64,000 nucleotides of DNA from positions 5,422-69,421 of the forward strand of contig JAVBQL010000021.1 in the NCBI GenBank assembly GCA_031549085.1, written 5' to 3'. A model generated the notes under the pieces. It was not told the origin of the DNA and searched no databases. It worked only from the letters and a program-made list of their open reading frames with translations. The DNA is from Spirochaetota bacterium (GTDB taxonomy: Bacteria > Spirochaetota > GWE2-31-10 > MWDO01). Made by a program: the position numbers and the translations under genes. Shown here in pieces: positions 1 through 64,000 of the stretch (position 1 is the stretch's first letter; the number at the start of each line of letters is the position of its first letter).

Positions 1-2310
1 ATGATAGAGAAATGGATTAAAACACAGCAAGCATATTATAATGAGAATGCTAAGAGAGTCTACTATCTATCTCTTGAGTTTTTGATGGGAAGAACATTAG
101 GCAACAGTTTAATAAATTTGTCTGTTTTTGATGAATGTGAGAAAGCATTAAAAGATTTAGGTCTTAACTTGGAAGATTTAAGAGATGAAGAGGTTGATGC
201 TGGACTTGGAAACGGAGGACTTGGCCGTTTGGCTGCCTGCTTCCTTGACTCTATGGCGACCCTTGGTCTTCCAGCTTATGGATATGGAATTAGATATGAT
301 TATGGTATTTTTAATCAAAAAATAGTTGATGGATATCAAGTAGAGGAGCCAGATAACTGGCTTAAAGATGACAACCCATGGGAATTTAAGAGAACTGAGA
401 ACCAGATGACTGTTAGATTCTATGGAGATGTAACAACTTATAAAGAGAAAGATAAAACAAGCTTTAGATGGGATGGTACGCAAGATGTTTTTGCAATTCC
501 ATTTGATACTCCAATTCCTGGTTATGGCAACAATACAGTAAATACTTTAAGATTGTGGACAGCTAAGGCATCAAACCAATTTGATTTTGATGAATTTAAT
601 ATGGGTAAGTATGTTGAAGCTGTGGGTGATAAAAATGAGTGGGAGAAAATCTCTAAAGTTTTATATCCAAATGATGTTACAGAGATGGGTAAAATATTAA
701 GATTGCAACAGCAATATTTCTTTGTATCTGCATCATTGCAAGATATTATAAGAAGATATATTAAGTATGATGGTGACAAAAACTTTAAGAATTTTTCTGA
801 TAAAGTTGCGATTCAACTTAATGATACTCACCCAGCTATCGCTATACCGGAACTTATGAGAATTCTTGTTGATGAAAATGGAGTTCCTTGGAAAGAGGCT
901 TGGGATACTACAGTGAAGACTTTTGGTTATACAAACCATACTTTGCTTCCTGAAGCACTAGAGAAGTGGCCTGTTCATATGATTGAGAGACTTCTTCCTC
1001 GCCATATGCAAATTATCTATCAAATAAACTATGAGTTTTTAAGCGCTGTATCAGTTAGATACCCTGGTGATGTTGATAGATTGAGAAGAATGTCTATAAT
1101 AGATGAGACTGGTGAGAGATATGTTAGAATGGCATTTTTAGCTATAATAGGAAGCCACTCTACGAATGGTGTTGCAGAACTTCATTCAGAGCTATTGAAA
1201 CAAGAAGTTTTAAGAGATTTTTATGAGTTCTATCCTGAGAGATTTAACAACAAGACCAATGGTGTTACACAAAGAAGGTGGTTATTAAAATCTAACCCTG
1301 AATTATCAGACTTGATAAGAGACAAAATTGGTGATGGATGGATTACAGATCTATATCAACTTAAAAAATTGGAAAAATTTGTAGATGATAAAGATTTTAT
1401 TAAAAAGTGGCAAAATATTAAACTTGACAACAAGAAGGTACTTGCTGAAATTATAAAGAAAGAGCTTAATATCGATGTAGATGTAAACTCTATATTTGAT
1501 GTTCAAGTTAAGCGTCTTCATGAGTATAAGAGACAGCTTCTTGATGTGCTAAATATTATTGCTTTGTATATAGAGCTTAAAGCAAATCCAAATATGGATT
1601 TTGTTCCTCGTACATTTATATTTGGTGCGAAGGCAGCCCCTGGTTACTATATGGCAAAGCTTATAATAAAGCTAATAAATAATGTTGGAAGTGTTATTAA
1701 CCACGATCCAGATATTAAAAATAAGATAAAAGTTGTATTCTTACCAAACTACAGAGTATCACTAGCTGAAAAAATATTCCCAGCTTCTGATCTATCAGAG
1801 CAGATATCCACAGCAGGTAAAGAGGCAAGTGGAACAGGCAATATGAAGTTTGCTCTTAATGGAGCACTAACAATTGGAACTCTTGATGGAGCGAATGTTG
1901 AGATTGCTGAAGAGGTTGGTGACGACAATATCTTTATTTTTGGTCTAAAAGTTGAGGATATTGCTGAATTGAAGAAGAAGGGGTATGATCCTAAACAGTA
2001 CTATTACAGCAATAATAGACTAAAGAAGGTTGTTGATCTAATTGCTTGCGGTTTCTTCTCTACAGAAAATCCTAGTCTTTTCCAACCTATTGTCGATACA
2101 TTGATGTATAATGATGTATACTTCCATATGGCTGACTTCCAATTTTACTATGATATGCAACAGAAGGTATCAAAAGCTTATACTGACCAAGATAAGTGGA
2201 CAAAGATGGCAATAAAGAACGTTGCTCGCATGGGTAAATTCTCTACTGACAGAACTATCAGTGAGTATGTTAAGGATATATGGAATATAAAATCTTTTAA
2301 GATTAACTAA
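1..2310 (+). CDS. glgP: Glycogen/starch phosphorylase (GT35); 5' end probably lies just outside the window
   Basis: Motifs YYLSLEFLMGR, GLGNGGLGRLAACF, QLNDTHP, QVKRLHEYKRQ and the PLP-lysine motif EASGTGNMKF. Confidence 0.97.
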   Translation: MIEKWIKTQQAYYNENAKRVYYLSLEFLMGRTLGNSLINLSVFDECEKALKDLGLNLEDLRDEEVDAGLGNGGLGRLAACFLDSMATLGLPAYGYGIRYDYGIFNQKIVDGYQVEEPDNWLKDDNPWEFKRTENQMTVRFYGDVTTYKEKDKTSFRWDGTQDVFAIPFDTPIPGYGNNTVNTLRLWTAKASNQFDFDEFNMGKYVEAVGDKNEWEKISKVLYPNDVTEMGKILRLQQQYFFVSASLQDIIRRYIKYDGDKNFKNFSDKVAIQLNDTHPAIAIPELMRILVDENGVPWKEAWDTTVKTFGYTNHTLLPEALEKWPVHMIERLLPRHMQIIYQINYEFLSAVSVRYPGDVDRLRRMSIIDETGERYVRMAFLAIIGSHSTNGVAELHSELLKQEVLRDFYEFYPERFNNKTNGVTQRRWLLKSNPELSDLIRDKIGDGWITDLYQLKKLEKFVDDKDFIKKWQNIKLDNKKVLAEIIKKELNIDVDVNSIFDVQVKRLHEYKRQLLDVLNIIALYIELKANPNMDFVPRTFIFGAKAAPGYYMAKLIIKLINNVGSVINHDPDIKNKIKVVFLPNYRVSLAEKIFPASDLSEQISTAGKEASGTGNMKFALNGALTIGTLDGANVEIAEEVGDDNIFIFGLKVEDIAELKKKGYDPKQYYYSNNRLKKVVDLIACGFFSTENPSLFQPIVDTLMYNDVYFHMADFQFYYDMQQKVSKAYTDQDKWTKMAIKNVARMGKFSTDRTISEYVKDIWNIKSFKIN

Positions 2311-2338
2311 AAAGTTGCTTAAATATATGGAGATTTTT

Positions 2339-2719
2339 TTGAAAAAAATTTTAATTTTACTATTTACATTTTTTATGTTCTCTTTTGCATATGCTAATGA
2401 CCTTACAGGTGATGTTGCAGCAAAAAATGATGCAACATCTGATGTTAAGACAGCAAAAACAAAAGCTCCTCTTTTTAAGAAAGTTGAAAAGAAGCAAGTA
2501 CCTGAAGTATCACTTATTAGTGATGCAAAGGTATTTTATGACAATCTGCATAATTATATTGGAATGGATTTTGCAGTTAGCCTTATTACTCCAGACTTTG
2601 TTGTGAGGGGAATGCTATTGAAAGTCTATGATGATGGACTTCTAATCCAAACAGTGTTTCCAAAAAAAGAGATTTTCATAAATAGAACTCTTATAACATG
2701 CATAGAGCTTAAAAAATAG
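2339..2719 (+). CDS. Exported hypothetical protein with a possible Sm-like C-terminal fold
   Basis: GGAG at 2329-2332 followed by in-frame TTG at 2339 gives the signal peptide MKKILILLFTFFMFSFAYA. Confidence 0.65.
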   Translation: MKKILILLFTFFMFSFAYANDLTGDVAAKNDATSDVKTAKTKAPLFKKVEKKQVPEVSLISDAKVFYDNLHNYIGMDFAVSLITPDFVVRGMLLKVYDDGLLIQTVFPKKEIFINRTLITCIELKK

Positions 2720-2740
2720 TTATTGTTTAAAAATGAATCT

Positions 2741-2771
2741 GCCCTGCTTGAAAAAGCAGGGTATTTTTTTT
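2741..2771 (+). terminator. Rho-independent terminator
   Basis: GCCCTGCTT-GAAA-AAGCAGGGT stem-loop followed by a T-run. Confidence 0.88.
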
Positions 2772-2820
2772 AATATATATAACAATATATGATAACATTT
2801 AATGTATAAACAAATTTATA

Positions 2821-2849
2821 TTGACACTTTAATCTAAATAATATAGAAT
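2821..2849 (+). promoter_or_regulatory. Sigma70-type promoter
   Basis: TTGACA-17bp-TAGAAT. Confidence 0.75.
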
Positions 2850-2896
2850 CCATTAACTAAATTACAAGGTTTTGCTCGATGTTGATGTACACAAAC

Positions 2897-2935
2897 ACAA
2901 GAAACAAGAAACAAGAAACAAGAAACAAGAAACAA
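2897..2935 (+). repeat. Heptamer microsatellite (ACAAGAA)x5 plus a partial copy
   Basis: Read directly from the sequence at 2897-2931. Confidence 0.95.
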
Positions 2936-3130
2936 ACCATTATAACACATTTCATAAATTAAACCAATTTTATTTACAATCTAATTTTTTCTTTTTAATA
3001 GGCCAGCTAGTTTGTCTATATTTGCAATCCAGCTGGCTCTTTTTATCTAAAAATATCATTTTTAAAAATTCAACTTTGTCTCTTAATAAAACATACCCAT
3101 ATAAATATTTATAAAAGAAAGGAGTTTTTT

Positions 3131-4198
3131 ATGTTTAAGAGGAGTCTTTTTATTTTTATTATCTCTATTTTTGCTCTCTCAACTTTAATTGGGGCAGAGA
3201 TGGAGACTAGAATGCGTATTGCAATTCTTCCATTCTCAACAAGGGGAAATATTGACAAGAACTTATCAGAGTTGCTATCAGAAAATTTTACTATTGCTAT
3301 GATTAGTGGTGGTAAATATAATGTTGTTGAGAGAAGTCAGCTTGATAAGGCCTTGAGCGAGCTTAAGTTTCAAAAGGGGGCACAATTTGATGACGCCTCT
3401 GCAGTTGAAATTGGAAAGCTTGCTGGTGCACAGGCGGTGATAATTGGTACAATCTCTGAGATAGATGGAAGCTACTTTGTTAGTGCAAGGGGAATTGATG
3501 TAAAGACTGGGATTGCACAATTTGCAACAAAAGAGCAGACATCTAATAAGAGAGAGCTGATTAATCTGATTGATAAACTTGCCTCCTCTATATCTCTAAA
3601 GGATAGTGACAAGGTAGCTGGCAATAGGAAAAGCAGTAGAAGAGAGAAGGATAGTTCATTGTCTATAGCTACAGGTAATTTTACTAGAGATCAAAAAAAG
3701 TTTATTGATTCGCAGTATGATAAGTGGGAGCTAGATCCAGCTGATTATGAGTATAGTTTGGAAAAGTATAAGCAATCACTTGGGGCAGGCATTGGTGTTT
3801 CGGTTGGCGGAGGAACACTTACATTAATGGGAATTATATTCATAGGGGTTGGTTTTGGAATTCGGGAATATCAACCTGCACAATATCAGAGTGAATATGA
3901 TGAGTGGGGAAACTATATAGGTCAATCTGAAAGATCTAGTGATTACTACTACCGACCTCTTTGGGTTATGGGTGTAGCTGGAGCACCTATACTTGCACTT
4001 GGGTTAATTATGCTACCTCTCTCAGCTATTCCATTCTGGTTTTCTTATATGATTAAGCAAATTTATAGAAGAGCAACTGGTGAAAAACTTGCCTTTTGGG
4101 ATAGAGTAAATTTTGGTATGGGTTTTGCGATGGTAGAGAATGCTCTAACCAAGAGGCAGGAGAACAAGTTTAATCTATCTATATCAATAAATTTATAG
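3131..4198 (+). CDS. CsgG/TolB-N (FlgO/HfaB)-like domain protein with a C-terminal Gly-rich hydrophobic region
   Basis: Signal peptide; RIAILPF...VVERSQLDKALSELKFQ...EIGKLAGAQAVIIGTI motif; two hydrophobic segments near the C-terminus. Confidence 0.8.
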   Translation: MFKRSLFIFIISIFALSTLIGAEMETRMRIAILPFSTRGNIDKNLSELLSENFTIAMISGGKYNVVERSQLDKALSELKFQKGAQFDDASAVEIGKLAGAQAVIIGTISEIDGSYFVSARGIDVKTGIAQFATKEQTSNKRELINLIDKLASSISLKDSDKVAGNRKSSRREKDSSLSIATGNFTRDQKKFIDSQYDKWELDPADYEYSLEKYKQSLGAGIGVSVGGGTLTLMGIIFIGVGFGIREYQPAQYQSEYDEWGNYIGQSERSSDYYYRPLWVMGVAGAPILALGLIMLPLSAIPFWFSYMIKQIYRRATGEKLAFWDRVNFGMGFAMVENALTKRQENKFNLSISINL

Positions 4199-4207
4199 AA
4201 TATTAAA

Positions 4208-4252
4208 AAAAGTGATGTTGTCTGTTTGATTAACAAAAGCAACGTCACTTTT
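4208..4252 (+). terminator. Terminator-like hairpin
   Basis: AAAAGTGATGTTG...CAACGTCACTTTT inverted repeat just after the stop codon. Confidence 0.7.
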
Positions 4253-4308
4253 AGATTAATACGACAATGAATATATTATATCAATAATTGTAAAAATTAA
4301 AAAAGAGC

Positions 4309-4338
4309 TTGACAGATGTTTATTAATACATTTATAAT
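4309..4338 (+). promoter_or_regulatory. Sigma70-type promoter; a second TTGACAGAT lies at 4402
   Basis: TTGACA-18bp-TATAAT. Confidence 0.6.
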
Positions 4339-4476
4339 ATTATGTTATTTATTTAAAATATAAATTATAAAATATATTTTTAGTTTAATTAAAAGTTTCT
4401 ATTGACAGATTGTTTTGATAGTTGATATTATTTGATTTAAACTATATAAACCAATCTAAATAGCCGGAGTCTTCCT

Positions 4477-5466
4477 TTGGAACAGAAAAAAATATTTTTA
4501 CTTACTTTTTTTATTATTATATTTAATATTAATTTAAATAGCAGTGCCCCTCTTTGGATTCAAAATCCAAAAGTAATATATCCTGCTGATGAATACCTCT
4601 CTGCTGTAGGGGAGGGGAGAAATATGGAGGAGGCAAGCTCTAATGCAATTGCCAACATCTCAAAAATATTTGAGTCAAATATAAAGGTAGATAATATTTT
4701 TAATGAAAATACAACTCAAACCAATAGTGAAACAAGCAGAATTATCAATATGAGTGTAAATGTTAGAGTGGCTTCAGAGGGAAAACTCTCTAATATAAAT
4801 ATAGGCGAATTTTGGAATGGAAATGGAAGATACTATGTAATAGCCTACCTTAACAAAAAAGAGACAGCAAAAATATATCAAAATAAAATTGAAAATAATA
4901 ATGAAAAAATAGAGACTTTAATAGAGAATATGGGCAATGATGAGAGGCCATTTGATAAATATTACTATGGAGCACAGGCAGTTTTAGTTGCCAGCGAAAA
5001 TGATAAATTTTATAACTATATGATGCTTCTTTTATCTCCAAATAGCCCACCACCCCTAAAATATAGCTATCAATCTGTAAGTATGGCTATAGGAAAAATG
5101 ATGAAGAAGATATCTATGAAGATTGTTATAGATAAAAAGTATAAAAATGTAGAGCAGAAGATCTCAAAGATCCTAACTGGGCTTGGATTTTCAGTGTCTA
5201 AAAAAGGATGGGTTAATGTTGTCGTTGATGTAAATGAGACACTTTCAGAGTCCAACGGATTTATCTTCTCTAAATATAGCTTTAATATAGATGTAGATGA
5301 TGGTAATGAGACCTTCTTTACCTTTACTAGAAGTGGTAAAGAGGGGCAGATAAATGTTGATAGTTTGAATAGAAAAGTTATCTCAAAGCTTGAGGGATTT
5401 ATTGATAATGAGTTTGAAAAAGAGTTTATTTTAGCTTTTACAAATTCATTGGAGGAGCACAATTAG
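4477..5466 (+). CDS. LPP20-like exported protein
   Basis: P-x-W, YLSAVGEG and A..NAIANISKIF pattern typical of LPP20 domains; TTG start after GGAG. Confidence 0.7.
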   Translation: MEQKKIFLLTFFIIIFNINLNSSAPLWIQNPKVIYPADEYLSAVGEGRNMEEASSNAIANISKIFESNIKVDNIFNENTTQTNSETSRIINMSVNVRVASEGKLSNINIGEFWNGNGRYYVIAYLNKKETAKIYQNKIENNNEKIETLIENMGNDERPFDKYYYGAQAVLVASENDKFYNYMMLLLSPNSPPPLKYSYQSVSMAIGKMMKKISMKIVIDKKYKNVEQKISKILTGLGFSVSKKGWVNVVVDVNETLSESNGFIFSKYSFNIDVDDGNETFFTFTRSGKEGQINVDSLNRKVISKLEGFIDNEFEKEFILAFTNSLEEHN

Positions 5467-5567
5467 ATAGCTTTTTAATTATTTTTTGAAAAATATAGCT
5501 TTTTAATATTTTTATAAGAGGCTATTTTTTAATAATTTATTTTTTTTTATGGTTAAGGAGAAAAACA

Positions 5568-6212
5568 ATGAAAAGATATTTTGTCTTTTTAACTTTTGTT
5601 GCGGCTCTATTTCTTGTATCTTGCGGAAGTACGCCAACACCAAAAAGTGAAGTAAAAGTTGAAAAACCAAAAATGGTAATTATCGAGGATAAGGGAACAC
5701 TTGTTGGTATTTCATCACCTGCATGGGTTGCAAATGCTTTGCAAAGTACAGTAGCTGTTGAAAAGATGCCAGATTATGCTGGAAAATATGCATTTATTGG
5801 TGAAGAAGAGGGGCAAGATATAGGTGCTCTAAAGACTTGGGCAGACAACTTTGTTATACAGCCACTAATTGCAGCAAGGGTAGACTCTACTGTTGAAGCT
5901 CAATTTAAGGGAGCTCAAGTTGGAGGAAAAGATCTTGCTGGAGAGTACTATCAAAGATATGTTGCTACAAAGACATCTATCAATTTTACTGGTTTAGTAA
6001 AAGAGGGAGATTGGTGGATTAGATTTAAAGATAGCCCTGATAGCAGAAATGAGAAATATAGATACTACATTCTATATACAGTAGATAAAAAGCTTTTAGA
6101 TGAGCAAATATCTAGATATCTTGATGAGAAAGCTAATGGCATACAAGATGCTAAAGAGAAAGAGATAGTTCTTGAAGCTAAAGATATCATCAAAAATGGT
6201 GGTTTAAACTAA
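5568..6212 (+). CDS. Spirochaetal lipoprotein (LPP20-like)
   Basis: Lipobox LVSC; PAWV motif; C-terminal YRYYILYTVDKKLLDEQI; strong AAGGAG RBS. Confidence 0.75.
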   Translation: MKRYFVFLTFVAALFLVSCGSTPTPKSEVKVEKPKMVIIEDKGTLVGISSPAWVANALQSTVAVEKMPDYAGKYAFIGEEEGQDIGALKTWADNFVIQPLIAARVDSTVEAQFKGAQVGGKDLAGEYYQRYVATKTSINFTGLVKEGDWWIRFKDSPDSRNEKYRYYILYTVDKKLLDEQISRYLDEKANGIQDAKEKEIVLEAKDIIKNGGLN

Positions 6213-6234
6213 TATTTTAGATTTTTAATTTAAC

Positions 6235-6281
6235 AACTTAAGTGTCTTTGGAGAATTATATTTTCATAAGGCACTTAAGTT
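6235..6281 (+). terminator. Terminator-like long hairpin
   Basis: AACTTAAGTGTCTT...AAGGCACTTAAGTT. Confidence 0.7.
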
Positions 6282-6503
6282 TATATTATAATATTGATAA
6301 TGTTTTTTGTTTTTTATACTTAAAAATAGTAAAATTGTCTGATGTTATTATTTATCAAAAAATATTGTTTTTTAAAGACTTGTAGATTATATAAAAAATA
6401 GTATTTTCTTTTGATAAATGATAATTTTAAATTGAGTTCATAGACTAGAATGGTAGCTACTTGATTTGGAATTTCATTCTATTTAGATTTTAGGGGTGTA
6501 AAA

Positions 6504-7970
6504 ATGAGACAATTTTTTTTAATTGCGTTGCTATTTTTTTCTATACTATCACTAGAAGCACAGTCAGCAAAGAGGGTAATTGTATTACCTTTTTCTGGAG
6601 ATCAATCAGATTTGGTTACTGAGAGATTCATGATAGAGCTACAAAAAACTAAAACTTACAGAATTATAGAGAGAACAGAGCTTAGCAGACTAACTAGTGA
6701 ATTAAAGTTTCAAAGCAGTGATCTTTTTGATGAGTCACAAATGCTAGAGATTGGTAAATATGCAAAGGCAGAACTTATAATGATAGGTGCTGTAAGTGGG
6801 GTATCTGGCAATGTTACCATAGCTGTAAGAGGTGTGGATATCTCTACTGGTATAATAGTTATGTCAAGAACAGAGAATATTAATCTTGATAATAGTCAAG
6901 GATTGGCTAAATTTGCAAAAAATATAGCCAATGATAATGCTAAAATAGCTGAGAGACTGAATGATTCAAGAGTTTTGTCTGCTGTTTTGCCATTTAGTGT
7001 AAATATTAGTCCTGCAAAAGCTTCAAATATAACAAAAAAATCTATTGATAATGAGTACTCTGCTCTCTATAGTTTTATTCCATTTGGACTTGGTAATGTA
7101 ATAAGAAGTAATAAAGCTAATAATAATCAAACAACTACTACCAAGCCAAAAAAAACTGTCACAGATTCAGACCTTCTAACAAACCTATTTATGAATCAGC
7201 TATTTTCTAGTAATGATTATAAATTTGTAGAGCGAGCTAATTTGAATAAAGTAATAGATGAGATGAAGTTTCAGGAGAATGATGAATTTGATGATGGTCA
7301 AGCTATTGAGATTGGAAAACTATCTGGAGTAAAGTTGGTTTTTATTGGAAGAGTTAAGGAGACTGGTGATGATTATATGATCACTGTTAAGGGTATTGAG
7401 GTCAACACAGGAATGGTAGAGTTATCAGAATATGTTATGGCATACTCGATAGATGAAATTGTGCCAAAGACTCTTGAGCTTGCCAATATGCTTTTGGGTA
7501 AAAAGAAATCGTCTCAATTTACCCTACAAAAAGAGAATCCAAATCTTTGGGTAAAGAAATTGTGGGGAATAAGTCCAACTGATGGGGTTGCGATGGGAGA
7601 ATACTATAAAGCATGCATTAGTACTGGAGCAGCATTGGTTGGTGTTGGAATTGCCTCTATTGTGGTTGGTGGGGTCTTTGCCATATCTGGTGCTGTAGCA
7701 TATAATGACCATGTAAAGGGAACAAATCTCTATACTAATAAGGGTTATTCAGATTATGATCTTGCAATTGTTCTATTTATAATTGGTGGTGTATTTGGAG
7801 GAGCTGGTGTGCTTCTTGCAATATTTAGCTCGATTCCATTTGCAATAGCAAATAATATAAAGAACACATATTACAATGCAACTGGAAACCATCTTGTTTT
7901 TGAGAAACTCTCTGTTGATTATGACGAAAGAGATAGCAAGGTATCACTTGTTGCAACATTGTCATTTTAA
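6504..7970 (+). CDS. Protein with two tandem CsgG/TolB-N-like domains and a C-terminal hydrophobic region
   Basis: Two copies of LPFS...ER..L..(L/V)..E(L/M)KFQ..D.FD..Q..EIGK. Confidence 0.8.
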   Translation: MRQFFLIALLFFSILSLEAQSAKRVIVLPFSGDQSDLVTERFMIELQKTKTYRIIERTELSRLTSELKFQSSDLFDESQMLEIGKYAKAELIMIGAVSGVSGNVTIAVRGVDISTGIIVMSRTENINLDNSQGLAKFAKNIANDNAKIAERLNDSRVLSAVLPFSVNISPAKASNITKKSIDNEYSALYSFIPFGLGNVIRSNKANNNQTTTTKPKKTVTDSDLLTNLFMNQLFSSNDYKFVERANLNKVIDEMKFQENDEFDDGQAIEIGKLSGVKLVFIGRVKETGDDYMITVKGIEVNTGMVELSEYVMAYSIDEIVPKTLELANMLLGKKKSSQFTLQKENPNLWVKKLWGISPTDGVAMGEYYKACISTGAALVGVGIASIVVGGVFAISGAVAYNDHVKGTNLYTNKGYSDYDLAIVLFIIGGVFGGAGVLLAIFSSIPFAIANNIKNTYYNATGNHLVFEKLSVDYDERDSKVSLVATLSF

Positions 7971-7986
7971 TATATTATAATTTAAT

Positions 7987-8033
7987 AAGAGAGGTTATAA
8001 AAAAATCTGTTTTTTACTAACCTCTCTTTTTTT
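7987..8033 (+). terminator. Rho-independent terminator
   Basis: AGAGAGGTTA...TAACCTCTCT followed by a T-run. Confidence 0.75.
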
Positions 8034-8086
8034 ATCTTCATAATTTTTTATTTGTCCTATCCATTTTAATCAAATTTATATTTGCA

Positions 8087-8115
8087 TTGATTTAATTTTG
8101 TATAAACAGTATAAT
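8087..8115 (+). promoter_or_regulatory. Sigma70-type promoter
   Basis: TTGATT-17bp-TATAAT. Confidence 0.65.
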
Positions 8116-8121
8116 TTAATC

Positions 8122-8236
8122 AACAACCCTAGCTTAAGTAGCTGTATATGTTGGTTCTTTAAGGTGTTTTCCATTAGGAGTAGTACACTTTTTTACCATG
8201 AGGGGGGATTACCCTAAGCAAGAGGATAAGGTTTTT
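8122..8236 (+). ncRNA. Candidate structured leader or small RNA of unknown class
   Basis: GC-enriched nested rod: AACC/GGTT, GCTTA/TAAGC, TGGT/ACCA, AAGGTGT/ACACTTT, TTCC/GGAG. Confidence 0.35.
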
Positions 8237-8266
8237 CTATAATTTATATCTTTAAAAGAGGTTTAA

Positions 8267-9223
8267 TTGAAAAAGCTTTTTGTTATAATTTTACTACTAT
8301 TTTCACTAATGTCACTTGCAGGCAGAGATAGAAAAGTTGCTGTTGTTTTTCCATTTGAAGGAGATTCTATAGCTATCATAACAGATACTTTTATAAAGGA
8401 GCTTGATGGGATAAACTTTTATAAAATTATAGATAAAAAAGAGCTCATTAAAACGATAAAGAGTAGAGGATTTGAGAGTAGCGAGCTTAGCGAATCTGAA
8501 ATGTTAGATATTGGATATATTTTTAATGCAGATTTGATATTTACTGGTTCTGTTAAAGAGAAAAATAGTGAATATATAATATCAGTGAAGTGTATAGAGA
8601 GCAAGACAAAACTTGTTAAATTTATGGATTATACGGTAGCAAACTCGATAGATGATATTGCTCCTAAAATTAGAGAGCTTGTAGATTTTATTGCTGAAAG
8701 CAAAAGTTTTGGAATTAATAATAGAGCAGATATTGATGTAACTAAATTGCAAAACTCATGGGTTACTAAAACTTTTGGAATAAGCCCAGCTGACAGAAAG
8801 ATGATGCTAAAGTATTATAGTGGATTTATGATATCTGGAGGAGTCTTTTTTAGTGCTAGTATGATATCTCTTACTTTTTTTATATCCTATCTTGCTGCAG
8901 GGGCTACTATCTATCTAAATAGTAATTATTATTATGGAGACTCTGCTGTTTATAGTGATGCTTATAGTAACAATTATTATGGTGATAGCACATATAGAGA
9001 GAATCAAAGATTTATAAATGGCCTCTTTATAGTAGCTGGTGTATCTGGCGGTATATCGCTCATAAGTGATGTTATTAGTGCTGTTCTATTTGCTACTGCC
9101 TATAGAATAAATAAAACATATATGGAAACAACAGGTGATAAACTTAAGGTAAGACTAGAGAGTGTTTCATTAAATTATGATAAAAATAGTGGGATATCAC
9201 TTGCAGCTGTTTTGACTTTTTAG
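8267..9223 (+). CDS. CsgG/TolB-N-like protein, paralog of 3131 and 6504
   Basis: VVFPFEG...MLDIGYIFNADLIFTGSV; shares the W..K..GISP.D motif and C-terminal tail with 6504-7970. Confidence 0.75.
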   Translation: MKKLFVIILLLFSLMSLAGRDRKVAVVFPFEGDSIAIITDTFIKELDGINFYKIIDKKELIKTIKSRGFESSELSESEMLDIGYIFNADLIFTGSVKEKNSEYIISVKCIESKTKLVKFMDYTVANSIDDIAPKIRELVDFIAESKSFGINNRADIDVTKLQNSWVTKTFGISPADRKMMLKYYSGFMISGGVFFSASMISLTFFISYLAAGATIYLNSNYYYGDSAVYSDAYSNNYYGDSTYRENQRFINGLFIVAGVSGGISLISDVISAVLFATAYRINKTYMETTGDKLKVRLESVSLNYDKNSGISLAAVLTF

Positions 9224-9320
9224 TTTTTTATATTAGATAAATTACTATATTTATTATCATTTTTGTATATATTTAACGATACTATTCTATATCTTGATAC
9301 AAAATAGGGGAAAACCAGTA

Positions 9321-10187
9321 ATGGAAATAGTTTATAGCATAATTGATACTCTTTTGCCCTTTGAGTGGTCAAGATATACTTTTATGAAGAATGCTTTTAT
9401 TGCTATAATTATCATCTCTCCGCTCTTTGCAATGCTTGGCACTATGGTGATAAATAATAAAATGGCCTTCTTTTCTGATTCCGTTGGCCATTCTGCATTA
9501 ACTGGTGTTGCTTTAGGTGTGATTATGGGGCTAAAAAACCATCTTATAGCAATTATCATTTTTTCTATATTCTTTGCTGTTATAATAACACTGTTAAAAG
9601 CAAAAACAACAAACTCTACTGATACAATTATTGGTGTTGTAAACTCTGTCTCTGTTGCTTTAGGAATAGTTATCTTATCAAAAGATGGCAATTTTTCTAA
9701 ATACTCCTATTTTCTAATAGGAGATATTTTAAGTATAAATGTCAAAGATATAACTATGATTTTTATTTTAGCTCTCTTTATTCTTGTTATCTGGCTTCTA
9801 TTTTTTAATAATTTTTTGCTTGTAAGTATTAATAGTAGTTTAGCTAACTCAAAAAAGAATAATGTCCTATTGATAGACCTGGTATTTACAATAATTATTG
9901 CACTTGTTGTAAGCATATCTATACAGTGGGTTGGGATTATGATAATCAATTCACTCTTGATATTACCTGCGGCAATTTCGAGAAATATATCTAAAAGTAT
10001 CTTTCAATATACAAATTTTTCAATACTTATATCACTCTTTGCTGGAATAGCAGGGCTTGTTGTCTCTTTTTATATCTCAACAGCTACGGGGGCAACTATT
10101 GTTTTGGTGCTGGGGCTCATCTATCTATTCAGTATAATCTTCACTGGTATCAGTAGCATCATAGATAACAAAAGTCTCATTAAGTAG
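9321..10187 (+). CDS. Metal (Zn/Mn) ABC transporter permease, ZnuB family
   Basis: MAFFSDSVGHSALTGVALG, FLIGDIL, VGIMIINSLLILPA, ATGATIV; ATG at 9321. Confidence 0.9.
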   Translation: MEIVYSIIDTLLPFEWSRYTFMKNAFIAIIIISPLFAMLGTMVINNKMAFFSDSVGHSALTGVALGVIMGLKNHLIAIIIFSIFFAVIITLLKAKTTNSTDTIIGVVNSVSVALGIVILSKDGNFSKYSYFLIGDILSINVKDITMIFILALFILVIWLLFFNNFLLVSINSSLANSKKNNVLLIDLVFTIIIALVVSISIQWVGIMIINSLLILPAAISRNISKSIFQYTNFSILISLFAGIAGLVVSFYISTATGATIVLVLGLIYLFSIIFTGISSIIDNKSLIK

Positions 10188-12023
10188 CTGGTTTTTTTCT
10201 ATAAATATATCAACAATCACAGGATCAAAATGAGTTCCCTTTCCCTCAACAATTATTTCTACAGCCTTATCATGTGTATAGGCCTCTTTATAGGAGCGTT
10301 TTTGCCTTAAGGCATCATACACATCTGCAACTGCTAATATTCTTGCACTTAATGGTATTTCAAACTCTCTCTTACCATGTGGATAGCCAAACCCATCCCA
10401 CCTCTCATGATGATTCTCTGCCAAAACAGATGCAAGAGCCAAAAATGTCTTTTTCTTTGTTTGCTTGGTAATGGAGCTCAATTTTTGCTGTCCAAAAGTT
10501 GTATGCTGCTTCATTACTTCATACTCTTTATCAGTCAATTTGCTGTGACTTTTTAATATGTTATCTTCTATACCAACCTTTCCCAAATCATGCAGAGAGG
10601 CACTATATAAAAGATCTCTAATATACTCATTAGAAATGATAATGTAGTCTGTAACTTCATCAATCTTATTATCATTTATCAGCTGTTCAAGTTGACCAGA
10701 CTCCCTCTTTTTAAGTAATGCTTCTGCTAAAATCTTGGTGTATATGGTGACTCTCTCCTGATGTTTGAATGTTTCAATGTCTCTAAGTTTTGATATCTCC
10801 TGCAGAGTTGCAAGCATCTCTTTTTGAAATTCTTGAAATTCAAAGTCATTTAATAGAAGGATCTCTGTCATCTTAAAGATTGAACGCATAATCATAGAGA
10901 AGATAAAATTTATTGTGTGCCCCTCATCAAATACATTCTCTGTTGGCTCTCCAAGAACTATATAACCAATCAATGTTTTCTCAAGTTTTGTCCTATTCAT
11001 CTCCATCAAATCATCAAAGAGCTCTTTAGGAAGGTTTGAAAATCTCTCTCCTATTATTTTCTCAGTAAGCACTCCTATATTATTAACTATATATTCTGAT
11101 AGAATTTCTCCCTCTCTCTTATATCCAAGCTTTTTCAACTTTATAGCAAATCTCTCAAAAGTAATATTATTTTCTTCCAATGTATAGAGCTGTGTCCCAT
11201 AATATTTAACTCCATTTAGCTCTATCTCTTTGTACTCTTCTGATATAAAATTATTAGATTCATCTATCTCCTTCAGTATAGGTGATAAGATCTTTTTGTT
11301 ATATTCAGTTTTCTTGACAGAATAATCTGAGAGAGAGTTGTATATTTTTATTGTTCCCTCAAACCCTAAAAAATCATTCAACCTAAGCCATATATCATTC
11401 AATATATTTTCATAATTCAGTTTATCGATTAATGTTTTTCTGTAGGTTAGCTTCATTGTGTTTATATCAGCATTATCTATTACATTTTGATATATTAAAA
11501 TAAATTTTTGAAACTCTGGGTTTTCAGATGCCTTTAAATCTTTGACACTCAGCAATATATGCCTGCTTAGTGAGTACTCATCTCCATAGACAGATGAAAT
11601 TATATCATCTACAACTGTTACAATAATTATTTTTCTAAAGTAGTTGGTGGCAATATAGTCATTTGTGAATTTTTTAAGTTTTTGATCCAGTGTCAATTTT
11701 GAATTAGAGCTATTTATTGTCTCTTTCTCTATATTGTCTATATAAGAGAGCATATAGTTTGTTATAACTTTTACAGTGCTATTATTTATTACCTTCTCTT
11801 TAAGACTGTTTACCTCTGTGGAGAGACCAACAAGTTCCGACAAAATGTCAGGTATTATTGGGGTTAAACTATTGTTACTTTTTGAGTCTATCATTAGGTA
11901 TGAGTAGACCAAACTCATACAATTTATTATATCTATTGTATCTTTTTTTGAATTGTTATATTTTTCTATCTCATCTTCTATAAATGAGAAAGAATCTGAA
12001 ACATCATCCATGATATTTTCCAT
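10125..12023 (-). CDS. HD-GYP c-di-GMP phosphodiesterase with an unknown N-terminal region
   Basis: SLHDLGKVG, HHERWDGFGYPHG, IPLSARILAVADVYDAL, GTHFDP. Confidence 0.9.
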   Translation of the reverse strand: MENIMDDVSDSFSFIEDEIEKYNNSKKDTIDIINCMSLVYSYLMIDSKSNNSLTPIIPDILSELVGLSTEVNSLKEKVINNSTVKVITNYMLSYIDNIEKETINSSNSKLTLDQKLKKFTNDYIATNYFRKIIIVTVVDDIISSVYGDEYSLSRHILLSVKDLKASENPEFQKFILIYQNVIDNADINTMKLTYRKTLIDKLNYENILNDIWLRLNDFLGFEGTIKIYNSLSDYSVKKTEYNKKILSPILKEIDESNNFISEEYKEIELNGVKYYGTQLYTLEENNITFERFAIKLKKLGYKREGEILSEYIVNNIGVLTEKIIGERFSNLPKELFDDLMEMNRTKLEKTLIGYIVLGEPTENVFDEGHTINFIFSMIMRSIFKMTEILLLNDFEFQEFQKEMLATLQEISKLRDIETFKHQERVTIYTKILAEALLKKRESGQLEQLINDNKIDEVTDYIIISNEYIRDLLYSASLHDLGKVGIEDNILKSHSKLTDKEYEVMKQHTTFGQQKLSSITKQTKKKTFLALASVLAENHHERWDGFGYPHGKREFEIPLSARILAVADVYDALRQKRSYKEAYTHDKAVEIIVEGKGTHFDPVIVDIFIEKNQLLNETFVIYDATDTSEDYTE

Positions 12024-12289
12024 ACTCTCTATACTTTATAATTTTGTAGTATTTAGTATTTTAGCCCATAGAATAAAATTTATTTATATTTTATATAAAT
12101 AAAAAAATGGGATAAAAAAGTATTTATGATTATAATTTATCAAATATGTTTTATATAAATCTACTATAAAATTTCCCTTCACATATTAATCAAATAAACT
12201 TACTACTATATTAAGTATAGTAATATTTTTATCCTAAATACAAGTTTTTTTTAGTTTTAATAAATTAAAAAATATTTTTTGTGCTGGAT

Positions 12290-12778
12290 TTATGCTATGT
12301 TTTTCAATTCTCTCTTTTTTAGTGACAAGGCTGCTCTATTTCTTAAAATATTAAGATAAAACAGTAGAAATATAATGGGAATATTAACTCCCCCAAAGAG
12401 GATGATGGATAGAGCTTTAGAATAAACTATTTCTAAAAAGAGTTTTAACAATACAATCTCTAGGTTTATTAATAATATAAAAACTAGCAGTGGGGCAAAT
12501 ATTTTTAGAGATATGTCAGCAAGAAGATATTTTAAGTTATTATATTTTTTATATCTATAAAACAGATCTTTTCCCATTAAAAATAGAATAAATAGAGATG
12601 TTACTAATATTGTTAAAATTGAGTACTCTTTTAGATGATAGACTGATAACCAATATATTGGATATAGAAACACAATACAAAATAGTATAAAAAACAGAAT
12701 TAAAATTAGGATATATTTTAGAGTGTTAAAAAGCTTTTTAAATTCTGTATCTATTTTTTTCATTTTTTTTAGTCCCAA
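12290..12778 (-). CDS. Hypothetical membrane protein (about 4 TM)
   Basis: Hydrophobic ORF downstream of plsC; start uncertain. Confidence 0.55.
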   Translation of the reverse strand: MGLKKMKKIDTEFKKLFNTLKYILILILFFILFCIVFLYPIYWLSVYHLKEYSILTILVTSLFILFLMGKDLFYRYKKYNNLKYLLADISLKIFAPLLVFILLINLEIVLLKLFLEIVYSKALSIILFGGVNIPIIFLLFYLNILRNRAALSLKKRELKNIA

Positions 12779-12857
12779 ATCCTTTTTGACAAATATTTTA
12801 TATAAAACTTGTAATCTTTCTACATTTTATTGGTTATAGAAAGAGGTTCAATAATTG

Positions 12858-13079
12858 CTATAGAGTCTCTTTTTTTTCTGGTTCGATTTTTTTTCTCTTT
12901 AGATTTAGTTTGTGTCTTCTAATTTGCTCTCGAAGCTCCCATCTCTCTTGTCGTTTTTTGTCCATCTTGTAGTGAAAGCTATTTCCATTTCTTAACCTTA
13001 TATAGCAGTTCACCTTATCAAGTTCATCCGGATGGTTTAAAAGCATCTCAAAAAGACTCTTAATTTCATCATAGATCAT
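12858..13079 (-). CDS. Small basic hypothetical protein
   Basis: Starts 3 bp after the plsC stop, with GGAG overlapping the end of plsC. Confidence 0.55.
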   Translation of the reverse strand: MIYDEIKSLFEMLLNHPDELDKVNCYIRLRNGNSFHYKMDKKRQERWELREQIRRHKLNLKRKKIEPEKKETL

Positions 13080-13082
13080 AAT

Positions 13083-13769
13083 TTAACTCCAAAATTTATT
13101 TAATTTTATGTCCAGCAAAAGCTCTTCAATCTTTTTCTTTATTTTATCAGTTATCTCCTCCTCAATTTTTCTTGTATCCGCATCAGCTAAATTTAGGTAC
13201 TCAGAAAAATCGAGGGGCTCTCCTATATTTGCATAGTATTTTCCAGAGAGCACCGTTAGAGTTCGAAACGTCTCCTCTTCTGTCTTTATGTTGTAGTCCT
13301 TCTCTTTAACATATCTCATTGGTGAGATTATTGCTATTGGTATTATTGGTACAGGTTTTTTCAAATATATCTTTGCAATTCCAGTATAGAACTTTGCTAG
13401 TCCCCCCTGACTATTTAGATCCCCTTCAGGAAATATATATATAGATTCTCCCTTTTCCAAATATGAGGCTGCATTATTCACAACATTTTTTCTTTCAGAG
13501 GGAGAAGCATTTATCTGTTCTCCATGTTTTAATATTTTTCTAAAAAAAGGAACAGAGAAGCCGGGACCTATGACCATATGGACAGGCTCTTTCATTAGGG
13601 TAATTACAAAGAATGGATCTGTTGATGAGAAGTGGTTTGAACAAAATATCTTTGCCCCATTTTTGGGGATATTAGATTTCCCCCATACTTTGAATTCCAA
13701 AAATATTTTTAGATAGAACTTAATCCCACCTCTTATTATATTGTATACAGTTCTTGGAAACCAGTGCAA
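13083..13769 (-). CDS. plsC: Lysophospholipid acyltransferase (PlsC family)
   Basis: NHFSSTD (NHxxxxD) and IFPEG motifs; TTG start after AAGGAG. Confidence 0.85.
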   Translation of the reverse strand: MHWFPRTVYNIIRGGIKFYLKIFLEFKVWGKSNIPKNGAKIFCSNHFSSTDPFFVITLMKEPVHMVIGPGFSVPFFRKILKHGEQINASPSERKNVVNNAASYLEKGESIYIFPEGDLNSQGGLAKFYTGIAKIYLKKPVPIIPIAIISPMRYVKEKDYNIKTEEETFRTLTVLSGKYYANIGEPLDFSEYLNLADADTRKIEEEITDKIKKKIEELLLDIKLNKFWS

Positions 13770-13915
13770 TTTTAGTTTGACTCCTTTATGAATGAACTAT
13801 TATAAAACAAATAATTGTATTATTAAAGATCTATTTTACGAAATAATTTAATGTTATTTAATAAAATAAATGATATTAAACAAAAAAAATATTATGATAA
13901 ATATTAAAAAAAGAG

Positions 13916-13944
13916 TTGACATTAAGGTTTCCTTTATTTATAAT
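13916..13944 (+). promoter_or_regulatory. Consensus sigma70 promoter
   Basis: TTGACA-17bp-TATAAT, perfect match. Confidence 0.85.
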
Positions 13945-14000
13945 AGATAATATTGGCAAGAAAGTGCCATAGTATTTTATTTTTTTTAGGAGAATATTTT

Positions 14001-15212
14001 ATGAAATTGTTTAACAAATTTTTAATGCTTTTAGCAGCATTAACATTAGTATTTGCTTTCGCTTCATGTGAAGAACCAAAGGATGATGATCCAAAAGAAG
14101 ACGAAGAGAAAAGCACTGCTTATGATTTTAGTACTGGTTACTTAAATGAGATGGTTGCCATAGGTATTGGTGATACATTTGGCAATTGGAGTTTTGCAAG
14201 TGCTCCAGCAGCTACAGGTGCTCAAGGAACTGATGCAAGTGGTAATGATATAGTTACTTTTACTTGGACTCTTACTGCTGCTGATTACCTTGTTGTTGAT
14301 GGTGCAGATGGTGGATTCAAGTTTGCTCCAAAAAGTACTCCAGCTAATCTTGCTAACAAAGATGGTTGGCCTACAGATGTTAATGGATGGTTAGGAAGCT
14401 TTGGATCTCCAACAGCTGCTGCTAAAGATGATCTTAAACCAGATTCTACTGTAAATCCAGACACTTCATATACAAAAAATGCTGTTTCTCAAAATGCTCA
14501 AAAAGGTGGCGGAAATTATAGTATCTATGCAGAGAAGGGAAAAACAATTGCTCTTACACTAACAGTTCCAAAGACAGGTACTATCACATATTCTGGCAGT
14601 GGTGACTCTACAACAATAATAACTCCAGTTGTTGCTAAGATTGAACTTACAGCTACAACTCCTACTAGATCTTATGAGACACCAGTAGTTAATCTTACAG
14701 ATAAAAATGGTAATCCAATAGCAATAGGATCATTTGGTGGAATTCCAACAACTGATTATCCAGTTAAAATGATAGTTTCTCAAGTATGGACAGATTTGAC
14801 TAGTGGTAATGAGACAACTACATATGCTCAAATAGCTCCTACTAATCCTTGGGGTATGGCTGCATATAGTGATGTAACTCATGATGCAATGATAGCTCTT
14901 AAAGCTGATGGTACATCAGATGCAATATTTGTACTACAACAAGGTGCAACTGAGCTTACACAATATAGCATTAACTTCCCTATAACATGGACAGGCGCTG
15001 CTAACAATCCGATAATGCTTGGTGGACAAGATCTAGCTGCTACCACTGGAGCGGCTACTCAATTCTTTAACTGGATAGCTGACGCTGAGTGGAATATGAT
15101 TGGACAAGCAAAAATGTTCCCTGCTGGTAAAACATATACTTTAGAGAATGCTAAGATTAGTTTTGGTGATAACAACACTAAAATTGTTGTTGGACCATTT
15201 ACTGTTGAATAA
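14001..15212 (+). CDS. Surface lipoprotein, Thr/Ala/Gly-rich, possible carbohydrate-binding module
   Basis: AGGAG RBS then ATG at 14001; lipobox FASC; GDTFGNW...FKF motif. Confidence 0.75.
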   Translation: MKLFNKFLMLLAALTLVFAFASCEEPKDDDPKEDEEKSTAYDFSTGYLNEMVAIGIGDTFGNWSFASAPAATGAQGTDASGNDIVTFTWTLTAADYLVVDGADGGFKFAPKSTPANLANKDGWPTDVNGWLGSFGSPTAAAKDDLKPDSTVNPDTSYTKNAVSQNAQKGGGNYSIYAEKGKTIALTLTVPKTGTITYSGSGDSTTIITPVVAKIELTATTPTRSYETPVVNLTDKNGNPIAIGSFGGIPTTDYPVKMIVSQVWTDLTSGNETTTYAQIAPTNPWGMAAYSDVTHDAMIALKADGTSDAIFVLQQGATELTQYSINFPITWTGAANNPIMLGGQDLAATTGAATQFFNWIADAEWNMIGQAKMFPAGKTYTLENAKISFGDNNTKIVVGPFTVE

Positions 15213-15233
15213 TTAGTTTATCAACAAATTTTT

Positions 15234-15261
15234 GAGAGGGCTTTCTGCCCTCTCTTTTTTT
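15234..15261 (+). terminator. Rho-independent terminator
   Basis: GAGAGGGC-TTTCT-GCCCTCTC followed by a T-run. Confidence 0.9.
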
Positions 15262-15323
15262 ATCTCTTTAAGGTAAAAAAAGAATAGATAAAAATTTATT
15301 TTTTTACATATTTTGTTTTTTAA

Positions 15324-15352
15324 TTGACATTTACCTATCTATAAATTAAAAT
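15324..15352 (+). promoter_or_regulatory. Sigma70-type promoter
   Basis: TTGACA-17bp-TAAAAT. Confidence 0.7.
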
Positions 15353-15387
15353 TACAACATATTTTTATATTTTCAGGAGGAGTAGAA

Positions 15388-16833
15388 TTGAAAACATCTT
15401 ATAAGTTTTTTATATTCTTAATGTCTATTTTATCTGTTTTTTTTATTGTAACATGCACACAAAATGATGATGTCTCAGATGGGGAGAACAACAATTCTTC
15501 TTCAAGTAGTACAACAGTAACCACTGATGCTGGAAATATAACATCAGATCTTATATTTAGTGCAATCACTCCTATAAAGGGAGCAACTAGTGTTGCTGTT
15601 AATAGTAATATTACCATAACTTATAGCAGTGCCTCTGGGGCAACTTTTGATACTGCTATAAAACCCACAATAACTCTTGGAAATATTGCTTTTACTTCTA
15701 GTGAAATTACAATTGGTAGTACAACCATAACTATTGATCCGAGCAGTGATCTTCAGAGCGGTACAACTTATGCTCATGTCAGTATAGATGGCCTAAAAGA
15801 TAATAAGGGACATAGTGTTAATATCCATACTGACTCAAGCTATGAATTTACTACTTTAGCTCAAACATCAGACTTAGAGTTTAAATCTATAACGCCAGTT
15901 AGTGGAACATCTTTACTCCCTATAGATCAATTAATAACTGTTACATATGGAAATAAAAGTGGAGTCTCTACAAGTTTTGAACTTGATACTTCAAGTACCC
16001 CTACTCTTATTATAGGAGATAGAATATTTGATAAAAATAACTCTTCTATATTGGTAACAAATTTTACAGTTGCATTAAAACCAAAACCGGGTTACTACTT
16101 CGATTTTGATACAACCTATGATGGCGTAAGTGTAACAGGACTTAAAGATACAGATGCTAAGGATCCTACCTATTCTGATGCCACCTATGGAATAACAACA
16201 GAGGCAGGCACTATTACCATTGTTGGAACTGAAGATAAGCTTGGAAAGATGAGAATAGAGACAAAAAACCCTAATATTAATAGTAATCCTAAATTTAATA
16301 CAGCTGATTGTGTAGATTATTCTAATAATTGGGGAACAGGGGCACTACAAGAATTTAGTCCTTTAGTATCTGATTTTTTCCCAATCAAAGTTACAGTTAA
16401 AAGAACTATTACACGTAAGTATAGTGGAGCATCTACTGGAAGAGATTTAACAGCTGATATTAATCAATATTTAAGCCTTGATGTTCCAGAAGCTTTAAAT
16501 CGTACATATACTGATTATAAAACTAATGGTGCCGGATCTATGTTTAATTCAAATAACTTCAATATATTATCAGGTGAAAAAACAGGTTCTACTGTTTTTG
16601 GACCAGGATTTCCCACAGTGTGGATAGATGGGGAACCTCCTTTGGGCTACTCTGTTGTCATTGGTGGTGACAGTGATGGAGATGGTATTGCTGATACAGT
16701 TCCTGGCATAATATCTACATGGCCAATAGTGGATTCACCTATGGAGCAATCTACATTTATTACTACCTATACTAAATTTCAGATGCAGTTTATAGATAAT
16801 GGAACTAATTTAGCATTAAATTGTTTAAATTAA
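15388..16833 (+). CDS. Lipoprotein with tandem SbsA-type Ig-like (Big_5) domains
   Basis: Lipobox IVTC; repeated ITP..G...V..N..ITITY...T.TIDP..DL..GTTY...GLKD...FTT. Confidence 0.75.
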   Translation: MKTSYKFFIFLMSILSVFFIVTCTQNDDVSDGENNNSSSSSTTVTTDAGNITSDLIFSAITPIKGATSVAVNSNITITYSSASGATFDTAIKPTITLGNIAFTSSEITIGSTTITIDPSSDLQSGTTYAHVSIDGLKDNKGHSVNIHTDSSYEFTTLAQTSDLEFKSITPVSGTSLLPIDQLITVTYGNKSGVSTSFELDTSSTPTLIIGDRIFDKNNSSILVTNFTVALKPKPGYYFDFDTTYDGVSVTGLKDTDAKDPTYSDATYGITTEAGTITIVGTEDKLGKMRIETKNPNINSNPKFNTADCVDYSNNWGTGALQEFSPLVSDFFPIKVTVKRTITRKYSGASTGRDLTADINQYLSLDVPEALNRTYTDYKTNGAGSMFNSNNFNILSGEKTGSTVFGPGFPTVWIDGEPPLGYSVVIGGDSDGDGIADTVPGIISTWPIVDSPMEQSTFITTYTKFQMQFIDNGTNLALNCLN

Positions 16834-16866
16834 TTATTTATAAAATTTAATATCTGAAACAGATAC

Positions 16867-16899
16867 AAAAAAAGAGAGGCTTTTTACCCTCTCTTTTTT
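16867..16899 (+). terminator. Rho-independent terminator
   Basis: AAAAAAAGAGAGG...CCTCTCTTTTTT. Confidence 0.8.
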
Positions 16900-16963
16900 A
16901 TTTACTTTTAGTCTATTTTTTGATAGATTGAAGCCATATTTATAGTAACTAGAGAGGTTTTTA

Positions 16964-18208
16964 ATGAATATTTTTCTTGTGGGTAATGGAGGAAGAGAGC
17001 ATGCAATTGCAAAAAAAATATCATCATCTCCTCTCCTAACCAACCTATATTTTACACCCTATAACCCTGGTATTGCATCAATTGGTAAGTTTGTTGATAT
17101 TCCATATACTAAAGAAGATATAGTTTCATTTTCTAAAAACAACAATATAGATCTAATAATTTCAGGCCCAGAGCAGCTCTTGGTTGATGGATTAAGTGAC
17201 CATGCAAATCAGCATGGCATAAAAGTTTTTGGACCATCAAAAAGTGGAGCTATATTAGAGGGGAGTAAAATTTATTCAAAAGAGCTCATGAAAAAATATA
17301 AGATACCTACAGCAGATTATAATATATTTTATGATTATAATAGTGCAAAAAATTTTATTGATAGCTCTAATATACCAATAGTCATAAAAGCTGATGGTTT
17401 GGCTGCTGGTAAAGGTGTTGCTGTTGCTATGACCAGAGATGAGGCATACTCCTTTCTAAAAAAATGTTTTATAGATGATGGTTTTGGTAGTAGTGGGCGC
17501 TCAGTTGTAATAGAGGAATTTATGGAGGGAGTAGAGATGAGTGCTCTCTTTATAACAGATGGAAATACCTTTCTTCCACTTATAGCAGCAAAAGACTATA
17601 AACGTATATTTGATAATGATAAGGGACCAAATACTGGCGGCATGGGCTCTTTTGCTCCTCACAATCTTTTAACACAATCTTTACAGGATGAGATAGATAA
17701 ATTGATAATATCTCCTTTAAGAGCAGCCTTCAAAAGTGAAAATATTGATTATAATGGTGTATTGTATGTTGGTCTCATGCTAACAAATAGTGGTCCAAAA
17801 GTGGTAGAATTTAATTGTAGATTTGGAGATCCTGAAACACAAGCCATTCTTCCTTTAATGGAAAATGATCTTCTGCAAATCATGTTTGATACTGTTAATG
17901 GAAAATTAAATAGCAATAAACTTGAATGGTTGTCTCTTTATTCTTGCTGTGTGGTTATAGCATCTAAAGGTTATCCAGATAGTTATCTAAAAAATATACC
18001 AATGACATTTAAAACTAATCCTTTTGATTATATACATTGCGGTACTACTGTCAGAGGAAATTCTTTTTTTACTAATGGTGGACGAGTATTGAATAGTGTT
18101 GGTTTGGGAGAGACTCTAGCATTAGCAAGGGAGAATGCTTATAAATTGGTTGATAATATAGATTTTGATGGTAAATTCTTTAGAAAAGATATTGCCTATT
18201 TTGAGTAG
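16964..18208 (+). CDS. purD: Phosphoribosylamine-glycine ligase
   Basis: GNGGREHA, KADGLAAGKGV, GPNTGGMG, EFNCRFGDPETQ. Confidence 0.97.
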   Translation: MNIFLVGNGGREHAIAKKISSSPLLTNLYFTPYNPGIASIGKFVDIPYTKEDIVSFSKNNNIDLIISGPEQLLVDGLSDHANQHGIKVFGPSKSGAILEGSKIYSKELMKKYKIPTADYNIFYDYNSAKNFIDSSNIPIVIKADGLAAGKGVAVAMTRDEAYSFLKKCFIDDGFGSSGRSVVIEEFMEGVEMSALFITDGNTFLPLIAAKDYKRIFDNDKGPNTGGMGSFAPHNLLTQSLQDEIDKLIISPLRAAFKSENIDYNGVLYVGLMLTNSGPKVVEFNCRFGDPETQAILPLMENDLLQIMFDTVNGKLNSNKLEWLSLYSCCVVIASKGYPDSYLKNIPMTFKTNPFDYIHCGTTVRGNSFFTNGGRVLNSVGLGETLALARENAYKLVDNIDFDGKFFRKDIAYFE

Positions 18209-18304
18209 TATTGTTTTTTATATTGCATCATAAAAATTAAATATTGTTGACAATTTCATTACTTATATAATATAATGATTCTCTATAAATTTTGAGGCTG
18301 CTAT

Positions 18305-19402
18305 ATGATTGATGTTCACTGCCATATATTTTCTTTTAAAAATGTTCCTGATAGTTTTTTCCCTGTAATTTTTACAAAAAGAGATAAAAATGGTGATGAA
18401 GTTCTGTTGCCATATATACCAATTATAAAAGAGACAAATATATATGATCGTTTTTCTAAATTTTTTGATATAGGGAACTCCTCATATGAAAATATTTTAG
18501 ATGGTTTTTTTAGATACTATTCCAAAAATTCCATTATAACTCCACTTTTGATCGATTGGACTTATGGATTAAAAGGTGAGATAAAAGAAGATTTTTATTC
18601 TCAATTTGCTTCTCTTGCTAATTTAAAAATGAGTCATCCAAACGTAGTCAAGCCATTTTTAGGTATAGATCCAAGAAGAGATGAGATTTTGGAACTTGTG
18701 AAAAAGCATGTTGGCTCTACAAAAGAGTTTTATGGAGTTAAACTCTATCCGCCAATGGGCTTTCTGCCCTCTGATCCTAAACTTATGCCAATTTATGAGT
18801 ATTGCGAAGCTAACTCTATTCCAATTACTACACATTGCAGCTCTACTGGTATTGCAAGCAGTTACAAAAAATTTCATATTGAAGGATTTAGATTTATAGA
18901 TAATGTTGAAAAACTATTTAAAGAGGATATAAAATTTCGTTTCACTTCAGAATCTGTGGGATATTTTTGTAGTCCATCAAATTGGAAAGTAGTCTTAAAT
19001 AAATTCCCCAATCTGTATCTTAATCTTGCTCATTTTGGAGGTGAAAATGAGTGGAAGAAATATATGAATAATGATAAAAATACTTGGGTTGATAAAATAA
19101 TCAACCTAATTTTAAAATATCCTAATGTTTATACCGATATTTCTTATACTTTTACATATCGTCAATTTTTTCCAATGTTAAAAAAGATGATGTCAAGCCC
19201 ATTAAAGAATAAAATTCTCTATGGTTCAGATTTTTATGTATCTGTTATAGAGGGGCAGTTCTATTCATTTCTTAATAATCTTTTGATAGATTTTTCTGAA
19301 GGTGAGCTTGAACTTATGGCTGTTAAAAACCCTAGTAATTTTTTGAAAATGGAAAATTTGCCATCTTTTAAATTTAATGAGATTTTCAAATTTATGAACT
19401 AA
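18305..19402 (+). CDS. Amidohydrolase (Amidohydro_2) family protein
   Basis: IDVHCH, GVKLYPPMG, LAHFGG, YGSDF; upstream TTGACA-18-TATAAT at 18247-18276. Confidence 0.85.
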   Translation: MIDVHCHIFSFKNVPDSFFPVIFTKRDKNGDEVLLPYIPIIKETNIYDRFSKFFDIGNSSYENILDGFFRYYSKNSIITPLLIDWTYGLKGEIKEDFYSQFASLANLKMSHPNVVKPFLGIDPRRDEILELVKKHVGSTKEFYGVKLYPPMGFLPSDPKLMPIYEYCEANSIPITTHCSSTGIASSYKKFHIEGFRFIDNVEKLFKEDIKFRFTSESVGYFCSPSNWKVVLNKFPNLYLNLAHFGGENEWKKYMNNDKNTWVDKIINLILKYPNVYTDISYTFTYRQFFPMLKKMMSSPLKNKILYGSDFYVSVIEGQFYSFLNNLLIDFSEGELELMAVKNPSNFLKMENLPSFKFNEIFKFMN

Positions 19403-20196
19403 CTATTGTTGCTAGAACTTTTCATATATTTTTCTAGTGCTAGTATCATCTGTTTGTGCTCTTTTATATCATGAACTCTTAATATTGATGCTCCATTTAG
19501 TATAGATACTGTATTAAGAGCTATTGTTCCAGCTAATCTATCGTTTGTTTGATAATTTGGCTCTTTCAATTTTCCAATCATGGATTTTCTTGAGACGCCA
19601 ACCAATATTGGAACATTTAGGTTTTTAAATAGTGATAAATTGGCAAGCAGTTTATAATTATCGTTTAATGTTTTTCCAAACCCAAATCCAGGATCTATAA
19701 CAATATCATTTATGCCGCTATTTTTTAAAATTTTTATCTGTTTATCAAAAAAGTAATAAACTTCTTTAATGATATCTATATATTTTATGCTATTTTCATT
19801 CATCCCTTTGCTACTATGACTGGAGTGCATGATTATTGATTTTGCTCTATATTTTTTCGCTATCTCTATCATTTTGACATCATAAGTAAAACCAGTGATA
19901 TCATTTATAATTTTAGCACCATTTTTGATTGCCTCTTCGGCAACCCTATGTTTATATGTATCAATAGAGATAGGTATATCATAGTTTTTTGATATTGCTT
20001 CAACTATAGGTACTACTCTGTTAAGTTCTTCCTCTTCTGATATGGGATTAGAGGAGGGTTTGGTTGACTCTCCTCCAATATCTATAATATCAGCTCCCTC
20101 ATCTATCATCTCTTTGGCTCTTTTTAGTGCCTCTGAAATAGAACAATAGTTTCCACCATCACTAAAAGAGTCTGGAGTGATATTTAGTATTCCCAT
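19399..20196 (-). CDS. folP: Dihydropteroate synthase
   Basis: MGILNITPDSFSDGG, IDIGGEST, DPGFGFGK, SRKS, RVHD. The start may be ATA at 20214. Confidence 0.96.
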   Translation of the reverse strand: MGILNITPDSFSDGGNYCSISEALKRAKEMIDEGADIIDIGGESTKPSSNPISEEEELNRVVPIVEAISKNYDIPISIDTYKHRVAEEAIKNGAKIINDITGFTYDVKMIEIAKKYRAKSIIMHSSHSSKGMNENSIKYIDIIKEVYYFFDKQIKILKNSGINDIVIDPGFGFGKTLNDNYKLLANLSLFKNLNVPILVGVSRKSMIGKLKEPNYQTNDRLAGTIALNTVSILNGASILRVHDIKEHKQMILALEKYMKSSSNNS

Positions 20197-20250
20197 TATC
20201 TCTATTTTTTCTATCTATTTATACCTCTCTTAATCATATATTAGATATTT

Positions 20251-21516
20251 TTATAAAGCTTGCTCTAGATCTGCTATAATATCATCAATATCCTCAATAC
20301 CAATTGAGAGTCTAACAAAATTAGAATTTATTCCTGTTTGTATTAATTCCTCTTCACTCATCTGAGAGTGGGTTGTTGTTGCTGGATGTGTGGCTGTTGA
20401 TTTTGTATCACCCACATTGGCTACATGAGAAAAGAGCTTTAATTTGTTTATAAAATTTCTACCAGCATCTGCTCCACCTTTTATTCCAAATACAACCATA
20501 CCACCAAATCCATTTTTCATATATTTAGAGGCGATAGGGTAGGCAGGATCATCATTAAGTCCAGGGTATCTTACCCATTCTACTTTTTTGTTATTCTTTA
20601 GATAGTCTGCAACCTTTTTTGCATTTGAAGAGTGTCTATCCATTCTAACAGAGAGGGTTTCTAATCCTAATGTGAATAGCCAAGCATCATCAGGAGATAG
20701 ACAAGCTCCTAGGTTTCGCAATAAAACAGTTCTCATACGAAGTACAAAAGCGATATCTTTTTTTTCTTTATTAAGATCTTTTGCCCATATCATTCCATGA
20801 TAATTTGGATCAGGCTCACTATAGAGTGGGAATCTTTTATCATTCCAGTCAAAATTGCCACAATCAGTTACAATGCCGCCTATTCCAGCACCATGTCCAC
20901 CCATCCATTTTGAGAGAGAGTTGATAACTATATTTGCTCCATAATCAATAGTTCTTAAAAGGTATGGAGTCGTAAAAGTGGCATCAACAACTAAAGGAAG
21001 ATGATATTTTTTTGCGATCTCAGATATTTCTCCAATTGGAGATACATCTAAAGTCGGATTAGATATAGTTTCTATATAGATGAGTTTTGTTTTATCATTT
21101 ACAAGAGGTTCAATGCTTTTTGGATTATTGGGGTCAAAAAACTTAGTTGTTATACCCATATTTGGTAATATGGAATCAAACATAGTATGTGTGCCGCCAT
21201 AAAGTTTGTTTGAAGATATTATTTCATCCCCATTTCTTGCAATATTTATTATTGAATAAAAGACTGCACTTGTACCAGAGGATAGAGCAAGAGAGGCTTT
21301 TCCACCTTCAAGTTTTGTAACCCTCTCTTCTAAAATTGTGGTAGTTGGATTCATTATTCGTGCATATATATTTCCATCTTCTTCTAAAGAGAAGAGTTTT
21401 GCTGCATGCTCTGTATCTTTAAATAGATATGCCGTAGTTTTATAGATTGGAATGCCTCTTGAAAGAGTCTTATCCTGATATTGTCCGCCATGGACAGCAA
21501 GTGTATCAAATTTCAT
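20251..21516 (-). CDS. metY: O-acetylhomoserine aminocarboxypropyltransferase (sulfhydrylase)
   Basis: Start MKFDTLAVHGG after AAGGAGG; YARIMNPT, SLSKWMGGHG, ANVGD, HPATTTHSQ. Confidence 0.93.
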   Translation of the reverse strand: MKFDTLAVHGGQYQDKTLSRGIPIYKTTAYLFKDTEHAAKLFSLEEDGNIYARIMNPTTTILEERVTKLEGGKASLALSSGTSAVFYSIINIARNGDEIISSNKLYGGTHTMFDSILPNMGITTKFFDPNNPKSIEPLVNDKTKLIYIETISNPTLDVSPIGEISEIAKKYHLPLVVDATFTTPYLLRTIDYGANIVINSLSKWMGGHGAGIGGIVTDCGNFDWNDKRFPLYSEPDPNYHGMIWAKDLNKEKKDIAFVLRMRTVLLRNLGACLSPDDAWLFTLGLETLSVRMDRHSSNAKKVADYLKNNKKVEWVRYPGLNDDPAYPIASKYMKNGFGGMVVFGIKGGADAGRNFINKLKLFSHVANVGDTKSTATHPATTTHSQMSEEELIQTGINSNFVRLSIGIEDIDDIIADLEQAL

Positions 21517-21633
21517 TTTTGCCTCCTTGATTTCTGAATTTTGGAGTTTTAATTTTTTAAAATAAACCACTATTATTACTATCATAATAAAAATAATTGT
21601 CAATAATAGTATTTAGAAAAGAGAAAAGAACTT

Positions 21634-23112
21634 TTAAATTTCTGGTTTTTTTAATGCTTCTAAAACAATGTTGGCTCTATTTCTGACATTAACGTTTTCA
21701 TCGTCTAAAAGGCTCTCTACAAATGGGATTTCATTTGTTATTTTAAAATGGTAAATATAATCTAGACCTGTTGTTTTTAGACTATCGCTCTCTTTTTTAT
21801 GTATTCTCTCTAATATAAGCTGGGAGTCTGTCTTTACATTATTGTTTATGTAGAATCTTATTGAATATTCAGTTACTGGAAGAACTTGGTAGTAGACTAT
21901 TGTAAATATTAGCGTTTTGAAAACATTCAATGGTTTTGTTGAATAGGTTGTCTTTATTATTGTTTTTGTAGCCAATAAGTTGATATCTACAGGATAGACA
22001 AGCTCTAGATATGCTTTTAAGAATTCATAGCTGGAGTCGTTTCCATAGTTGTAGATCTCTTGAAGGCATGCTGTTACTATAGATGTTTCAGAAACCAATA
22101 GTGTCTTCATAAATTCTTCTATTGTTGAAATACTATCCAATTTTAAAATTGAGCAATATTTTTGTATAGCAAGGATTTTAGTATCTTTAGAGAAAGAGAA
22201 GCTGTTTGTAACAAAAATTTTCTTTATACTATCAGCTATTGCTCTAGATGAAGATACTCCCATATTTTTTAGTGTATTAAACACTATTTGTTCATTACTC
22301 TCTTTTAAAAGAGCCAAAATGACTATATCTTTTTTATCTTCAGATATAGTCTCTATCGATTTTGATAGTACCAATTTTTCTTCAGGAGTTTTATTTTCTG
22401 TATCTGTATATATGTTATCACTAATTGCAGTGGCAATTTTTGTATATGTATCAGAGAATTTCTCTTTCATTAAATTGGTATACATATTGGAGATTGCACT
22501 ATTTTTAGAATTAGCAAAATATGTTGTGTAGAGCTCCTCTATTTTTTGCTCCATATTTTTAAATGTACTCTTATCTACATCACCAAGAAATGTGTTTGGA
22601 GTCTCTTTTAAAAGAAGAATAACAGCATATCCTAGAGTGGTATTAATATCCTGCTGTTGATATTTCATTTTTACTGAAGAATTTGATAATAAAAATGGTT
22701 CAAGATTGGCAGTAGCTAAATTTGGAGCATATTTTAAAGCCCCAGCAAATCCATAAAACCTTACTTCAGTTTTTTTATCTTTTAAAGACTTATTATAACT
22801 ATTTGTATTTTTGGCCTCTATAATTCCATTTATGTACTTTTTCCCCTGTTCTGAAAGTCCATCAAAGTTGAAATATATTGTATCTAATGTGAATCTATTA
22901 GGTGGAGATATAGTTGGTTTTGTTTTATCTTCTTTTTCATCACCCTTTGGTTTTATAGTTGTTTTTGGAGTATTAAGTGCAACTGGTTTATCTTTGGGGG
23001 TATTAACTGGGCTATAGGATATAAGAGTTATATCAAGCCATAGGGCTACAAACATTATAAAGAGAAATATTAATATTGGTACAGACGCTTTTTTATTTAT
23101 TATCATAATCAT
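21634..23112 (-). CDS. Membrane-anchored hypothetical protein with a HEAT-like C-terminus
   Basis: N-terminal TM, Pro/Lys linker, C-terminal LLDDENVNVRNRA. Confidence 0.65.
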   Translation of the reverse strand: MIMIINKKASVPILIFLFIMFVALWLDITLISYSPVNTPKDKPVALNTPKTTIKPKGDEKEDKTKPTISPPNRFTLDTIYFNFDGLSEQGKKYINGIIEAKNTNSYNKSLKDKKTEVRFYGFAGALKYAPNLATANLEPFLLSNSSVKMKYQQQDINTTLGYAVILLLKETPNTFLGDVDKSTFKNMEQKIEELYTTYFANSKNSAISNMYTNLMKEKFSDTYTKIATAISDNIYTDTENKTPEEKLVLSKSIETISEDKKDIVILALLKESNEQIVFNTLKNMGVSSSRAIADSIKKIFVTNSFSFSKDTKILAIQKYCSILKLDSISTIEEFMKTLLVSETSIVTACLQEIYNYGNDSSYEFLKAYLELVYPVDINLLATKTIIKTTYSTKPLNVFKTLIFTIVYYQVLPVTEYSIRFYINNNVKTDSQLILERIHKKESDSLKTTGLDYIYHFKITNEIPFVESLLDDENVNVRNRANIVLEALKKPEI

Positions 23113-23390
23113 AGTTTCTTAAATATCGCTATCTCTTAATTTTAAGATAATATTGAATATATAGTTCGAAATTTATAGATAATTATAAACAAAAATTTTT
23201 ATATGTCTATTTTAACTCTCATTAAATATTAAACAAATAAAAAATTTGATTGGTTAACTATATTCTATTCAAGAATACTCTCACAGATAACAGAGTAACA
23301 ATATAATCTTTTTTAGTCAATATAAAATATTATATTTTTAATATAATATTACATTTGAATTGTGCATAGCTCTTTAAAAAATAGTGATTA

Positions 23391-24662
23391 TTAGAAGATA
23401 TTTGTATTTTTTATAGATTTTAAGCCCTCAAACAGCATAAATAGCCTCTCTACTCCTAAAGCAACCCCTCCAGTTGGAGGAATACCAAATTTTAGTGAAC
23501 TTATAAATCTTGTTGGAAAAGTTAGCTCTATTTTTGCATATTTTTTCCTCTCTTCTACTACTTTGTTGAAATTTTTTTCTTGTATTTCCCAATCTGTAAG
23601 TTCTCCAAAACCATTTGCTATCTCTATACCACATATGTATAGTTCAAATCTTTTTCCATACATATTTGAGCTATCTGTAGGTTCTGATAGTATTGACATT
23701 TCAAGCGGGTAGTCATAAACTATTGTAGGACTATTAAATCCAAGTGTTGGCTCTATGAATTCTAAAAAGAATTTAAAAAATAGATCATCTTTATTTAGAT
23801 TTTCATAATAAGATGGTTCATAATTTTTAGATTTAAAATATTTTTTTAGATCATTAGAAAATTTATCTTTATCTAATCTATAATAATCAAGATTTATACC
23901 AAAATTTGAAAATAGTTCTTTAACACTTTTTTTTTCAAATTTGTTTATTGAACACTCTTTATCATTAAAAATAATTTTGTCTGTTTTATAACATTTCTTA
24001 CCAAGATAGCTAATTAATTTAACTGTATCATCTATAACTGATTCATATGTGTCATATGCTCTATACCACTCTAACATGAAAAACTCTGGGTTATGTATTA
24101 ATGAGTTTTCGCCACAATTACGAAAACATGTCTTTATCTCATATATTTTTTCAAGTCCAGCGCTAATAGCCTCTTTTAAAGAGAATTCTGGAGATGTTGG
24201 TAAAAATAGATTTTGTGGATTATTTGAATAATCGTAGTATGTAGTGGTAAATGGTTCTATATAATATTCTACTCCGCCAGACTCAAGCAAATATGGAGAG
24301 TTTATCTCTAAAAAATCTTTTTTATCAAAAAAGTCTCTTATATTTTTCATAAAAGATTGTCTATTTTTTAAGATATCAACTAATTTTCTATCATTTTTAT
24401 TCAGTTTGTTATATGGCGAATCAGCTATAGAGATTGGATTATTTTCTGCTTTTGTTAAAATAGTTATCTCTTTTGCATTTCCTCTATTTACCCTAATTGA
24501 TACTATATCTCCCTCATTAACAGGGTTGCTATTATCTAGTTTTAGTTTTAAAACTCCTGTTATATCACTTATATATATGCAGCCATTATTAATGTTTATA
24601 ATTCTTCCCATAATCACTTTGTTATAGTGATATTTTTTTATATCTTTTATATATGTTCTTAT
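23391..24662 (-). CDS. epmA: EF-P lysine aminoacylase (EpmA/GenX/PoxA) with an N-terminal OB-fold-like extension
   Basis: LPTSPEFSLKE, FRN...HNPEFFMLEWY, RFELY...EIANGFGELTD, GIPPTGGVALGVERL. Start extended to ATA at 24662 (AGGAG 8 nt upstream); the ORF track start is GTG at 24617. Confidence 0.88.
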   Translation of the reverse strand: MRTYIKDIKKYHYNKVIMGRIININNGCIYISDITGVLKLKLDNSNPVNEGDIVSIRVNRGNAKEITILTKAENNPISIADSPYNKLNKNDRKLVDILKNRQSFMKNIRDFFDKKDFLEINSPYLLESGGVEYYIEPFTTTYYDYSNNPQNLFLPTSPEFSLKEAISAGLEKIYEIKTCFRNCGENSLIHNPEFFMLEWYRAYDTYESVIDDTVKLISYLGKKCYKTDKIIFNDKECSINKFEKKSVKELFSNFGINLDYYRLDKDKFSNDLKKYFKSKNYEPSYYENLNKDDLFFKFFLEFIEPTLGFNSPTIVYDYPLEMSILSEPTDSSNMYGKRFELYICGIEIANGFGELTDWEIQEKNFNKVVEERKKYAKIELTFPTRFISSLKFGIPPTGGVALGVERLFMLFEGLKSIKNTNIF

Positions 24663-24762
24663 TTTTTTTGCTCCTAAAATTTGAAGACATTTATTTTGAC
24701 AAATGTGGTAAATTATACTATTTAAAGTATTCGGAATTTTTCACTTTTTAGAAAGGAATTTT

Positions 24763-25545
24763 ATGTCTGAATTTGAGATGTTAACCCATATAATAAAAAC
24801 CTTAAGATCTGATAATGGCTGTCCTTGGGATAGAGAGCAGACTCATGAGACACTACTACCCTACCTTTATGAAGAGGCTAATGAGGTTGCTGACACTATC
24901 ATACATAATGATAATCAAGCCCTTAAAGAGGAGCTTGGAGACCTTTTATTGCAGATTCTCCTCCATAGCCAGATAGCCACAGAAGAGGCTCAATTTACAA
25001 TAGAGGATGTTATAAAAACTCTTTCATCAAAATTGATTAGGAGACATCCACATGTTTTTAGTAATGAGAGGGCAGAAAACTCAGATGAGGTTCTGAAACT
25101 TTGGGAAAATATAAAGAAGATAGAGAATAAGGGTAAATATGAATTTTTATTAGATAAGGTTCCATATACATTTTCTCCTCTACTTAGAGCACACAAACTT
25201 CAGAAGGAGGCTTCAAAAGTTGGTTTTGACTGGAGAGATTTTAATGGACCTCTATCAAAAATAGATGAAGAATTTAATGAACTTAAAGACGCTATTAAAG
25301 ATTCTGATAGAAGCAAGATAGAGGATGAGCTTGGAGATATGCTATTTTCAATAGTAAACTTGGGCAGGTTTTTAAATGTTAGAGGAGAGGTTGCTCTCTC
25401 AAAAGCCAATGATAAATTTAGAACTCGCTTTAACTATGTTGAAAGAAGGGTAAAAGAGAGTGGTAAAGATTTTAAAGATTTCACTTTGGAAGAGCTTGAT
25501 GAATGTTGGAATGAGGCAAAGAGAGAAGGTGTTGATATAACATAA
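24763..25545 (+). CDS. mazG: Nucleoside triphosphate pyrophosphohydrolase
   Basis: GCPWDREQTH, EELGDLL, KLIRRHPHVF, VGFDW, ELGDMLF. Confidence 0.96.
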   Translation: MSEFEMLTHIIKTLRSDNGCPWDREQTHETLLPYLYEEANEVADTIIHNDNQALKEELGDLLLQILLHSQIATEEAQFTIEDVIKTLSSKLIRRHPHVFSNERAENSDEVLKLWENIKKIENKGKYEFLLDKVPYTFSPLLRAHKLQKEASKVGFDWRDFNGPLSKIDEEFNELKDAIKDSDRSKIEDELGDMLFSIVNLGRFLNVRGEVALSKANDKFRTRFNYVERRVKESGKDFKDFTLEELDECWNEAKREGVDIT

Positions 25546-25572
25546 TATTTTTAATTAGTTTTTACTGCAAAT

Positions 25573-25609
25573 AAAAAAATGAACTAGCATAATACTAGTT
25601 CATTTTTTT
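25573..25609. terminator. Bidirectional terminator
   Basis: AAAAAAATGAACTAG...CTAGTTCATTTTTTT between convergent genes. Confidence 0.85.
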
Positions 25610-25625
25610 ATTTAAATTAGCTACT

Positions 25626-26414
25626 CTATTTGCTCTCTTTTTTATCTTTAGATAGATATTCAAACATACTTTGGTTTAGTTCATCACCCTCTTTTGTCTT
25701 GGTAAATTCGTTTGCTTTCTTACCTCTTCCAATTTGCATATCAAATGATATATGAGATATCATAATTCTCTCTTGATCTTTTATTTTACCTTGTCCAACC
25801 AATGTTATATATTCGTTTAAGAAAGCAATGAAGTCAGGGATAATAAAATCATAACCATAAACCTTATTTATGCGATAGTAGATAACATTTCTATAACATT
25901 TTTCAAAGCTCTTGAATACTTCATCAGAGTTTGACTCAAGTGATAATCTATATCCTTCAAGAAGTTTTGATATTACAAAAGGATTTCTTGCAATAGGATA
26001 GCTATTAACATCTCCAGCTATACTCAAAAAGTAGGATTTATCAGAAAGCTTTTTTATCATTATATCAAGGGCAGACGTAACATTCGGTATATAGTTTAGG
26101 TTTTCTGGAAGGAATACTACACTGCATAGATATCTGTAAAGTATAGGTTCAATCTTTTTAAGTGTATCACCATTTGTTCTCTCTATATCAGAGAGCAGCT
26201 CCTCATCCGCAACTCTAAGTGCATTTCTGTTTGCTCTATCAACCATAGCCTCTCTTGCCTTAAGTCTTGTTTTAAGCCAGTGAGTAGGGTCTGATGCTTC
26301 ACTTTTTTTATTCTCATTTTGAGTGCTATCTTGCTGTTGTGTAGTGTTTGTTTGTGAAAATGTGAAAAATAGTGCAGAAAATAGGACTCCAAAAACTATA
26401 ATAGATCTCTTCAT
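25626..26414 (-). CDS. Exported hypothetical protein
   Basis: Signal peptide, Gln/Thr linker, AAGGGG RBS. Confidence 0.65.
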   Translation of the reverse strand: MKRSIIVFGVLFSALFFTFSQTNTTQQQDSTQNENKKSEASDPTHWLKTRLKAREAMVDRANRNALRVADEELLSDIERTNGDTLKKIEPILYRYLCSVVFLPENLNYIPNVTSALDIMIKKLSDKSYFLSIAGDVNSYPIARNPFVISKLLEGYRLSLESNSDEVFKSFEKCYRNVIYYRINKVYGYDFIIPDFIAFLNEYITLVGQGKIKDQERIMISHISFDMQIGRGKKANEFTKTKEGDELNQSMFEYLSKDKKESK

Positions 26415-26743
26415 TTTTATATCCCCTTAAAATATTTTAAAGAAGTAAGCAGTATCACAAAAATCAACTATATTCTATTTTAAATATCAAATATAGTCAA
26501 TTTCTTTTTTTGACTTTTTTTTAGTTTGAAATATAATTCTTCCTATATAATTATGCCCTAAATTATTCAAATAATCAACTATTATTTTAGATTTATTAAT
26601 AGTAAAAATAAAAAAATAAGTATTACAAAAAAAACTACTAATTTTACTTGATCTCTCGTATCAATTATGTTATATTTAGTTAATTTATATTTTTGATTTA
26701 TTATCTAAAGTTAGATTTTAATTTTAGGGAGGGAAAAAATTTA

Positions 26744-27457
26744 ATGCAAAAATATAGTAAACTTTTTATAGCACCATATAGATATTATAAAAACAAGAAG
26801 TATAAGAAACTAAAAAACGTGCTTTTAATTGGGCTATACCTTGCAGTTGTTGTTTTTATAATCAATCTTGCTAATACAAATAGCTTAGCAGATGCATATG
26901 CTTATAGCAGTAATGATGCTAATTTTGAAGATCAATTTAAATTGAGTAATGGGACAATAGAATCTATTGGACATTTGAGTGTTAGAGAGAAGCTTGAGAT
27001 GAAATTTTATCAAGATTATATTGGGAACTCTGATATTGCATATTTCACTGTAAAATACTCAAACCAGTATGAACTTCCTCCATCTCTTTTGATAGCACTT
27101 ATGAAGGTAGAGTCTACATTTGATGTAAAAGCTGTTAACTATAATAAGAATAGAAGTGTTGATAGAGGTTTATGCCAGCTTAATAGCTATGTTTTTAAAA
27201 ACTTAAAAGTAGAAGATTTTTTTAACCCAGAACTTAATATCAGCCTTGGAGCTAAACAGCTTAGATGGTGTCTCGATATATCTAACAATAAACTTACAAA
27301 GGGTCTTGCTATGTATAACGCTGGCTTTGGACAGGTTAAAAATAAGAGGGTTGGTGAGATGACACTTGATTATATACAGAAGATTACTGATGAGAAGGAG
27401 CTTATCGATCTTAAGCTTGCTAGTTATATAAAAAGCTATAGTGATATACTCTATTAG
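26744..27457 (+). CDS. Lytic transglycosylase (SLT domain)
   Basis: ALMKVESTF (catalytic E), DRGLCQLN, NISLG, AMYNAG; ATG at 26744. Confidence 0.9.
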   Translation: MQKYSKLFIAPYRYYKNKKYKKLKNVLLIGLYLAVVVFIINLANTNSLADAYAYSSNDANFEDQFKLSNGTIESIGHLSVREKLEMKFYQDYIGNSDIAYFTVKYSNQYELPPSLLIALMKVESTFDVKAVNYNKNRSVDRGLCQLNSYVFKNLKVEDFFNPELNISLGAKQLRWCLDISNNKLTKGLAMYNAGFGQVKNKRVGEMTLDYIQKITDEKELIDLKLASYIKSYSDILY

Positions 27458-27501
27458 TATCTAGTTTTTATAGTAATTCAAAAAAATAGCATATAATTTT
27501 T

Positions 27502-28245
27502 TTATATGCTATTTTTTATTAATACTTGCTGAAATATTATTGTTGTGAGTATGCCTGTAAAATTTATAATTGAGTGTACCCATATTGGTATATTTATTGT
27601 TCCGCTTCGCTCCTTCTCTATTGAGAGAAATATTCCAACGGTTAGTGTGAATAGCATATTTGATACAGAGGGTAAATGAAAGAGTGAAAAAATTATTGCA
27701 GTTGTTGCAATAACTATTTTTTTATTTTTTATAAGATTGGATAAAAAATCCTGCAAAAATCCTCGAAAGAGGATCTCTTCAGTTAGAGGCCCGAGTACAA
27801 TTATTGAGAGAAACCAAAAAACAACAGTTATGTTGTTATTTTTTTTATTTAAAGAGGCAATAACATCAACTATTGCCTGATTTGGCATATTTATATATTT
27901 TATTACATGTTCAGGCAAAAGAAACTTCTCTGTGATTAGTATAAAGCTAAAGGTGATTATATAACCAGAAACAAACGCAATAAGAGACACTTTTAGTGAT
28001 TTTCCCATAGTCACAAACCAATTCTCATTATGATCAAAAAATGGTGCATACTGTGGGTATTTTACTTCCAATAGATAAAAAAGCAATAGGAAGATTAATG
28101 ATGATAAAATTTGGGCATATATTCTTTCATCTGTAAAGAAGTAGAAAATTAGCCATGCTAATAGGAGTTGTAGGATAAGGAAGAATATGAAAAAAAATAT
28201 CCCCTTAAAGCGCATAAAAAAGTTTTCTATATTAAAGTTAGCCAT
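27502..28245 (-). CDS. CPBP (CAAX/Abi) intramembrane metalloprotease
   Basis: EEILFRG, FSLFH, HSIIN. Confidence 0.9.
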   Translation of the reverse strand: MANFNIENFFMRFKGIFFFIFFLILQLLLAWLIFYFFTDERIYAQILSSLIFLLLFYLLEVKYPQYAPFFDHNENWFVTMGKSLKVSLIAFVSGYIITFSFILITEKFLLPEHVIKYINMPNQAIVDVIASLNKKNNNITVVFWFLSIIVLGPLTEEILFRGFLQDFLSNLIKNKKIVIATTAIIFSLFHLPSVSNMLFTLTVGIFLSIEKERSGTINIPIWVHSIINFTGILTTIIFQQVLIKNSI

Positions 28246-28251
28246 AAAATC

Positions 28252-30066
28252 TTAAAGAATAGAGTTTATATCACCATAGATAGGGATGGTTACTATTCTT
28301 TCCAAAACTCCAATTTCTTGCTTTCTAAATCTCATCGAAAGTACAACAACATTCTCTTTTTCTAAATATCTAAGCTCATATACATCTATTGGATCACCAA
28401 CACCTATTCCAAGCTGCGTAGCCATAACAGGTTTATATATTTTTGTTACCTGATACCTTTTTGATAATATATTTTTATTAAAATAGTCAAGCTCAATTCC
28501 ATAGAAGAGGGCGATAAGATGACGCTGATTATCTTTTTCAAAGGCTGTTATTGCAGGTATTGTTGGTCTCTCTTCTATTCTAACAATCACATTCCTATCT
28601 CCGCTCCTCGAACCAACAGTAATATTAACAAGAGATGGATATCGCTTCCATGCTAAAATATTTTGTGCCTCTTCAACAGTGCGGACATCAATATTATCAA
28701 TGCTCTTTATTGTCTCACCAACCTTTATTCCGGCTGTATCAAATGGCCCATTTGGTAAAATATAGTAGACATCTAAATTTTTTCCATTGTTATATATGCC
28801 TGCCCCAACCCATGCTCTCTTAACCTCATCACCACCAAAGAGTTTTGGAATGGCTTTGAATACATATTGAAATGGAATTGCAAAATTTAGTCCTTGAAAT
28901 TGTGGAATACCTGCAAAAACTATACCTATTACCTGTCCACGCTCATCAAAGAGCGGTCCACCGGAGTTCCCTGGGTTGACAGCAGCATCTATTTGAAAAG
29001 CATTTCCAAGTTGAAAGAAGTCACGGCTCTTTGAACTTACAATTCCAGATGTTAATGTGTATTGCAATCCAATAGGGCTTCCAATTGCATATATTCTCTC
29101 ACCAATTCTTATAGAGTCAGATCTGCCAGCTGTTAGATATGTTTTATTTTTCTTTATAATTTTTAAAAGGGCAATATCAAAAACTTTGTCATAACCAATA
29201 ACTTTTGCAGGGATCTCTGTGTCAGGGTCATCTTTCATGGTAACGGTTACAGCACTATATCCCTTATAGTTTCTATTTACATGATCCTCAATAACATGGT
29301 GATTTGTTAATATATAGCCATCATTATTTATAAAAAAACCAGTACCGAGCGACTTATCAAAGTAGCCTCGTCCATCTTTCATTGCCATACCCTTATCAAG
29401 GTAGACTGTAACAATGGAGTTCATCAGGTTTTCAAAATCAAGATTGGAATAATTTTTAAGTTCATCATAATATTTTTTTAGATCACTATATTGAGAGAGG
29501 AGGGTAGGATAGATTTGGCTATATTTATCAAAGTAGTAGAAGTAGAAACCACTGCTCTTTTGTGTATAGTAGTATTTTAAGAAATTATAGACCTCACTGT
29601 TATTCATAATGGCAAGGTCTGCCATCTCCTCTTTAAAGCTGTTACTTGTAAATATATCTCCTGAACTATCAAGGAGTTTGGAATAGCTCTCAAATATCTC
29701 TCTTAAAGATATTGAAGAGAAGTGGTCTATCGCTTTTAAACTATATACATGTTTCAAAGCCTCATCATATTTGCCATCTTGAAAGAGCTTTTTGGCACTT
29801 TCATCAATCTTGTTTGCAAGCTCCTCGATGTATGTTTTGGTCTCATCTATTTTTGCTTCATCTTCACTATTTTTAATTTGTGCTGATAATATTTTAGTTG
29901 CAGATACATAGGCTTCAAATAGATCGATTCTCTCTCTGTTTAAATTATGCTTAATGTTTTCAACACCAGTTGCATATTCAATAGGAATCTTCTCCTCTTT
30001 TTCACCATTTGTTGCACATGAGGATAGTATAAAAATAGCTATTATAAATACACAAAAACGTCTCAA
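28252..30066 (-). CDS. HtrA-like trypsin serine protease lipoprotein with a PDZ domain
   Basis: Lipobox LSSC; triad TNHHV / DIALLK / GNSGGP; probable TTG start at 30066 after GGAG. Confidence 0.88.
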   Translation of the reverse strand: MRRFCVFIIAIFILSSCATNGEKEEKIPIEYATGVENIKHNLNRERIDLFEAYVSATKILSAQIKNSEDEAKIDETKTYIEELANKIDESAKKLFQDGKYDEALKHVYSLKAIDHFSSISLREIFESYSKLLDSSGDIFTSNSFKEEMADLAIMNNSEVYNFLKYYYTQKSSGFYFYYFDKYSQIYPTLLSQYSDLKKYYDELKNYSNLDFENLMNSIVTVYLDKGMAMKDGRGYFDKSLGTGFFINNDGYILTNHHVIEDHVNRNYKGYSAVTVTMKDDPDTEIPAKVIGYDKVFDIALLKIIKKNKTYLTAGRSDSIRIGERIYAIGSPIGLQYTLTSGIVSSKSRDFFQLGNAFQIDAAVNPGNSGGPLFDERGQVIGIVFAGIPQFQGLNFAIPFQYVFKAIPKLFGGDEVKRAWVGAGIYNNGKNLDVYYILPNGPFDTAGIKVGETIKSIDNIDVRTVEEAQNILAWKRYPSLVNITVGSRSGDRNVIVRIEERPTIPAITAFEKDNQRHLIALFYGIELDYFNKNILSKRYQVTKIYKPVMATQLGIGVGDPIDVYELRYLEKENVVVLSMRFRKQEIGVLERIVTIPIYGDINSIL

Positions 30067-30185
30067 TCTTATCTCCAAAATAGTAATAATAATTTATGTC
30101 TGCAATTTATCCCTAAATATAGAGAAGTTAGAGTAGCTACTCTAATCAATAAATAGTATTAAAAAAATATATTTTCAAGAAAAGT

Positions 30186-30725
30186 TTAATCAATTATGAA
30201 AAAATATGAGAATCTTAAGATTGTATCTCCCTTCTCTGTGTTAAATATATTGCCCTGCAAAAGCCCAATATTTTTATTAACAAACTTTTTTGAGTAACTA
30301 GACCACACTTTTCTAACTTTATCGTCAAATATTGTGATAGAAGATAACATAACAGCATCTTTTTTTAAACTTCTTGCAAATGAAATTAGTTCTTCCTCTT
30401 CATATGTATTAAGAAAAGAGATATCTCTTCCTTTGTTATCAAGCTCTGAAAAAAAATCTATGCTATATCTATTATCAGCATCATTTTTGAGGGCTGCTCT
30501 TATTCTTATATTTGCATTATTTTTAATTTTTTCATTTCCATTCATCACCTCTGTATCATATGCCAATATGTCTATATTTTTAGGAAGATATCTTTTTATA
30601 TCATTAGAGAGTTTTTTTAATACTCTATCCTCACTCTCTATTATTAGAGGAATATTTTGATCGGCCTCTATCCTATTTATAAAAACAAATAGAAATAAAA
30701 TTAAAACTCTTCCTATATTATTCAC
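30186..30725 (-). CDS. Exported hypothetical protein
   Basis: GTG start after AAGGA; N-terminal hydrophobic stretch; co-oriented with the TPR gene. Confidence 0.6.
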   Translation of the reverse strand: MNNIGRVLILFLFVFINRIEADQNIPLIIESEDRVLKKLSNDIKRYLPKNIDILAYDTEVMNGNEKIKNNANIRIRAALKNDADNRYSIDFFSELDNKGRDISFLNTYEEEELISFARSLKKDAVMLSSITIFDDKVRKVWSSYSKKFVNKNIGLLQGNIFNTEKGDTILRFSYFFIID

Positions 30726-30752
30726 TTTTTTGTTGTTCCTTTAAGTTCTTGT

Positions 30753-32684
30753 TTAGCCGTTGCTATTCTCTATATCACTGCTTGTATCTATATTTTTGTT
30801 GCTGGTTTGAGTTGTCACACTGCTAGAGTTTATGATCTTAAGCATCTCATCAATTTTGCTCTTTTGTGAGTAGTTAGGACTTTTTACTAATAGCTCACCT
30901 AAATATTTCTTTGCACTACCAAAATCCGCTTTTTTAAAAAATAGCTCTCCAAGTTCATAGTAGCTATCGAAATGTTCACTGTCAAGCTCTATAGTTTTAT
31001 TGAAATATTTTATAGCCTCACTATCATTATTTAATATTTTATAAGATGTAGCTATTTTGTAGTATACACTGATATTTATATCATTTATTGATAACATCTT
31101 TTTGTACCATGCGATAGCTTCACTATACTTCTCCTCTTTTTGATAGGAGTTTGCAACTATTGAGAGAAGTTCATAATTATTTCCATCTATCACAAGACCA
31201 TTTTTTGCTATCTCTATACTGTTTGTATAGTCTCTATTTTCATAATATATCTTTGCGAGACTTATGAATGGCAATATGTTTTTATTATCTATTGATATAA
31301 GCTTTTTATAGTCCGCTATAGCTCCATCTTTGTTGCCTGTTTTTGCTTTAGCCATGGCAGAAAAAAAGTAGATGTCTGGGTTGCTATCATAAAAGTTCAT
31401 AGCCTTTGTTGTATATTCAATAACTTCACTATTCTTTCCATCAATAAATCTTACCTCAGCCATCTTTGCATATGTGTCAGCAGCATCTTTTTTTTCATCA
31501 TCGGTAGATAGACTATTTTTTGAGAGACTCTTTTTAAATTCGGCTATTGCCTTATCGTTTTGACCAAGCCTTGCATAGGTTTCGCCTATTTTTTTGAAGA
31601 AATATCCTTGATTTGAAATTTTTACACCTCTCTCATATAGAGAAAGGGCATCTTTATAGTTTGTCTCATCAAAATATATGTTGGCAAGATTTGTCAATGC
31701 AAAGAGATAGTTCTGATCTATCGATAGAGCTTTCTTATAAAATTCCTTGCTCTCATCTATATTTCCACTCTTTTGCAAAACAACCCCCATATTGTAATAG
31801 CCATTTATATAGTCACTATTAATGGTGATAGCTTTTTGGAATTCGTTTTTTGCATTTTCATAATCGCCCCTCTTGTAGTAGAGCTTTCCAATAGAGTTGT
31901 GAACCTCATAGTTATCTGGCTTTATTGACAAAAGGTTTTTGTATTCAGCTATTGCTAAATCGATTGAATTTAGTTTCTCATATATTCTTGCAAGTGTAAG
32001 ATGAGCGATATCTAAAGAGGGATCATTTTTTAATGATTTTTTTGCTTTTCTGATTGCCTCATCAATATTATTTTGATCATTTTGGTTTTCATCAAATAGT
32101 GTTGCGGAAAGATATCCATTTGCTTCAGGGTTATCACTATCAAGCTTTAGCACCTCAAAAAAGCTGCTCTTTGCCTTTGCATAGTTCTGCATATTGTACT
32201 CATTTATTCCCTGATTCAATAGAGAATCAATTTTTTCTGCTGTTGTCTTCTCATTTGGGGAGAGAGCCCCACTCTCTATGTTGCCACCTTTTCTTATGAT
32301 AAATGGCATCTCCTCACTTTTGCTTGAGAGAAGTTCAACTTCACTTGAAGAACTGCTACTTTTATGTTCACTTTTCTGTTTCTCTCCCAAAATTTCTCTT
32401 TGTAGATTCATAGCCTCTTCAATCTCACCATAATCAATAAAGAGCTCATCAAGAAGAGTTAATGCTCTATCATATTCTCTCTGTTTGTAATAATTTTTTG
32501 CCAAAGCTATTATATTTTTCTGTTTTATCTCATCATTATTTGTATACGAAATATTATCTTTTTGTGGTTTACTCTTATTTATTGATAGGCCATTTTCAGT
32601 TATCATAAAAAAGATTAAAAGACCAATTATGAAAATTAGTACAATTATAGATATTATAATTGGGAAAACATTTTTATTTTTCAC
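30753..32684 (-). CDS. Membrane-anchored multi-TPR protein
   Basis: N-terminal TM followed by more than 10 TPR-like repeats. Confidence 0.88.
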   Translation of the reverse strand: MKNKNVFPIIISIIVLIFIIGLLIFFMITENGLSINKSKPQKDNISYTNNDEIKQKNIIALAKNYYKQREYDRALTLLDELFIDYGEIEEAMNLQREILGEKQKSEHKSSSSSSEVELLSSKSEEMPFIIRKGGNIESGALSPNEKTTAEKIDSLLNQGINEYNMQNYAKAKSSFFEVLKLDSDNPEANGYLSATLFDENQNDQNNIDEAIRKAKKSLKNDPSLDIAHLTLARIYEKLNSIDLAIAEYKNLLSIKPDNYEVHNSIGKLYYKRGDYENAKNEFQKAITINSDYINGYYNMGVVLQKSGNIDESKEFYKKALSIDQNYLFALTNLANIYFDETNYKDALSLYERGVKISNQGYFFKKIGETYARLGQNDKAIAEFKKSLSKNSLSTDDEKKDAADTYAKMAEVRFIDGKNSEVIEYTTKAMNFYDSNPDIYFFSAMAKAKTGNKDGAIADYKKLISIDNKNILPFISLAKIYYENRDYTNSIEIAKNGLVIDGNNYELLSIVANSYQKEEKYSEAIAWYKKMLSINDINISVYYKIATSYKILNNDSEAIKYFNKTIELDSEHFDSYYELGELFFKKADFGSAKKYLGELLVKSPNYSQKSKIDEMLKIINSSSVTTQTSNKNIDTSSDIENSNG

Positions 32685-32851
32685 TGTTGTTTCACTCCAG
32701 ATTAAGTTTGAAAGGGATACTATTTATATGAAAGATTATAATAAAATAAAAGGGATTTGTCAAAAGTAAGAGTGATATGAATATTAAGAGAACAATATAT
32801 AACACTTGACTTTGTTATCATAATTTAGTAAAAAAGGATAGAATCATACAT

Positions 32852-32970
32852 GATTCCTTCGGGGATAGGTGAAACTCCATACCGGCGGTAAAAGCCCGCG
32901 AGTCTTTAAAAAGACAGAACTGATGTGATTTCAGTGCCGACAGTAACAGTCTGGATGATAGAAGGAATGT
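32852..32970 (+). ncRNA. FMN riboswitch (RFN element)
   Basis: TTCGGGG..GGTGAAA.TCC.TACCGGCGGT..AGCCCGCGA...GCCGACAGTAACAGTCTGGATG..AGAAGG upstream of ribD. Confidence 0.96.
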
Positions 32971-33073
32971 AAACACATCTTTTTTTCATTTAATTAATAA
33001 TCCCCCATATCTTTTTGGCTATAAATTTAGTTATTATGATAACTAAAGTAGGTCTATATATAAAGGAGTTTCT

Positions 33074-34126
33074 ATGTTTTTCTTTAACAACAGAGATGAC
33101 TACTTTATGTCTCTTGCATTAAAAGAGGCAAAGAGAGGATTGGGCTATACCACTCCAAATCCTATGGTTGGGGCAGTTCTTGTGAGACATGGAAGAGTAT
33201 TGGGGAAAGCATTTCATAGAGCTTTGGGAGCTCTCCATGCAGAGAGAGAGCTTATTGAGCAGATGTCTCCAAATCTTCTACAAGGTTCTACACTCTATGT
33301 TACTCTGGAACCATGCAATCATGAGGGGAGAACGCCTCCCTGTGCCCCGCTTATCATAAAGTCTGGCATAAAGAAAGTTGTAATTGCTACCCTTGATCCT
33401 GACAAAAGAGTCAATACAAGTGGGGTTAGGGCTCTGAAAAGTGCTGGTATAGATGTAAAGCTTGGTGTGATGGAGGAGGAGGCAAAAGAGCTTAACAATA
33501 TCTATATGTTCTATAAAAAAAATAGTCGACCATATATTGTTTTGAAAGCAGCTCTTACATTAGATGGGAAGATAGCCACCTCAAGCTTTGACTCAAAATG
33601 GATATCTAATGATATGTCAAGAGAGATTGTTCATAGGTTAAGGTTAAGGCTTAAGGCAATTGCTATAGGAAAAAATACAATTAAACAGGATTTTCCAAAA
33701 TTGAATTGTAGACTAAAAGGTTTTGAGGATAAGCCTATTGATAAACTAATATTTTCTAATAGAGAAGATTTGAGACTTACAAAATCATTTGCTGAAAATA
33801 GTGGAAAAACGCTATTTGTTTCAAAGGCACTCTCTAAAGATGAAGATAATTTTTTCAAGTTTTGTACAGATAATGAGATTGACTCTATTTTAGTAGAGGG
33901 GGGAAGTGGGGTATACTCATATTTTCTAAAGAAAAGTATGGTTGATAAGATCTTTCTTTTTTATAAACCAAGTTTTCTTGGTGTTGATGGAGTATCCATT
34001 TTTCAAAAAAAGGGAGTAAAATTTATAAAAGATTTGAATGAATTCAAAATCGATTGTGTAACACAGCTTGATAATAATTTTATGATCGAGATGTCAAGAG
34101 GAGAGTCTCTATGTTTACTGGATTGA
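33074..34126 (+). CDS. ribD: Riboflavin biosynthesis deaminase/reductase
   Basis: PNPMVGAV, HAE, TLEPCNHEGRTPPC, TLDGKIA, LVEGG. Confidence 0.96.
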   Translation: MFFFNNRDDYFMSLALKEAKRGLGYTTPNPMVGAVLVRHGRVLGKAFHRALGALHAERELIEQMSPNLLQGSTLYVTLEPCNHEGRTPPCAPLIIKSGIKKVVIATLDPDKRVNTSGVRALKSAGIDVKLGVMEEEAKELNNIYMFYKKNSRPYIVLKAALTLDGKIATSSFDSKWISNDMSREIVHRLRLRLKAIAIGKNTIKQDFPKLNCRLKGFEDKPIDKLIFSNREDLRLTKSFAENSGKTLFVSKALSKDEDNFFKFCTDNEIDSILVEGGSGVYSYFLKKSMVDKIFLFYKPSFLGVDGVSIFQKKGVKFIKDLNEFKIDCVTQLDNNFMIEMSRGESLCLLD

Positions 34127-34704
34127 TTGAGGAACTTGGAGTTTTGGAGTCTATCGAAAGCTCTGGAAAGATGACAATTAAGGCTAATAAGATATTAGAT
34201 GACCTAAAAATTGGAGATAGTGTTGCTGTAAATGGAGCTTGTCTAACTGTTACAGCGATAAAGGGTAATCTAATCTCATTTCATATATCAGAAACCACAA
34301 GAAAGTTATCAAATTTTAAGTATGGCTCTATTCGTGTTGGAGAGGAGCTAAATCTTGAGAGAGCTATGAAAATTAATGATAGGTTTGGTGGTCATCTTGT
34401 TGCAGGGCATATTGATGGCACTGCTAAAATTATTGATATAAGAAAGAGTGGGCTTGATAATTTTTTTGAGTTTCTCGTTGATAGGGAGAGCATAAAGCTT
34501 ATTGTAAACAAGGGCTCTATTACTATTGATGGGATATCTCTAACTATAAGTGAGGTAAAAAACAGCAGCTTTGTTGTAACGATTATCCCTGAGACTATAA
34601 AAAATACAAACCTTAAACAGAAGCATGTTAATGATTTGGTACATATAGAGATTGATATGATTGCAAGGTATCTAAAGAGCATTATTGCTAACTTTGGATA
34701 TTAG
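34111..34704 (+). CDS. ribE: Riboflavin synthase (alpha chain)
   Basis: MFTGLIEE, GDSVAVNGACLTV, NLERA, GGHLVAGHID. Confidence 0.96.
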   Translation: MFTGLIEELGVLESIESSGKMTIKANKILDDLKIGDSVAVNGACLTVTAIKGNLISFHISETTRKLSNFKYGSIRVGEELNLERAMKINDRFGGHLVAGHIDGTAKIIDIRKSGLDNFFEFLVDRESIKLIVNKGSITIDGISLTISEVKNSSFVVTIIPETIKNTNLKQKHVNDLVHIEIDMIARYLKSIIANFGY

Positions 34705-34901
34705 AAGGGGGGCGTTTTTTATACACCTCTCCCCCCCCAACCCCCTCTCCTTGTTATGAGAGGGGGAGTTTAAGAGAGCTTGATTGCTCATTAGAGATCG
34801 ATTTCTCTTTTTTATGATATGCAAGTCGATTTTTTAAATCGTAAACGATTAGAAAAAATCTTTGTTGCATATCACAGCAAGAGAAATCTGTTTCCTAAAG
34901 T
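34705..34901 (+). repeat. Dispersed hairpin element, copy A (REP/MITE-like)
   Basis: C-rich arm with a CCCCCTCTC/GAGAGGGGG stem, then a ~90-110 bp imperfect palindrome GATTTCTCTT...AAGAGAAATC; homologous to the reverse complement of 38291-38470. Confidence 0.85.
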
Positions 34902-34969
34902 GATTAGGTTTTATATAAAAAAAATTTGAAAATAGTTTATCTACTTTATTTTATAGAGGAGTTATATTT

Positions 34970-36154
34970 ATGCAAGATATGAAAAAGGTAATTGAGAGAT
35001 TTAGTAATGGTGAGATAGTTATTGTTTTTGATGATCTCTATCGTGAGAATGAGGCAGATTTAATTGTTGCAATTGATAAGTTAAGCCCAGAGAAGATCAC
35101 TTTCTTGATAACTTATGGAAGGGGTATTCTTTGTGCCTCATTGAATGAGGAGATAGTAAGAAAAAAGGGGTTTCCTCTTGCACCAAGCAACAAGGCAGAC
35201 AAGCATGCAACAGCATTTACTCTTGCAGTGGATTCTGTTAAAACAAAGACAGGGGTCTCTGCTATTGAGAGATATGTAACGGCAAAAGAGCTTGTAAATC
35301 CAAATACTACACTAAAAGATTTTGTTACACCAGGCCACCTCTATCCATTAAGGGCTAGAGCAGGCCACCTTCTTGAGAGGAGAGGTCATACAGAGGCTGC
35401 AGTGTCTTTATGTAAGTGGGCGAAGCTTACAGAGGCCGCTCTGATTTGTGAGATGGTTAAAGATGATGGAAATATGCTCTCAATTGAGGAGACAAAAGAG
35501 TTTGCTAACAAATTTGGTATTCCATTCTGTACAGTAGAGGAGCTTGTAGAGTATCAAAAGCTTAACTATACAAATGTATCAAAACTAGCAGAATCAAAAT
35601 TGGCTACAAAATATGGAAAGTTTGATATAAAAATATATCAAGAGCTATATACAAATAAAGAGCATGTTTTTCTCTCTATGGGTGATTATACAAAAGGTGT
35701 GGTGCGTATCCACTCTGAATGTGCAACAGGGGATATTTTTCACTCTGTTATGTGTGATTGTGGTTATCAACTTGAGAAATCTTTGGAGACAATTGCTAAA
35801 AATGGTTCTGGAGCCGTTGTATATTTAAGACAAGAGGGGAGAGGAATTGGTTTGTCAGAGAAGATAAAGGCCTATAAACTTCAGCAGGATGAGAAACTTG
35901 ATACTGTTGAGGCTAATATAAAGCTTGGCCATTTCGAAGATGAGAGGGATTTTCATCAGGCAGCATGGATTCTTAAAGAGAATGGGTTTAAAACTGTAAG
36001 GCTATTAACAAACAACCCACTTAAGCTTAAAGCATTAGAGAAACATGGTTTTACTGTAGTTAGAGAGACCCTACCTCCAAATATAACAGATGAGAATAGA
36101 GAGTATCTAAAAACTAAAAAAAATAAGATGGGACATATTATCGATAATATATAG
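34970..36154 (+). CDS. ribBA: Bifunctional DHBP synthase / GTP cyclohydrolase II
   Basis: RENEADL, RRGHTEA, RIHSECATGD, CDCG, RQEGRGIG, LLTNNP. Confidence 0.96.
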   Translation: MQDMKKVIERFSNGEIVIVFDDLYRENEADLIVAIDKLSPEKITFLITYGRGILCASLNEEIVRKKGFPLAPSNKADKHATAFTLAVDSVKTKTGVSAIERYVTAKELVNPNTTLKDFVTPGHLYPLRARAGHLLERRGHTEAAVSLCKWAKLTEAALICEMVKDDGNMLSIEETKEFANKFGIPFCTVEELVEYQKLNYTNVSKLAESKLATKYGKFDIKIYQELYTNKEHVFLSMGDYTKGVVRIHSECATGDIFHSVMCDCGYQLEKSLETIAKNGSGAVVYLRQEGRGIGLSEKIKAYKLQQDEKLDTVEANIKLGHFEDERDFHQAAWILKENGFKTVRLLTNNPLKLKALEKHGFTVVRETLPPNITDENREYLKTKKNKMGHIIDNI

Positions 36155-36260
36155 TTTTTTATTTTTAAATAACCACATCCTTTTTGATATATATTTTTTA
36201 TAAAAGGGATTTTTTATTTCTAATTTGGCTGGGATATTTTGAAAATAATTTTTAATAAAA

Positions 36261-36294
36261 AAGCGGAGCTATCTATTTAATAGATAGCTCCGCT
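36261..36294. terminator. Terminator hairpin; U-tail on the minus strand
   Basis: AAGCGGAGCTATCTA-TTTAA-TAGATAGCTCCGCTT preceded by an A-run. Confidence 0.85.
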
Positions 36295-36316
36295 TATATA
36301 ATAGATTAATTAAATT

Positions 36317-37691
36317 TTATGGTGTGTCCCATGTAAAGCTTGCTGGAGGATTTGTCCAGTAGTTTGGATCTGTGCCTTTTATATCTCTAATAATCGCAGG
36401 ACCATCTTCTCCTTTATAGATTTTGCTCTTATTTCCATAGCCTCTATAAAGTGCATAGAGATCATTAGCTACAGTGGCTGTTCCATCTTTTGCATATATA
36501 TTGCAGTTTGATATGGTTGCCATAGCTGTAATTGATCCACCGCTCTCAATACCATAAGCATCTCCTGAACTACTATCTTCAACAGCTCCTGTTATTGTGC
36601 CGCCGCTTATGGTAAGTATGCCCCGATTATTTCTAACACCGATAGCAGAACCCACCACACTAGCACTACCATTTGTTCCTGCTATTGTACCACTATTTAT
36701 AGTAGTAGTTCCACTATTATAAATACCACAAGAATAACTACCAACAGTAGTGTTATCTGTTGCTCCAACTATAACTCCACCTTTGATGATAAGGTCTCCA
36801 TTACCATCAAAACCATAAGCAGAACTATCAACAGTTGCACTATCAGCTGCTCCTATTATTGTTCCTCCATTGATGGTACAACCCCCATAACCATTAAAAC
36901 CAGAAGCATTACTAACAGTTGTGCTATCTTTTGCACCAACTATTGTCCCACTATTTATGATAGTAGTTCCATTGCCCATAAGAGCATGGGCCGACCAAGC
37001 AGTAGCAGTGCCGCTTGCTCCTACTATCATACTATTATTGATAGTTATTGTAGAGTTACTTATAATAGTCATAGTAGACATATTATAGAGAGGATAAATA
37101 TAAATAGCATAAGCATCGCTTGTCACCACTCCGCTCTCTACACCCACTATATCACAATTATTAATTGTTAATTTTGTTCCCGTACCATAGATTCCATAGG
37201 CTCTCTCATTGTTATATTTAGCTCCCCTTATATCAAGGTTTTCAAGCACTAGCTCTCCAGCTCTCACTGTTATACGACCAGTATTACTTGCTGTTGCATT
37301 ATCTCCATTTATGGTACTCTTGTCATTGATATCATCTCTTGTCCAAGTAGAGTTGTAGCCGCCCTTTATGGTAGTGCTATATAGAGAGGTGATATTGATC
37401 AACTCACTATATGTTTCCTTTGCTACATAGATGACATTATTTTTAGCTTTTGCCATGCTGACGGCTTTCGATATTGTCTTCACTGGCGAAATTTGAGTTC
37501 CCATATTACTATCATCACCAGCAGTTGATACATAGATTATTGCCTCTTCTGCAACATACTCCTCGCCATCTCCACCCTTGTCATTAACTCCGCCAGCCCC
37601 ATCACAGCCAACAAAAATAGCCATAATAAAAAAAAAACATTGCCAAAGCAATAAAAAAGAGTCCTCTCTTTTTCGTGCGACTGAAATTCAT
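36317..37691 (-). CDS. Beta-helix (DUF1565/pectin-lyase-like) surface lipoprotein, frameshifted at a T10 tract in its signal peptide
   Basis: AGGAGG then ATG at 37691; YVSTAGDDSNMGT..SPVKTISKAV motif; ~27-30 aa TI.(S/G)GTI.GA repeats. With T9 the signal peptide joins the FVGC lipobox in frame. Confidence 0.8.
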
Positions 37692-37870
37692 AAAATTCCT
37701 CCTAAAAAAATAGAAATAATATTTAAACTATAAAAAATATAGTTTTGTCTAAATTTGATAACAAACAAACATTTAATTATTAAAACCAAACATTTGATTA
37801 TCTTTCTACGATAATATTCTACATAGTTCTTGTTTTTTGTTGAGAGACTTATGTTAAAGATTTGATAGGT

Positions 37871-38080
37871 AAAAACACATAAGCCTGCAAAACAAGGGTC
37901 GCACACCACTACTCTTAACCCTACTTAATTCGCTTAAAGAGCAGATAGTCCTTGCAGTGCAGGCTTATCTATGGCTTGTTGAAAACCGCATAGATTTTCT
38001 ATACAGCTTTGCCATTAGCCAAATTTAGTAGGGTTTGAAAAGCAAGGTGTCTATTCTTATATTGAGGTGCGACCCTCTCT
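37871..38080 (-). ncRNA. Candidate structured 5' leader with alternative or pseudoknot helices
   Basis: Perfect helices 38067-38076/37895-37904 (10 bp), 38027-38035/37917-37925 (9 bp) and 37958-37968/37879-37889 (11 bp), plus a 13-bp GU-containing hairpin at 37982-38010. Confidence 0.65.
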
Positions 38081-38168
38081 ACAAAAACCACCATATAAAT
38101 ATGTCTAAATAATAGTTAAATTAAATAACTTTAATAAAACTCCTCGATTTTTTTATATATTATTTAAG

Positions 38169-38197
38169 ATTATATGATTATAATAGAGAAAAATCAA
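38169..38197 (-). promoter_or_regulatory. Sigma70-type promoter for the leader and lipoprotein
   Basis: TTGATT-17bp-TATAAT on the minus strand. Confidence 0.65.
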
Positions 38198-38290
38198 GAA
38201 ATAAAATTAGAAAATTGGATACACAAAACTATAAACTTCTTATAAAACTTCAAATTAAACTTTGTTTAATAGTTAGGTTTAAGCTTTATA

Positions 38291-38470
38291 ACTTTAGCAA
38301 ATAGATTTCTCTTGTTGTGATATGCATCAAAGATTTTTTTCTTAATTGCGAAGCAATTTCAAAAAAAATTGGCTTGCATATTGCAAAAAAAAGAGAAATC
38401 GAGCGCTAAAGAGCTATTCTTTCTTTTAAAGCCCCTTTTTGAAAAGGGGGGGTGGGGGGTTTAGAAAAAA
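38291..38470 (-). repeat. Dispersed hairpin element, copy B
   Basis: The reverse complement aligns with 34726-34901: C-rich arm, then TCGATTTCTCTTTTTT..ATATGCAAG..GAAAAAATCTTTG.TGCATATCACA.CAAGAGAAATCT.TTT.CTAAAGT. Confidence 0.85.
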
Positions 38471-38474
38471 AGCT

Positions 38475-40622
38475 CTATACCACCTCAATAACAAGGACAG
38501 CCATATCATCATCTCTAACAGTTATGTCAACTTTAAAGTAGTTTATATCTTCCATTAAGTTTGGTATTATATTTTTACTATCTTTTGTGGTTTGAAGTAT
38601 TCTCTTTACTCTATCATATCCATATAGCTCTCTGTTGGAGTTTTTTGCTTCAACTATCCCATCTGTGAATAGTACGATTGTATCTTTTGATTTAATCTCT
38701 ATTTTATGTGATTTAAATACATCATCAAGTCTTAACCCTACAACTGTCGATGTTGATTTTATTGTCTCAATTTTATCTTTGTTTACTATATATGTATCAC
38801 AGTGAGCACCACTTATATACTCCAAGCTCTTCTCTTTTGTATCAATGACGCCATAAAAGAGAGTCATATAGTATCCTAAATAGCCAACACTATCATAAAT
38901 CTGCTTATTTACCCTATTAACAACCTCTTGAGGCTCCATTCCTTCTTTAACATATGTGGAGAACATAAATTTTGTCATTGTTGTGACTAAAGATGGCGGT
39001 ATCCCATGCCCAGAAACATCAAGCATAACAACAGCAATCTTTGTTTTTGATATTTCAATTACATCATAAAAATCACCGCCAAGCTTCTCCATAGCATAAT
39101 AGTAACTATATATTTTGAAATTTTTATTTGAAGGAAAATTTTGAGGAATTATTGCCTCTTGAATTTTCTTTGCAATTACAAGCTCATTTTCCATTCTGTT
39201 ATTTATATCTAGCAATTTTCTATTTGATATATTAAGCTCTTCGGTGCGCTGTTCAACAATACTGTCTGTATGTTTTTTATACCTATTTATCATTCTTGTC
39301 ATCTTATTGAATGCAATACCCAAAATGTAGAATTCAGAAAAGAATGATTTTACATCTATTTGAACATCGAATTTTCCCTTTGCTATCTCATTTGATGCAT
39401 GGAACAAAACAAATATTGGTCTTGTTAATGCTGTACTTAATAAAAGTGTTATAACCATTACTATATTGATAAAAATTAGTGCAGTGATACCTATAAATTC
39501 AATAATATTTGCAGCAACACCCATAGCTTTTTTGTATGGAATAAAATAGAGAAGTTTTATTTTTGATATTTAGGAAGTTTTAAAAACAACAATATATTTA
39601 AGATTGTTATATTTAACAACAACCCTATTTTTTTCTGTGTAGACGTCACTATTTTTTTCTATTAACTCTTGTATCTTTGGATCATTTATTATATTGCTGT
39701 CAGTGTTTAGATATTTATAGTCACTAAAGTCAACCTTATCATATTGTTCTTCACTCTTCTCTTTTTCAGTAGAAATATATTTTTTTTGTTCATAGTCATA
39801 TTCATAATAATTATTATCAGATGGGTGTGTCTGCATTATTATATTATTATTTATATCAAGCATATAGAGTGTACCTTGATTGAAATTTGTTATATTTTCG
39901 AAAGTTATCTCAAAAAAATTTTTACGAAGTATAACTAATATAAAATCTGAAAATGTTTCACTACTTCTATTGTTGTCATAGAAATCACTATAGTAAAAAG
40001 GGAAAATAATTATAGTTGAATCTTTTTGAAAGTAGTTGGTTAATACTCCCTCTCTAGGTTTTCCAATTATTATTTTTATATTATTATCACTCTTTATTTT
40101 CTGAAAGAGTGGGTCAGCAATCAGTTTTTCATAATTTGGTGGTATTATATCAGGGTTTGGTGTGTAGTATTTGTATGGAGTTTTGTCTATTATTGAGGCC
40201 TTATCTTGCTCATAGATAAATATATCTCCATAAATTTTTTTTTCTGCAATCTCTCTTATTCCCCCCTCTATTCCAAGTCCCCCTCTATATTTATAATATT
40301 GGCCAATTATTTTTCTACTGACCTCTCTCTCTTCTGCAGAATCTCTAAATTTTTCTAAATCTATTCCCTCTATAACCTCTTGTTTTTCAAATATATTGGT
40401 TAGTGTCATAAGATATTGCTCATATATAAAATCTATGTTTGTATTTATCTGTTTTAAGATTGAGTTTTGATAGTTTAAGGTTATGCCTTCTAAATTCTTT
40501 GTTAGATCTGTTTGTGAGTAGGTTGTTATTATTAATATTGGTATTATTGACATGGCGAAGAGGGTGAAAAACAATATCCATCGAATACTCAATTTTACTT
40601 TTCTAAAGCCCAAATTTGACAT
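38475..40622 (-). pseudogene. Cache-HAMP-PP2C (SpoIIE/RsbU-type) sensor phosphatase split by an in-frame TAA at 39572-39570
   Basis: The two ORFs share one frame, reading ...VVFKTS*ISKIKLLYFIPYKKAMGV...; PP2C motifs GGDFYD, DVSGHG, FTDGIVE, DDM. Confidence 0.8.
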
Positions 40623-40750
40623 ATAAACCCTTATTATTTAAAGAAGGTCTAAACAATAATATAATAATTTATGTCTTAAAGTTAAGCTTTTATACTATTT
40701 TTTTCAAAAAAAGTGAAAAAATAACTTTTTTAAAAAGTTATCTATATATT

Positions 40751-41389
40751 TTAAGTATTAAGCTTCCCCTTATTCTGTATCCTTGATAAAAAATTGAAAG
40801 ATTTTATAAGCATTATAAGATAATATAAGACAAATATAACCATAGTAATAACAAGTGGTAAGAATATAAGTATAGCTTTTGTATCTATAAAGATACCATT
40901 AAAGGATATAAAGTTGCATACTTTTAGCGATACAAAGGTATAGAATGGTAGAGAGTAACCGAAAAATATGATAAATGTTAAATATCTCCATTTACGGGAG
41001 AGGGCTCTATTTTTAAAGTATCTAAGACCACTCTCCATTATTTTTGATATAAGTATCAAAACAATAGACATCAATATTGGAAAGTAGAGAGCAATAACCT
41101 GATAGATTTCATTTTTGTAGAATATTATATCAAGAATGTTCGTTGCAAAAACAAGATATGTGAGAAGAAGTGCTATTATTGTATGTGCAAATGGATAGAT
41201 TCTATGTATCATAGTTAAGCCCACTACCATTATAACAGTGCCAACTATCTCAAGTCCCACTATACTAAGTAGAGTATTTGGTTTTATCAAAAAGAATAGA
41301 AAATATCTTGGTTTTATTACCCAAAAAGCTATACCAACCAGTATAAGCTTTAATGATAAAAGAAGCTCTTTTGTTTGGTCTTTGTCCAA
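40751..41389 (-). CDS. Hypothetical integral membrane protein
   Basis: About 6 hydrophobic segments; TTG start after GGGGAG. Confidence 0.65.
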   Translation of the reverse strand: MDKDQTKELLLSLKLILVGIAFWVIKPRYFLFFLIKPNTLLSIVGLEIVGTVIMVVGLTMIHRIYPFAHTIIALLLTYLVFATNILDIIFYKNEIYQVIALYFPILMSIVLILISKIMESGLRYFKNRALSRKWRYLTFIIFFGYSLPFYTFVSLKVCNFISFNGIFIDTKAILIFLPLVITMVIFVLYYLIMLIKSFNFLSRIQNKGKLNT

Positions 41390-41420
41390 AAATCTTCTCC
41401 CCTTTTTTAAATAGCTCTAC

Positions 41421-42662
41421 TTATATATAATCAATAGGCTTTTTTGCCTCTATATTGTTTGTCAGTTTTGCTGCAATTATCATAAATATTGATGTTGTTA
41501 GTATATCAAAAAATATTCCAATTCTTGACAATATAGGGACAAAAACTAGAAATAGAGGATATCCAGCCTTCTCTAAATGTAGATCAGGAATACTTAATAT
41601 CATCGATAGTATAGCAATAAAACCAAACTCATTAATCCCGTCTAATAAAAATGAGAATATAAACAGTATTCCAACAATTTTTAGAATAAAGAGAAAATTT
41701 AGAAGATTTGCAGAGTAGATTAGTATTATTGTTATAAGGGTAACTGTTGATACTATAATTGTTCCCGACTTATTTAAAACTAATGATATTGGTGATAGGC
41801 TATCAGCAAGCTCTTTTTTAATTCCTATATTTTTTTTCAAGTGCTCATTTAATGGCATAATTGATGCCGCAGTGTTTCCTGAAACAAGCCCCATAAGACA
41901 AGCACCAAGGATACCAAGATAAAATTTAAAAATATCTTTTTTAAAGAGGAAAAATAGAATAATTGTATATATTATTGTTAGTGTGAAGGATATTAACAGT
42001 ATCGCTGAAATTGGTTTTAGTATGAATGTAAGATTATTCTCTATAAAGATGTTTCCTCTAAAGAGGTTTGCTATTATAAATACTGCTGCAAAAGGGTATA
42101 TATCCAATATTAAGTTTACAACGATTTGTAATATATCATCAAAAGAGGTTGTAACCTCTATAAATACTAGAGATTTTTTTGAAGCATAGAATGAAGCATA
42201 GCCAAAGAGAAGTCCAATAAAAACTATTGGCAATATAAATTGTGTTCCAGACTCTAATGCTGTAAATAGATTTTGATTTACTATTTTATACAGAATATCA
42301 CTAAAAGTGGATGTTTTTACAGGCTCTCCACCTATTATTGTCATTGTAACTTCATCTTGCTGGAATCCAGTTATATTCATAAAGCTTACTGACAAGAGTA
42401 TTGAAACAAGAAGAAAAACAGTTATAAATATAACAAACAACAGTGCTATTTTTAATCCTGGAATCTTATTTTTTTTGAATCCATAAAAACCAAGATATGT
42501 TTTAATTAAAACATATAAAACTGTTAGAAATAGGAAAAAATTAATTGCAACAGTTGAAGTTAATTTAAATAGTTCATCAAAAAAAACTACGTTTTTTGGA
42601 AGTAAAATTCCAACAACAACTCCAATACCAATACCTATAAGTGTTTTTAACCATAATTTCAA
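41421..42662 (-). CDS. Dicarboxylate/amino acid:cation symporter (DAACS) family
   Basis: KTLIGIGIGVVVG N-terminus, SGNTAASIMP and LNKSGT motifs; multi-TM. Confidence 0.8.
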   Translation of the reverse strand: MKLWLKTLIGIGIGVVVGILLPKNVVFFDELFKLTSTVAINFFLFLTVLYVLIKTYLGFYGFKKNKIPGLKIALLFVIFITVFLLVSILLSVSFMNITGFQQDEVTMTIIGGEPVKTSTFSDILYKIVNQNLFTALESGTQFILPIVFIGLLFGYASFYASKKSLVFIEVTTSFDDILQIVVNLILDIYPFAAVFIIANLFRGNIFIENNLTFILKPISAILLISFTLTIIYTIILFFLFKKDIFKFYLGILGACLMGLVSGNTAASIMPLNEHLKKNIGIKKELADSLSPISLVLNKSGTIIVSTVTLITIILIYSANLLNFLFILKIVGILFIFSFLLDGINEFGFIAILSMILSIPDLHLEKAGYPLFLVFVPILSRIGIFFDILTTSIFMIIAAKLTNNIEAKKPIDYI

Positions 42663-42997
42663 AATGTCTCTCCAACCTATTTGGCATATAACGATAGTTT
42701 TACCTTATACTAAAAGAATCATAAAATGTCAAAAAAATATTTTTTGCTCTATTCTATTTATTTCGATTAAGACTATTTTTATAGATTATTTATAGTATAT
42801 CTGATATAAATGTGCTATATAATATGAACATTTAAAAAGCCTTAACTTTTCTTACTGTTATTAAACTGTTGTTTTTATCTCTGTTTAAGTATGGTTGTTG
42901 CTATTGGCTCTCTTTTTAAATTTATTAAATAAAGTATTTTTTTATTTAAGGTAAGCTAAATTACTATTTTAATAATATAGATTTTTTTGAGGTAGAT

Positions 42998-44575
42998 ATG
43001 GGTTCAAAAAAAGATAGTAGGGTTGGACTTTTCTTACAGGTTAGAATAGATTCAAGTAGACTTCCCGGAAAGGCTCTTATGTTTTTGCAGGATAAGACAC
43101 TCTTGGAGTGGTGTCTTTCGAGACTTAATGATACTGATGTTGATGTTAAGGCTATACTTACTACTAAATATAGCGTGCGTTATCTCTCTCCTATAGCAAA
43201 AAAATATGGTTGGCATATCTTTGTTGGAAGTAGGGAAGATCTTTTATTGCGATATACTAAAGCAGCAAAACATTTTAATGTTGATACTGTTATAAGAGCT
43301 ACTGGTGATAACCCATTTTTATCAAGCGAGGTTGTGGTTGAAACTTTGGATCTATTTAATCAATCTGAAGCAGATATATCACATCTAACCAATCTTCCAT
43401 ATGGAAGCGGGGTTGAGGTTGTTAAGATCTCTGCCTTAATAAAAGCCAATAGTGAAGCTGCAATTCATTATGACAGAGAGCATGTCACCCCATATATTTA
43501 TAAGAATAGTAACATATTTAAAGTAGTTTGCAGAGATTCAAGTGATGAGCTTTTAAGAAGAGGTGATGTAAGAATAACTGTTGATACAGATGAAGACTAC
43601 AAAAGAGTCTCTATTCTTGCAAAAACAATGGTAGAGAGTGGCATAGAGATGACCTTAAAAAATATCATATTTACATATGATAAAATAGATTGGAATAATC
43701 AATATTTCAACTACAATGAGAAAATATTACTATTCAATAAAGAGATTACGACTCTTTGCCCTTCGTGTGGAACTATCATAACTGAACTTAAGTATAATAA
43801 TGAGGCTTTTGACATATACTATTGTCAAAAATGTGATTTATACTATACTGTTGGAACTAATGATTATAAAGAGATCTATGTTGATAGATATTTTGTTGAG
43901 GAGTATAGAGAACAGTATGGCAAGACTTATGAGGAAGATAAAAAAAATATTCAAAAGTTTGGTCTCTTAAGACTTGATTCTATAAAGAGCTATTTTAAAA
44001 ATGTTAAGGGATTAAAGCTTTTAGAGTATGGTTCTGGGCTTGGTTTTTTTAGTGAGCTTTGCGAGAAAGAGGGGATCTCAACACTCTCTCTTGATATATC
44101 AAATTATGCAGTCAGTTATATTCAAGAGAAGTTGAAGTTTGAAGCTATTTTGGATAATGGTTCATACCTTGAAAAAAATGATGTAAAATTTGATATCATT
44201 ACAAGTTTTTATGTAATTGAGCATATAAAAGATTTTGAAAAGCTTCTATATCTTTTTTCTTATCATTTAAATAAAAATGGAGTTCTTGCTCTCTCAACTC
44301 CAAATGGTTCAGGTTTCTCAGTAAAGTATAATTTTGATGAATATAAAAATAGTCATCCAAAAGATCACTTCTATATTTTTACACCAAAGTTTTTAAAGAG
44401 AGAACTAAAGCAGCTTGGTTTTAAAAACATAAAAATAGAGATAACAGGACACCACCCTGAAAGATTTTTTAAGTCAAAAAAAATAGATAATAAATTTTTA
44501 ATGAAAATTTGTCTTTTAATATCAAAGATATTTAAGCTGGGAGATACTTTTGAGATCTATGCTCAAAAGAGATAG
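42998..44575 (+). CDS. SpsF-type cytidylyltransferase fused to a Zn-ribbon and a class I SAM methyltransferase
   Basis: QVRIDSSRLPGK, RATGDNP, REHVTPY, RITVDTDED; then CPSC..CQKC; LEYGSGLG, VIEH, STPN. Confidence 0.85.
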   Translation: MGSKKDSRVGLFLQVRIDSSRLPGKALMFLQDKTLLEWCLSRLNDTDVDVKAILTTKYSVRYLSPIAKKYGWHIFVGSREDLLLRYTKAAKHFNVDTVIRATGDNPFLSSEVVVETLDLFNQSEADISHLTNLPYGSGVEVVKISALIKANSEAAIHYDREHVTPYIYKNSNIFKVVCRDSSDELLRRGDVRITVDTDEDYKRVSILAKTMVESGIEMTLKNIIFTYDKIDWNNQYFNYNEKILLFNKEITTLCPSCGTIITELKYNNEAFDIYYCQKCDLYYTVGTNDYKEIYVDRYFVEEYREQYGKTYEEDKKNIQKFGLLRLDSIKSYFKNVKGLKLLEYGSGLGFFSELCEKEGISTLSLDISNYAVSYIQEKLKFEAILDNGSYLEKNDVKFDIITSFYVIEHIKDFEKLLYLFSYHLNKNGVLALSTPNGSGFSVKYNFDEYKNSHPKDHFYIFTPKFLKRELKQLGFKNIKIEITGHHPERFFKSKKIDNKFLMKICLLISKIFKLGDTFEIYAQKR

Positions 44576-45740
44576 TTTTATAATACTATTTATATTTATT
44601 CTTTTTCCTCTTTCAAGTTATGATAATAATTTCTACTCTGTGAATAAATTAATCTCATTTTTGGGCTTGAATAGCAGCTATAAAGTTGTAAGCTCTATTG
44701 TTACAGTTAAAAAAGGCAAGAAAAGTGCAGATATTATGCTTAATTCCAACTTCATCTATCTTGGAGATAAAAAGATATTTCTTGATGAGTTTACAAAGAG
44801 TGAGCAAGGGGAATATTTCATAGCCAATTCTGGAGCCATAAAGATTTTAGAATTTTTTAGTGATGATGAGAGCAGCTATTTTTTGAAAGATGGAGAAATT
44901 TATCAGAAGCTTTCAAAAAAAGAGTCTATTGTTGATAGCCCGCTTAATAAATATGATGATCAAAAACCTGTAACAGTTTTACCAAAAGAGAACAGCGGAA
45001 GTTCTGTTAATACTAAGCCAAGCTATGTGTTTAGACACCAAGATTCAATCGATGAAAAAAAAAGTAAAATAACTACTATAATAATAGATCCTGGACATGG
45101 GGGAAAAGACCCCGGAGCGGTTGGATTTAATAATAGAGAGAAAGATATTGTATTAAGAATGGGGCTTATTCTTCAAGATAAACTAAAGAAAGAATTTAAT
45201 AGTAAACGAATAATATTAACGAGGCAGGATGATAGGTTTATTGAGCTAGAGGAGAGAGCAAATATTTCTAACAGAGCGTATGATAAGTATGGACAGACAA
45301 TATTTATATCTGTCCACGTAAATGCTCATAGATCGAATAAAGTATTTGGTTTTGAGACTTGGTACCTTCTTTCTGATTATGAAAGAAAAGTTTTGAAAGA
45401 TGCAAATATAAAAGATAAGAATATAGAAAAAATTCTAAACTCTATGATCAACTATGAAATTTATCAAGAATCAAAATCGCTGGCACAGATGGTTCAAGAT
45501 GGAATGGAGAAGCAGATTGGTAAAAAATCAAAAAATAGAGGGATTAGAGAGGAGAGCTATTTTGTAATAAAAAGATCAATTATGCCCTCTATTTTAGTTG
45601 AAATAGGATTTGTTACAAATAGGAATGAATCTGATATGTTGACAAAATATGCTTATTTAGATAGTATAGCAACAGGCATAGTCGAGGGGATAAAGGAATT
45701 TGTTAATGAATTTGAAAAAAGTGATGGCTTCAGAAATTAG
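44559..45740 (+). CDS. N-acetylmuramoyl-L-alanine amidase (Amidase_3)
   Basis: IDPGHGGKDPGA, EKD, ISVHVNA, ILVEIGFVTN. Confidence 0.93.
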   Translation: MLKRDSFIILFIFILFPLSSYDNNFYSVNKLISFLGLNSSYKVVSSIVTVKKGKKSADIMLNSNFIYLGDKKIFLDEFTKSEQGEYFIANSGAIKILEFFSDDESSYFLKDGEIYQKLSKKESIVDSPLNKYDDQKPVTVLPKENSGSSVNTKPSYVFRHQDSIDEKKSKITTIIIDPGHGGKDPGAVGFNNREKDIVLRMGLILQDKLKKEFNSKRIILTRQDDRFIELEERANISNRAYDKYGQTIFISVHVNAHRSNKVFGFETWYLLSDYERKVLKDANIKDKNIEKILNSMINYEIYQESKSLAQMVQDGMEKQIGKKSKNRGIREESYFVIKRSIMPSILVEIGFVTNRNESDMLTKYAYLDSIATGIVEGIKEFVNEFEKSDGFRN

Positions 45741-46245
45741 TAAAAGAATTCTAATTAGCGTTTTACTTATACTTATTCTCTTTTTTATCTCTTTTTTTGC
45801 TGTAAAAAAGAGATATTATCAAACTCTCTTTTTTCCAGCCAGTAGTGCAAATAAATTGTTGGCAGAAAAAAGGGAATTTAATTGGAAAAAAACAGAGAGA
45901 GAGAGAATTACTAACCTTGTTGAAGAGATTTTAATAGGTACCATGAATAAGAGAGCTTTAAGCCATAGCAATCAAAATTCTAAATTAGTTAACCTATTAA
46001 TAGAAAATGATAGAGTTATATTAAATTTAAATAATGAATCTCTTGATTTTATAATATATAGTAATGTTAATAATTATCCAAATCAATTATATGAATTCAT
46101 TTATTCAATAACAAATTCTATCTGTTTTAATTTTAGATCGATAAAACATGTGAAATTCTACTTTAATGGCATATTATATGAATATTTGGATACCAATTTT
46201 CAAGGAGAAAATGGTTTTTCTCCAAATTGGAAGCTTTTATATTGA
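45724..46245 (+). CDS. GerMN-like hypothetical protein
   Basis: N-terminal TM; VEEILIG, SITNSICFNF..IKHVKFYFNG; lies between the amidase and flaA as in Treponema and Borrelia. Confidence 0.65.
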   Translation: MASEISKRILISVLLILILFFISFFAVKKRYYQTLFFPASSANKLLAEKREFNWKKTERERITNLVEEILIGTMNKRALSHSNQNSKLVNLLIENDRVILNLNNESLDFIIYSNVNNYPNQLYEFIYSITNSICFNFRSIKHVKFYFNGILYEYLDTNFQGENGFSPNWKLLY

Positions 46246-46384
46246 TTTAATTTTAAAGTTTTTAAGGTTTTTTATAGATATTAATAGATAATGTTGAATA
46301 AATGATATTTTCATTTATTGATGTAGAATATATTTTTGTTAAAATTAATTTTTTATAAAACTAAATATATTTTTATTTAATTTA

Positions 46385-46414
46385 TTGACAATTTAAGTAA
46401 TGATCGTATATAAT
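46385..46414 (+). promoter_or_regulatory. Sigma70-type promoter of flaA
   Basis: TTGACA-18bp-TATAAT. Confidence 0.7.
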
Positions 46415-46467
46415 GAAAACGGTCTTTATTATAAAAGAATTTTAAAGGTTTTATAAAGGAGTGAAGA

Positions 46468-47646
46468 ATGAAAAAATTGATTACACTCATTCTAGGAGTT
46501 GTATTTATTTTTGGGTTATCTACTGGTTTATTTGCTCAAAGTTCGGTTCTAATTGACTTTAATAAATTAAAGGCAGATACTGACATTAATGAAGATAGCA
46601 ACAGTGGTGATTCAAATGGAAATGATGCTCAATCAGACAAATCTGGCAAAAAACAAGAGAAAAACATGCAACATAAAGCTACTCTAGTTGATTTTGCAGG
46701 AGCGGCTGGTTCAAATTTCGATGACAATTCAAGAAGTAAGATGAAAATATCATTAGCACCTGCTAACTGGTCAGTTCAACTTAACTCTTCTGCTAACTCT
46801 ATAAACAATAGAGCTAACTCTAAATGTATTGAGTGGACATCTAAGGGTAAACCAGCATTGGTTTCTGAATTAGATGAAGATTCAAATAGCGAAGGAAGTG
46901 GAGATTCAGCTAACGCTAACAATGATGGAGAGAAAAAGGATGGCGGAAAAACTTATACTGTTTTGGGTATACGTATTAGATATCCAGAGGGACCTAACAA
47001 TGCTTGGGCTCTTATAAAACCTCCTTTTGAAATACCAGCTTATGCTGACGTTGATGAGAGTGGAGATGAAAACGCTTCTGCTAGCAATGAACAAGGAAAT
47101 GAAGAGAAGAAACCTGCAAAAGGATCTAAATTTGAAAATGGATATGGTGTAATTAAGAATGTTGGTACACTTAAATCTGTTGAAATATCAGTTTATGGTC
47201 TTAATCACAAAAATAACTTAAGTGTATTGTTAAAAGATTCTAACAACGCAACAAACGAAATAATGTTCCCTAGAAATTTGGATTTTGATGGATGGCAAAG
47301 AATTGCTTGGAATAATCCAAATTATATTACAGATGCTGGAAACAGACAACTTTATACTATACCTATGTATCCTTCAACTATTCCTTATATAAAACTTGCT
47401 GGTTTTAGAGTTTATAGACAAGGTGATCACGTTGGTGGAGATTTTATCCTTTACATCAGAGATGTAATTGTTAAGTATGACAAAGCATTCTTAGATGCTG
47501 ATTCTCCAATAGATCACGAAGCTGCTTGGGGTATACTACAAGATAGAACAGATGAAGCTAAGAGAAGAGAAGAATCTAATCTTGGAAACTATCAAGTGTT
47601 AAAATATCTAGAGACACAAAGAATGAATTGGACTAATGATCAATAG
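46468..47646 (+). CDS. flaA: Flagellar filament outer-layer (sheath) protein
   Basis: SVLIDFNKL, W.V.LNSS, VLGIRI.YP, PPFEIPAY, GYGVIKNVGTLKS, FDGW..W.NPNYI. Confidence 0.93.
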   Translation: MKKLITLILGVVFIFGLSTGLFAQSSVLIDFNKLKADTDINEDSNSGDSNGNDAQSDKSGKKQEKNMQHKATLVDFAGAAGSNFDDNSRSKMKISLAPANWSVQLNSSANSINNRANSKCIEWTSKGKPALVSELDEDSNSEGSGDSANANNDGEKKDGGKTYTVLGIRIRYPEGPNNAWALIKPPFEIPAYADVDESGDENASASNEQGNEEKKPAKGSKFENGYGVIKNVGTLKSVEISVYGLNHKNNLSVLLKDSNNATNEIMFPRNLDFDGWQRIAWNNPNYITDAGNRQLYTIPMYPSTIPYIKLAGFRVYRQGDHVGGDFILYIRDVIVKYDKAFLDADSPIDHEAAWGILQDRTDEAKRREESNLGNYQVLKYLETQRMNWTNDQ

Positions 47647-47670
47647 TCTTTGAGAAATGATCTAGCTATG

Positions 47671-47702
47671 AAAGCTCCACTTTTCTTGTGGAGCTTTTTT
47701 TT
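47671..47702 (+). terminator. Rho-independent terminator
   Basis: AAAGCTCCAC...GTGGAGCTTT followed by a T-run. Confidence 0.9.
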
Positions 47703-47765
47703 AAAAAAAGTTATATAGACTGATATTATTTTTTTTGCATAATTGAGTTTTTAAGGAATCAAATT

Positions 47766-49508
47766 ATGAATTTTTTTTCTGGTATAGCCGCCTCTCGTGG
47801 TATAGCTATAGGAAAGGCACACCTATATAATTATAAATTTCAAGTGCCAAAATATAATATTTCTGATATTCAAATAGATGCTGAAACAGATAGGTTTTAT
47901 GATGCTTTAAGAAAAGTAGAACAAGATTATAAAAAGCTTAAAATGGATCTTGAAAAAGAGGCGAGTGAGGATACTGCAAAGTTATTTGACGGTTCAATTT
48001 TGTTAACAAAAGATCATACTTTTATAAATGAAGTTTTAACAAGATTAAGGGAAGATAAAAAAAATATAGAGTGGATTGTATATGATGTAAGTGATACAAT
48101 ATTTAAAAAATTAATAATTCTTGATGATGAATTTTTTAGAGATAGAGCTGTTGATTTTTTAAATTTTGGAAAAAGACTAGTTAATACAATGCTTTTAGAG
48201 AAGAGCCAAAGTTTAGCAGATATTGATAGTGATGTTATTGTTGTATCAAACGATTTGGCAGTAAGTGATACAGCAAATATGAATAGACAGCATGTGCTTG
48301 GTATTTTGACTGAATTGGGTGGAGCAACCTCTCATGTTGCCATTGTTGCAAAATCTCTAAAAATTCCCGCTGTTCTTGGAGTAAAAGATATCTGTAGTAA
48401 AATAAAAGAGTCCGATTTACTCATAGTTGATGGTTATTCTGGTAAAACTTTTATTAATCCCGATGAAAAAACGCTTATCTTTTATAAAAAAGAGCGAGAA
48501 AGATTTGAAAATAGCGAAAAAAAGTTTTTATCAATTAGAGAGAAACCATCTGTAACACTTGATAATAGGGCTATCGCACTAAAAGTAAATATGGAGATCC
48601 CATATCAAGAGATTGATTTGGCTATGGATGTTGGATCTGACGGTGTTGGGCTCTATAGATCAGAGTTCTTATATTTATCAAATAAAGATAAAAAACTTCC
48701 ATCAGAAGAGCAGCAGTTTAATGCTTATAAATTTATACTAGAAAAATTTTCTCCAAAACCTGTTACAATAAGAACCATCGATTTAGGTGGAGATAAAATA
48801 CTTGAGGGATATACAGAGAGAGAGCTAAATCCGTATCTTGGATATCGTGCAATAAGGCTTAGCCTTGATAAACCAAAGATGTTTAGAGATCAATTAAGAG
48901 CTCTATATAGAGCCTCTATTTATGGAAATCTACAAATTATGTTTCCTATGATAACTGGGGTTGATGAGCTTGCTAAAATTTATAAAGAGATTCAGAATGT
49001 AAAAAAAGAGCTCACAAAAAATAGTATTCCATTCAGCAATGATGTTAAAGTTGGCACGATGATAGAGACTCCATCTGCAGCTATGCTTTCAGATTTCATT
49101 TGTGCCAAGTCTGATTTTGTTAGTATTGGTTCTAATGATTTGGTTCAATATACATTGGCTGTTGATAGAAACAATGATAGAGTTTCATATCTTTATCAGC
49201 CTTTGCACCCTTCTGTTATTAGAATGCTAAAACTTATAATTGATGGTGCTCATAAAGCCAACATAAAAGTAAGTGTCTGTGGGGAGATGGGGGGAGATAT
49301 GAAAGGTCTCTTGATTTTTATTGGGCTTGGAATAGATGAAGTATCAACAGGTGTTAATAATATAGATTTAGTAAAAAAAATTATAAGATCTGTCAACTAT
49401 AGCGAAGTAAAAGATCTAGTAGACTCTCTTTTTATTTTTGATGAGACATCAAAAATAGAGAAAGAGCTTGATAAATGGATTTCAAAACATCTGAAACATC
49501 TTATATAA
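47766..49508 (+). CDS. ptsI: PTS enzyme I
   Basis: GGATSHVAI, GVGLYRSEF, RTIDLGGDK, ELNPYLGYRAIR, SIGSNDL, CGEM. Confidence 0.97.
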   Translation: MNFFSGIAASRGIAIGKAHLYNYKFQVPKYNISDIQIDAETDRFYDALRKVEQDYKKLKMDLEKEASEDTAKLFDGSILLTKDHTFINEVLTRLREDKKNIEWIVYDVSDTIFKKLIILDDEFFRDRAVDFLNFGKRLVNTMLLEKSQSLADIDSDVIVVSNDLAVSDTANMNRQHVLGILTELGGATSHVAIVAKSLKIPAVLGVKDICSKIKESDLLIVDGYSGKTFINPDEKTLIFYKKERERFENSEKKFLSIREKPSVTLDNRAIALKVNMEIPYQEIDLAMDVGSDGVGLYRSEFLYLSNKDKKLPSEEQQFNAYKFILEKFSPKPVTIRTIDLGGDKILEGYTERELNPYLGYRAIRLSLDKPKMFRDQLRALYRASIYGNLQIMFPMITGVDELAKIYKEIQNVKKELTKNSIPFSNDVKVGTMIETPSAAMLSDFICAKSDFVSIGSNDLVQYTLAVDRNNDRVSYLYQPLHPSVIRMLKLIIDGAHKANIKVSVCGEMGGDMKGLLIFIGLGIDEVSTGVNNIDLVKKIIRSVNYSEVKDLVDSLFIFDETSKIEKELDKWISKHLKHLI

Positions 49509-49518
49509 ATTATAAAAA

Positions 49519-50136
49519 ATGCAAAAATCATATAGAGGTATAATTCATTTTCATTCAAATTTCTCATTTGATGGTAGTATCACAGTAGGGGAGTTAATTA
49601 ATTTTGCTGAAAAATATGATATCAATTTTTTCGCTTTAACAGATCATGATACTATAGAGGGCTCTCTAGCTTTAAAAAGAGAAGTTGAAAGAAAAAAAGC
49701 TAATATAGAAGTAATAATTGGTGCTGAATACTATACAGATGTTGGTGATATTATTGCTCTTTTTATAGAAAAAGAGATAAATAGACACTCCAATTTTTAT
49801 GATTTTATTAAAGATGTAAGAAGACAAGATGGACTTATCTTTTTGCCTCATCCATATAGATGGCATACAAAATTAGATGAAATAGTAAATTATGTTGATA
49901 GAGTTGAGGTTTTTAATATTGCTCATAGCGAAGAGATTGATAAAAAAGCACTTGTTCTTGCTAACAAATATAACAAAAAAATATATTATGGTAATGATGC
50001 CCATACAATAAACGATTTACCGAATTCGATTATTGAAATCAAAGGTAGCGGGACGTTAAAAGAGCTGTTAAAAGATGGTGAGATTACTCAAATCGTCAAA
50101 AAAAGAGTTATTAGATATGAATTGGGAGATCTTTGA
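49519..50136 (+). CDS. PHP-domain phosphoesterase
   Basis: HFHSNFSFDG, TDHD, GAE, HPYR, GNDAH. Confidence 0.88.
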   Translation: MQKSYRGIIHFHSNFSFDGSITVGELINFAEKYDINFFALTDHDTIEGSLALKREVERKKANIEVIIGAEYYTDVGDIIALFIEKEINRHSNFYDFIKDVRRQDGLIFLPHPYRWHTKLDEIVNYVDRVEVFNIAHSEEIDKKALVLANKYNKKIYYGNDAHTINDLPNSIIEIKGSGTLKELLKDGEITQIVKKRVIRYELGDL

Positions 50137-51203
50137 AGATTATTATGAAAAAAATCGAAATTAAAAAAGAGATTACAATAATAGAAAATGGTGGTTATTT
50201 CCCTGTTATTGTAAGAGATAAGAGTAGATTATACCTTTTTTGTAGAACTAATGGTGGTCATTATGGCAAAAATGGAAGTATTAGCTTATTGACCTCTCTT
50301 GATGGTATAAAGTGGGAGAATATCGGCGTTGTTGCATTTTCTGGAACAGATACTAGAAATCCTGCTTGCTATTCATCTAATGATGGAGAGCTATATCTTG
50401 CAGCCTTCAAATTTGATACATATTATGGAGAAAATGGAAGGGCTATACCAACCGATTCAAAAGTTAAAGATCTTTTTGATCTTCTTTTATATTGTGGTAG
50501 TTTAGATGGTAGGTTTAGAGAGCTTGATATAGATATAAAAAAATATTTTAATGGAAATGCAATCTCTCCATATGGGCAGATTATAGAGTATAAAAATAGT
50601 TTGATAATGGGTGTATATAATGGGAAGGGATATGCCTCTTTTTTACAATCATATGATAATGGCTCTACATGGGCTAGATATATAAATGTTGCTAAAGGAT
50701 TTAGAGAACCTGCATTTGCCTTATGTAATGATGGCAAGACTTTAATCGCTGCAATGCGTGGTGATCCTGATGAGGTTGGTAGTGATGGAACATATATTAG
50801 CTACTCTTTGAATAGTGATTTGGATAGCTGGTCAGAGCCTTTTTTGTTAACCAAAGATGAAACTCACCCAGCAACTATAACTAGGATAGATGATGAAACT
50901 CTAGTAATGGTTGTAGCACAAAGAACTTTGAGTAGACAAAGACTACTTCTCTATATAAGTAGAGATGACTTCAAAACATTTAATGGTCCATTTCAGCTTG
51001 GAAAAACTTACAAAAATTGCGATTTTGGTTATCCTTCAACAGTTCTTCTTGATAAAGACTCTATTATAACAGTGTTTTATAAAAAACAGTACCCAGACTC
51101 CTCCTATTTTGAAAGAGATAAATTTATGGAGCACTATTCAGAAATTGGAGCAAATGCTACTGCTTTAATATACTCATTAGATTCTTTAAAAAAGTTAGTT
51201 TGA
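50133..51203 (+). CDS. Sialidase/BNR-repeat beta-propeller protein
   Basis: Asp-boxes SLDGIKW, SYDNGSTW and SRDDFKTF; DFGYPSTV. Confidence 0.75.
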   Translation: MKIIMKKIEIKKEITIIENGGYFPVIVRDKSRLYLFCRTNGGHYGKNGSISLLTSLDGIKWENIGVVAFSGTDTRNPACYSSNDGELYLAAFKFDTYYGENGRAIPTDSKVKDLFDLLLYCGSLDGRFRELDIDIKKYFNGNAISPYGQIIEYKNSLIMGVYNGKGYASFLQSYDNGSTWARYINVAKGFREPAFALCNDGKTLIAAMRGDPDEVGSDGTYISYSLNSDLDSWSEPFLLTKDETHPATITRIDDETLVMVVAQRTLSRQRLLLYISRDDFKTFNGPFQLGKTYKNCDFGYPSTVLLDKDSIITVFYKKQYPDSSYFERDKFMEHYSEIGANATALIYSLDSLKKLV

Positions 51204-51249
51204 CAACTATATATTATTTATGTAGACTCCTATTAGATAGGAGATTATT

Positions 51250-52170
51250 GTGAAAGTATCAAATAGCATTGTTGAATTAATAGGTAGAACCCCTCTAGTT
51301 AGAATAAATAATCTATTTAAAAAATTTGATGTAACTGTTTTGGCTAAATTGGAGTCTTTCAATCCATTGTCAAGTGTCAAAGATAGGGTAGCACTCTCAA
51401 TGATTGAAGATGCAGAGCAAAAAGGTAAAATAGATAGAGATACAATTATAATTGAACCAACAAGTGGAAATACTGGTATAGGACTTGCTTATGTATGTGC
51501 TATAAAAGGGTATAGACTTATAATTACTATGCCAGAGACAATGAGTATTGAAAGACGAAAGCTTTTGGAAATTTTTGGAGCTGAGATTATTTTGACTGAT
51601 GGCTCTAAGGGTATGAGGGGAGCAATTGAGGAGGCTAATGAGATAGCTTCTAAACATAAAAATAGCTTTATTCCACAGCAATTTTCAAATATGGCAAATG
51701 TAGAGGCCCATAGAAAAACAACTGCTTTAGAAATATGGGATGATACTGATGGTGCTATTGATATCTTTGTTGCTGGTGTTGGTACAGGTGGCACTATTAC
51801 CGGTGTTGGAGAGGTTTTAAAAAATAAAAAACCTTCAGTAAAGATTGTTGCTGTTGAACCTAGATCTTCACCAGTGCTTTCAGGTGGTGAGGCTGCTTCT
51901 CATAAAATACAGGGAATTGGGGCTGGTTTTATTCCAGATATATTAAATAGAGATATTATTGATGAAATTATTACTGTGTCAGATGAAGATGCTTTTGGTT
52001 TTTCAAAAGCTCTAGCAAAAAATGAGGGAATATTAGCAGGAATCTCCTCTGGAGCAGCACTAGCAGCACTATTTAATATTGCTTCAAAACCAGAAAATAG
52101 AGGAAAAACTATAGTTGTGCTTCTGCCTGATACAGGAGAGCGATATATTTCGACGAATCTTTTTAGTTAG
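51250..52170 (+). CDS. cysK: Cysteine synthase A
   Basis: [36 protein letters not shown]; GTG start. Confidence 0.97.
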
Positions 52171-52202
52171 TATCTTACAAAAGGTTAATGTTGGGAGGAA
52201 TT

Positions 52203-52592
52203 ATGGAAAAAAGTGAAAAATTTAATTCTATTGATGAATATATTTCACAATTTCCAGACGAAACAAAAAAGATACTCGAAACATTGAGGAAAACTATAAG
52301 AGATATAGCAAAAGATGCTAAAGAGAAGATAAGTTATAGTATGCCAACATTTTTTTTAAATGGCAATCTTGTTCACTTTGCAGCCTATAAAAAACATATA
52401 GGGTTCTATCCGGGAAGTGAGGCAATTAAAGTGTTTAAAGATAGATTATCAAATTATAAAATATCAACGGGAACAATTCAGTTTCCCATAGATACGCCAT
52501 TGCCATATGAACTTATAATTGAGATAGTTAAATTTAGAGTCGATGCAAATATTAAAAAAAGAGAAGATAGTTGTATTTTTATAGATAAATAG
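52203..52592 (+). CDS. DUF1801 (YdhG-like) protein
   Basis: IDEYI, ISYSMPTF, HFAAYKKHIGFYP, GTIQFP; ATG at 52203 after GGAGG. Confidence 0.85.
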   Translation: MEKSEKFNSIDEYISQFPDETKKILETLRKTIRDIAKDAKEKISYSMPTFFLNGNLVHFAAYKKHIGFYPGSEAIKVFKDRLSNYKISTGTIQFPIDTPLPYELIIEIVKFRVDANIKKREDSCIFIDK

Positions 52593-52649
52593 TTAAGCTT
52601 TAATAATATAGACTATATATTTTACTTAAATCTTATTTTAGGAGTATTT

Positions 52650-53393
52650 ATGAACATTGCTATTGTTGGTTATGGAAGAATGGGACATCAAATTGAGAGT
52701 GTTCTATTAGAGAAGGGGATTACACCAAAAGTAAAGATAGATAAGTTTAGTAAAGATGCTGACTTTAATAGTGTTGATAGTAGGTCTCTTGCAGGGATTG
52801 ATATTGCTATCGATTTTGCACTTCCAGATGATATAATGGTGAGAGTGGAGCACTATGTCAAAAATGGTGTCTCAGTGGTTATGGGAACTACTGGCTGGTT
52901 TGATAGAATTGATGAAGTTAAAAATATGGTTGGTGAAAAGATTGGTTTTATATGGTCTGGCAATTTCTCAATAGGTGTAAATGTATTTTTTAGATTAGTC
53001 AAGTATGCAAGTTCTATTTTTGACAAACTACCTGACTATGATAAACTTGTCTATGAAATTCATCATAAAGAGAAGAAAGATTCTCCATCAGGTACAGCTC
53101 TAATGATTGGGAATATGATATTAGAAGCAAGTAGTGAAAAAAATAGTATTGTTACAAGTGAACTTAACAGAAAAATAGCAGATAATGAACTTCATGTTGC
53201 TTCAGTTAGAGGAGGCTACTATCCAGGGACACACTCAGTACAATTTGATTCTCTTGCCGATACTATAGAACTAAAACATACAGCTAGAAACAGAGAGGGT
53301 TTTGCCTATGGAGCAGCTCTTGCAAGCAGCTGGCTCTATGGTAAAAAGGGTTTTTTTAATATAGATGATCTTATGAACTCAATTATTCCATAA
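52650..53393 (+). CDS. dapB: 4-hydroxy-tetrahydrodipicolinate reductase
   Basis: GYGRMG, GTTG, NFSIGVN, EIHHKEKKDSPSGTA. Confidence 0.95.
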   Translation: MNIAIVGYGRMGHQIESVLLEKGITPKVKIDKFSKDADFNSVDSRSLAGIDIAIDFALPDDIMVRVEHYVKNGVSVVMGTTGWFDRIDEVKNMVGEKIGFIWSGNFSIGVNVFFRLVKYASSIFDKLPDYDKLVYEIHHKEKKDSPSGTALMIGNMILEASSEKNSIVTSELNRKIADNELHVASVRGGYYPGTHSVQFDSLADTIELKHTARNREGFAYGAALASSWLYGKKGFFNIDDLMNSIIP

Positions 53394-53414
53394 GATAATT
53401 TTTAGGAGATAATT

Positions 53415-53717
53415 ATGATAAAGCATATTGTTATGTGGAAAATTAAAGATTTTTATAATGGACAAAAGAGAGATGATATTCTTAAAAAAATAAAATATGA
53501 ATTGGAGGCTCTCCCTCCAAAAGTAAAAGAGATAAAACTTTTTGAGGTTGGAATAAATTTTAATGAGAAAGATTTTGCATATGATATAGTTTTATATAGT
53601 GAATTCAATTCAAAAGAAGATCTTGACTCATATCAAATCAATCCACTGCATAGAGAGGTTGATAGTTTTCTCTCTGAAGTTCGTTTAGAGCGCCATGTTG
53701 TTGACTATGAAGTTTAA
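53415..53717 (+). CDS. Dabb (stress-responsive alpha/beta barrel) protein
   Basis: MIKHIVMWK, F.S.EDL..YQ..P.H, VVDY. Confidence 0.9.
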   Translation: MIKHIVMWKIKDFYNGQKRDDILKKIKYELEALPPKVKEIKLFEVGINFNEKDFAYDIVLYSEFNSKEDLDSYQINPLHREVDSFLSEVRLERHVVDYEV

Positions 53718-53754
53718 TTGAAATAGAATAGATATAGTTATTAATAAGATTATA

Positions 53755-54318
53755 TTAGTTTTTATTTTTATCTAAATAATTTTTTCCAAGCATGACAGAC
53801 ATTAATGCTAAAGAATTATCGATAAGATTTGACTCTAATTCTATTGATTTGAAGACCTCATCTTTTGTTTTGAGAACTACCTCTATCTCTTCTGTCTCAT
53901 CAAAATCTGTATTTTCTGTCTTTTTACAATTTAAAGCAATAAAAAAGTAACAAATATTATTTTGTATGGCAGGGTTTACTTGAATTTGTTTTACTAGTTT
54001 TACATTATTTGAAGTATAACCAGTCTCTTCCTTTAATTCTCTTATAGCGGCATCTTTTGGATCTTCATTTTCATCAATACCACCAGCAGGAACTTCAAGT
54101 GTAACAACATCTCTTCCAAGTCTGTGTTGTTTTACAAGTATAACTCTATTATCATCAGTAACTGCAAATATATTAACCCAACTTCTTAAATGGATGGAAT
54201 AGAAGTATGACTCTAAAGATTTTGATGGCAGAAATGTATCAAGTTTAAATATTGAAAAGATTCTATTTTTATACTCTTCTTTTATATTTTTAATTTCCCA
54301 TTGCTTATCTTTATTCAT
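53755..54318 (-). CDS. NUDIX hydrolase (ADP-ribose pyrophosphatase-like)
   Basis: Nudix box GGIDENEDPKDAAIRELKEETG. Confidence 0.92.
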   Translation of the reverse strand: MNKDKQWEIKNIKEEYKNRIFSIFKLDTFLPSKSLESYFYSIHLRSWVNIFAVTDDNRVILVKQHRLGRDVVTLEVPAGGIDENEDPKDAAIRELKEETGYTSNNVKLVKQIQVNPAIQNNICYFFIALNCKKTENTDFDETEEIEVVLKTKDEVFKSIELESNLIDNSLALMSVMLGKNYLDKNKN

Positions 54319-54327
54319 ATATACCTA

Positions 54328-55902
54328 TTATTTTGTTGCATCTTTTGCATAAACTTTCATAACAGTTAAGAAACTTGCTGTCTTTTTTAGATATGTATTA
54401 AATTCAACATCAAATTCCTCTGGAAATTCCCACTTAATTTTATGAAAATTTGTAACAATTCTGGGTGGTTTTTGAGTATAGTCATCTAGTAGAATGTTTA
54501 GTTTATTTACAAGATTAGAAAAAATAGAGACAGATTCAACTATGATATCCAACGCTGCACTATCTATCATATTTACTGCTCTATTTGCAACATTTATTTT
54601 TTGGTCCTGTTTTACAACGACCATAACTTTTCTAACCTCTCTTCCATAGATGTCATCATCTGCACATTTATTATCAAACTCTAAAACTTTTTCAGTTATT
54701 TTATTGAAACTCTCCAGTAGTTCAGAGTATTCAGTGGACTCTTCATTTGTTACCCATGTACCCTTTATGATTAGCATGTCTACTCTTGGTTTAATCTCAC
54801 CCTTACATATATCTAGCAGAAATGCTTTTAAAAAGTTCATTGGTTCTATATACTTAAAAGATTCAGCTAATCCTCTTGAAGTTATCATATCATCAAGTCT
54901 TGCAGTATAATTTTTCAGCCTAATTATATTAGATGTCCCAAATATATCTAGCAAAATGGCATTTACTTTCTCTTTATTTATGATATTGATTACATTTTGA
55001 ATATTCCCTTGTATTTCTTGTTGAAAACCCTTTAGATACTCTTGAACAATCTTTGAATCAGATTTAAAGATTTTTGGCTTAAAATATGGCTCTTTTGTAA
55101 CTAGCTTTACTAACTTCAAAAAGTTATCATCTTTTTTAACACCCTTAAACATAGCAATCAATTTTTTTAAATACTCTGAAAGTCCATTTCCTTCAGAAAA
55201 ACTGTTAAGATAGGTATAAATGTTTTTGAAATCACTATTAAAGTCAATTGAATATAGGTAGTCGTTTATTGATATAATATCTTCAGATACATATTTATCA
55301 GTAATTGCTTCAAATTTTGGTTTATAATTAGAGCTTCCCTCAGTGATTGATTGATCAAATTTATGTACCATAATATACCAGTCATAGTTAATCAAGTTAG
55401 ATAGATCCATTATAAGATTATATGCTTGGTTAATCTGTCTAACAAGCTCTGAATCAAATGAAGATATATAGGCTGATATTGTTTTTTTTATATCCTCTAT
55501 TACTTTTTTTCTATCTTTCGATTCTCTTATCTTCTTTTCTAGGGTCATAATATCTAAACTATTTTTTAACTCAATCTGCTTTTTTGTAGAAAAAACTTCG
55601 AGCAATATATTCTTTATAGTACCAGCACCCTTTTTTACGTTGAATGGGTCTTTTAGTGGCATAGAGTTTTTGTATATATCATATAAAAACTGGCCAAATT
55701 CTGGAGTAACCAGCTCTTTTTTGAAGTTGTAAAATTTATATTTTGAACTGCCTAAAGACTTATTTATCTCTTTTAGTTTGTTTTGTTTTATTCTTTCATC
55801 AGAGTTTCCACCGCCAAAAAGACTCAATATTTTTTGTATAAAAGAGAGTTCTCCAGAGCTATTGCTAGCTCCCTTTCCTTTGCCTAAGTTTTTGTCTGAC
55901 AT
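54328..55902 (-). CDS. Spirochaete-conserved protein (DUF5312-like)
   Basis: F..KI.SLF...ERIKQ.KLK.I.K.L...KYKFY N-terminus and length resemble this family, recalled from memory rather than searched. Confidence 0.6.
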   Translation of the reverse strand: MSDKNLGKGKGASNSSGELSFIQKILSLFGGGNSDERIKQNKLKEINKSLGSSKYKFYNFKKELVTPEFGQFLYDIYKNSMPLKDPFNVKKGAGTIKNILLEVFSTKKQIELKNSLDIMTLEKKIRESKDRKKVIEDIKKTISAYISSFDSELVRQINQAYNLIMDLSNLINYDWYIMVHKFDQSITEGSSNYKPKFEAITDKYVSEDIISINDYLYSIDFNSDFKNIYTYLNSFSEGNGLSEYLKKLIAMFKGVKKDDNFLKLVKLVTKEPYFKPKIFKSDSKIVQEYLKGFQQEIQGNIQNVINIINKEKVNAILLDIFGTSNIIRLKNYTARLDDMITSRGLAESFKYIEPMNFLKAFLLDICKGEIKPRVDMLIIKGTWVTNEESTEYSELLESFNKITEKVLEFDNKCADDDIYGREVRKVMVVVKQDQKINVANRAVNMIDSAALDIIVESVSIFSNLVNKLNILLDDYTQKPPRIVTNFHKIKWEFPEEFDVEFNTYLKKTASFLTVMKVYAKDATK

Positions 55903-56045
55903 TATTTACCCCACCATATTAATTACGATATGACTACTTTCTTCTATAATAATTTTTTAATAAAATCAATGTTTTTAAAATCAATATTTTTTGTTTTAGG
56001 AATTAAGCTTAAGAAAACAAAAAAATCTATTGTTTTAAAATAATT

Positions 56046-57248
56046 TTATTTCAACTCTTTTAGTTTATTCTCTATTTTCACAATCTTTTTTTGATTTTTT
56101 TGGGAAACTGCTATTTTTAATCCAGTTTCGAGATAATCTATATTGTTACTATCTGCCTCAATAGCATAATCATTTAACATCTCTGCATATTCTATATGGT
56201 TCTCTTTTAATAAAATATCAGCATATTGATTGTATGATATAGTCCAGCTAGTTTTTAATGATATTGCACGATATAGATACTCTTTTGTTTTTTCTAGATC
56301 GCCATCTTTTTCTAAGATAGCAAGCAAACTAAAGTATTCGCCACAATTTGGATCTCTTTTATTTACTTCATCCATTATATATTTTGCATAGTCCAAGTTA
56401 TTTTCTTTGTAATAGAGAAAAGAGGTCACAATTAATAAATTTATATTATCATCACTACTTTTTTTATATTTGGTTATTAAGTTTAAAGCCTCACTTAATC
56501 CACTATTACTATATGTAAGATATATCTCTTTTATAGCCTCTCTCATTGCGGCTTTTTCTAAAAGCATAGAGTTAAACATAGATTCATTTATTACAGATTT
56601 ATTTGTTGTTGGGTCACTTTGAAAAGAGCCATATAGGTTTTTCTCTTGAATTATTGTACCACCTGCTGTTGCTATATACTCCACATCTCTTGAAAATCCA
56701 TAACCATACTCTTTGTACTCTGCTGTCTCTTTTATATCTATTTGACTCTTTTTTACATAGATAGTCTTATAACTAAGATACTCTTTTTTGTTTATTGACA
56801 TAGGTTCAAAACTATCATATGTTGGAATAACTATTGATGAATCAACATTACACTTGTATTTAAAGTGGCCTAAATTGTAATCTCCAGTTTTATTAAGCTC
56901 AAAAGTATAATATGAGTAGGTAAACATTCTAAACATATATTTATCAGCTTTATATATTCCTGTCCAAAACCCTACCCTATATTCTCCAAGCGGTAGATTT
57001 TTTATATGAAAAATATTGTCAGAATCATACTCCATCTTATACCACTCAAAGGTCTTAAGGTTTTGAATATAAAATAGTTCTGGTATTGTATCAGATTGGT
57101 TTCGAATTGTATAAAAGAATTTTAAAGCTATATTTGCACTTTTGTATGCAGGTTTAAATATTTTTTCTATGTTATGTTTGGTTGTAGCACAAGAAAACAA
57201 AAGAAAAGCTAAAAAAAATATTATATAATAGTGACATTTTTTTAGCAT
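56046..57248 (-). CDS. Hypothetical lipoprotein with C-terminal TPR-like helices
   Basis: ATG at 57248 after AGGAG; lipobox LFSC. The longer ORF start overlaps hisF and is unlikely. Confidence 0.7.
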   Translation of the reverse strand: MLKKCHYYIIFFLAFLLFSCATTKHNIEKIFKPAYKSANIALKFFYTIRNQSDTIPELFYIQNLKTFEWYKMEYDSDNIFHIKNLPLGEYRVGFWTGIYKADKYMFRMFTYSYYTFELNKTGDYNLGHFKYKCNVDSSIVIPTYDSFEPMSINKKEYLSYKTIYVKKSQIDIKETAEYKEYGYGFSRDVEYIATAGGTIIQEKNLYGSFQSDPTTNKSVINESMFNSMLLEKAAMREAIKEIYLTYSNSGLSEALNLITKYKKSSDDNINLLIVTSFLYYKENNLDYAKYIMDEVNKRDPNCGEYFSLLAILEKDGDLEKTKEYLYRAISLKTSWTISYNQYADILLKENHIEYAEMLNDYAIEADSNNIDYLETGLKIAVSQKNQKKIVKIENKLKELK

Positions 57249-57357
57249 ATCCCATATTTCTCCTAAAAATGTTAAAAAATTACTTAAAAAAATTTTGTCA
57301 AAAAAAGAATAATATCTTATTATACATTTAAATCTTTTTTTGTAAAGGAATATATTT

Positions 57358-58110
57358 ATGAAAGCAGTAAAAATTATACCTTGCCTAGACACAAAAGATG
57401 GTAAAGTAGTAAAGGGGATTAATTTTACAGGTCTTAAGGAGATTGGAGATCCTGTAGAGATGGCGAAGAAGTACAATAGCGAGGGTGCTGATGAATTAGT
57501 ACTACTCGACACGACTGCAAGTCTTGATAATCATGATTTAATGTTTAAAATGGTTAAAGATGTTAAATCTGTTATAAGCATTCCTCTTATAGTCGGTGGT
57601 GGTATAAAATCACTTGATGATGCCTCAAATATGTTTAAAGCTGGAGCTGATAAAATATCCATAGGTACTGCTGGTGTAAAGAATGCTAATTTTGTGAAAG
57701 AGGTTGTGAAAAAATTTGGTGGTGATAAAATTATAATAGCTATGGACTCTAAGACTGTAGATGGAAAAGATAAGGTTGTTATCTATGGTGGAAACGAAGT
57801 TACAGATTTGGATCTGATTGAGTGGGCAAAAGAGGTAGAGAAGATAGGGGTTGGAGCTATATTATTAACAAGCTGGAATAAAGATGGAACTAAAGAGGGC
57901 TTTGATGATGATCAGTTAAGAAGGGTTGCTGAGGCTGTATCAATTCCAGTAATTGCTTCAGGCGGAGCAGGTAAAATTGAAGATTTTGTATCTGCTGTAA
58001 AAGATGGGAAAGCCTCATCTCTTCTCGCTGCAAGTGTTTTTCACTATGATGAGATAAAAATTAAAGACTTAAAGAAAGCTTTGGCTAAAGAGGGAATAGA
58101 GGTTATTTAA
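57358..58110 (+). CDS. hisF: Imidazole glycerol phosphate synthase cyclase subunit
   Basis: IIPCLD, VVKG, GDPVE, GADEL, VGGGI, DGTKEGFD, ASGGAG, LAASVFH. Confidence 0.96.
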   Translation: MKAVKIIPCLDTKDGKVVKGINFTGLKEIGDPVEMAKKYNSEGADELVLLDTTASLDNHDLMFKMVKDVKSVISIPLIVGGGIKSLDDASNMFKAGADKISIGTAGVKNANFVKEVVKKFGGDKIIIAMDSKTVDGKDKVVIYGGNEVTDLDLIEWAKEVEKIGVGAILLTSWNKDGTKEGFDDDQLRRVAEAVSIPVIASGGAGKIEDFVSAVKDGKASSLLAASVFHYDEIKIKDLKKALAKEGIEVI

Positions 58111-58383
58111 TCTATTTTCTTAAAATAGCCATAAAACTTGTACTGTTTTTTTGTTTACTTTGTATAAAAGTTTGATATTAAATGCGTTTCAAAAGATTGA
58201 AAAAAAGATAAAAATATGTTACTCTTTTTGACAATTCTAAATTGTGTTGTTCTTTTGAGTATTTGTGCTTTTAGTTTAAGCACATTAAAATGTTGTTGTT
58301 AAAAAGTGTTTTCTTCATTTTAAATAACTTTCTTTGTCATATTTAGAATTAAACCTTTCTTGAAAGTCTATTAGGAGTGGATT

Positions 58384-61300
58384 ATGCCTCTTTATAAAGA
58401 TGTTAAAAAGGTATTAGTGATTGGGTCTGGCCCTATTGTTATAGGACAGGCAGCTGAGTTTGATTATGCTGGAACTCAGGCGTGCAAATCATTAAAAGAG
58501 GAGGGTGTCTCCGTTGTTTTAGTCAATTCAAATCCAGCGACAATAATGACAGATCTTAATATGGCTGATAGAATCTACCTTGAGCCATTGAATATAGCAT
58601 TTATTGAGAAAATTATCGAAAAAGAGAGACCTGATAGTATCCTTCCAACATTAGGGGGACAGACTGGTCTTAATTTGGCTGTTGAATTGAGTGAATTGGG
58701 AATTCTAGACAAATATAATGTAAGACTTTTGGGAACATCTTTGACAGCAATAAAAGAGGCTGAGGATAGAGAGCTCTTTAAACAGCTTATGGAACGTATT
58801 AATGAGCCAATACCTCCAAGCAAAACTGTTAATAGCATGGAGGAGGCCATCTCCTTTGTAAAAGAGATAGGTTTTCCTGTTATTATAAGACCAGCCTATA
58901 CACTTGGAGGTTTAGGTGGCGGTATTGCTGAAAACTTAGAGCAGTTTATAAATATTGCAACAGTTGGTTTTAAAAACTCAAGAATAAGTCAGATTTTGAT
59001 AGAAAAATCTGTTGCAGGCTGGAAAGAGATTGAATATGAAGTATTGAGAGACTCTAATGACACTGCTATAATAGTTTGTACAATGGAGAATGTTGATCCT
59101 GTTGGAATTCACACAGGGGATAGTATAGTTGTTGCACCTGTTCAAACAATAACAACAGAAGAGAACGACATGCTTAAGCGTGCATCAATTAAGATCATAA
59201 AGGCTCTGAAGATTGAGGGTGGATGTAATGTTCAGTTTGCACTGCATCCAGATACTGGTGAGTATATAGTAATTGAAGTAAACCCTAGGGTTTCACGATC
59301 ATCAGCCTTGGCTTCAAAAGCAACAGGTTATCCAATTGCTCGTGTCTCATCAAAGATTGCTTTAGGGCTTCACCTCTCAGAGATAGAAAATAGTTTAACA
59401 AAGTGTACAATGGCTTGTGTAGAGCCTGCCATAGACTATATTGTTTTAAAGCTTCCTCGCTGGCCATTTGATAAGTTTATATCAGCAGATAGGTCAATAG
59501 GCACACAGATGAAGGCAACTGGTGAAGTTATGGCGATTGATAGGACTTTTGAGGGGGCTATGCAGAAGGCTCTTCGCTCTCTTGAGATAAAAGTTGATGG
59601 GCCATTTATGAAAGAGCTAGCCACTATGAATGTAGACCAATTGGTGGCCTACCTGAAATTTCCAGATGATAGAAGGCTTTTTGTGATATTTGAACTTTTG
59701 GCTAGAAACTATCCTATTGGAAAGATTGTTAATGAGACTGGAATAAATTTCTTTTTTATCAAAAAATTTGAAAATATTGTTAACTTGGCAAAAGAGGCAA
59801 AAGAGAAGATATCAAAAAACTTTATATCTGGTGAGACAGATACTACAGAGGAGATTGTTGAGCTTTTTAAGAAATTAAAACTCTATGGATTTTCAGATAC
59901 ATTTCTCTCCTCTCTAATTGGTGTGCCTCATATGCAGTTTAGAGAGTATCGAAAGAGCCTTGGAATCAATCCAGTATATAAGATGGTTGATACATGTGCA
60001 GCAGAGTTCAGTGCCAATACTCCATATTATTACGCTTGTTATGATAAAGAAGATGAATCTATAGTAACAGATAGAAAAAAGGTGGTTGTTTTAGGATCAG
60101 GCCCGATTCGCATTGGGCAAGGTATTGAGTTTGACTACTGTTCTGTCCATAGTGTCTGGGGCTTGAAAGAGGAAGATATTGAAGCTATAATAATTAACAA
60201 CAACCCTGAGACTGTAAGTACAGATTTTGATACCTCTGATAAACTCTACTTTGAACCTTTAAACATAGAAGATGTATTGAATATAATAGATAAAGAGAAC
60301 CCTTATGGGGTTATAATTCAGGTTGGTGGACAGACTGCTATAAATCTTGGAAAGTATCTGCTTGAAGCTAATGTAAATATTTTGGGAACTAGCTTTGATT
60401 CTGTGGATATAGCGGAGGATAGAAAGAGATTTAATGAACTTATCTACTCTTTAAGAATTGAGCAGCCTGAGGGAAAGACAGTTTATACATTTGATGAGGC
60501 TTTGGGGTTTGCTAATAAATTGAGCTACCCTCTTCTTGTAAGACCATCATATGTAATTGGTGGACAATCTATGGAGATTGTTTATGATGATAATGCGCTG
60601 TTTCAATATATAAGACTTGCAACAAAAGAGAGCCCTGAACATCCAATATTGGTAGATCAATATTTGGTTGGTAAAGAGGTTGATGTTGATGCCATATGTG
60701 ATGGAGATGATGTCTTTATCCCAGGTATATTTGAGCAGCTTGAGAGAGCTGGTGTTCACAGTGGTGACTCTATGGCAATATTCCCTCCAACCTCTCTCTC
60801 TCAAAGTGAGATAGATAAGCTTGTTGAGTATACAATAAAGATAGGAAGGGCACTGAAGATTGTTGGCTTAATGAATATTCAGTATGTTATATCAAAAGGT
60901 AAGGTATACTGTATAGAGGTAAACCCCCGTGCCAGCAGAACAGTTCCTATTATTAGTAAAGTTACAAATGTTGAGATGGTGAAAATTGCAACAAAGATTA
61001 TGGTTGGTAAGAAACTAAAGGATTTTGGATTAACATCAGGTCTTATGAAAACTCCAGATTTTTATAGTATCAAAGCTCCAGTCTTCTCATTTGAGAAATT
61101 AAAGCTTGTTGAGACAAGTTTGGGACCTGAAATGAAATCTACTGGTGAGGTTTTGGGTGTTGCAAAAGATAGAGCAACAGCTCTATACAAATCAATGGTT
61201 GCAGCAGGTATGAAGATTCAAAATAGTGGAAATGTTCTTTTATCCTTTGCAGATAAAGATAAGGAAGAGTCAATAGAGATAGCACAGAAATTTTATGATA

Positions 61301-61632
61301 TGGGATTCAAACTTTTTGGAACAAGAGATTCTGCCTCTTTTATAAGACAACATAATATTAGCATAGAGTTTGCTGATATTGGAGATAACCCTACTCAAAA
61401 TTCTCTTTATGAGTTTATGAAGAACAATAAGATCACACTTGTTGTCAATACACCAACAGAAGGTAAGAAGAGCAATAAGATAGGTTTTAAAATAAGACGA
61501 GTATCTGTTGAATATAAAATACCTTGTATAACCTCAATAGACACAGCTTTAAGTACAATAGCTGCTTTAGAAGAGGAGAGAGTTGGAAGAAATATACAGG
61601 TATCAGCTATCACAGATTTTTTAGCTAAATAG
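58384..61632 (+). CDS. carB: Carbamoyl-phosphate synthase large subunit
   Basis: GSGPIVIGQAAEFDY, duplicated ATP-grasp domains, EVNPR twice, C-terminal MGS domain. Confidence 0.98.
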   Translation: MPLYKDVKKVLVIGSGPIVIGQAAEFDYAGTQACKSLKEEGVSVVLVNSNPATIMTDLNMADRIYLEPLNIAFIEKIIEKERPDSILPTLGGQTGLNLAVELSELGILDKYNVRLLGTSLTAIKEAEDRELFKQLMERINEPIPPSKTVNSMEEAISFVKEIGFPVIIRPAYTLGGLGGGIAENLEQFINIATVGFKNSRISQILIEKSVAGWKEIEYEVLRDSNDTAIIVCTMENVDPVGIHTGDSIVVAPVQTITTEENDMLKRASIKIIKALKIEGGCNVQFALHPDTGEYIVIEVNPRVSRSSALASKATGYPIARVSSKIALGLHLSEIENSLTKCTMACVEPAIDYIVLKLPRWPFDKFISADRSIGTQMKATGEVMAIDRTFEGAMQKALRSLEIKVDGPFMKELATMNVDQLVAYLKFPDDRRLFVIFELLARNYPIGKIVNETGINFFFIKKFENIVNLAKEAKEKISKNFISGETDTTEEIVELFKKLKLYGFSDTFLSSLIGVPHMQFREYRKSLGINPVYKMVDTCAAEFSANTPYYYACYDKEDESIVTDRKKVVVLGSGPIRIGQGIEFDYCSVHSVWGLKEEDIEAIIINNNPETVSTDFDTSDKLYFEPLNIEDVLNIIDKENPYGVIIQVGGQTAINLGKYLLEANVNILGTSFDSVDIAEDRKRFNELIYSLRIEQPEGKTVYTFDEALGFANKLSYPLLVRPSYVIGGQSMEIVYDDNALFQYIRLATKESPEHPILVDQYLVGKEVDVDAICDGDDVFIPGIFEQLERAGVHSGDSMAIFPPTSLSQSEIDKLVEYTIKIGRALKIVGLMNIQYVISKGKVYCIEVNPRASRTVPIISKVTNVEMVKIATKIMVGKKLKDFGLTSGLMKTPDFYSIKAPVFSFEKLKLVETSLGPEMKSTGEVLGVAKDRATALYKSMVAAGMKIQNSGNVLLSFADKDKEESIEIAQKFYDMGFKLFGTRDSASFIRQHNISIEFADIGDNPTQNSLYEFMKNNKITLVVNTPTEGKKSNKIGFKIRRVSVEYKIPCITSIDTALSTIAALEEERVGRNIQVSAITDFLAK

Positions 61633-61644
61633 AGAGAGTTTATA

Positions 61645-61677
61645 GTTAACAGATAACAAGATTAGTTATCTGTTAAC
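61645..61677. terminator. Terminator hairpin between convergent carB and prmC
   Basis: GTTAACAGATAAC...GTTATCTGTTAAC. Confidence 0.75.
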
Positions 61678-62521
61678 CAATTTTTGTTACCAGAAAAGCT
61701 CTGTCAACCCCATTGAGATCATCATAAGTAATTACATTATAACTATCTTTAAATATTTTTATAATCTCCTCTCTTTGGCCTATACCATGTTCAAAAATAA
61801 GCTTTCCATCACTTTTTAAAAACTTATCAGAAAATTGTTTTAACCATCTATAAAATAATAATCCATCTTTTCCAGCAGATAGTGCAATGAATGGGTCTTG
61901 AAGTTTCTTGTTTTTAATAAGCGATATAGTTTCATCTTCACTTATATATGGTGGATTTGAAATTATAAGATCATATTGTACTTTAGGAATGAATGAAAAA
62001 AAGTCCGCACTGATAAGATTTATTCTATTTTCTAACTTATGAAGAAAAATATTTTTTTTAGCAATATATAGTGCTTTTTTACTTATATCTATTGAATCTA
62101 TTGATATATTTGCTATATTTTTTGTAAGAGCAATAGATATTGCCCCACTTCCTGTGCCAACTTCCAGCCCTTTATACTCTCTATTTTTATCTTTTAAATT
62201 ATCTATTGCTATGTTGATTAGAAGTTCTGTCTCTGGTCTAGGAATTAATACATCTTTATTAACAATAATAGGATAGCCATAAAACTCCCAGCTGCCTAAA
62301 AGGGATTGTATATTTCTTGAATTGATTCGTTTTTTTAAAATATTTTCTATTTTTTCTTCTATTATATCATCAATGATTATTTTATCTTTTAGAAGAAGAA
62401 AATCATGATTTTTAAGATTTGTAACAAGTTCAATAATTAGTTTTGCTTCGGTTTTTGGGGATTCTATGTTGTTTGTTGTTAGTCTATTAACTAGTTTTTT
62501 ATAACACTCATTCAAAGTCAT
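61673..62521 (-). CDS. prmC: Release factor glutamine methyltransferase
   Basis: VLIPRPETE, EVGTGSGAI, SNPPYI, EHG. Confidence 0.95.
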   Translation of the reverse strand: MTLNECYKKLVNRLTTNNIESPKTEAKLIIELVTNLKNHDFLLLKDKIIIDDIIEEKIENILKKRINSRNIQSLLGSWEFYGYPIIVNKDVLIPRPETELLINIAIDNLKDKNREYKGLEVGTGSGAISIALTKNIANISIDSIDISKKALYIAKKNIFLHKLENRINLISADFFSFIPKVQYDLIISNPPYISEDETISLIKNKKLQDPFIALSAGKDGLLFYRWLKQFSDKFLKSDGKLIFEHGIGQREEIIKIFKDSYNVITYDDLNGVDRAFLVTKIG

Positions 62522-62597
62522 AATCTATAATCTTGTATTTAATTTCTTATGTTATTCATTTATCTAAAAGAAAAATTTGCTACTTTATGCTATATTT

Positions 62598-64000
62598 TTA
62601 AATATTTTCAATTTTATTTTTTAATTCATTGATAAAAGTATGATAAGTATCATTAATATCTTTCTTTTTCAATTCTTTTATTATATCTTTTTTTATTCTC
62701 TGCTTCTTTTCTTTATCATCTTTAATTACATCATCTATATTTTCTATTGCTGTCTTTGAATCATTGTATAAAAAGGTATTACATTCTTTTTGTAAACATT
62801 TTTCAATTAATTCTGTAGAAATAAAGTCTTCCATTGTTATAATACCTTGTACTGCATCAGAATAAGATAGCCATGCTGAGACATATTCTAAATAATTATT
62901 CTCAAAGTCTTTACGTTTATTATTGGAGGCTTTATCTGAATCTGTTACAATAACAAATTTTTTATTAACTGAAATAAGCAGTTGAACAAGTGCATCAACT
63001 TTAAAAATGCCTTGAAGATAGATAATTCCAGTTTCTTTAAAGTCTTTAGTCATATTATGATAATTACAATATTTATTAAATAGTTCTTTATCTAACCACC
63101 CTTCAAAAATAATATTTTTAGGTTTTATTGTTTCAAAAATAGTTGTTCCAATTGCTCTTCTAAGTAGTTCATCGTCACGAAAAGGAGCGTTCTCATCATG
63201 CTTTTTTATTATAGTAACATCATCATTTTTTTCAATTATAAGGTGTCTATCAATACAATTAGAATCTATCATATATGGTGAATGAGTAGTGTAGATAACC
63301 CTTGCTGTTTTAGCTATTCTTAATAGTTCATCGCGTAAATGCTCTGCACTTGTTGGGTATAGGCTTTGATCTGGTTCATCAATTAATATAATATCTCGAT
63401 CTCCAATCTGTTCTGAACGAGCTCCTGTTGATAGCATTAATAAAATAGTAATAAATTTTCTAAATCCATCACTTCTATCTTCAAAATTATATTTAGCTTT
63501 ATTAACTATTTTTATTAACATTTCATAATCTCCATTTGGTTTTAGTTCAATTGAACTATCTTTAAAATCTTTCCAAATAGACTTAAATGTTTTTGTTACT
63601 TCATTGGAAATTTGAACTAATAAATTATCATAATCACCATCTTGTCTTTTTGCATCATCAAACTCTTTTTTTATATCTTGACGATTACATAATATAAACA
63701 TGTTTTTTAAAGATTCATATTCTTCAGGATATGAAATAAAATTATTAATATCAATACGACTTGGTAATAAAAGAGAATCACTATATTGCCAATAATGACA
63801 CTGATAAGGAGATTCTTTATATATTTCTACTATAACATCAAAAAGACGCTTTCTTAAATCATCAGTATTTTGTTTTGTTCCTAGTTTATCAATATTAAAG
63901 TTTAATCCATTTAGATAGATATCATTTTCAAATTCAAAATCATTTATTGAATAATTCCAATATGCAAAGTATGGAGTTTTATTTTCTGCTATATCAATAC
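62598..64000 (-). CDS. OLD-family-like ABC ATPase-TOPRIM nuclease; N-terminus lies beyond the window
   Basis: Frame open from 63998; signature RSDG, Walker B ILIDEPD, H-loop TTHSPYM, TOPRIM FEG..D and DSD. Confidence 0.8.
   Translation of the reverse strand, partial: IDIAENKTPYFAYWNYSINDFEFENDIYLNGLNFNIDKLGTKQNTDDLRKRLFDVIVEIYKESPYQCHYWQYSDSLLLPSRIDINNFISYPEEYESLKNMFILCNRQDIKKEFDDAKRQDGDYDNLLVQISNEVTKTFKSIWKDFKDSSIELKPNGDYEMLIKIVNKAKYNFEDRSDGFRKFITILLMLSTGARSEQIGDRDIILIDEPDQSLYPTSAEHLRDELLRIAKTARVIYTTHSPYMIDSNCIDRHLIIEKNDDVTIIKKHDENAPFRDDELLRRAIGTTIFETIKPKNIIFEGWLDKELFNKYCNYHNMTKDFKETGIIYLQGIFKVDALVQLLISVNKKFVIVTDSDKASNNKRKDFENNYLEYVSAWLSYSDAVQGIITMEDFISTELIEKCLQKECNTFLYNDSKTAIENIDDVIKDDKEKKQRIKKDIIKELKKKDINDTYHTFINELKNKIENI

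Follow-up and report, generated by a model that had tools for sequence, protein, structure and literature searches.

REP, BIME and REPIN repeats are dispersed extragenic hairpins, often situated after stop codons and lineage-specific, which also occur as clusters of composite units and are thought to act as single-stranded DNA. Their palindromes are 20-40 nt long and present in many near-identical copies, and the gene for RAYT, a Y1 HUH transposase, is typically flanked by the repeats. The attC sites of integrons lie behind a gene, are arranged in cassette arrays and conserve structure over sequence; their folded strand is the bottom one, in which an unpaired spacer separates the basal from the second stem and the tip is variable. 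MITE-like repeats (Correia, ERIC, RUP, SPRITE) have terminal inverted repeats, a target duplication and a parent insertion sequence. Small repeats of the MITE-like kind are described in general terms in PMC4666352 and PMC3184786.

Closest in design to the repeat described here are BoxC, PIT and TM_ECO, which occur in E. coli and other bacteria and belong to the intrastrand triplex repeats of class II (Holder et al. 2015, PMC4666352, citing Hoyne et al. 2000 and Hoyne and Maher 2002). According to this source, triplex-type repeats are abundant in bacteria, without known function or mobility genes; those of E. coli show no orientation bias, and only for TM_ECO has triplex folding been demonstrated in vitro. 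The paper also cites that the purine-motif triplex does not form in RNA.

The present repeat is a lineage-restricted composite non-coding DNA repeat, which in about 80 copies has colonised the space just behind the genes of an uncultured spirochaete. We give about an even chance to the reading that it is a composite mobile or once-mobile DNA element with a structured bottom strand, in which a triplex-type unit (unit 1) is joined to a long hairpin (unit 2). It resembles BoxC, PIT and TM_ECO in its three consecutive blocks on one strand, its short loops and its G.G-C and A/T.A-T triads, as well as in being intergenic, multi-copy, patchy among close relatives and without a nearby transposase or integrase. 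The design is shared, but unit 1 is unrelated to them in sequence and A/T-mixed, in a genome of 32% G+C, where the printed TM_ECO consensus pattern, strict or loosened, gave 0 matches. Moreover, the spirochaete repeat follows stop codons at a set distance and in a set orientation, its triplex-type unit comes together with a far longer hairpin as second unit, and its triplex, unlike the in vitro triplex of TM_ECO, is predicted from sequence statistics.

The likeness to REP and REPIN lies in hairpins that are dispersed, extragenic, post-stop, lineage-specific and composite. Unit 2, however, measures about 90 nt, no pair of copies is 90% identical or more, a Y1 transposase gene was not found in the assembly, and the conserved part is the internal loop and middle stem, whereas the arms are copy-specific. 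With attC the repeat shares its position behind genes, the primacy of structure over sequence, bottom-strand signatures and a similar stem, spacer and tip layout, but the copies are dispersed behind housekeeping genes, the conserved letters lie mid-hairpin and the genome gave no integron integrase match; no R-box consensus was seen by eye at the hairpin foot. As in MITE-like repeats, the sequence is non-coding, 100-200 bp long, hairpin-forming and gene-adjacent, and co-transcription is possible. In contrast to these, its two apparent ends, unit 1 on the left and the foot of unit 2 on the right, are unrelated in sequence and show no sign of terminal inverted repeats, and neither a target duplication (below about 8 nt undetectable) nor a matching transposase family was found.

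Copies A and B in the window

In the window, that is, the whole 64-kb stretch of DNA analysed, copies A (34705-34901, +) and B (38470-38291, -) are the sole matches of the covariance model. Both are bipartite, with a C-rich arm and a C/G hairpin followed by a long imperfect palindrome, and, as the original prediction had read from the sequence, each follows a TAG stop and runs in the same direction as its own upstream gene. Copy A begins immediately after the ribE stop (34702-34704) and copy B after that of the phosphatase gene (38477-38475). In the following list, genes are crude ORF calls, and the triad layout of copy B is a by-eye reading, since the script missed this copy in its orientation.

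34111..34704, + strand: ribE (riboflavin synthase, Lum_binding), its stop TAG adjoining copy A
34705..34714, + strand: copy A, G-rich block that could pair in part with the third arm
34726..34738, + strand: copy A, third arm of unit 1, a pyrimidine tract mirroring the hairpin 5' arm
34741..34766, + strand: copy A, unit 1 hairpin of pyrimidine arm, 4-nt loop and purine arm
34800..34888, + strand: copy A, unit 2 long hairpin (model match 34783-34907)
34825-34827 and 34861-34864, + strand: copy A, nearly invariant internal loop of unit 2, GTC opposite TTTG
34970..36154, + strand: ribBA, 265 nt from ribE
38304..38400, - strand: copy B, unit 2 long hairpin (model match 38287-38415)
38432..38449, - strand: copy B, unit 1 hairpin, CCCCTTTT / loop CA / AAAAGGGG
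38454..38459, - strand: copy B, C-run of the unit 1 third arm, with CTAAA and a T-run ahead of it
38475..39524, - strand: SpoIIE/PP2C-type phosphatase gene, its stop TAG preceding copy B

The third arm of copy A is separated from its hairpin by a 2-nt linker and gives a triad stem of 11 with one mismatch. The G-rich block ahead of it is a feature of a minority of copies (6 of 53 loci exceed the 95th percentile of controls), and with a score of 12 the block of copy A stands right at that limit. In unit 2 of copy A, the middle stem is formed by a T-run and an A-run, and the apical hairpin is variable. Folded as single-stranded DNA, the palindromes do much better than shuffled sequences, with z-scores, one per strand, of -6.2 and -7.4 in copy A and of -3.2 and -3.9 in copy B. 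The apical stems do differ in the way first pointed out, AATCG/CGATT versus AATTGC/GCAATT, and GCGAAGC is present at 38348-38354 on the + strand of the window.

Copy A lies inside the rib operon, between ribE and ribBA. Four of five genomes from the same family have these two genes abutting or overlapping, as compared with the gap of 265 nt in the host; copy A is therefore an insertion, and the empty site that was to be looked for in relatives exists. The two copies point toward each other and flank ribBA and a lipoprotein gene, and this inverted arrangement had led to the suggestion that they might, as inverted repeats, invert or mobilise the intervening 3.4 kb. We regard this as extremely improbable. 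The copies do face each other and are 80% identical along an aligned span of about 130 nt, but they are two of some 80 behind-gene units, and elsewhere in the genome seven further pairs face each other around ordinary genes, for example those for FlhB, FliR, an aldolase and a CLC channel. In addition, the order and orientation of ribE and ribBA are the same as in relatives, and a DNA contig from what is probably the source run extends through copy B and all of the interval in a single orientation, with no joints reported. In the lipoprotein gene, originally noted as frameshifted, the ATG and signal-peptide frame is offset by one base, near a T-run, from the long ORF.

Family, distribution and placement

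A search of the genome with nhmmer yielded 58 loci, and the covariance model gave 93 matches, corresponding to 80 distinct loci after de-duplication. The copies are spread between housekeeping genes across at least 20 contigs of an assembly that is 88% complete, which bears out the proposal of a dispersed, REP- or MITE-like family. By comparison, the model matched 0 of 40 related genomes, five same-family genomes included, and the unit 1 pattern, with 19 occurrences in the host, had 0 in the 40 relatives. A scan of 185,579 species genomes returned six pattern matches, to which the model fits in the core only (21-25 bits), and phage and plasmid records held no match to the repeat. The element was rightly taken as unrecognised: no Rfam family reaches its gathering threshold on the copies, the best being microRNA-type hairpins with at most 24 bits, and the sole passing Rfam match over the window is an FMN riboswitch at 32851-32970.

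Ten model-confirmed copies were found on metagenome contigs of a sister organism, the genes of which are 74-83% identical to those of the host. None of the eight flanks that could be matched has a model match at the corresponding host position, and for two of them the corresponding host genes are only 0 and 10 nt apart. Within the host, the identity between copies has a median of 47% over 3003 pairs, with the best pair at 89% and a median nearest-neighbour identity of 71%; as no pair reaches 90%, there is no sign of recent spread.

The composite repeat consists of two units whose order and orientation are fixed. At 49 of the 80 loci a forward unit 1 precedes unit 2; upstream of unit 2 it is never reversed, and downstream of it never forward. 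The upstream gene is co-oriented with the repeat at 60 of 80 loci, the distance from stop codon to first C-run having a median of 16 nt. In gaps faced by one gene end, repeat orientation follows the gene in 32 cases versus 7, and where gene and GC skew are in conflict it follows the gene in 6 versus 2; repeat orientation thus tracks gene transcription and not replication. An orientation that tracks transcription is not expected of the known single-strand transposons that use the lagging-strand template.

Structure of the two units and the strand predicted to fold

On the gene's strand, unit 1 reads as a third arm, a linker of 2-3 nt, a pyrimidine arm, a loop and a purine arm. The C-rich arm of the original description is in fact the mirror image of the hairpin arm, a triplex-type design that had been overlooked. 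On the bottom strand the order becomes pyrimidine arm, loop, purine arm, linker and mirror purine arm, and this layout is, as far as its sequence goes, the class II purine-motif intrastrand triplex design of BoxC, PIT and TM_ECO. The three-block layout (pyrimidine arm, purine arm and a reverse-Hoogsteen arm mirroring the purine arm, antiparallel to it) was present at 53 oriented loci, and copy A also has it; at the 53 loci, 234 of 250 positions follow the triad rule (G.G-C, A.A-T or T.A-T). Using the criteria of the ITxF search as given in PMC4666352 (stem of 6-15, at most one mismatch, loops of 1-6 nt), 49 of the 53 loci have a stem of at least 6, and 43 have a stem of at least 8 with no more than one mismatch. 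Among 15 distinct mixed patterns the rule holds at 82 of 86 positions, compared with only 28-34 of 86 in shifted registers, and C is mirrored in 31 of 34 cases, a number that none of 2000 third-arm permutations reached.

Unit 2 is a hairpin of about 90 nt with a nearly invariant, asymmetric internal loop (GTC/TTTG), whose arms vary between copies yet remain complementary. In 22 copies, 27 of 38 pairs have changed on both sides, and the covariation score of 0.391 compares with 0.124 or less for slid partners and was reached by none of 500 shuffles, in agreement with the compensatory change proposed for the two window copies. With 80 loci in the genome besides, the family goes well beyond a chance resemblance.

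The mismatches of unit 2 are informative with respect to the strand. The alignment of 78 copies has 2396 Watson-Crick cells as against 365 others, in spite of the low identity between copies, and over all cells the gene's strand carries 141 A.C versus 66 G.U. At three purine-pyrimidine pairs the counts are 51 A.C versus 4 G.T, where about 71 and 24, by arithmetic from the counts, would be expected if the sides were independent. An alignment-free check gave 12 A.C versus 2 G.T in the host and 4 versus 0 in the sister organism, and RNA folding was better for the bottom strand in 41 of 57 copies. The apical stem is an exception: at its pairs 69/128 and 73/123, the gene's strand has more G.U than A.C. 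In unit 1, the third arm opposite A-T pairs has A 97 times and T 83 times on the gene's strand, which fits a purine motif on the bottom strand and breaks a pyrimidine motif on the top strand; the wobbles of its hairpin (11 versus 2, six of the 11 at the stem end) are too few to name a strand. The signatures of units 1 and 2 consequently point to the bottom strand, the template of the upstream gene, as the structured one.

These patterns bear on the suggested 3'-UTR RNA element, which on the sense strand would be an mRNA stabiliser or terminator and would have spread as useful or harmless sequence. The position shortly past stop codons and the co-orientation with upstream genes are what such an element would show, and one locus, near 101.8 kb on C17, has a canonical hairpin-plus-T-run after the composite. 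Furthermore, an RNA-library contig (38373-38852) bridges the 3' end of the phosphatase gene, unit 1 of copy B and the start of its unit 2, and the top strand is probably transcribed there. However, an A.C on the gene's strand is a G.T wobble on the opposite strand, which argues against a sense RNA fold, as on the gene's strand the long hairpin avoids G.U and tolerates A.C, and 97 of 185 A-T positions violate the pyrimidine-motif triplex. An intrinsic terminator scan predicted no site at copy A or B, whereas it detected a canonical one at 36261-36295; copy A is situated within the rib operon, between ribE and ribBA; and a search of the five same-family genomes did not find the repeat. The suggestion is therefore distinctly unlikely.

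Bottom-strand RNA genes are, of the alternatives, the most credible, though still unlikely. On this view every copy is the gene of a small antisense RNA that would begin just outside the foot of the long hairpin, traverse the hairpin and stop near unit 1, its transcription directed towards the upstream gene. The same wobble asymmetry fits, with G.U tolerated and A.C avoided on the bottom strand, pairing is preserved despite deep divergence, and many copies have an A/T-rich, -10-like block at a fixed distance from the hairpin foot (columns 195-206). On the other hand, neither a -35 element nor a constant promoter spacing was seen by eye, and no terminator-like tail was found on the bottom strand. 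The mirror third arm would have no role, given the failure of purine-motif triplexes to form in RNA (PMC4666352), and some 80 paralogous genes in one lineage, at non-orthologous sites in the sister organism, would be unusual.

Enzyme searches and possible modes of spread

The original prediction had named an HUH (RAYT/IS200-like) enzyme as a possible agent of spread, and this is not what the searches returned. Y1_Tnp (PF01797) had no match in the 88%-complete assembly, the control being positive in six genomes, and Y2_Tnp had none in the host, a profile that was silent in every control genome too. The TnpB zinc ribbon, DDE_Tnp_1, RVT_1, IS110 and DUF559 were all absent from the same assembly, and the best score for the integron integrase TIGR02249 was 70 bits against a cut-off of 265, a failure shared by all control genomes. 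One rve protein lies on C17 at 51 kb, with the nearest repeat copy 6 kb off; neither it nor the four tyrosine recombinases showed a link to the repeat. What facing copies enclose are common housekeeping genes and not the RAYT or TnpA genes that were to be sought there. Scores for duplication of the upstream gene end beyond the element averaged 16.8 versus 16.4 in controls, with duplications below about 8 nt undetectable.

The repeat could also be inert palindromic junk that today neither moves nor depends on a fold for any function, template switching in replication being what keeps its arms complementary. The lack of recent copies, the empty searches for a partner enzyme, and the fact that the closest triplex repeats likewise have no function or mobility genes found, according to PMC4666352, are all consistent with such a state. 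Nevertheless, we consider it quite improbable: the strand-biased A.C versus G.T pattern would not be expected, the nearly invariant asymmetric internal loop would not persist, and the co-varying third arm is not explained, because template switching yields inverted and not mirror repeats.

For the favoured mobile or once-mobile element, the relevant fold would be single-stranded DNA, since a purine-motif triplex cannot form in RNA (PMC4666352). The element may have spread through a mechanism that reads structure and not sequence, and its orientation relative to genes could be due to selection after insertion, the C-rich strand being tolerated as the transcribed sense strand. A possible, if rather unlikely, extension of the sequence evidence, to which two independent signatures point, is a two-part DNA fold on the template strand behind some 80 genes, with an intrastrand purine-motif triplex beside a long hairpin whose asymmetric loop is conserved. 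Its reader, acting on single-stranded DNA, would be a hitherto unrecognised class of structure-specific copying enzyme, or else the fold would serve as a DNA-level gene-end signal to polymerases. If true, a hairpin partner and a constant position relative to genes would be added to the triplex-type repeats, a group of open function since the 1990s, and the question would become directly testable. This version of the triplex is an unusually informative one, with many sequence variants in which the three arms change together and with a constant site and orientation after genes. In the second hairpin the mismatch pattern names the folding strand, the sister organism provides the same composite at different sites, and strand, arm and loop are handles for probing or mutation. 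For annotation, it should be borne in mind that insertions have widened some 80 junctions between genes in this genome, including one within the riboflavin operon.

Copies A and B and their family

Both copies of the element were found where the original prediction had placed them, copy A behind ribE and copy B behind a phosphatase gene, and each directly follows a TAG stop codon as claimed. They share a C-rich arm, a C/G hairpin and a long imperfect palindrome, and align with 80% identity across ~130 nt. Below, unit 1 denotes the C-rich arm (the third arm) with the pyrimidine/purine hairpin behind it, and unit 2 the ~90-nt long hairpin. The top strand is that of the upstream gene, and the bottom strand is the opposite, template strand of that gene.

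Copies A and B and the stop codons before them (window coordinates)
34702-34704, plus strand: TAG stop codon of ribE
34705-34901, plus strand: copy A
38477-38475, minus strand: TAG stop codon of the SpoIIE/PP2C-type phosphatase gene, the upstream gene of copy B
38470-38291, minus strand: copy B

Folded as single-stranded DNA, the palindrome gave z-scores of -6.2 and -7.4 on the two strands of copy A and of -3.2 and -3.9 on those of copy B. The paired changes between the apical stems of the two copies, which had been described as compensatory, are present; the motif GCGAAGC lies at 38348-38354 on the plus strand of the window.

The assembly (2.68-Mb, 33 contigs, 32% G+C, 88% complete) has its DNA in a sequencing run labelled as invertebrate gut metagenome. 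Across all of it, a profile search of the long hairpin returned 58 non-overlapping matches, and a covariance model of unit 2, built from 22 copies with the structure specified by the analyst, returned 93, which correspond to 80 distinct loci after opposite-strand shadows had been dropped. Copies A and B, the only model matches in the 64-kb window, are thus members of a dispersed family rather than a pair. Identity between copies is low (median 47%, nearest neighbour median 71%), and none of 3003 pairs reaches 90%, so nothing suggests a recent burst of copying.

Searches of reference collections did not turn up the family elsewhere. Of 40 related genomes, including five of the same family in four other genera, none matched the model, and the unit 1 pattern, which occurs 19 times in this genome, was absent from the same 40. 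A pattern scan of one genome per species, covering 185,579 species, gave six matches; these were rejected as family members, since the model covers only their core at 21-25 bits and the one inspected is apparent coding sequence. Phage and plasmid collections held no match to the repeat. In Rfam, no family reached its gathering score at the copies, the FMN riboswitch being the only one to do so in the window, and relaxed scans gave only weak hairpin look-alikes, so that a known RNA family was rejected as the identity of the repeat.

Covariation and folded strand of the two units

On the gene's strand, the 5' arm of the unit 1 hairpin is always all-pyrimidine and the 3' arm all-purine, and the C-rich arm preceding the hairpin mirrors the pyrimidine arm. 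In 53 oriented loci, 234 of 250 positions obey the rule that C stands opposite C, and A or T opposite T (copy A, 11 triads with one mismatch; copy B, eight triads as read by eye). Among the 15 distinct patterns containing both C and T, 82 of 86 positions conform, with C mirrored at 31 of 34, while shifted registers yield 28-34 of 86 and none of 2000 permutations of the third arm reached 31. Mirror symmetry cannot be made by Watson-Crick pairing or by template switching, and in unit 1 it is, on the sequence evidence, the hallmark of an intrastrand triplex.

On the bottom strand, unit 1 runs from a pyrimidine arm through a purine arm to the mirror purine arm, an order that corresponds to class II (purine motif) in the scheme set out by Holder et al. 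2015 (PMC4666352). Under the search criteria described there, 43 of the 53 loci lie within the triplex-motif limits at a stem of at least 8, and 49 at a stem of at least 6. On the gene's strand, the third-arm base facing an A-T pair is A 97 times and T 83 times; by the triad rules given in the same source, both are permitted in the purine motif on the bottom strand, and A is barred from the pyrimidine motif on the top strand (PMC4666352). RNA, moreover, cannot form purine-motif triplexes (Semerad and Maher, as cited in PMC4666352). A G-rich block further upstream was also considered as a fourth arm that would pair with the third; it exceeded the 95th percentile of controls in only six of the 53 loci and was dismissed as a general feature.

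Unit 2 shows covariation of the ordinary, two-way kind. In the 22-copy alignment, double-sided changes occur at 27 of 38 pairs (138 cells), and the covariation score of 0.391 compares with at most 0.124 for slid partners and was reached by none of 500 shuffles. The model alignment of 78 copies contains 2396 Watson-Crick cells versus 365 others, which at a median identity of 47% means that pairing has been maintained well beyond sequence similarity. An internal loop of GTC (each letter in 63-71 of the 78 copies) opposite TTTG (60-78 of 78 per letter) is nearly invariant. It is flanked by a middle stem of T-run and A-run, outer arms specific to each copy and a variable apical hairpin.

The mismatches in unit 2 indicate which strand is folded. 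Mismatched cells on the gene's strand comprise 141 A.C and 66 G.U, and at the three purine-pyrimidine pairs beside the conserved core 51 A.C stand against four G.T. Independence of the two sides would predict, by arithmetic from the counts, ~71 and ~24 respectively, which makes G.T a strongly avoided and A.C a nearly tolerated mismatch; seen from the bottom strand, the same cells are tolerated G.T wobbles and avoided A.C. An alignment-free motif check bore this out at 12 versus two in this genome and four versus none in a sister organism known from metagenome contigs, and in 41 of 57 copies RNA folding favours the bottom strand. These results place the selected fold of unit 2 on the bottom strand. 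The exception is two apical pairs, 69/128 and 73/123, where G.U exceeds A.C on the gene's strand. The suggestion that the element acts as a 3'-UTR RNA, which would require a fold of the sense strand, is contradicted for unit 2 by this signature. In the unit 1 hairpin a scripted count of wobbles gave 11 versus two, too few to name a strand, with six of the 11 at the stem end. The mismatches of unit 2 and the triads of unit 1 thus both point to the bottom strand, and those of unit 1 also to DNA.

A contig from an RNA library spans the end of the phosphatase gene together with unit 1 and the beginning of unit 2 at copy B, and no RNA contig covers a neighbouring 0.9-kb stretch whose DNA depth is 12x. 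Transcription of the top strand therefore probably runs through unit 1 of copy B, though such contigs give neither strand nor ends. No RNA contig is listed over unit 2 of copy A or B, and run X3 gave none; this says nothing about expression. A search by eye beside the hairpin foot found no convincing -35/-10 pair for a bottom-strand promoter. Between the convergent ribBA and lipoprotein genes, a canonical 16-bp hairpin containing G+C is followed by a T-run (36261-36295), indicating that the genome uses ordinary intrinsic terminators, unlike the repeat units.

Insertion, turnover and orientation behind genes

The composite repeat is restricted to this lineage and lies inserted behind genes, with three-way covariation in unit 1, two-way covariation in unit 2 and a strand bias. 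In four of five genomes of the same family, the genes ribD, ribE and ribBA are tightly spaced, the last two directly adjoining or overlapping, whereas here 265 nt separate ribE from ribBA; the search for an empty site proposed in the original prediction was thus successful, and copy A was inserted inside the riboflavin operon. As an FMN riboswitch (32851-32970, 108 bits) lies upstream of ribD, copy A sits within a riboswitch-controlled operon.

A metagenome scan gave 17 pattern matches, 10 of them confirmed by the model, on contigs whose genes are 74-83% identical to those of this genome and which therefore come from a sister organism. The order of the units is the same there. Eight flanks across six loci of the sister organism could be matched to this genome, none with a model match at the corresponding place, and at two of them the genes in this genome are only 0 and 10 nt apart; since the split, gains or losses of the composite have accordingly affected many sites. 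A long target duplication, suspected from the ribE/ribBA junction and a sister locus on metagenome contig L128, was rejected as a general feature: gene end against distal flank scored 16.8 versus 16.4 for controls. Only two of 58 loci exceeded the 99th percentile, both at low-complexity A-runs, and beyond the element no such duplication of the gene end was seen. Separate from the composite repeat, ~73 nt bounded by a ~12-nt direct repeat are extra in the sister organism (L128, 1030-1160) at a junction that is closed in this genome (contig C17, 114900-114990).

The order of the units is fixed: in 49 of the 80 loci a forward unit 1 precedes unit 2, and unit 1 was never found reversed upstream or forward downstream. 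Crude ORF calls place 79 of the 80 copies between genes and the upstream gene in the same orientation as the repeat in 60. Where a single gene end faces the gap, orientation follows the gene in 32 cases versus seven, and where gene direction conflicts with GC skew, in six versus two. Replication is at best a weak orienting factor (47 versus 33) that gene direction overrides; orientation follows the gene. The first C-run begins a median of 16 nt downstream of the stop codon, which is TAG in 25 of 41 cases compared with 36.5% genome-wide (binomial p = 0.0017). The CTA before the third arm can base-pair with this TAG.

Known elements, mobilising enzymes and neighbouring features

By its sequence, unit 1 would fall within the intrastrand triplex motif class, whose defining features it carries, though outside the TM_ECO sequence family, whose pattern as printed in PMC4666352 matches 0 times. 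The hairpin of unit 2 resembles those of REP/REPIN elements, the kin proposed for it, but lacks the membership features tested. Integron attC sites are likewise similar to unit 2 in their layout and in the strand that folds, and their tested membership features were lacking too. No account of a triplex unit joined to a long hairpin was found in work outside subscription journals on spirochaete REP-type repeats, bacterial mirror or triplex repeats and later intrastrand triplexes. The present analysis adds the triplex rule for this genome's unit 1, the selected strand of unit 2, the empty ribE/ribBA site, and the turnover between this genome and the sister organism.

Spread by an HUH (RAYT/IS200-like) enzyme had been proposed, yet the 88%-complete assembly has no match to Y1_Tnp, nor to the TnpB zinc ribbon, DDE_Tnp_1, RVT_1, IS110 or DUF559. 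Y2_Tnp was likewise without a match, but so it was in every control genome, and hits of the integron integrase model stayed well short of its cut-off. The assembly does encode one rve protein and four tyrosine recombinases, none with a link to the repeat copies. A RAYT/TnpA gene flanked by copies did not emerge either: all nine genes scanned between facing copies are ordinary or without family, and the enclosure of ribBA and the lipoprotein gene by copies A and B is therefore incidental. On the favoured reading, single-stranded DNA of the bottom strand would adopt a hairpin beside a triplex, and the repeat would have spread through some enzyme that recognised this structure. The orientation behind genes may be due to selection after insertion, because the C-rich strand would be tolerated as sense strand.

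Right behind the hairpin of copy B, at ~38254-38283 on the minus strand, lie a second hairpin foot and the 3' flank motif typical after other copies, which suggests a remnant of an older copy or a nested insertion. A gap of ~640 nt separates copy B from the lipoprotein gene and holds a G+C-richer, structured-looking stretch at ~37910-38110; the region 37910-38290 has no Rfam match at this stretch and no Pfam match for the 73-aa ORF called in it. In the lipoprotein gene itself (~37651-37700, minus strand), an ATG with a signal-peptide-like start is one base out of frame with the long ORF 36317-37651, around a T-run, an offset that a frameshift, slippage or a sequencing error could explain.

Another dispersed family, the third, is represented by at least 51 regex matches genome-wide; its conserved core, ...GTCAAAAAGGACGTGGC..., is followed by an A-run.

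Examples of the third family
36155-36235 of the window (regex match at 36187), minus strand: copy just behind the ribBA stop
Contig C5, 51486 upstream: further example
Contig C4, 18893: further example

In several loci this family is lodged within unit 1, where it separates the first C-run from the hairpin, and its reverse strand resembles TTGACA, 17 nt, GAATAT.

Follow-up and report, generated by a model that had tools for sequence, protein, structure and literature searches.

A structured RNA element ahead of a lipoprotein gene in a spirochaete genome, and the multicopy family to which it belongs

In the window, i.e. the whole stretch of 64 000 nt analysed here from a Spirochaetota genome, a densely paired stretch lies ahead of a frameshifted lipoprotein gene. 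A first-pass annotation, made from the letters alone, had read this stretch as a switch-like RNA leader of a class that it could not name. The questions raised by the locus are whether it encodes a structured RNA, whether that RNA has relatives, and what it does for the gene that follows. Features of the element are given on the minus strand.

The element and its predicted folds

A sigma-70-like promoter, TTGATT-17-TATAAT (38169-38197), has 10 of 12 consensus matches and is followed by an AT-rich 5' spacer of ~70 nt (38097-38168), typical of subfamily III (see below), that leads to the folded part. The densely paired stretch spans 38096 to 37868, with GUGUUUUU as its 3' end. The 5' hairpin H1 (38046-38092; stems GGUG/CACC and GUUUUUGUA/UAUAAGAAU in the helix list) has an apical stem, GAGG/CCUC, which presents a copy-specific loop, X. 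X is the 5' strand of the outer helix P1 (GAGGGUCGCAC, 38067-38077), and the 3' strand of P1, X' (GUGCGACCCUU, 37894-37904), is inside the domain enclosed by a long 3' hairpin, T1. In the inner helix, AACCCUACU (38035-38027) pairs with AGUAGGGUU (37925-37917). The 5' strands of P2/P3 (38027-38050), with the P3/P2 3' strands AGUAGGGUU and AAGAGUAGUGGUGU (37903-37925), are the counterpart in this copy of the family helix H2. The crossing helix is T1, with its 5' strand AUAAGCCUGCA at 37958-37968 and its 3' strand UGCAGGCUUAU (37889-37879) running into the tract GUGUUUUU (37878-37871). The segment 37871-37889 is thereby an intrinsic-terminator-like end, a GC-containing hairpin of 11 bp and then a U tract. 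T1 is absent from a simple terminator scan because its stem encloses ~70 nt. In the terminator fold, AAGAGUAG pairs instead with CUGCUCUU (37944-37937).

The promoter, the outer, inner and crossing helices and the trailing GUGUUUUU that the first-pass annotation had described are all present, as is the 31-codon ORF (38094-37999) that it saw running through the 5' half of the element. A 13-bp hairpin (38010-37998 with 37994-37982) also exists as described, but the count from the helix list is three G-U pairs and not four. This hairpin is enclosed by GGCU/AGCC in an inserted arm (37973-38020) that is missing from the same-subfamily copies C24 and C29, and it is a copy-specific insertion outside the conserved family core. 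The 3' domain at 37869-37972 (C3:43290-43393) is common to the whole family.

Folded as RNA, the element has a minimum free energy (MFE) of -78.3 kcal/mol, compared to a mean of -57.0 ± 4.5 for 200 dinucleotide shuffles (z -4.78). None of the 200 shuffles folded as well, in agreement with the earlier view that such helices are unlikely by chance. The plus strand of the same stretch gave z -3.35. Two folds are predicted to be nearly equal in energy. Fold A (-77.4 kcal/mol) is closed, with P1 enclosing P2/P3 and a branched centre, and fold B (-78.3 kcal/mol) is open and consists of H1, the 13-bp hairpin and T1 with its U tract. When growing prefixes were folded, fold A was the MFE structure until the T1 3' strand emerged, and fold B was the MFE structure from then on.

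No known class accounts for the element, and the lack of a name in the first-pass annotation was justified. With Rfam 15, no model matched the element at the gathering score and nothing was found at E<=10 on the minus strand of 37865-38100. The sole match in the window was an FMN riboswitch (32851-32970, 108 bits), which is upstream of ribD, ribE and ribBA and is ordinary. At 16 loci with other copies, searched at E<=0.01, there was no family, only one tRNA and chance miRNA-like hairpins. 6S RNA (RF00013), normally encoded by one gene per genome, was rejected, and the 6S gene of this genome is elsewhere (C1:1741-1935, 47.5 bits). c-di-GMP had been suggested as a ligand; c-di-GMP-I/II riboswitches were rejected, as neither the GEMM-I nor the c-di-GMP-II model gave a hit at E<=10 between 37500 and 38600. 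A T-box leader (RF00230) was also rejected, as there was no model match at E<=10 and no aminoacyl-tRNA synthetase or amino-acid genes are found downstream of the copies. A literature search, covering listings and abstracts, found no description of such an RNA family. The element is a member of an undescribed structured-RNA family.

Copies in the genome and homologues elsewhere

With the 236-nt element as query, BLAST gave no match in 40 relatives and detected no further copy within the genome itself, because the family is too diverged for BLAST. A covariance model of the single sequence (R1) revealed a second copy at C28:24226-24429 and found nothing in 60 relatives. A two-sequence model (R2) recovered only the window copy and the sister copy from the genome, and nothing from five family members. 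A scan of metagenomes with the motif TAAGCCTGCANTGNAAGGACT gave nine loci that were motif-only or weak against R2 (19.7 bits) and were taken as chance, and the same scan of contigs of the species genome gave 0 matches.

The sister copy has the same promoter hexamers and spacing as the window copy, folds with z -4.87, and is 157 nt upstream of the gene for a lipoprotein 48 % identical to the one in the window. At that locus (L005 3032-9263, C28:22031-28262) there are three tandem paralogous Thr-rich beta-helix lipoprotein genes, and the RNA copy is found before the last only. Between the two copies, 16 of 67 pairs are changed on both sides and nine compensatory pairs fall in P2/P3. The proportion of cells that pair is 95 %, compared to 41-47 % with partners slid, in an alignment that was fitted to the model and so favours the structure.

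The 3' half of the element recurs many times in the genome, as was seen with an nhmmer profile and a motif search. A covariance model of this half (R3) was built on alignment A5, in which the 3' domains of 36 copies were aligned by sequence alone. At E<=0.01, R3 matched 47 sites in the genome (2.68 Mb), of which 11 had played no part in building it; the score of the window copy was 59.9 bits (E 3e-12). The copies form several subfamilies, which differ by ~45 % in sequence yet keep the fold. The window copy, which groups with C28, C24 and C29 in subfamily III, is a genuine structured RNA and a diverged member of the family.

Promoter-like sites were found before 33 of 37 copies with a strict pattern and before the other four with a looser one, and every copy examined had a sigma-70-like promoter and four helices with compensatory changes. 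A U-rich tail (at least 5 U in 9 nt) follows T1 in 26 of 36 copies. The U tract is absent in 10, including three of the four subfamily III copies, and the window copy has one. The family is a set of self-contained cassettes, in each of which a sigma-70 promoter is followed by a folded RNA (~170-290 nt) and by the terminator-like T1. Several copies are in tandem and several are at contig ends.

In subfamily II, the copies resemble complete small-RNA genes and have a further terminator. This terminator (GCUGCUCCCUUU and a U run, pairing back to GGGAGUGGCAGC; e.g. L018 1810-2150 and L015 3851-3958) lies downstream, and past it there is a long, purine-rich, perfect foldback that scored as miRNA-like hairpins in Rfam. 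The foldback repeat brackets the subfamily II copies. In subfamily I (C4, C6, C16, C26 and C27), seven copies, most of them at contig ends, are near-identical over ~280 nt and their flanks, and the substitutions, always compensated, are concentrated in X/X', H2 and one hairpin. A truncated copy just downstream of a lipoprotein paralogue (L041, C20:276708-276856) has lost the whole core, so that the post-T1 tail follows immediately on its promoter and H1.

When R3 was used to search 20 genomes of the order, matches were found at G018:C136:2546-2643 (42.7 bits, E 1e-7) and G003:C105:23568-23670 (28.3 bits). We regard the first as a convincing homologue, from another family of the same order, and the second as a moderate match, from another genus. 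The G018 element has a TTGACA-17-TATACT promoter, an H1 loop (UUCGCAU) that matches a downstream AUGCGAA, an H2 helix (CACCGUAAA/UUUGCGGUG) and an 18-bp T1 followed by U6, and it folds with z -4.98. A gene for a small histidine kinase follows, its start codon 27 nt past the end of T1 and U6. In the G003 element, P1 is split and comprises 10 bp; the gene that comes next encodes a secreted caspase-like protein and has a T8 run in the signal peptide (L047, ~1640). Both elements are single-copy and are 27-40 nt before the RBS of a co-oriented gene. R3 matches in G008, G019 and G021 (23-28 bits) were without T1 pairs or were bare hairpins, and were not counted. Among 150 genomes of the phylum, searched with stricter filters and 26 candidates scored per genome, there was only a 41-nt partial match (in G132), which was disregarded. 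The known range, one uncultured invertebrate-gut spirochaete and single homologues in two related genera, is so far narrow and the general importance of the family is therefore limited.

Crossing helices kept by compensatory changes

The family helices are H1 (5' hairpin), X:X' or P1 (loop-to-3' pairing), H2 (long-range) and T1 (terminator-like). In 36 copies, the 13 pairs of T1 are paired in 95.1 % of 468 cells and 11 of the 13 are changed on both sides; scores as high as those observed were reached by 0 of 500 shuffles. The most conserved nucleotides of the RNA lie inside the T1 hairpin. A local hairpin, H3, could instead take up the T1 5' strand; it is paired to 84 %, without covariation.

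All four helices were then compared in a MAFFT alignment of 14 subfamily II copies (A6), which was made from sequence only and not fitted to the structure, and was scored with pseudoknot brackets. H1, P1, H2 and T1 are each 92-95 % paired (H1 94.7 %, P1 92.9 %) versus 30-47 % when slid, and double changes affect 6 of 7 pairs in H2 and 4 of 10 in P1. The X segment is copy-specific, yet always complementary to X'. In subfamily III, no relationship in sequence is seen between the P1 cores of different copies, but the two strands are complementary in each (UCGCAC/GUGCGA, GGCGUAU/AUACGCC, GUAGUAC/GUACUAC and CCUUAU/AUAAGG). Support for X:X' comes from this comparison and from A6, and not from a crude score for self versus non-self helices (6.92 versus 6.03, with self on top in 9 of 36), the search window of which catches other helices. 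For H2 the same crude score is supportive (9.68 versus 6.64), and H2 is copy-specific even among near-identical copies of subfamilies I and IV.

With strand-symmetric scoring, G-U outnumber A-C oppositions in the helices by 87:19 (H2 26:1, T1 52:9, X window 9:9), and the binomial p of 1e-11 is overstated as the copies are related. This excess of G-U indicates that pairing was selected in the RNA of the promoter strand. With these counts, the complementarity is not the kind, symmetric on both DNA strands, that marks a REP or MITE.

H1 and T1 cross P1 and H2, and both sets are kept by compensatory changes in all subfamilies. The RNA is therefore a double pseudoknot or a two-state terminator/antiterminator switch. 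Within each of the crossing sets, every helix is 92-95 % paired with double changes, as a two-state RNA would have it; H1 with T1 and P1 with H2 may also coexist as a pseudoknot instead of alternating. The first-pass annotation had offered this same pair of architectures, and as an architecture the proposal stands, given crossing sets with compensatory changes in paralogous copies. The covarying homologues that it called for exist as these paralogous copies, and single homologues are found in two other genera.

If this is correct, the RNAs are an undescribed structured family with a terminator-embedded conserved core and two crossing, covarying helix sets, with paired 'address' segments that are specific to each copy and not shared even by near-identical ones. 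One genome provides dozens of natural variants, which is enough for covariation-based modelling and for the choice of constructs.

Features of the family are found singly in several known systems. The HMP-PP riboswitch (thiS motif) is described as a 'terminator-embedded aptamer' (Atilho et al. 2019, PMC6478431). As in that riboswitch, the most conserved nucleotides are inside the hairpin of an intrinsic terminator and not in a separate upstream aptamer. However, the thiS aptamer is tiny and is found in a classic short terminator before thiamin genes, whereas here T1 encloses ~60-70 nt, two further upstream strands (X and the 5' strand of H2) reach into the T1 domain, the downstream genes share no pathway and there is no Rfam model match.

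T-box leaders and PyrR-dependent pyr attenuators are promoter-proximal, have mutually exclusive helices that include a terminator, and occur in many copies per genome with variable helices. The present family resembles them in having helices that may be mutually exclusive, one a terminator, in its many copies and in the copy-variable helix sequences. However, the GAGUGGCAGC stretch is only superficially similar to the T-box sequence, the UGGN position is not conserved and, unlike T-box and pyr leaders, half of the family copies are without a gene to regulate. The small RNAs Qrr1-5, LhrC1-5 and PrrF1/2 are multicopy siblings of 60-120 nt with conserved single-stranded seeds. They too are paralogous RNA genes that extend from promoter to terminator within a single genome, with some of them arranged in tandem, but here there are 47 copies of 170-290 nt in which the variable parts are internally paired and the conserved parts are in a pseudoknot-like core.

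SPRITE, Correia/CREE and REP/REPIN are terminator-like or palindromic intergenic repeats. They share with this family a high copy number, a position between genes, hairpins with a trailing U tract and an association with another repeat family. In contrast to them, a promoter is present in each copy here, G-U but not A-C is tolerated in the helices on one strand, deeply diverged subfamilies keep the fold, and there are single-copy homologues in other genera. The hok-type mRNAs have three-way complementary boxes (tac/fbi, ucb/dcb). The family is like them in that a word and its complement occur three times (X, X' and X'', see below), and folding upstream could be coupled to the translation start. 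There is, however, no toxin gene, only 3 of 10 copies tested had X'' and the X':X'' pairing is putative, as is its effect.

The copy ahead of the lipoprotein gene

The window copy is co-oriented with a gene for a DUF1565-like beta-helix lipoprotein (36317-37691, minus strand; 444-aa ORF), which has ~17 paralogues spread over the genome, and is 180 nt upstream of the ATG at 37691. A T10 tract (37637-37628) in the signal-peptide region separates the frame of this ATG from that of the 444-aa ORF, and could reflect slipped-strand phase variation or the assembly consensus. Between T1 and the gene there was no other minus-strand terminator-like site. Promoter-like hexamers do occur there, so that the lipoprotein gene may have its own promoter, although the number of sites is at chance level (7 found, 6.3 expected).

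An exact second copy of the X core (GUCGCAC), X'', is found at 37675-37681, in codons 4-6 of the lipoprotein gene, where it is predicted to be unpaired and could pair with X'. The 7-mer of a copy's own X recurs downstream in 3 of 10 copies tested, versus 1 of 90 cross-copy cells. These three, out of the four copies in subfamily III, are the window copy, C28 at -59 (L005 ~5097-5103) and C24 at +11 (a 9-mer, ORF codons 5-7). Unspecified 7-mers shared between the RNA and the downstream region are at chance level (6-10 expected), and only the pre-specified X word is informative. We treat this recurrence as a lead and not as a finding. As X recurs at the first codons, the start of lipoprotein translation may be within reach of X' as well, via X''.

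For context, ORFs downstream of the copies were identified using our own simple caller (>=80 aa), which is not a gene finder. Across the 47 copies, the next ORF is co-oriented for 24 and opposite for 22, and one copy is at a contig end. Only 11 of the 24 are within 300 nt of the ORF, and distances are often 300-700 nt. The downstream genes are unrelated and include genes for lipoproteins, WG-repeat proteins and MCPs, and groEL, dnaX, mraY and hutH. As only 24 of 47 copies face a co-oriented ORF, the family is not generally a leader in this genome. The co-oriented, upstream position does hold for the window copy, the sister copy and the G018 and G003 elements. A leader role for the window copy is plausible because the sister copy precedes a paralogous lipoprotein gene and the two homologues in other genera precede co-oriented genes.

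The DNA of the window is present in an invertebrate gut metagenome, from which it may have come, and in an RNA library from that study a 299-nt contig covers 37822-38120 with 0 mismatches. Its depth (~4.9) is like that of neighbouring genes, and such contigs show neither strand nor ends and could include DNA carry-over. A separate RNA contig (37499-37711) covers the start of the lipoprotein gene, and the uncovered stretches between contigs in this run (X2) are not evidence of RNA ends. RNA run X3 gave nothing for the locus.

The reading that we prefer, to which we give a probability of about 0.4, is that the window copy is a conditional terminator acting as the leader of the lipoprotein gene. 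H1 would form first as the RNA is transcribed from the promoter at 38197-38169. As the 3' strands emerge, the closed fold with P3, P2 and P1 would form, the T1 5' strand would be held in a small local hairpin, and polymerase would read through into the lipoprotein gene. If the closed fold were prevented, H1 would persist, T1 (37968-37879) with GUGUUUUU would form and the transcript would end near 37871. The element would then be an attenuator or riboswitch-like leader, which would act in addition to the T10 frameshift tract. Neither a ligand nor a protein partner nor a regulon logic was found. The first-pass annotation went further and envisaged multi-layer control of one surface protein. Of this, the leader role for this copy is plausible but a bespoke device for a single gene is not, as this is one of 47 copies, 22 of which are without a co-oriented ORF. 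With so many copies the window element is not special to one gene, and if the lipoprotein gene is controlled by the leader together with the T10 tract, as it may be, the leader is a generic cassette of the organism and not a dedicated device.

The same copies can be read in another way, as stand-alone small RNA genes. The product would be a discrete RNA of ~290 nt that always ends at T1, has a compact pseudoknotted fold and acts in trans, e.g. by titrating a protein or by pairing via X' with targets such as X'', and the lipoprotein gene would be a neighbour or a target and not a co-transcript. All subfamilies have their own promoter and terminator-like end, copies occur as tandem pairs, subfamily II has the second terminator, and the alignment shows good pairing of the four helices at the same time. 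The 22 copies without a co-oriented downstream ORF, the separation of the contig at 37822-38120 from that over the lipoprotein start, and the position of X'' in an unpaired stretch by the start codon point the same way. However, the G018 and G003 elements have the geometry of leaders, the link between sister copy and lipoprotein gene has been kept across an old duplication, RNA ends cannot be seen in contigs, and most copies tested lack X''. We consider this reading unlikely, though it comes next after that of a conditional terminator. A lower rank is given to the view that the family has spread as repeated DNA, a selfish cassette with the foldback repeat bracketing many copies, in which case the window copy would be a passenger without a role for the lipoprotein gene and the helices would be kept for the RNA or DNA hairpins of the element and not for the host. 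The 47 copies are all intergenic and randomly oriented to their neighbours, several are at contig ends, as repeats are, and copies of subfamilies I and II are near-identical outside the variable helices, including flanks past the RNA. The bias to G-U, which reflects selection on the transcribed strand and not symmetric DNA palindromes, the retention of the fold across divergent subfamilies, and the single-copy homologues in leader position in two other genera make this improbable.

Two further explanations concern the window copy itself. A 10-bp inverted repeat (AGGGTCGCAC/GTGCGACCCT) flanks a 165-bp segment, and inversion of this segment could drive the lipoprotein gene. A plus-strand promoter-like site (TTGAAA-17-TATATT, 38035-38063) is found within the repeat and the T10 tract makes the gene look phase-variable. 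However, such sites are at chance frequency, and the same pairing belongs to the 47-copy RNA family with its G-U-tolerant, strand-specific helices. No strand-changing joints were present in DNA or RNA contigs, to which we give weak weight as contigs would miss rare forms. We consider an invertible switch very improbable. Even less credible is attenuation by a leader peptide, with translation of the 31-codon ORF selecting between the folds. Though the ORF runs through the 5' half of the element, no Shine-Dalgarno sequence is seen by eye before its ATG, the frame meets a stop after 8 codons in the sister copy and is not conserved, and the copies are separated by indels that are not multiples of three.

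The conditional terminator can also be extended to the family, as a class of 'addressed' riboregulators, which we find doubtful. Within the conserved terminator-embedded core, each of the ~47 cassettes would have an address of its own, X, together with the complementary X', and leader-type copies would have a third copy, X'', at the gene start. One shared signal, read by the core, would then govern termination at T1 as well as access to the translation start in each copy separately, and the divergence of X and H2 between near-identical copies would reflect selection against cross-talk.

Other observations were made near the element. Downstream of a gene for a SpoIIE-type phosphatase, at 38420-38470, there is a C-rich run (CCCCCCACCCCCCC) and a hairpin (CCCCUUUU...AAAAGGGG), and a variant with a TA insertion at 38349-38350 is represented by a DNA contig.
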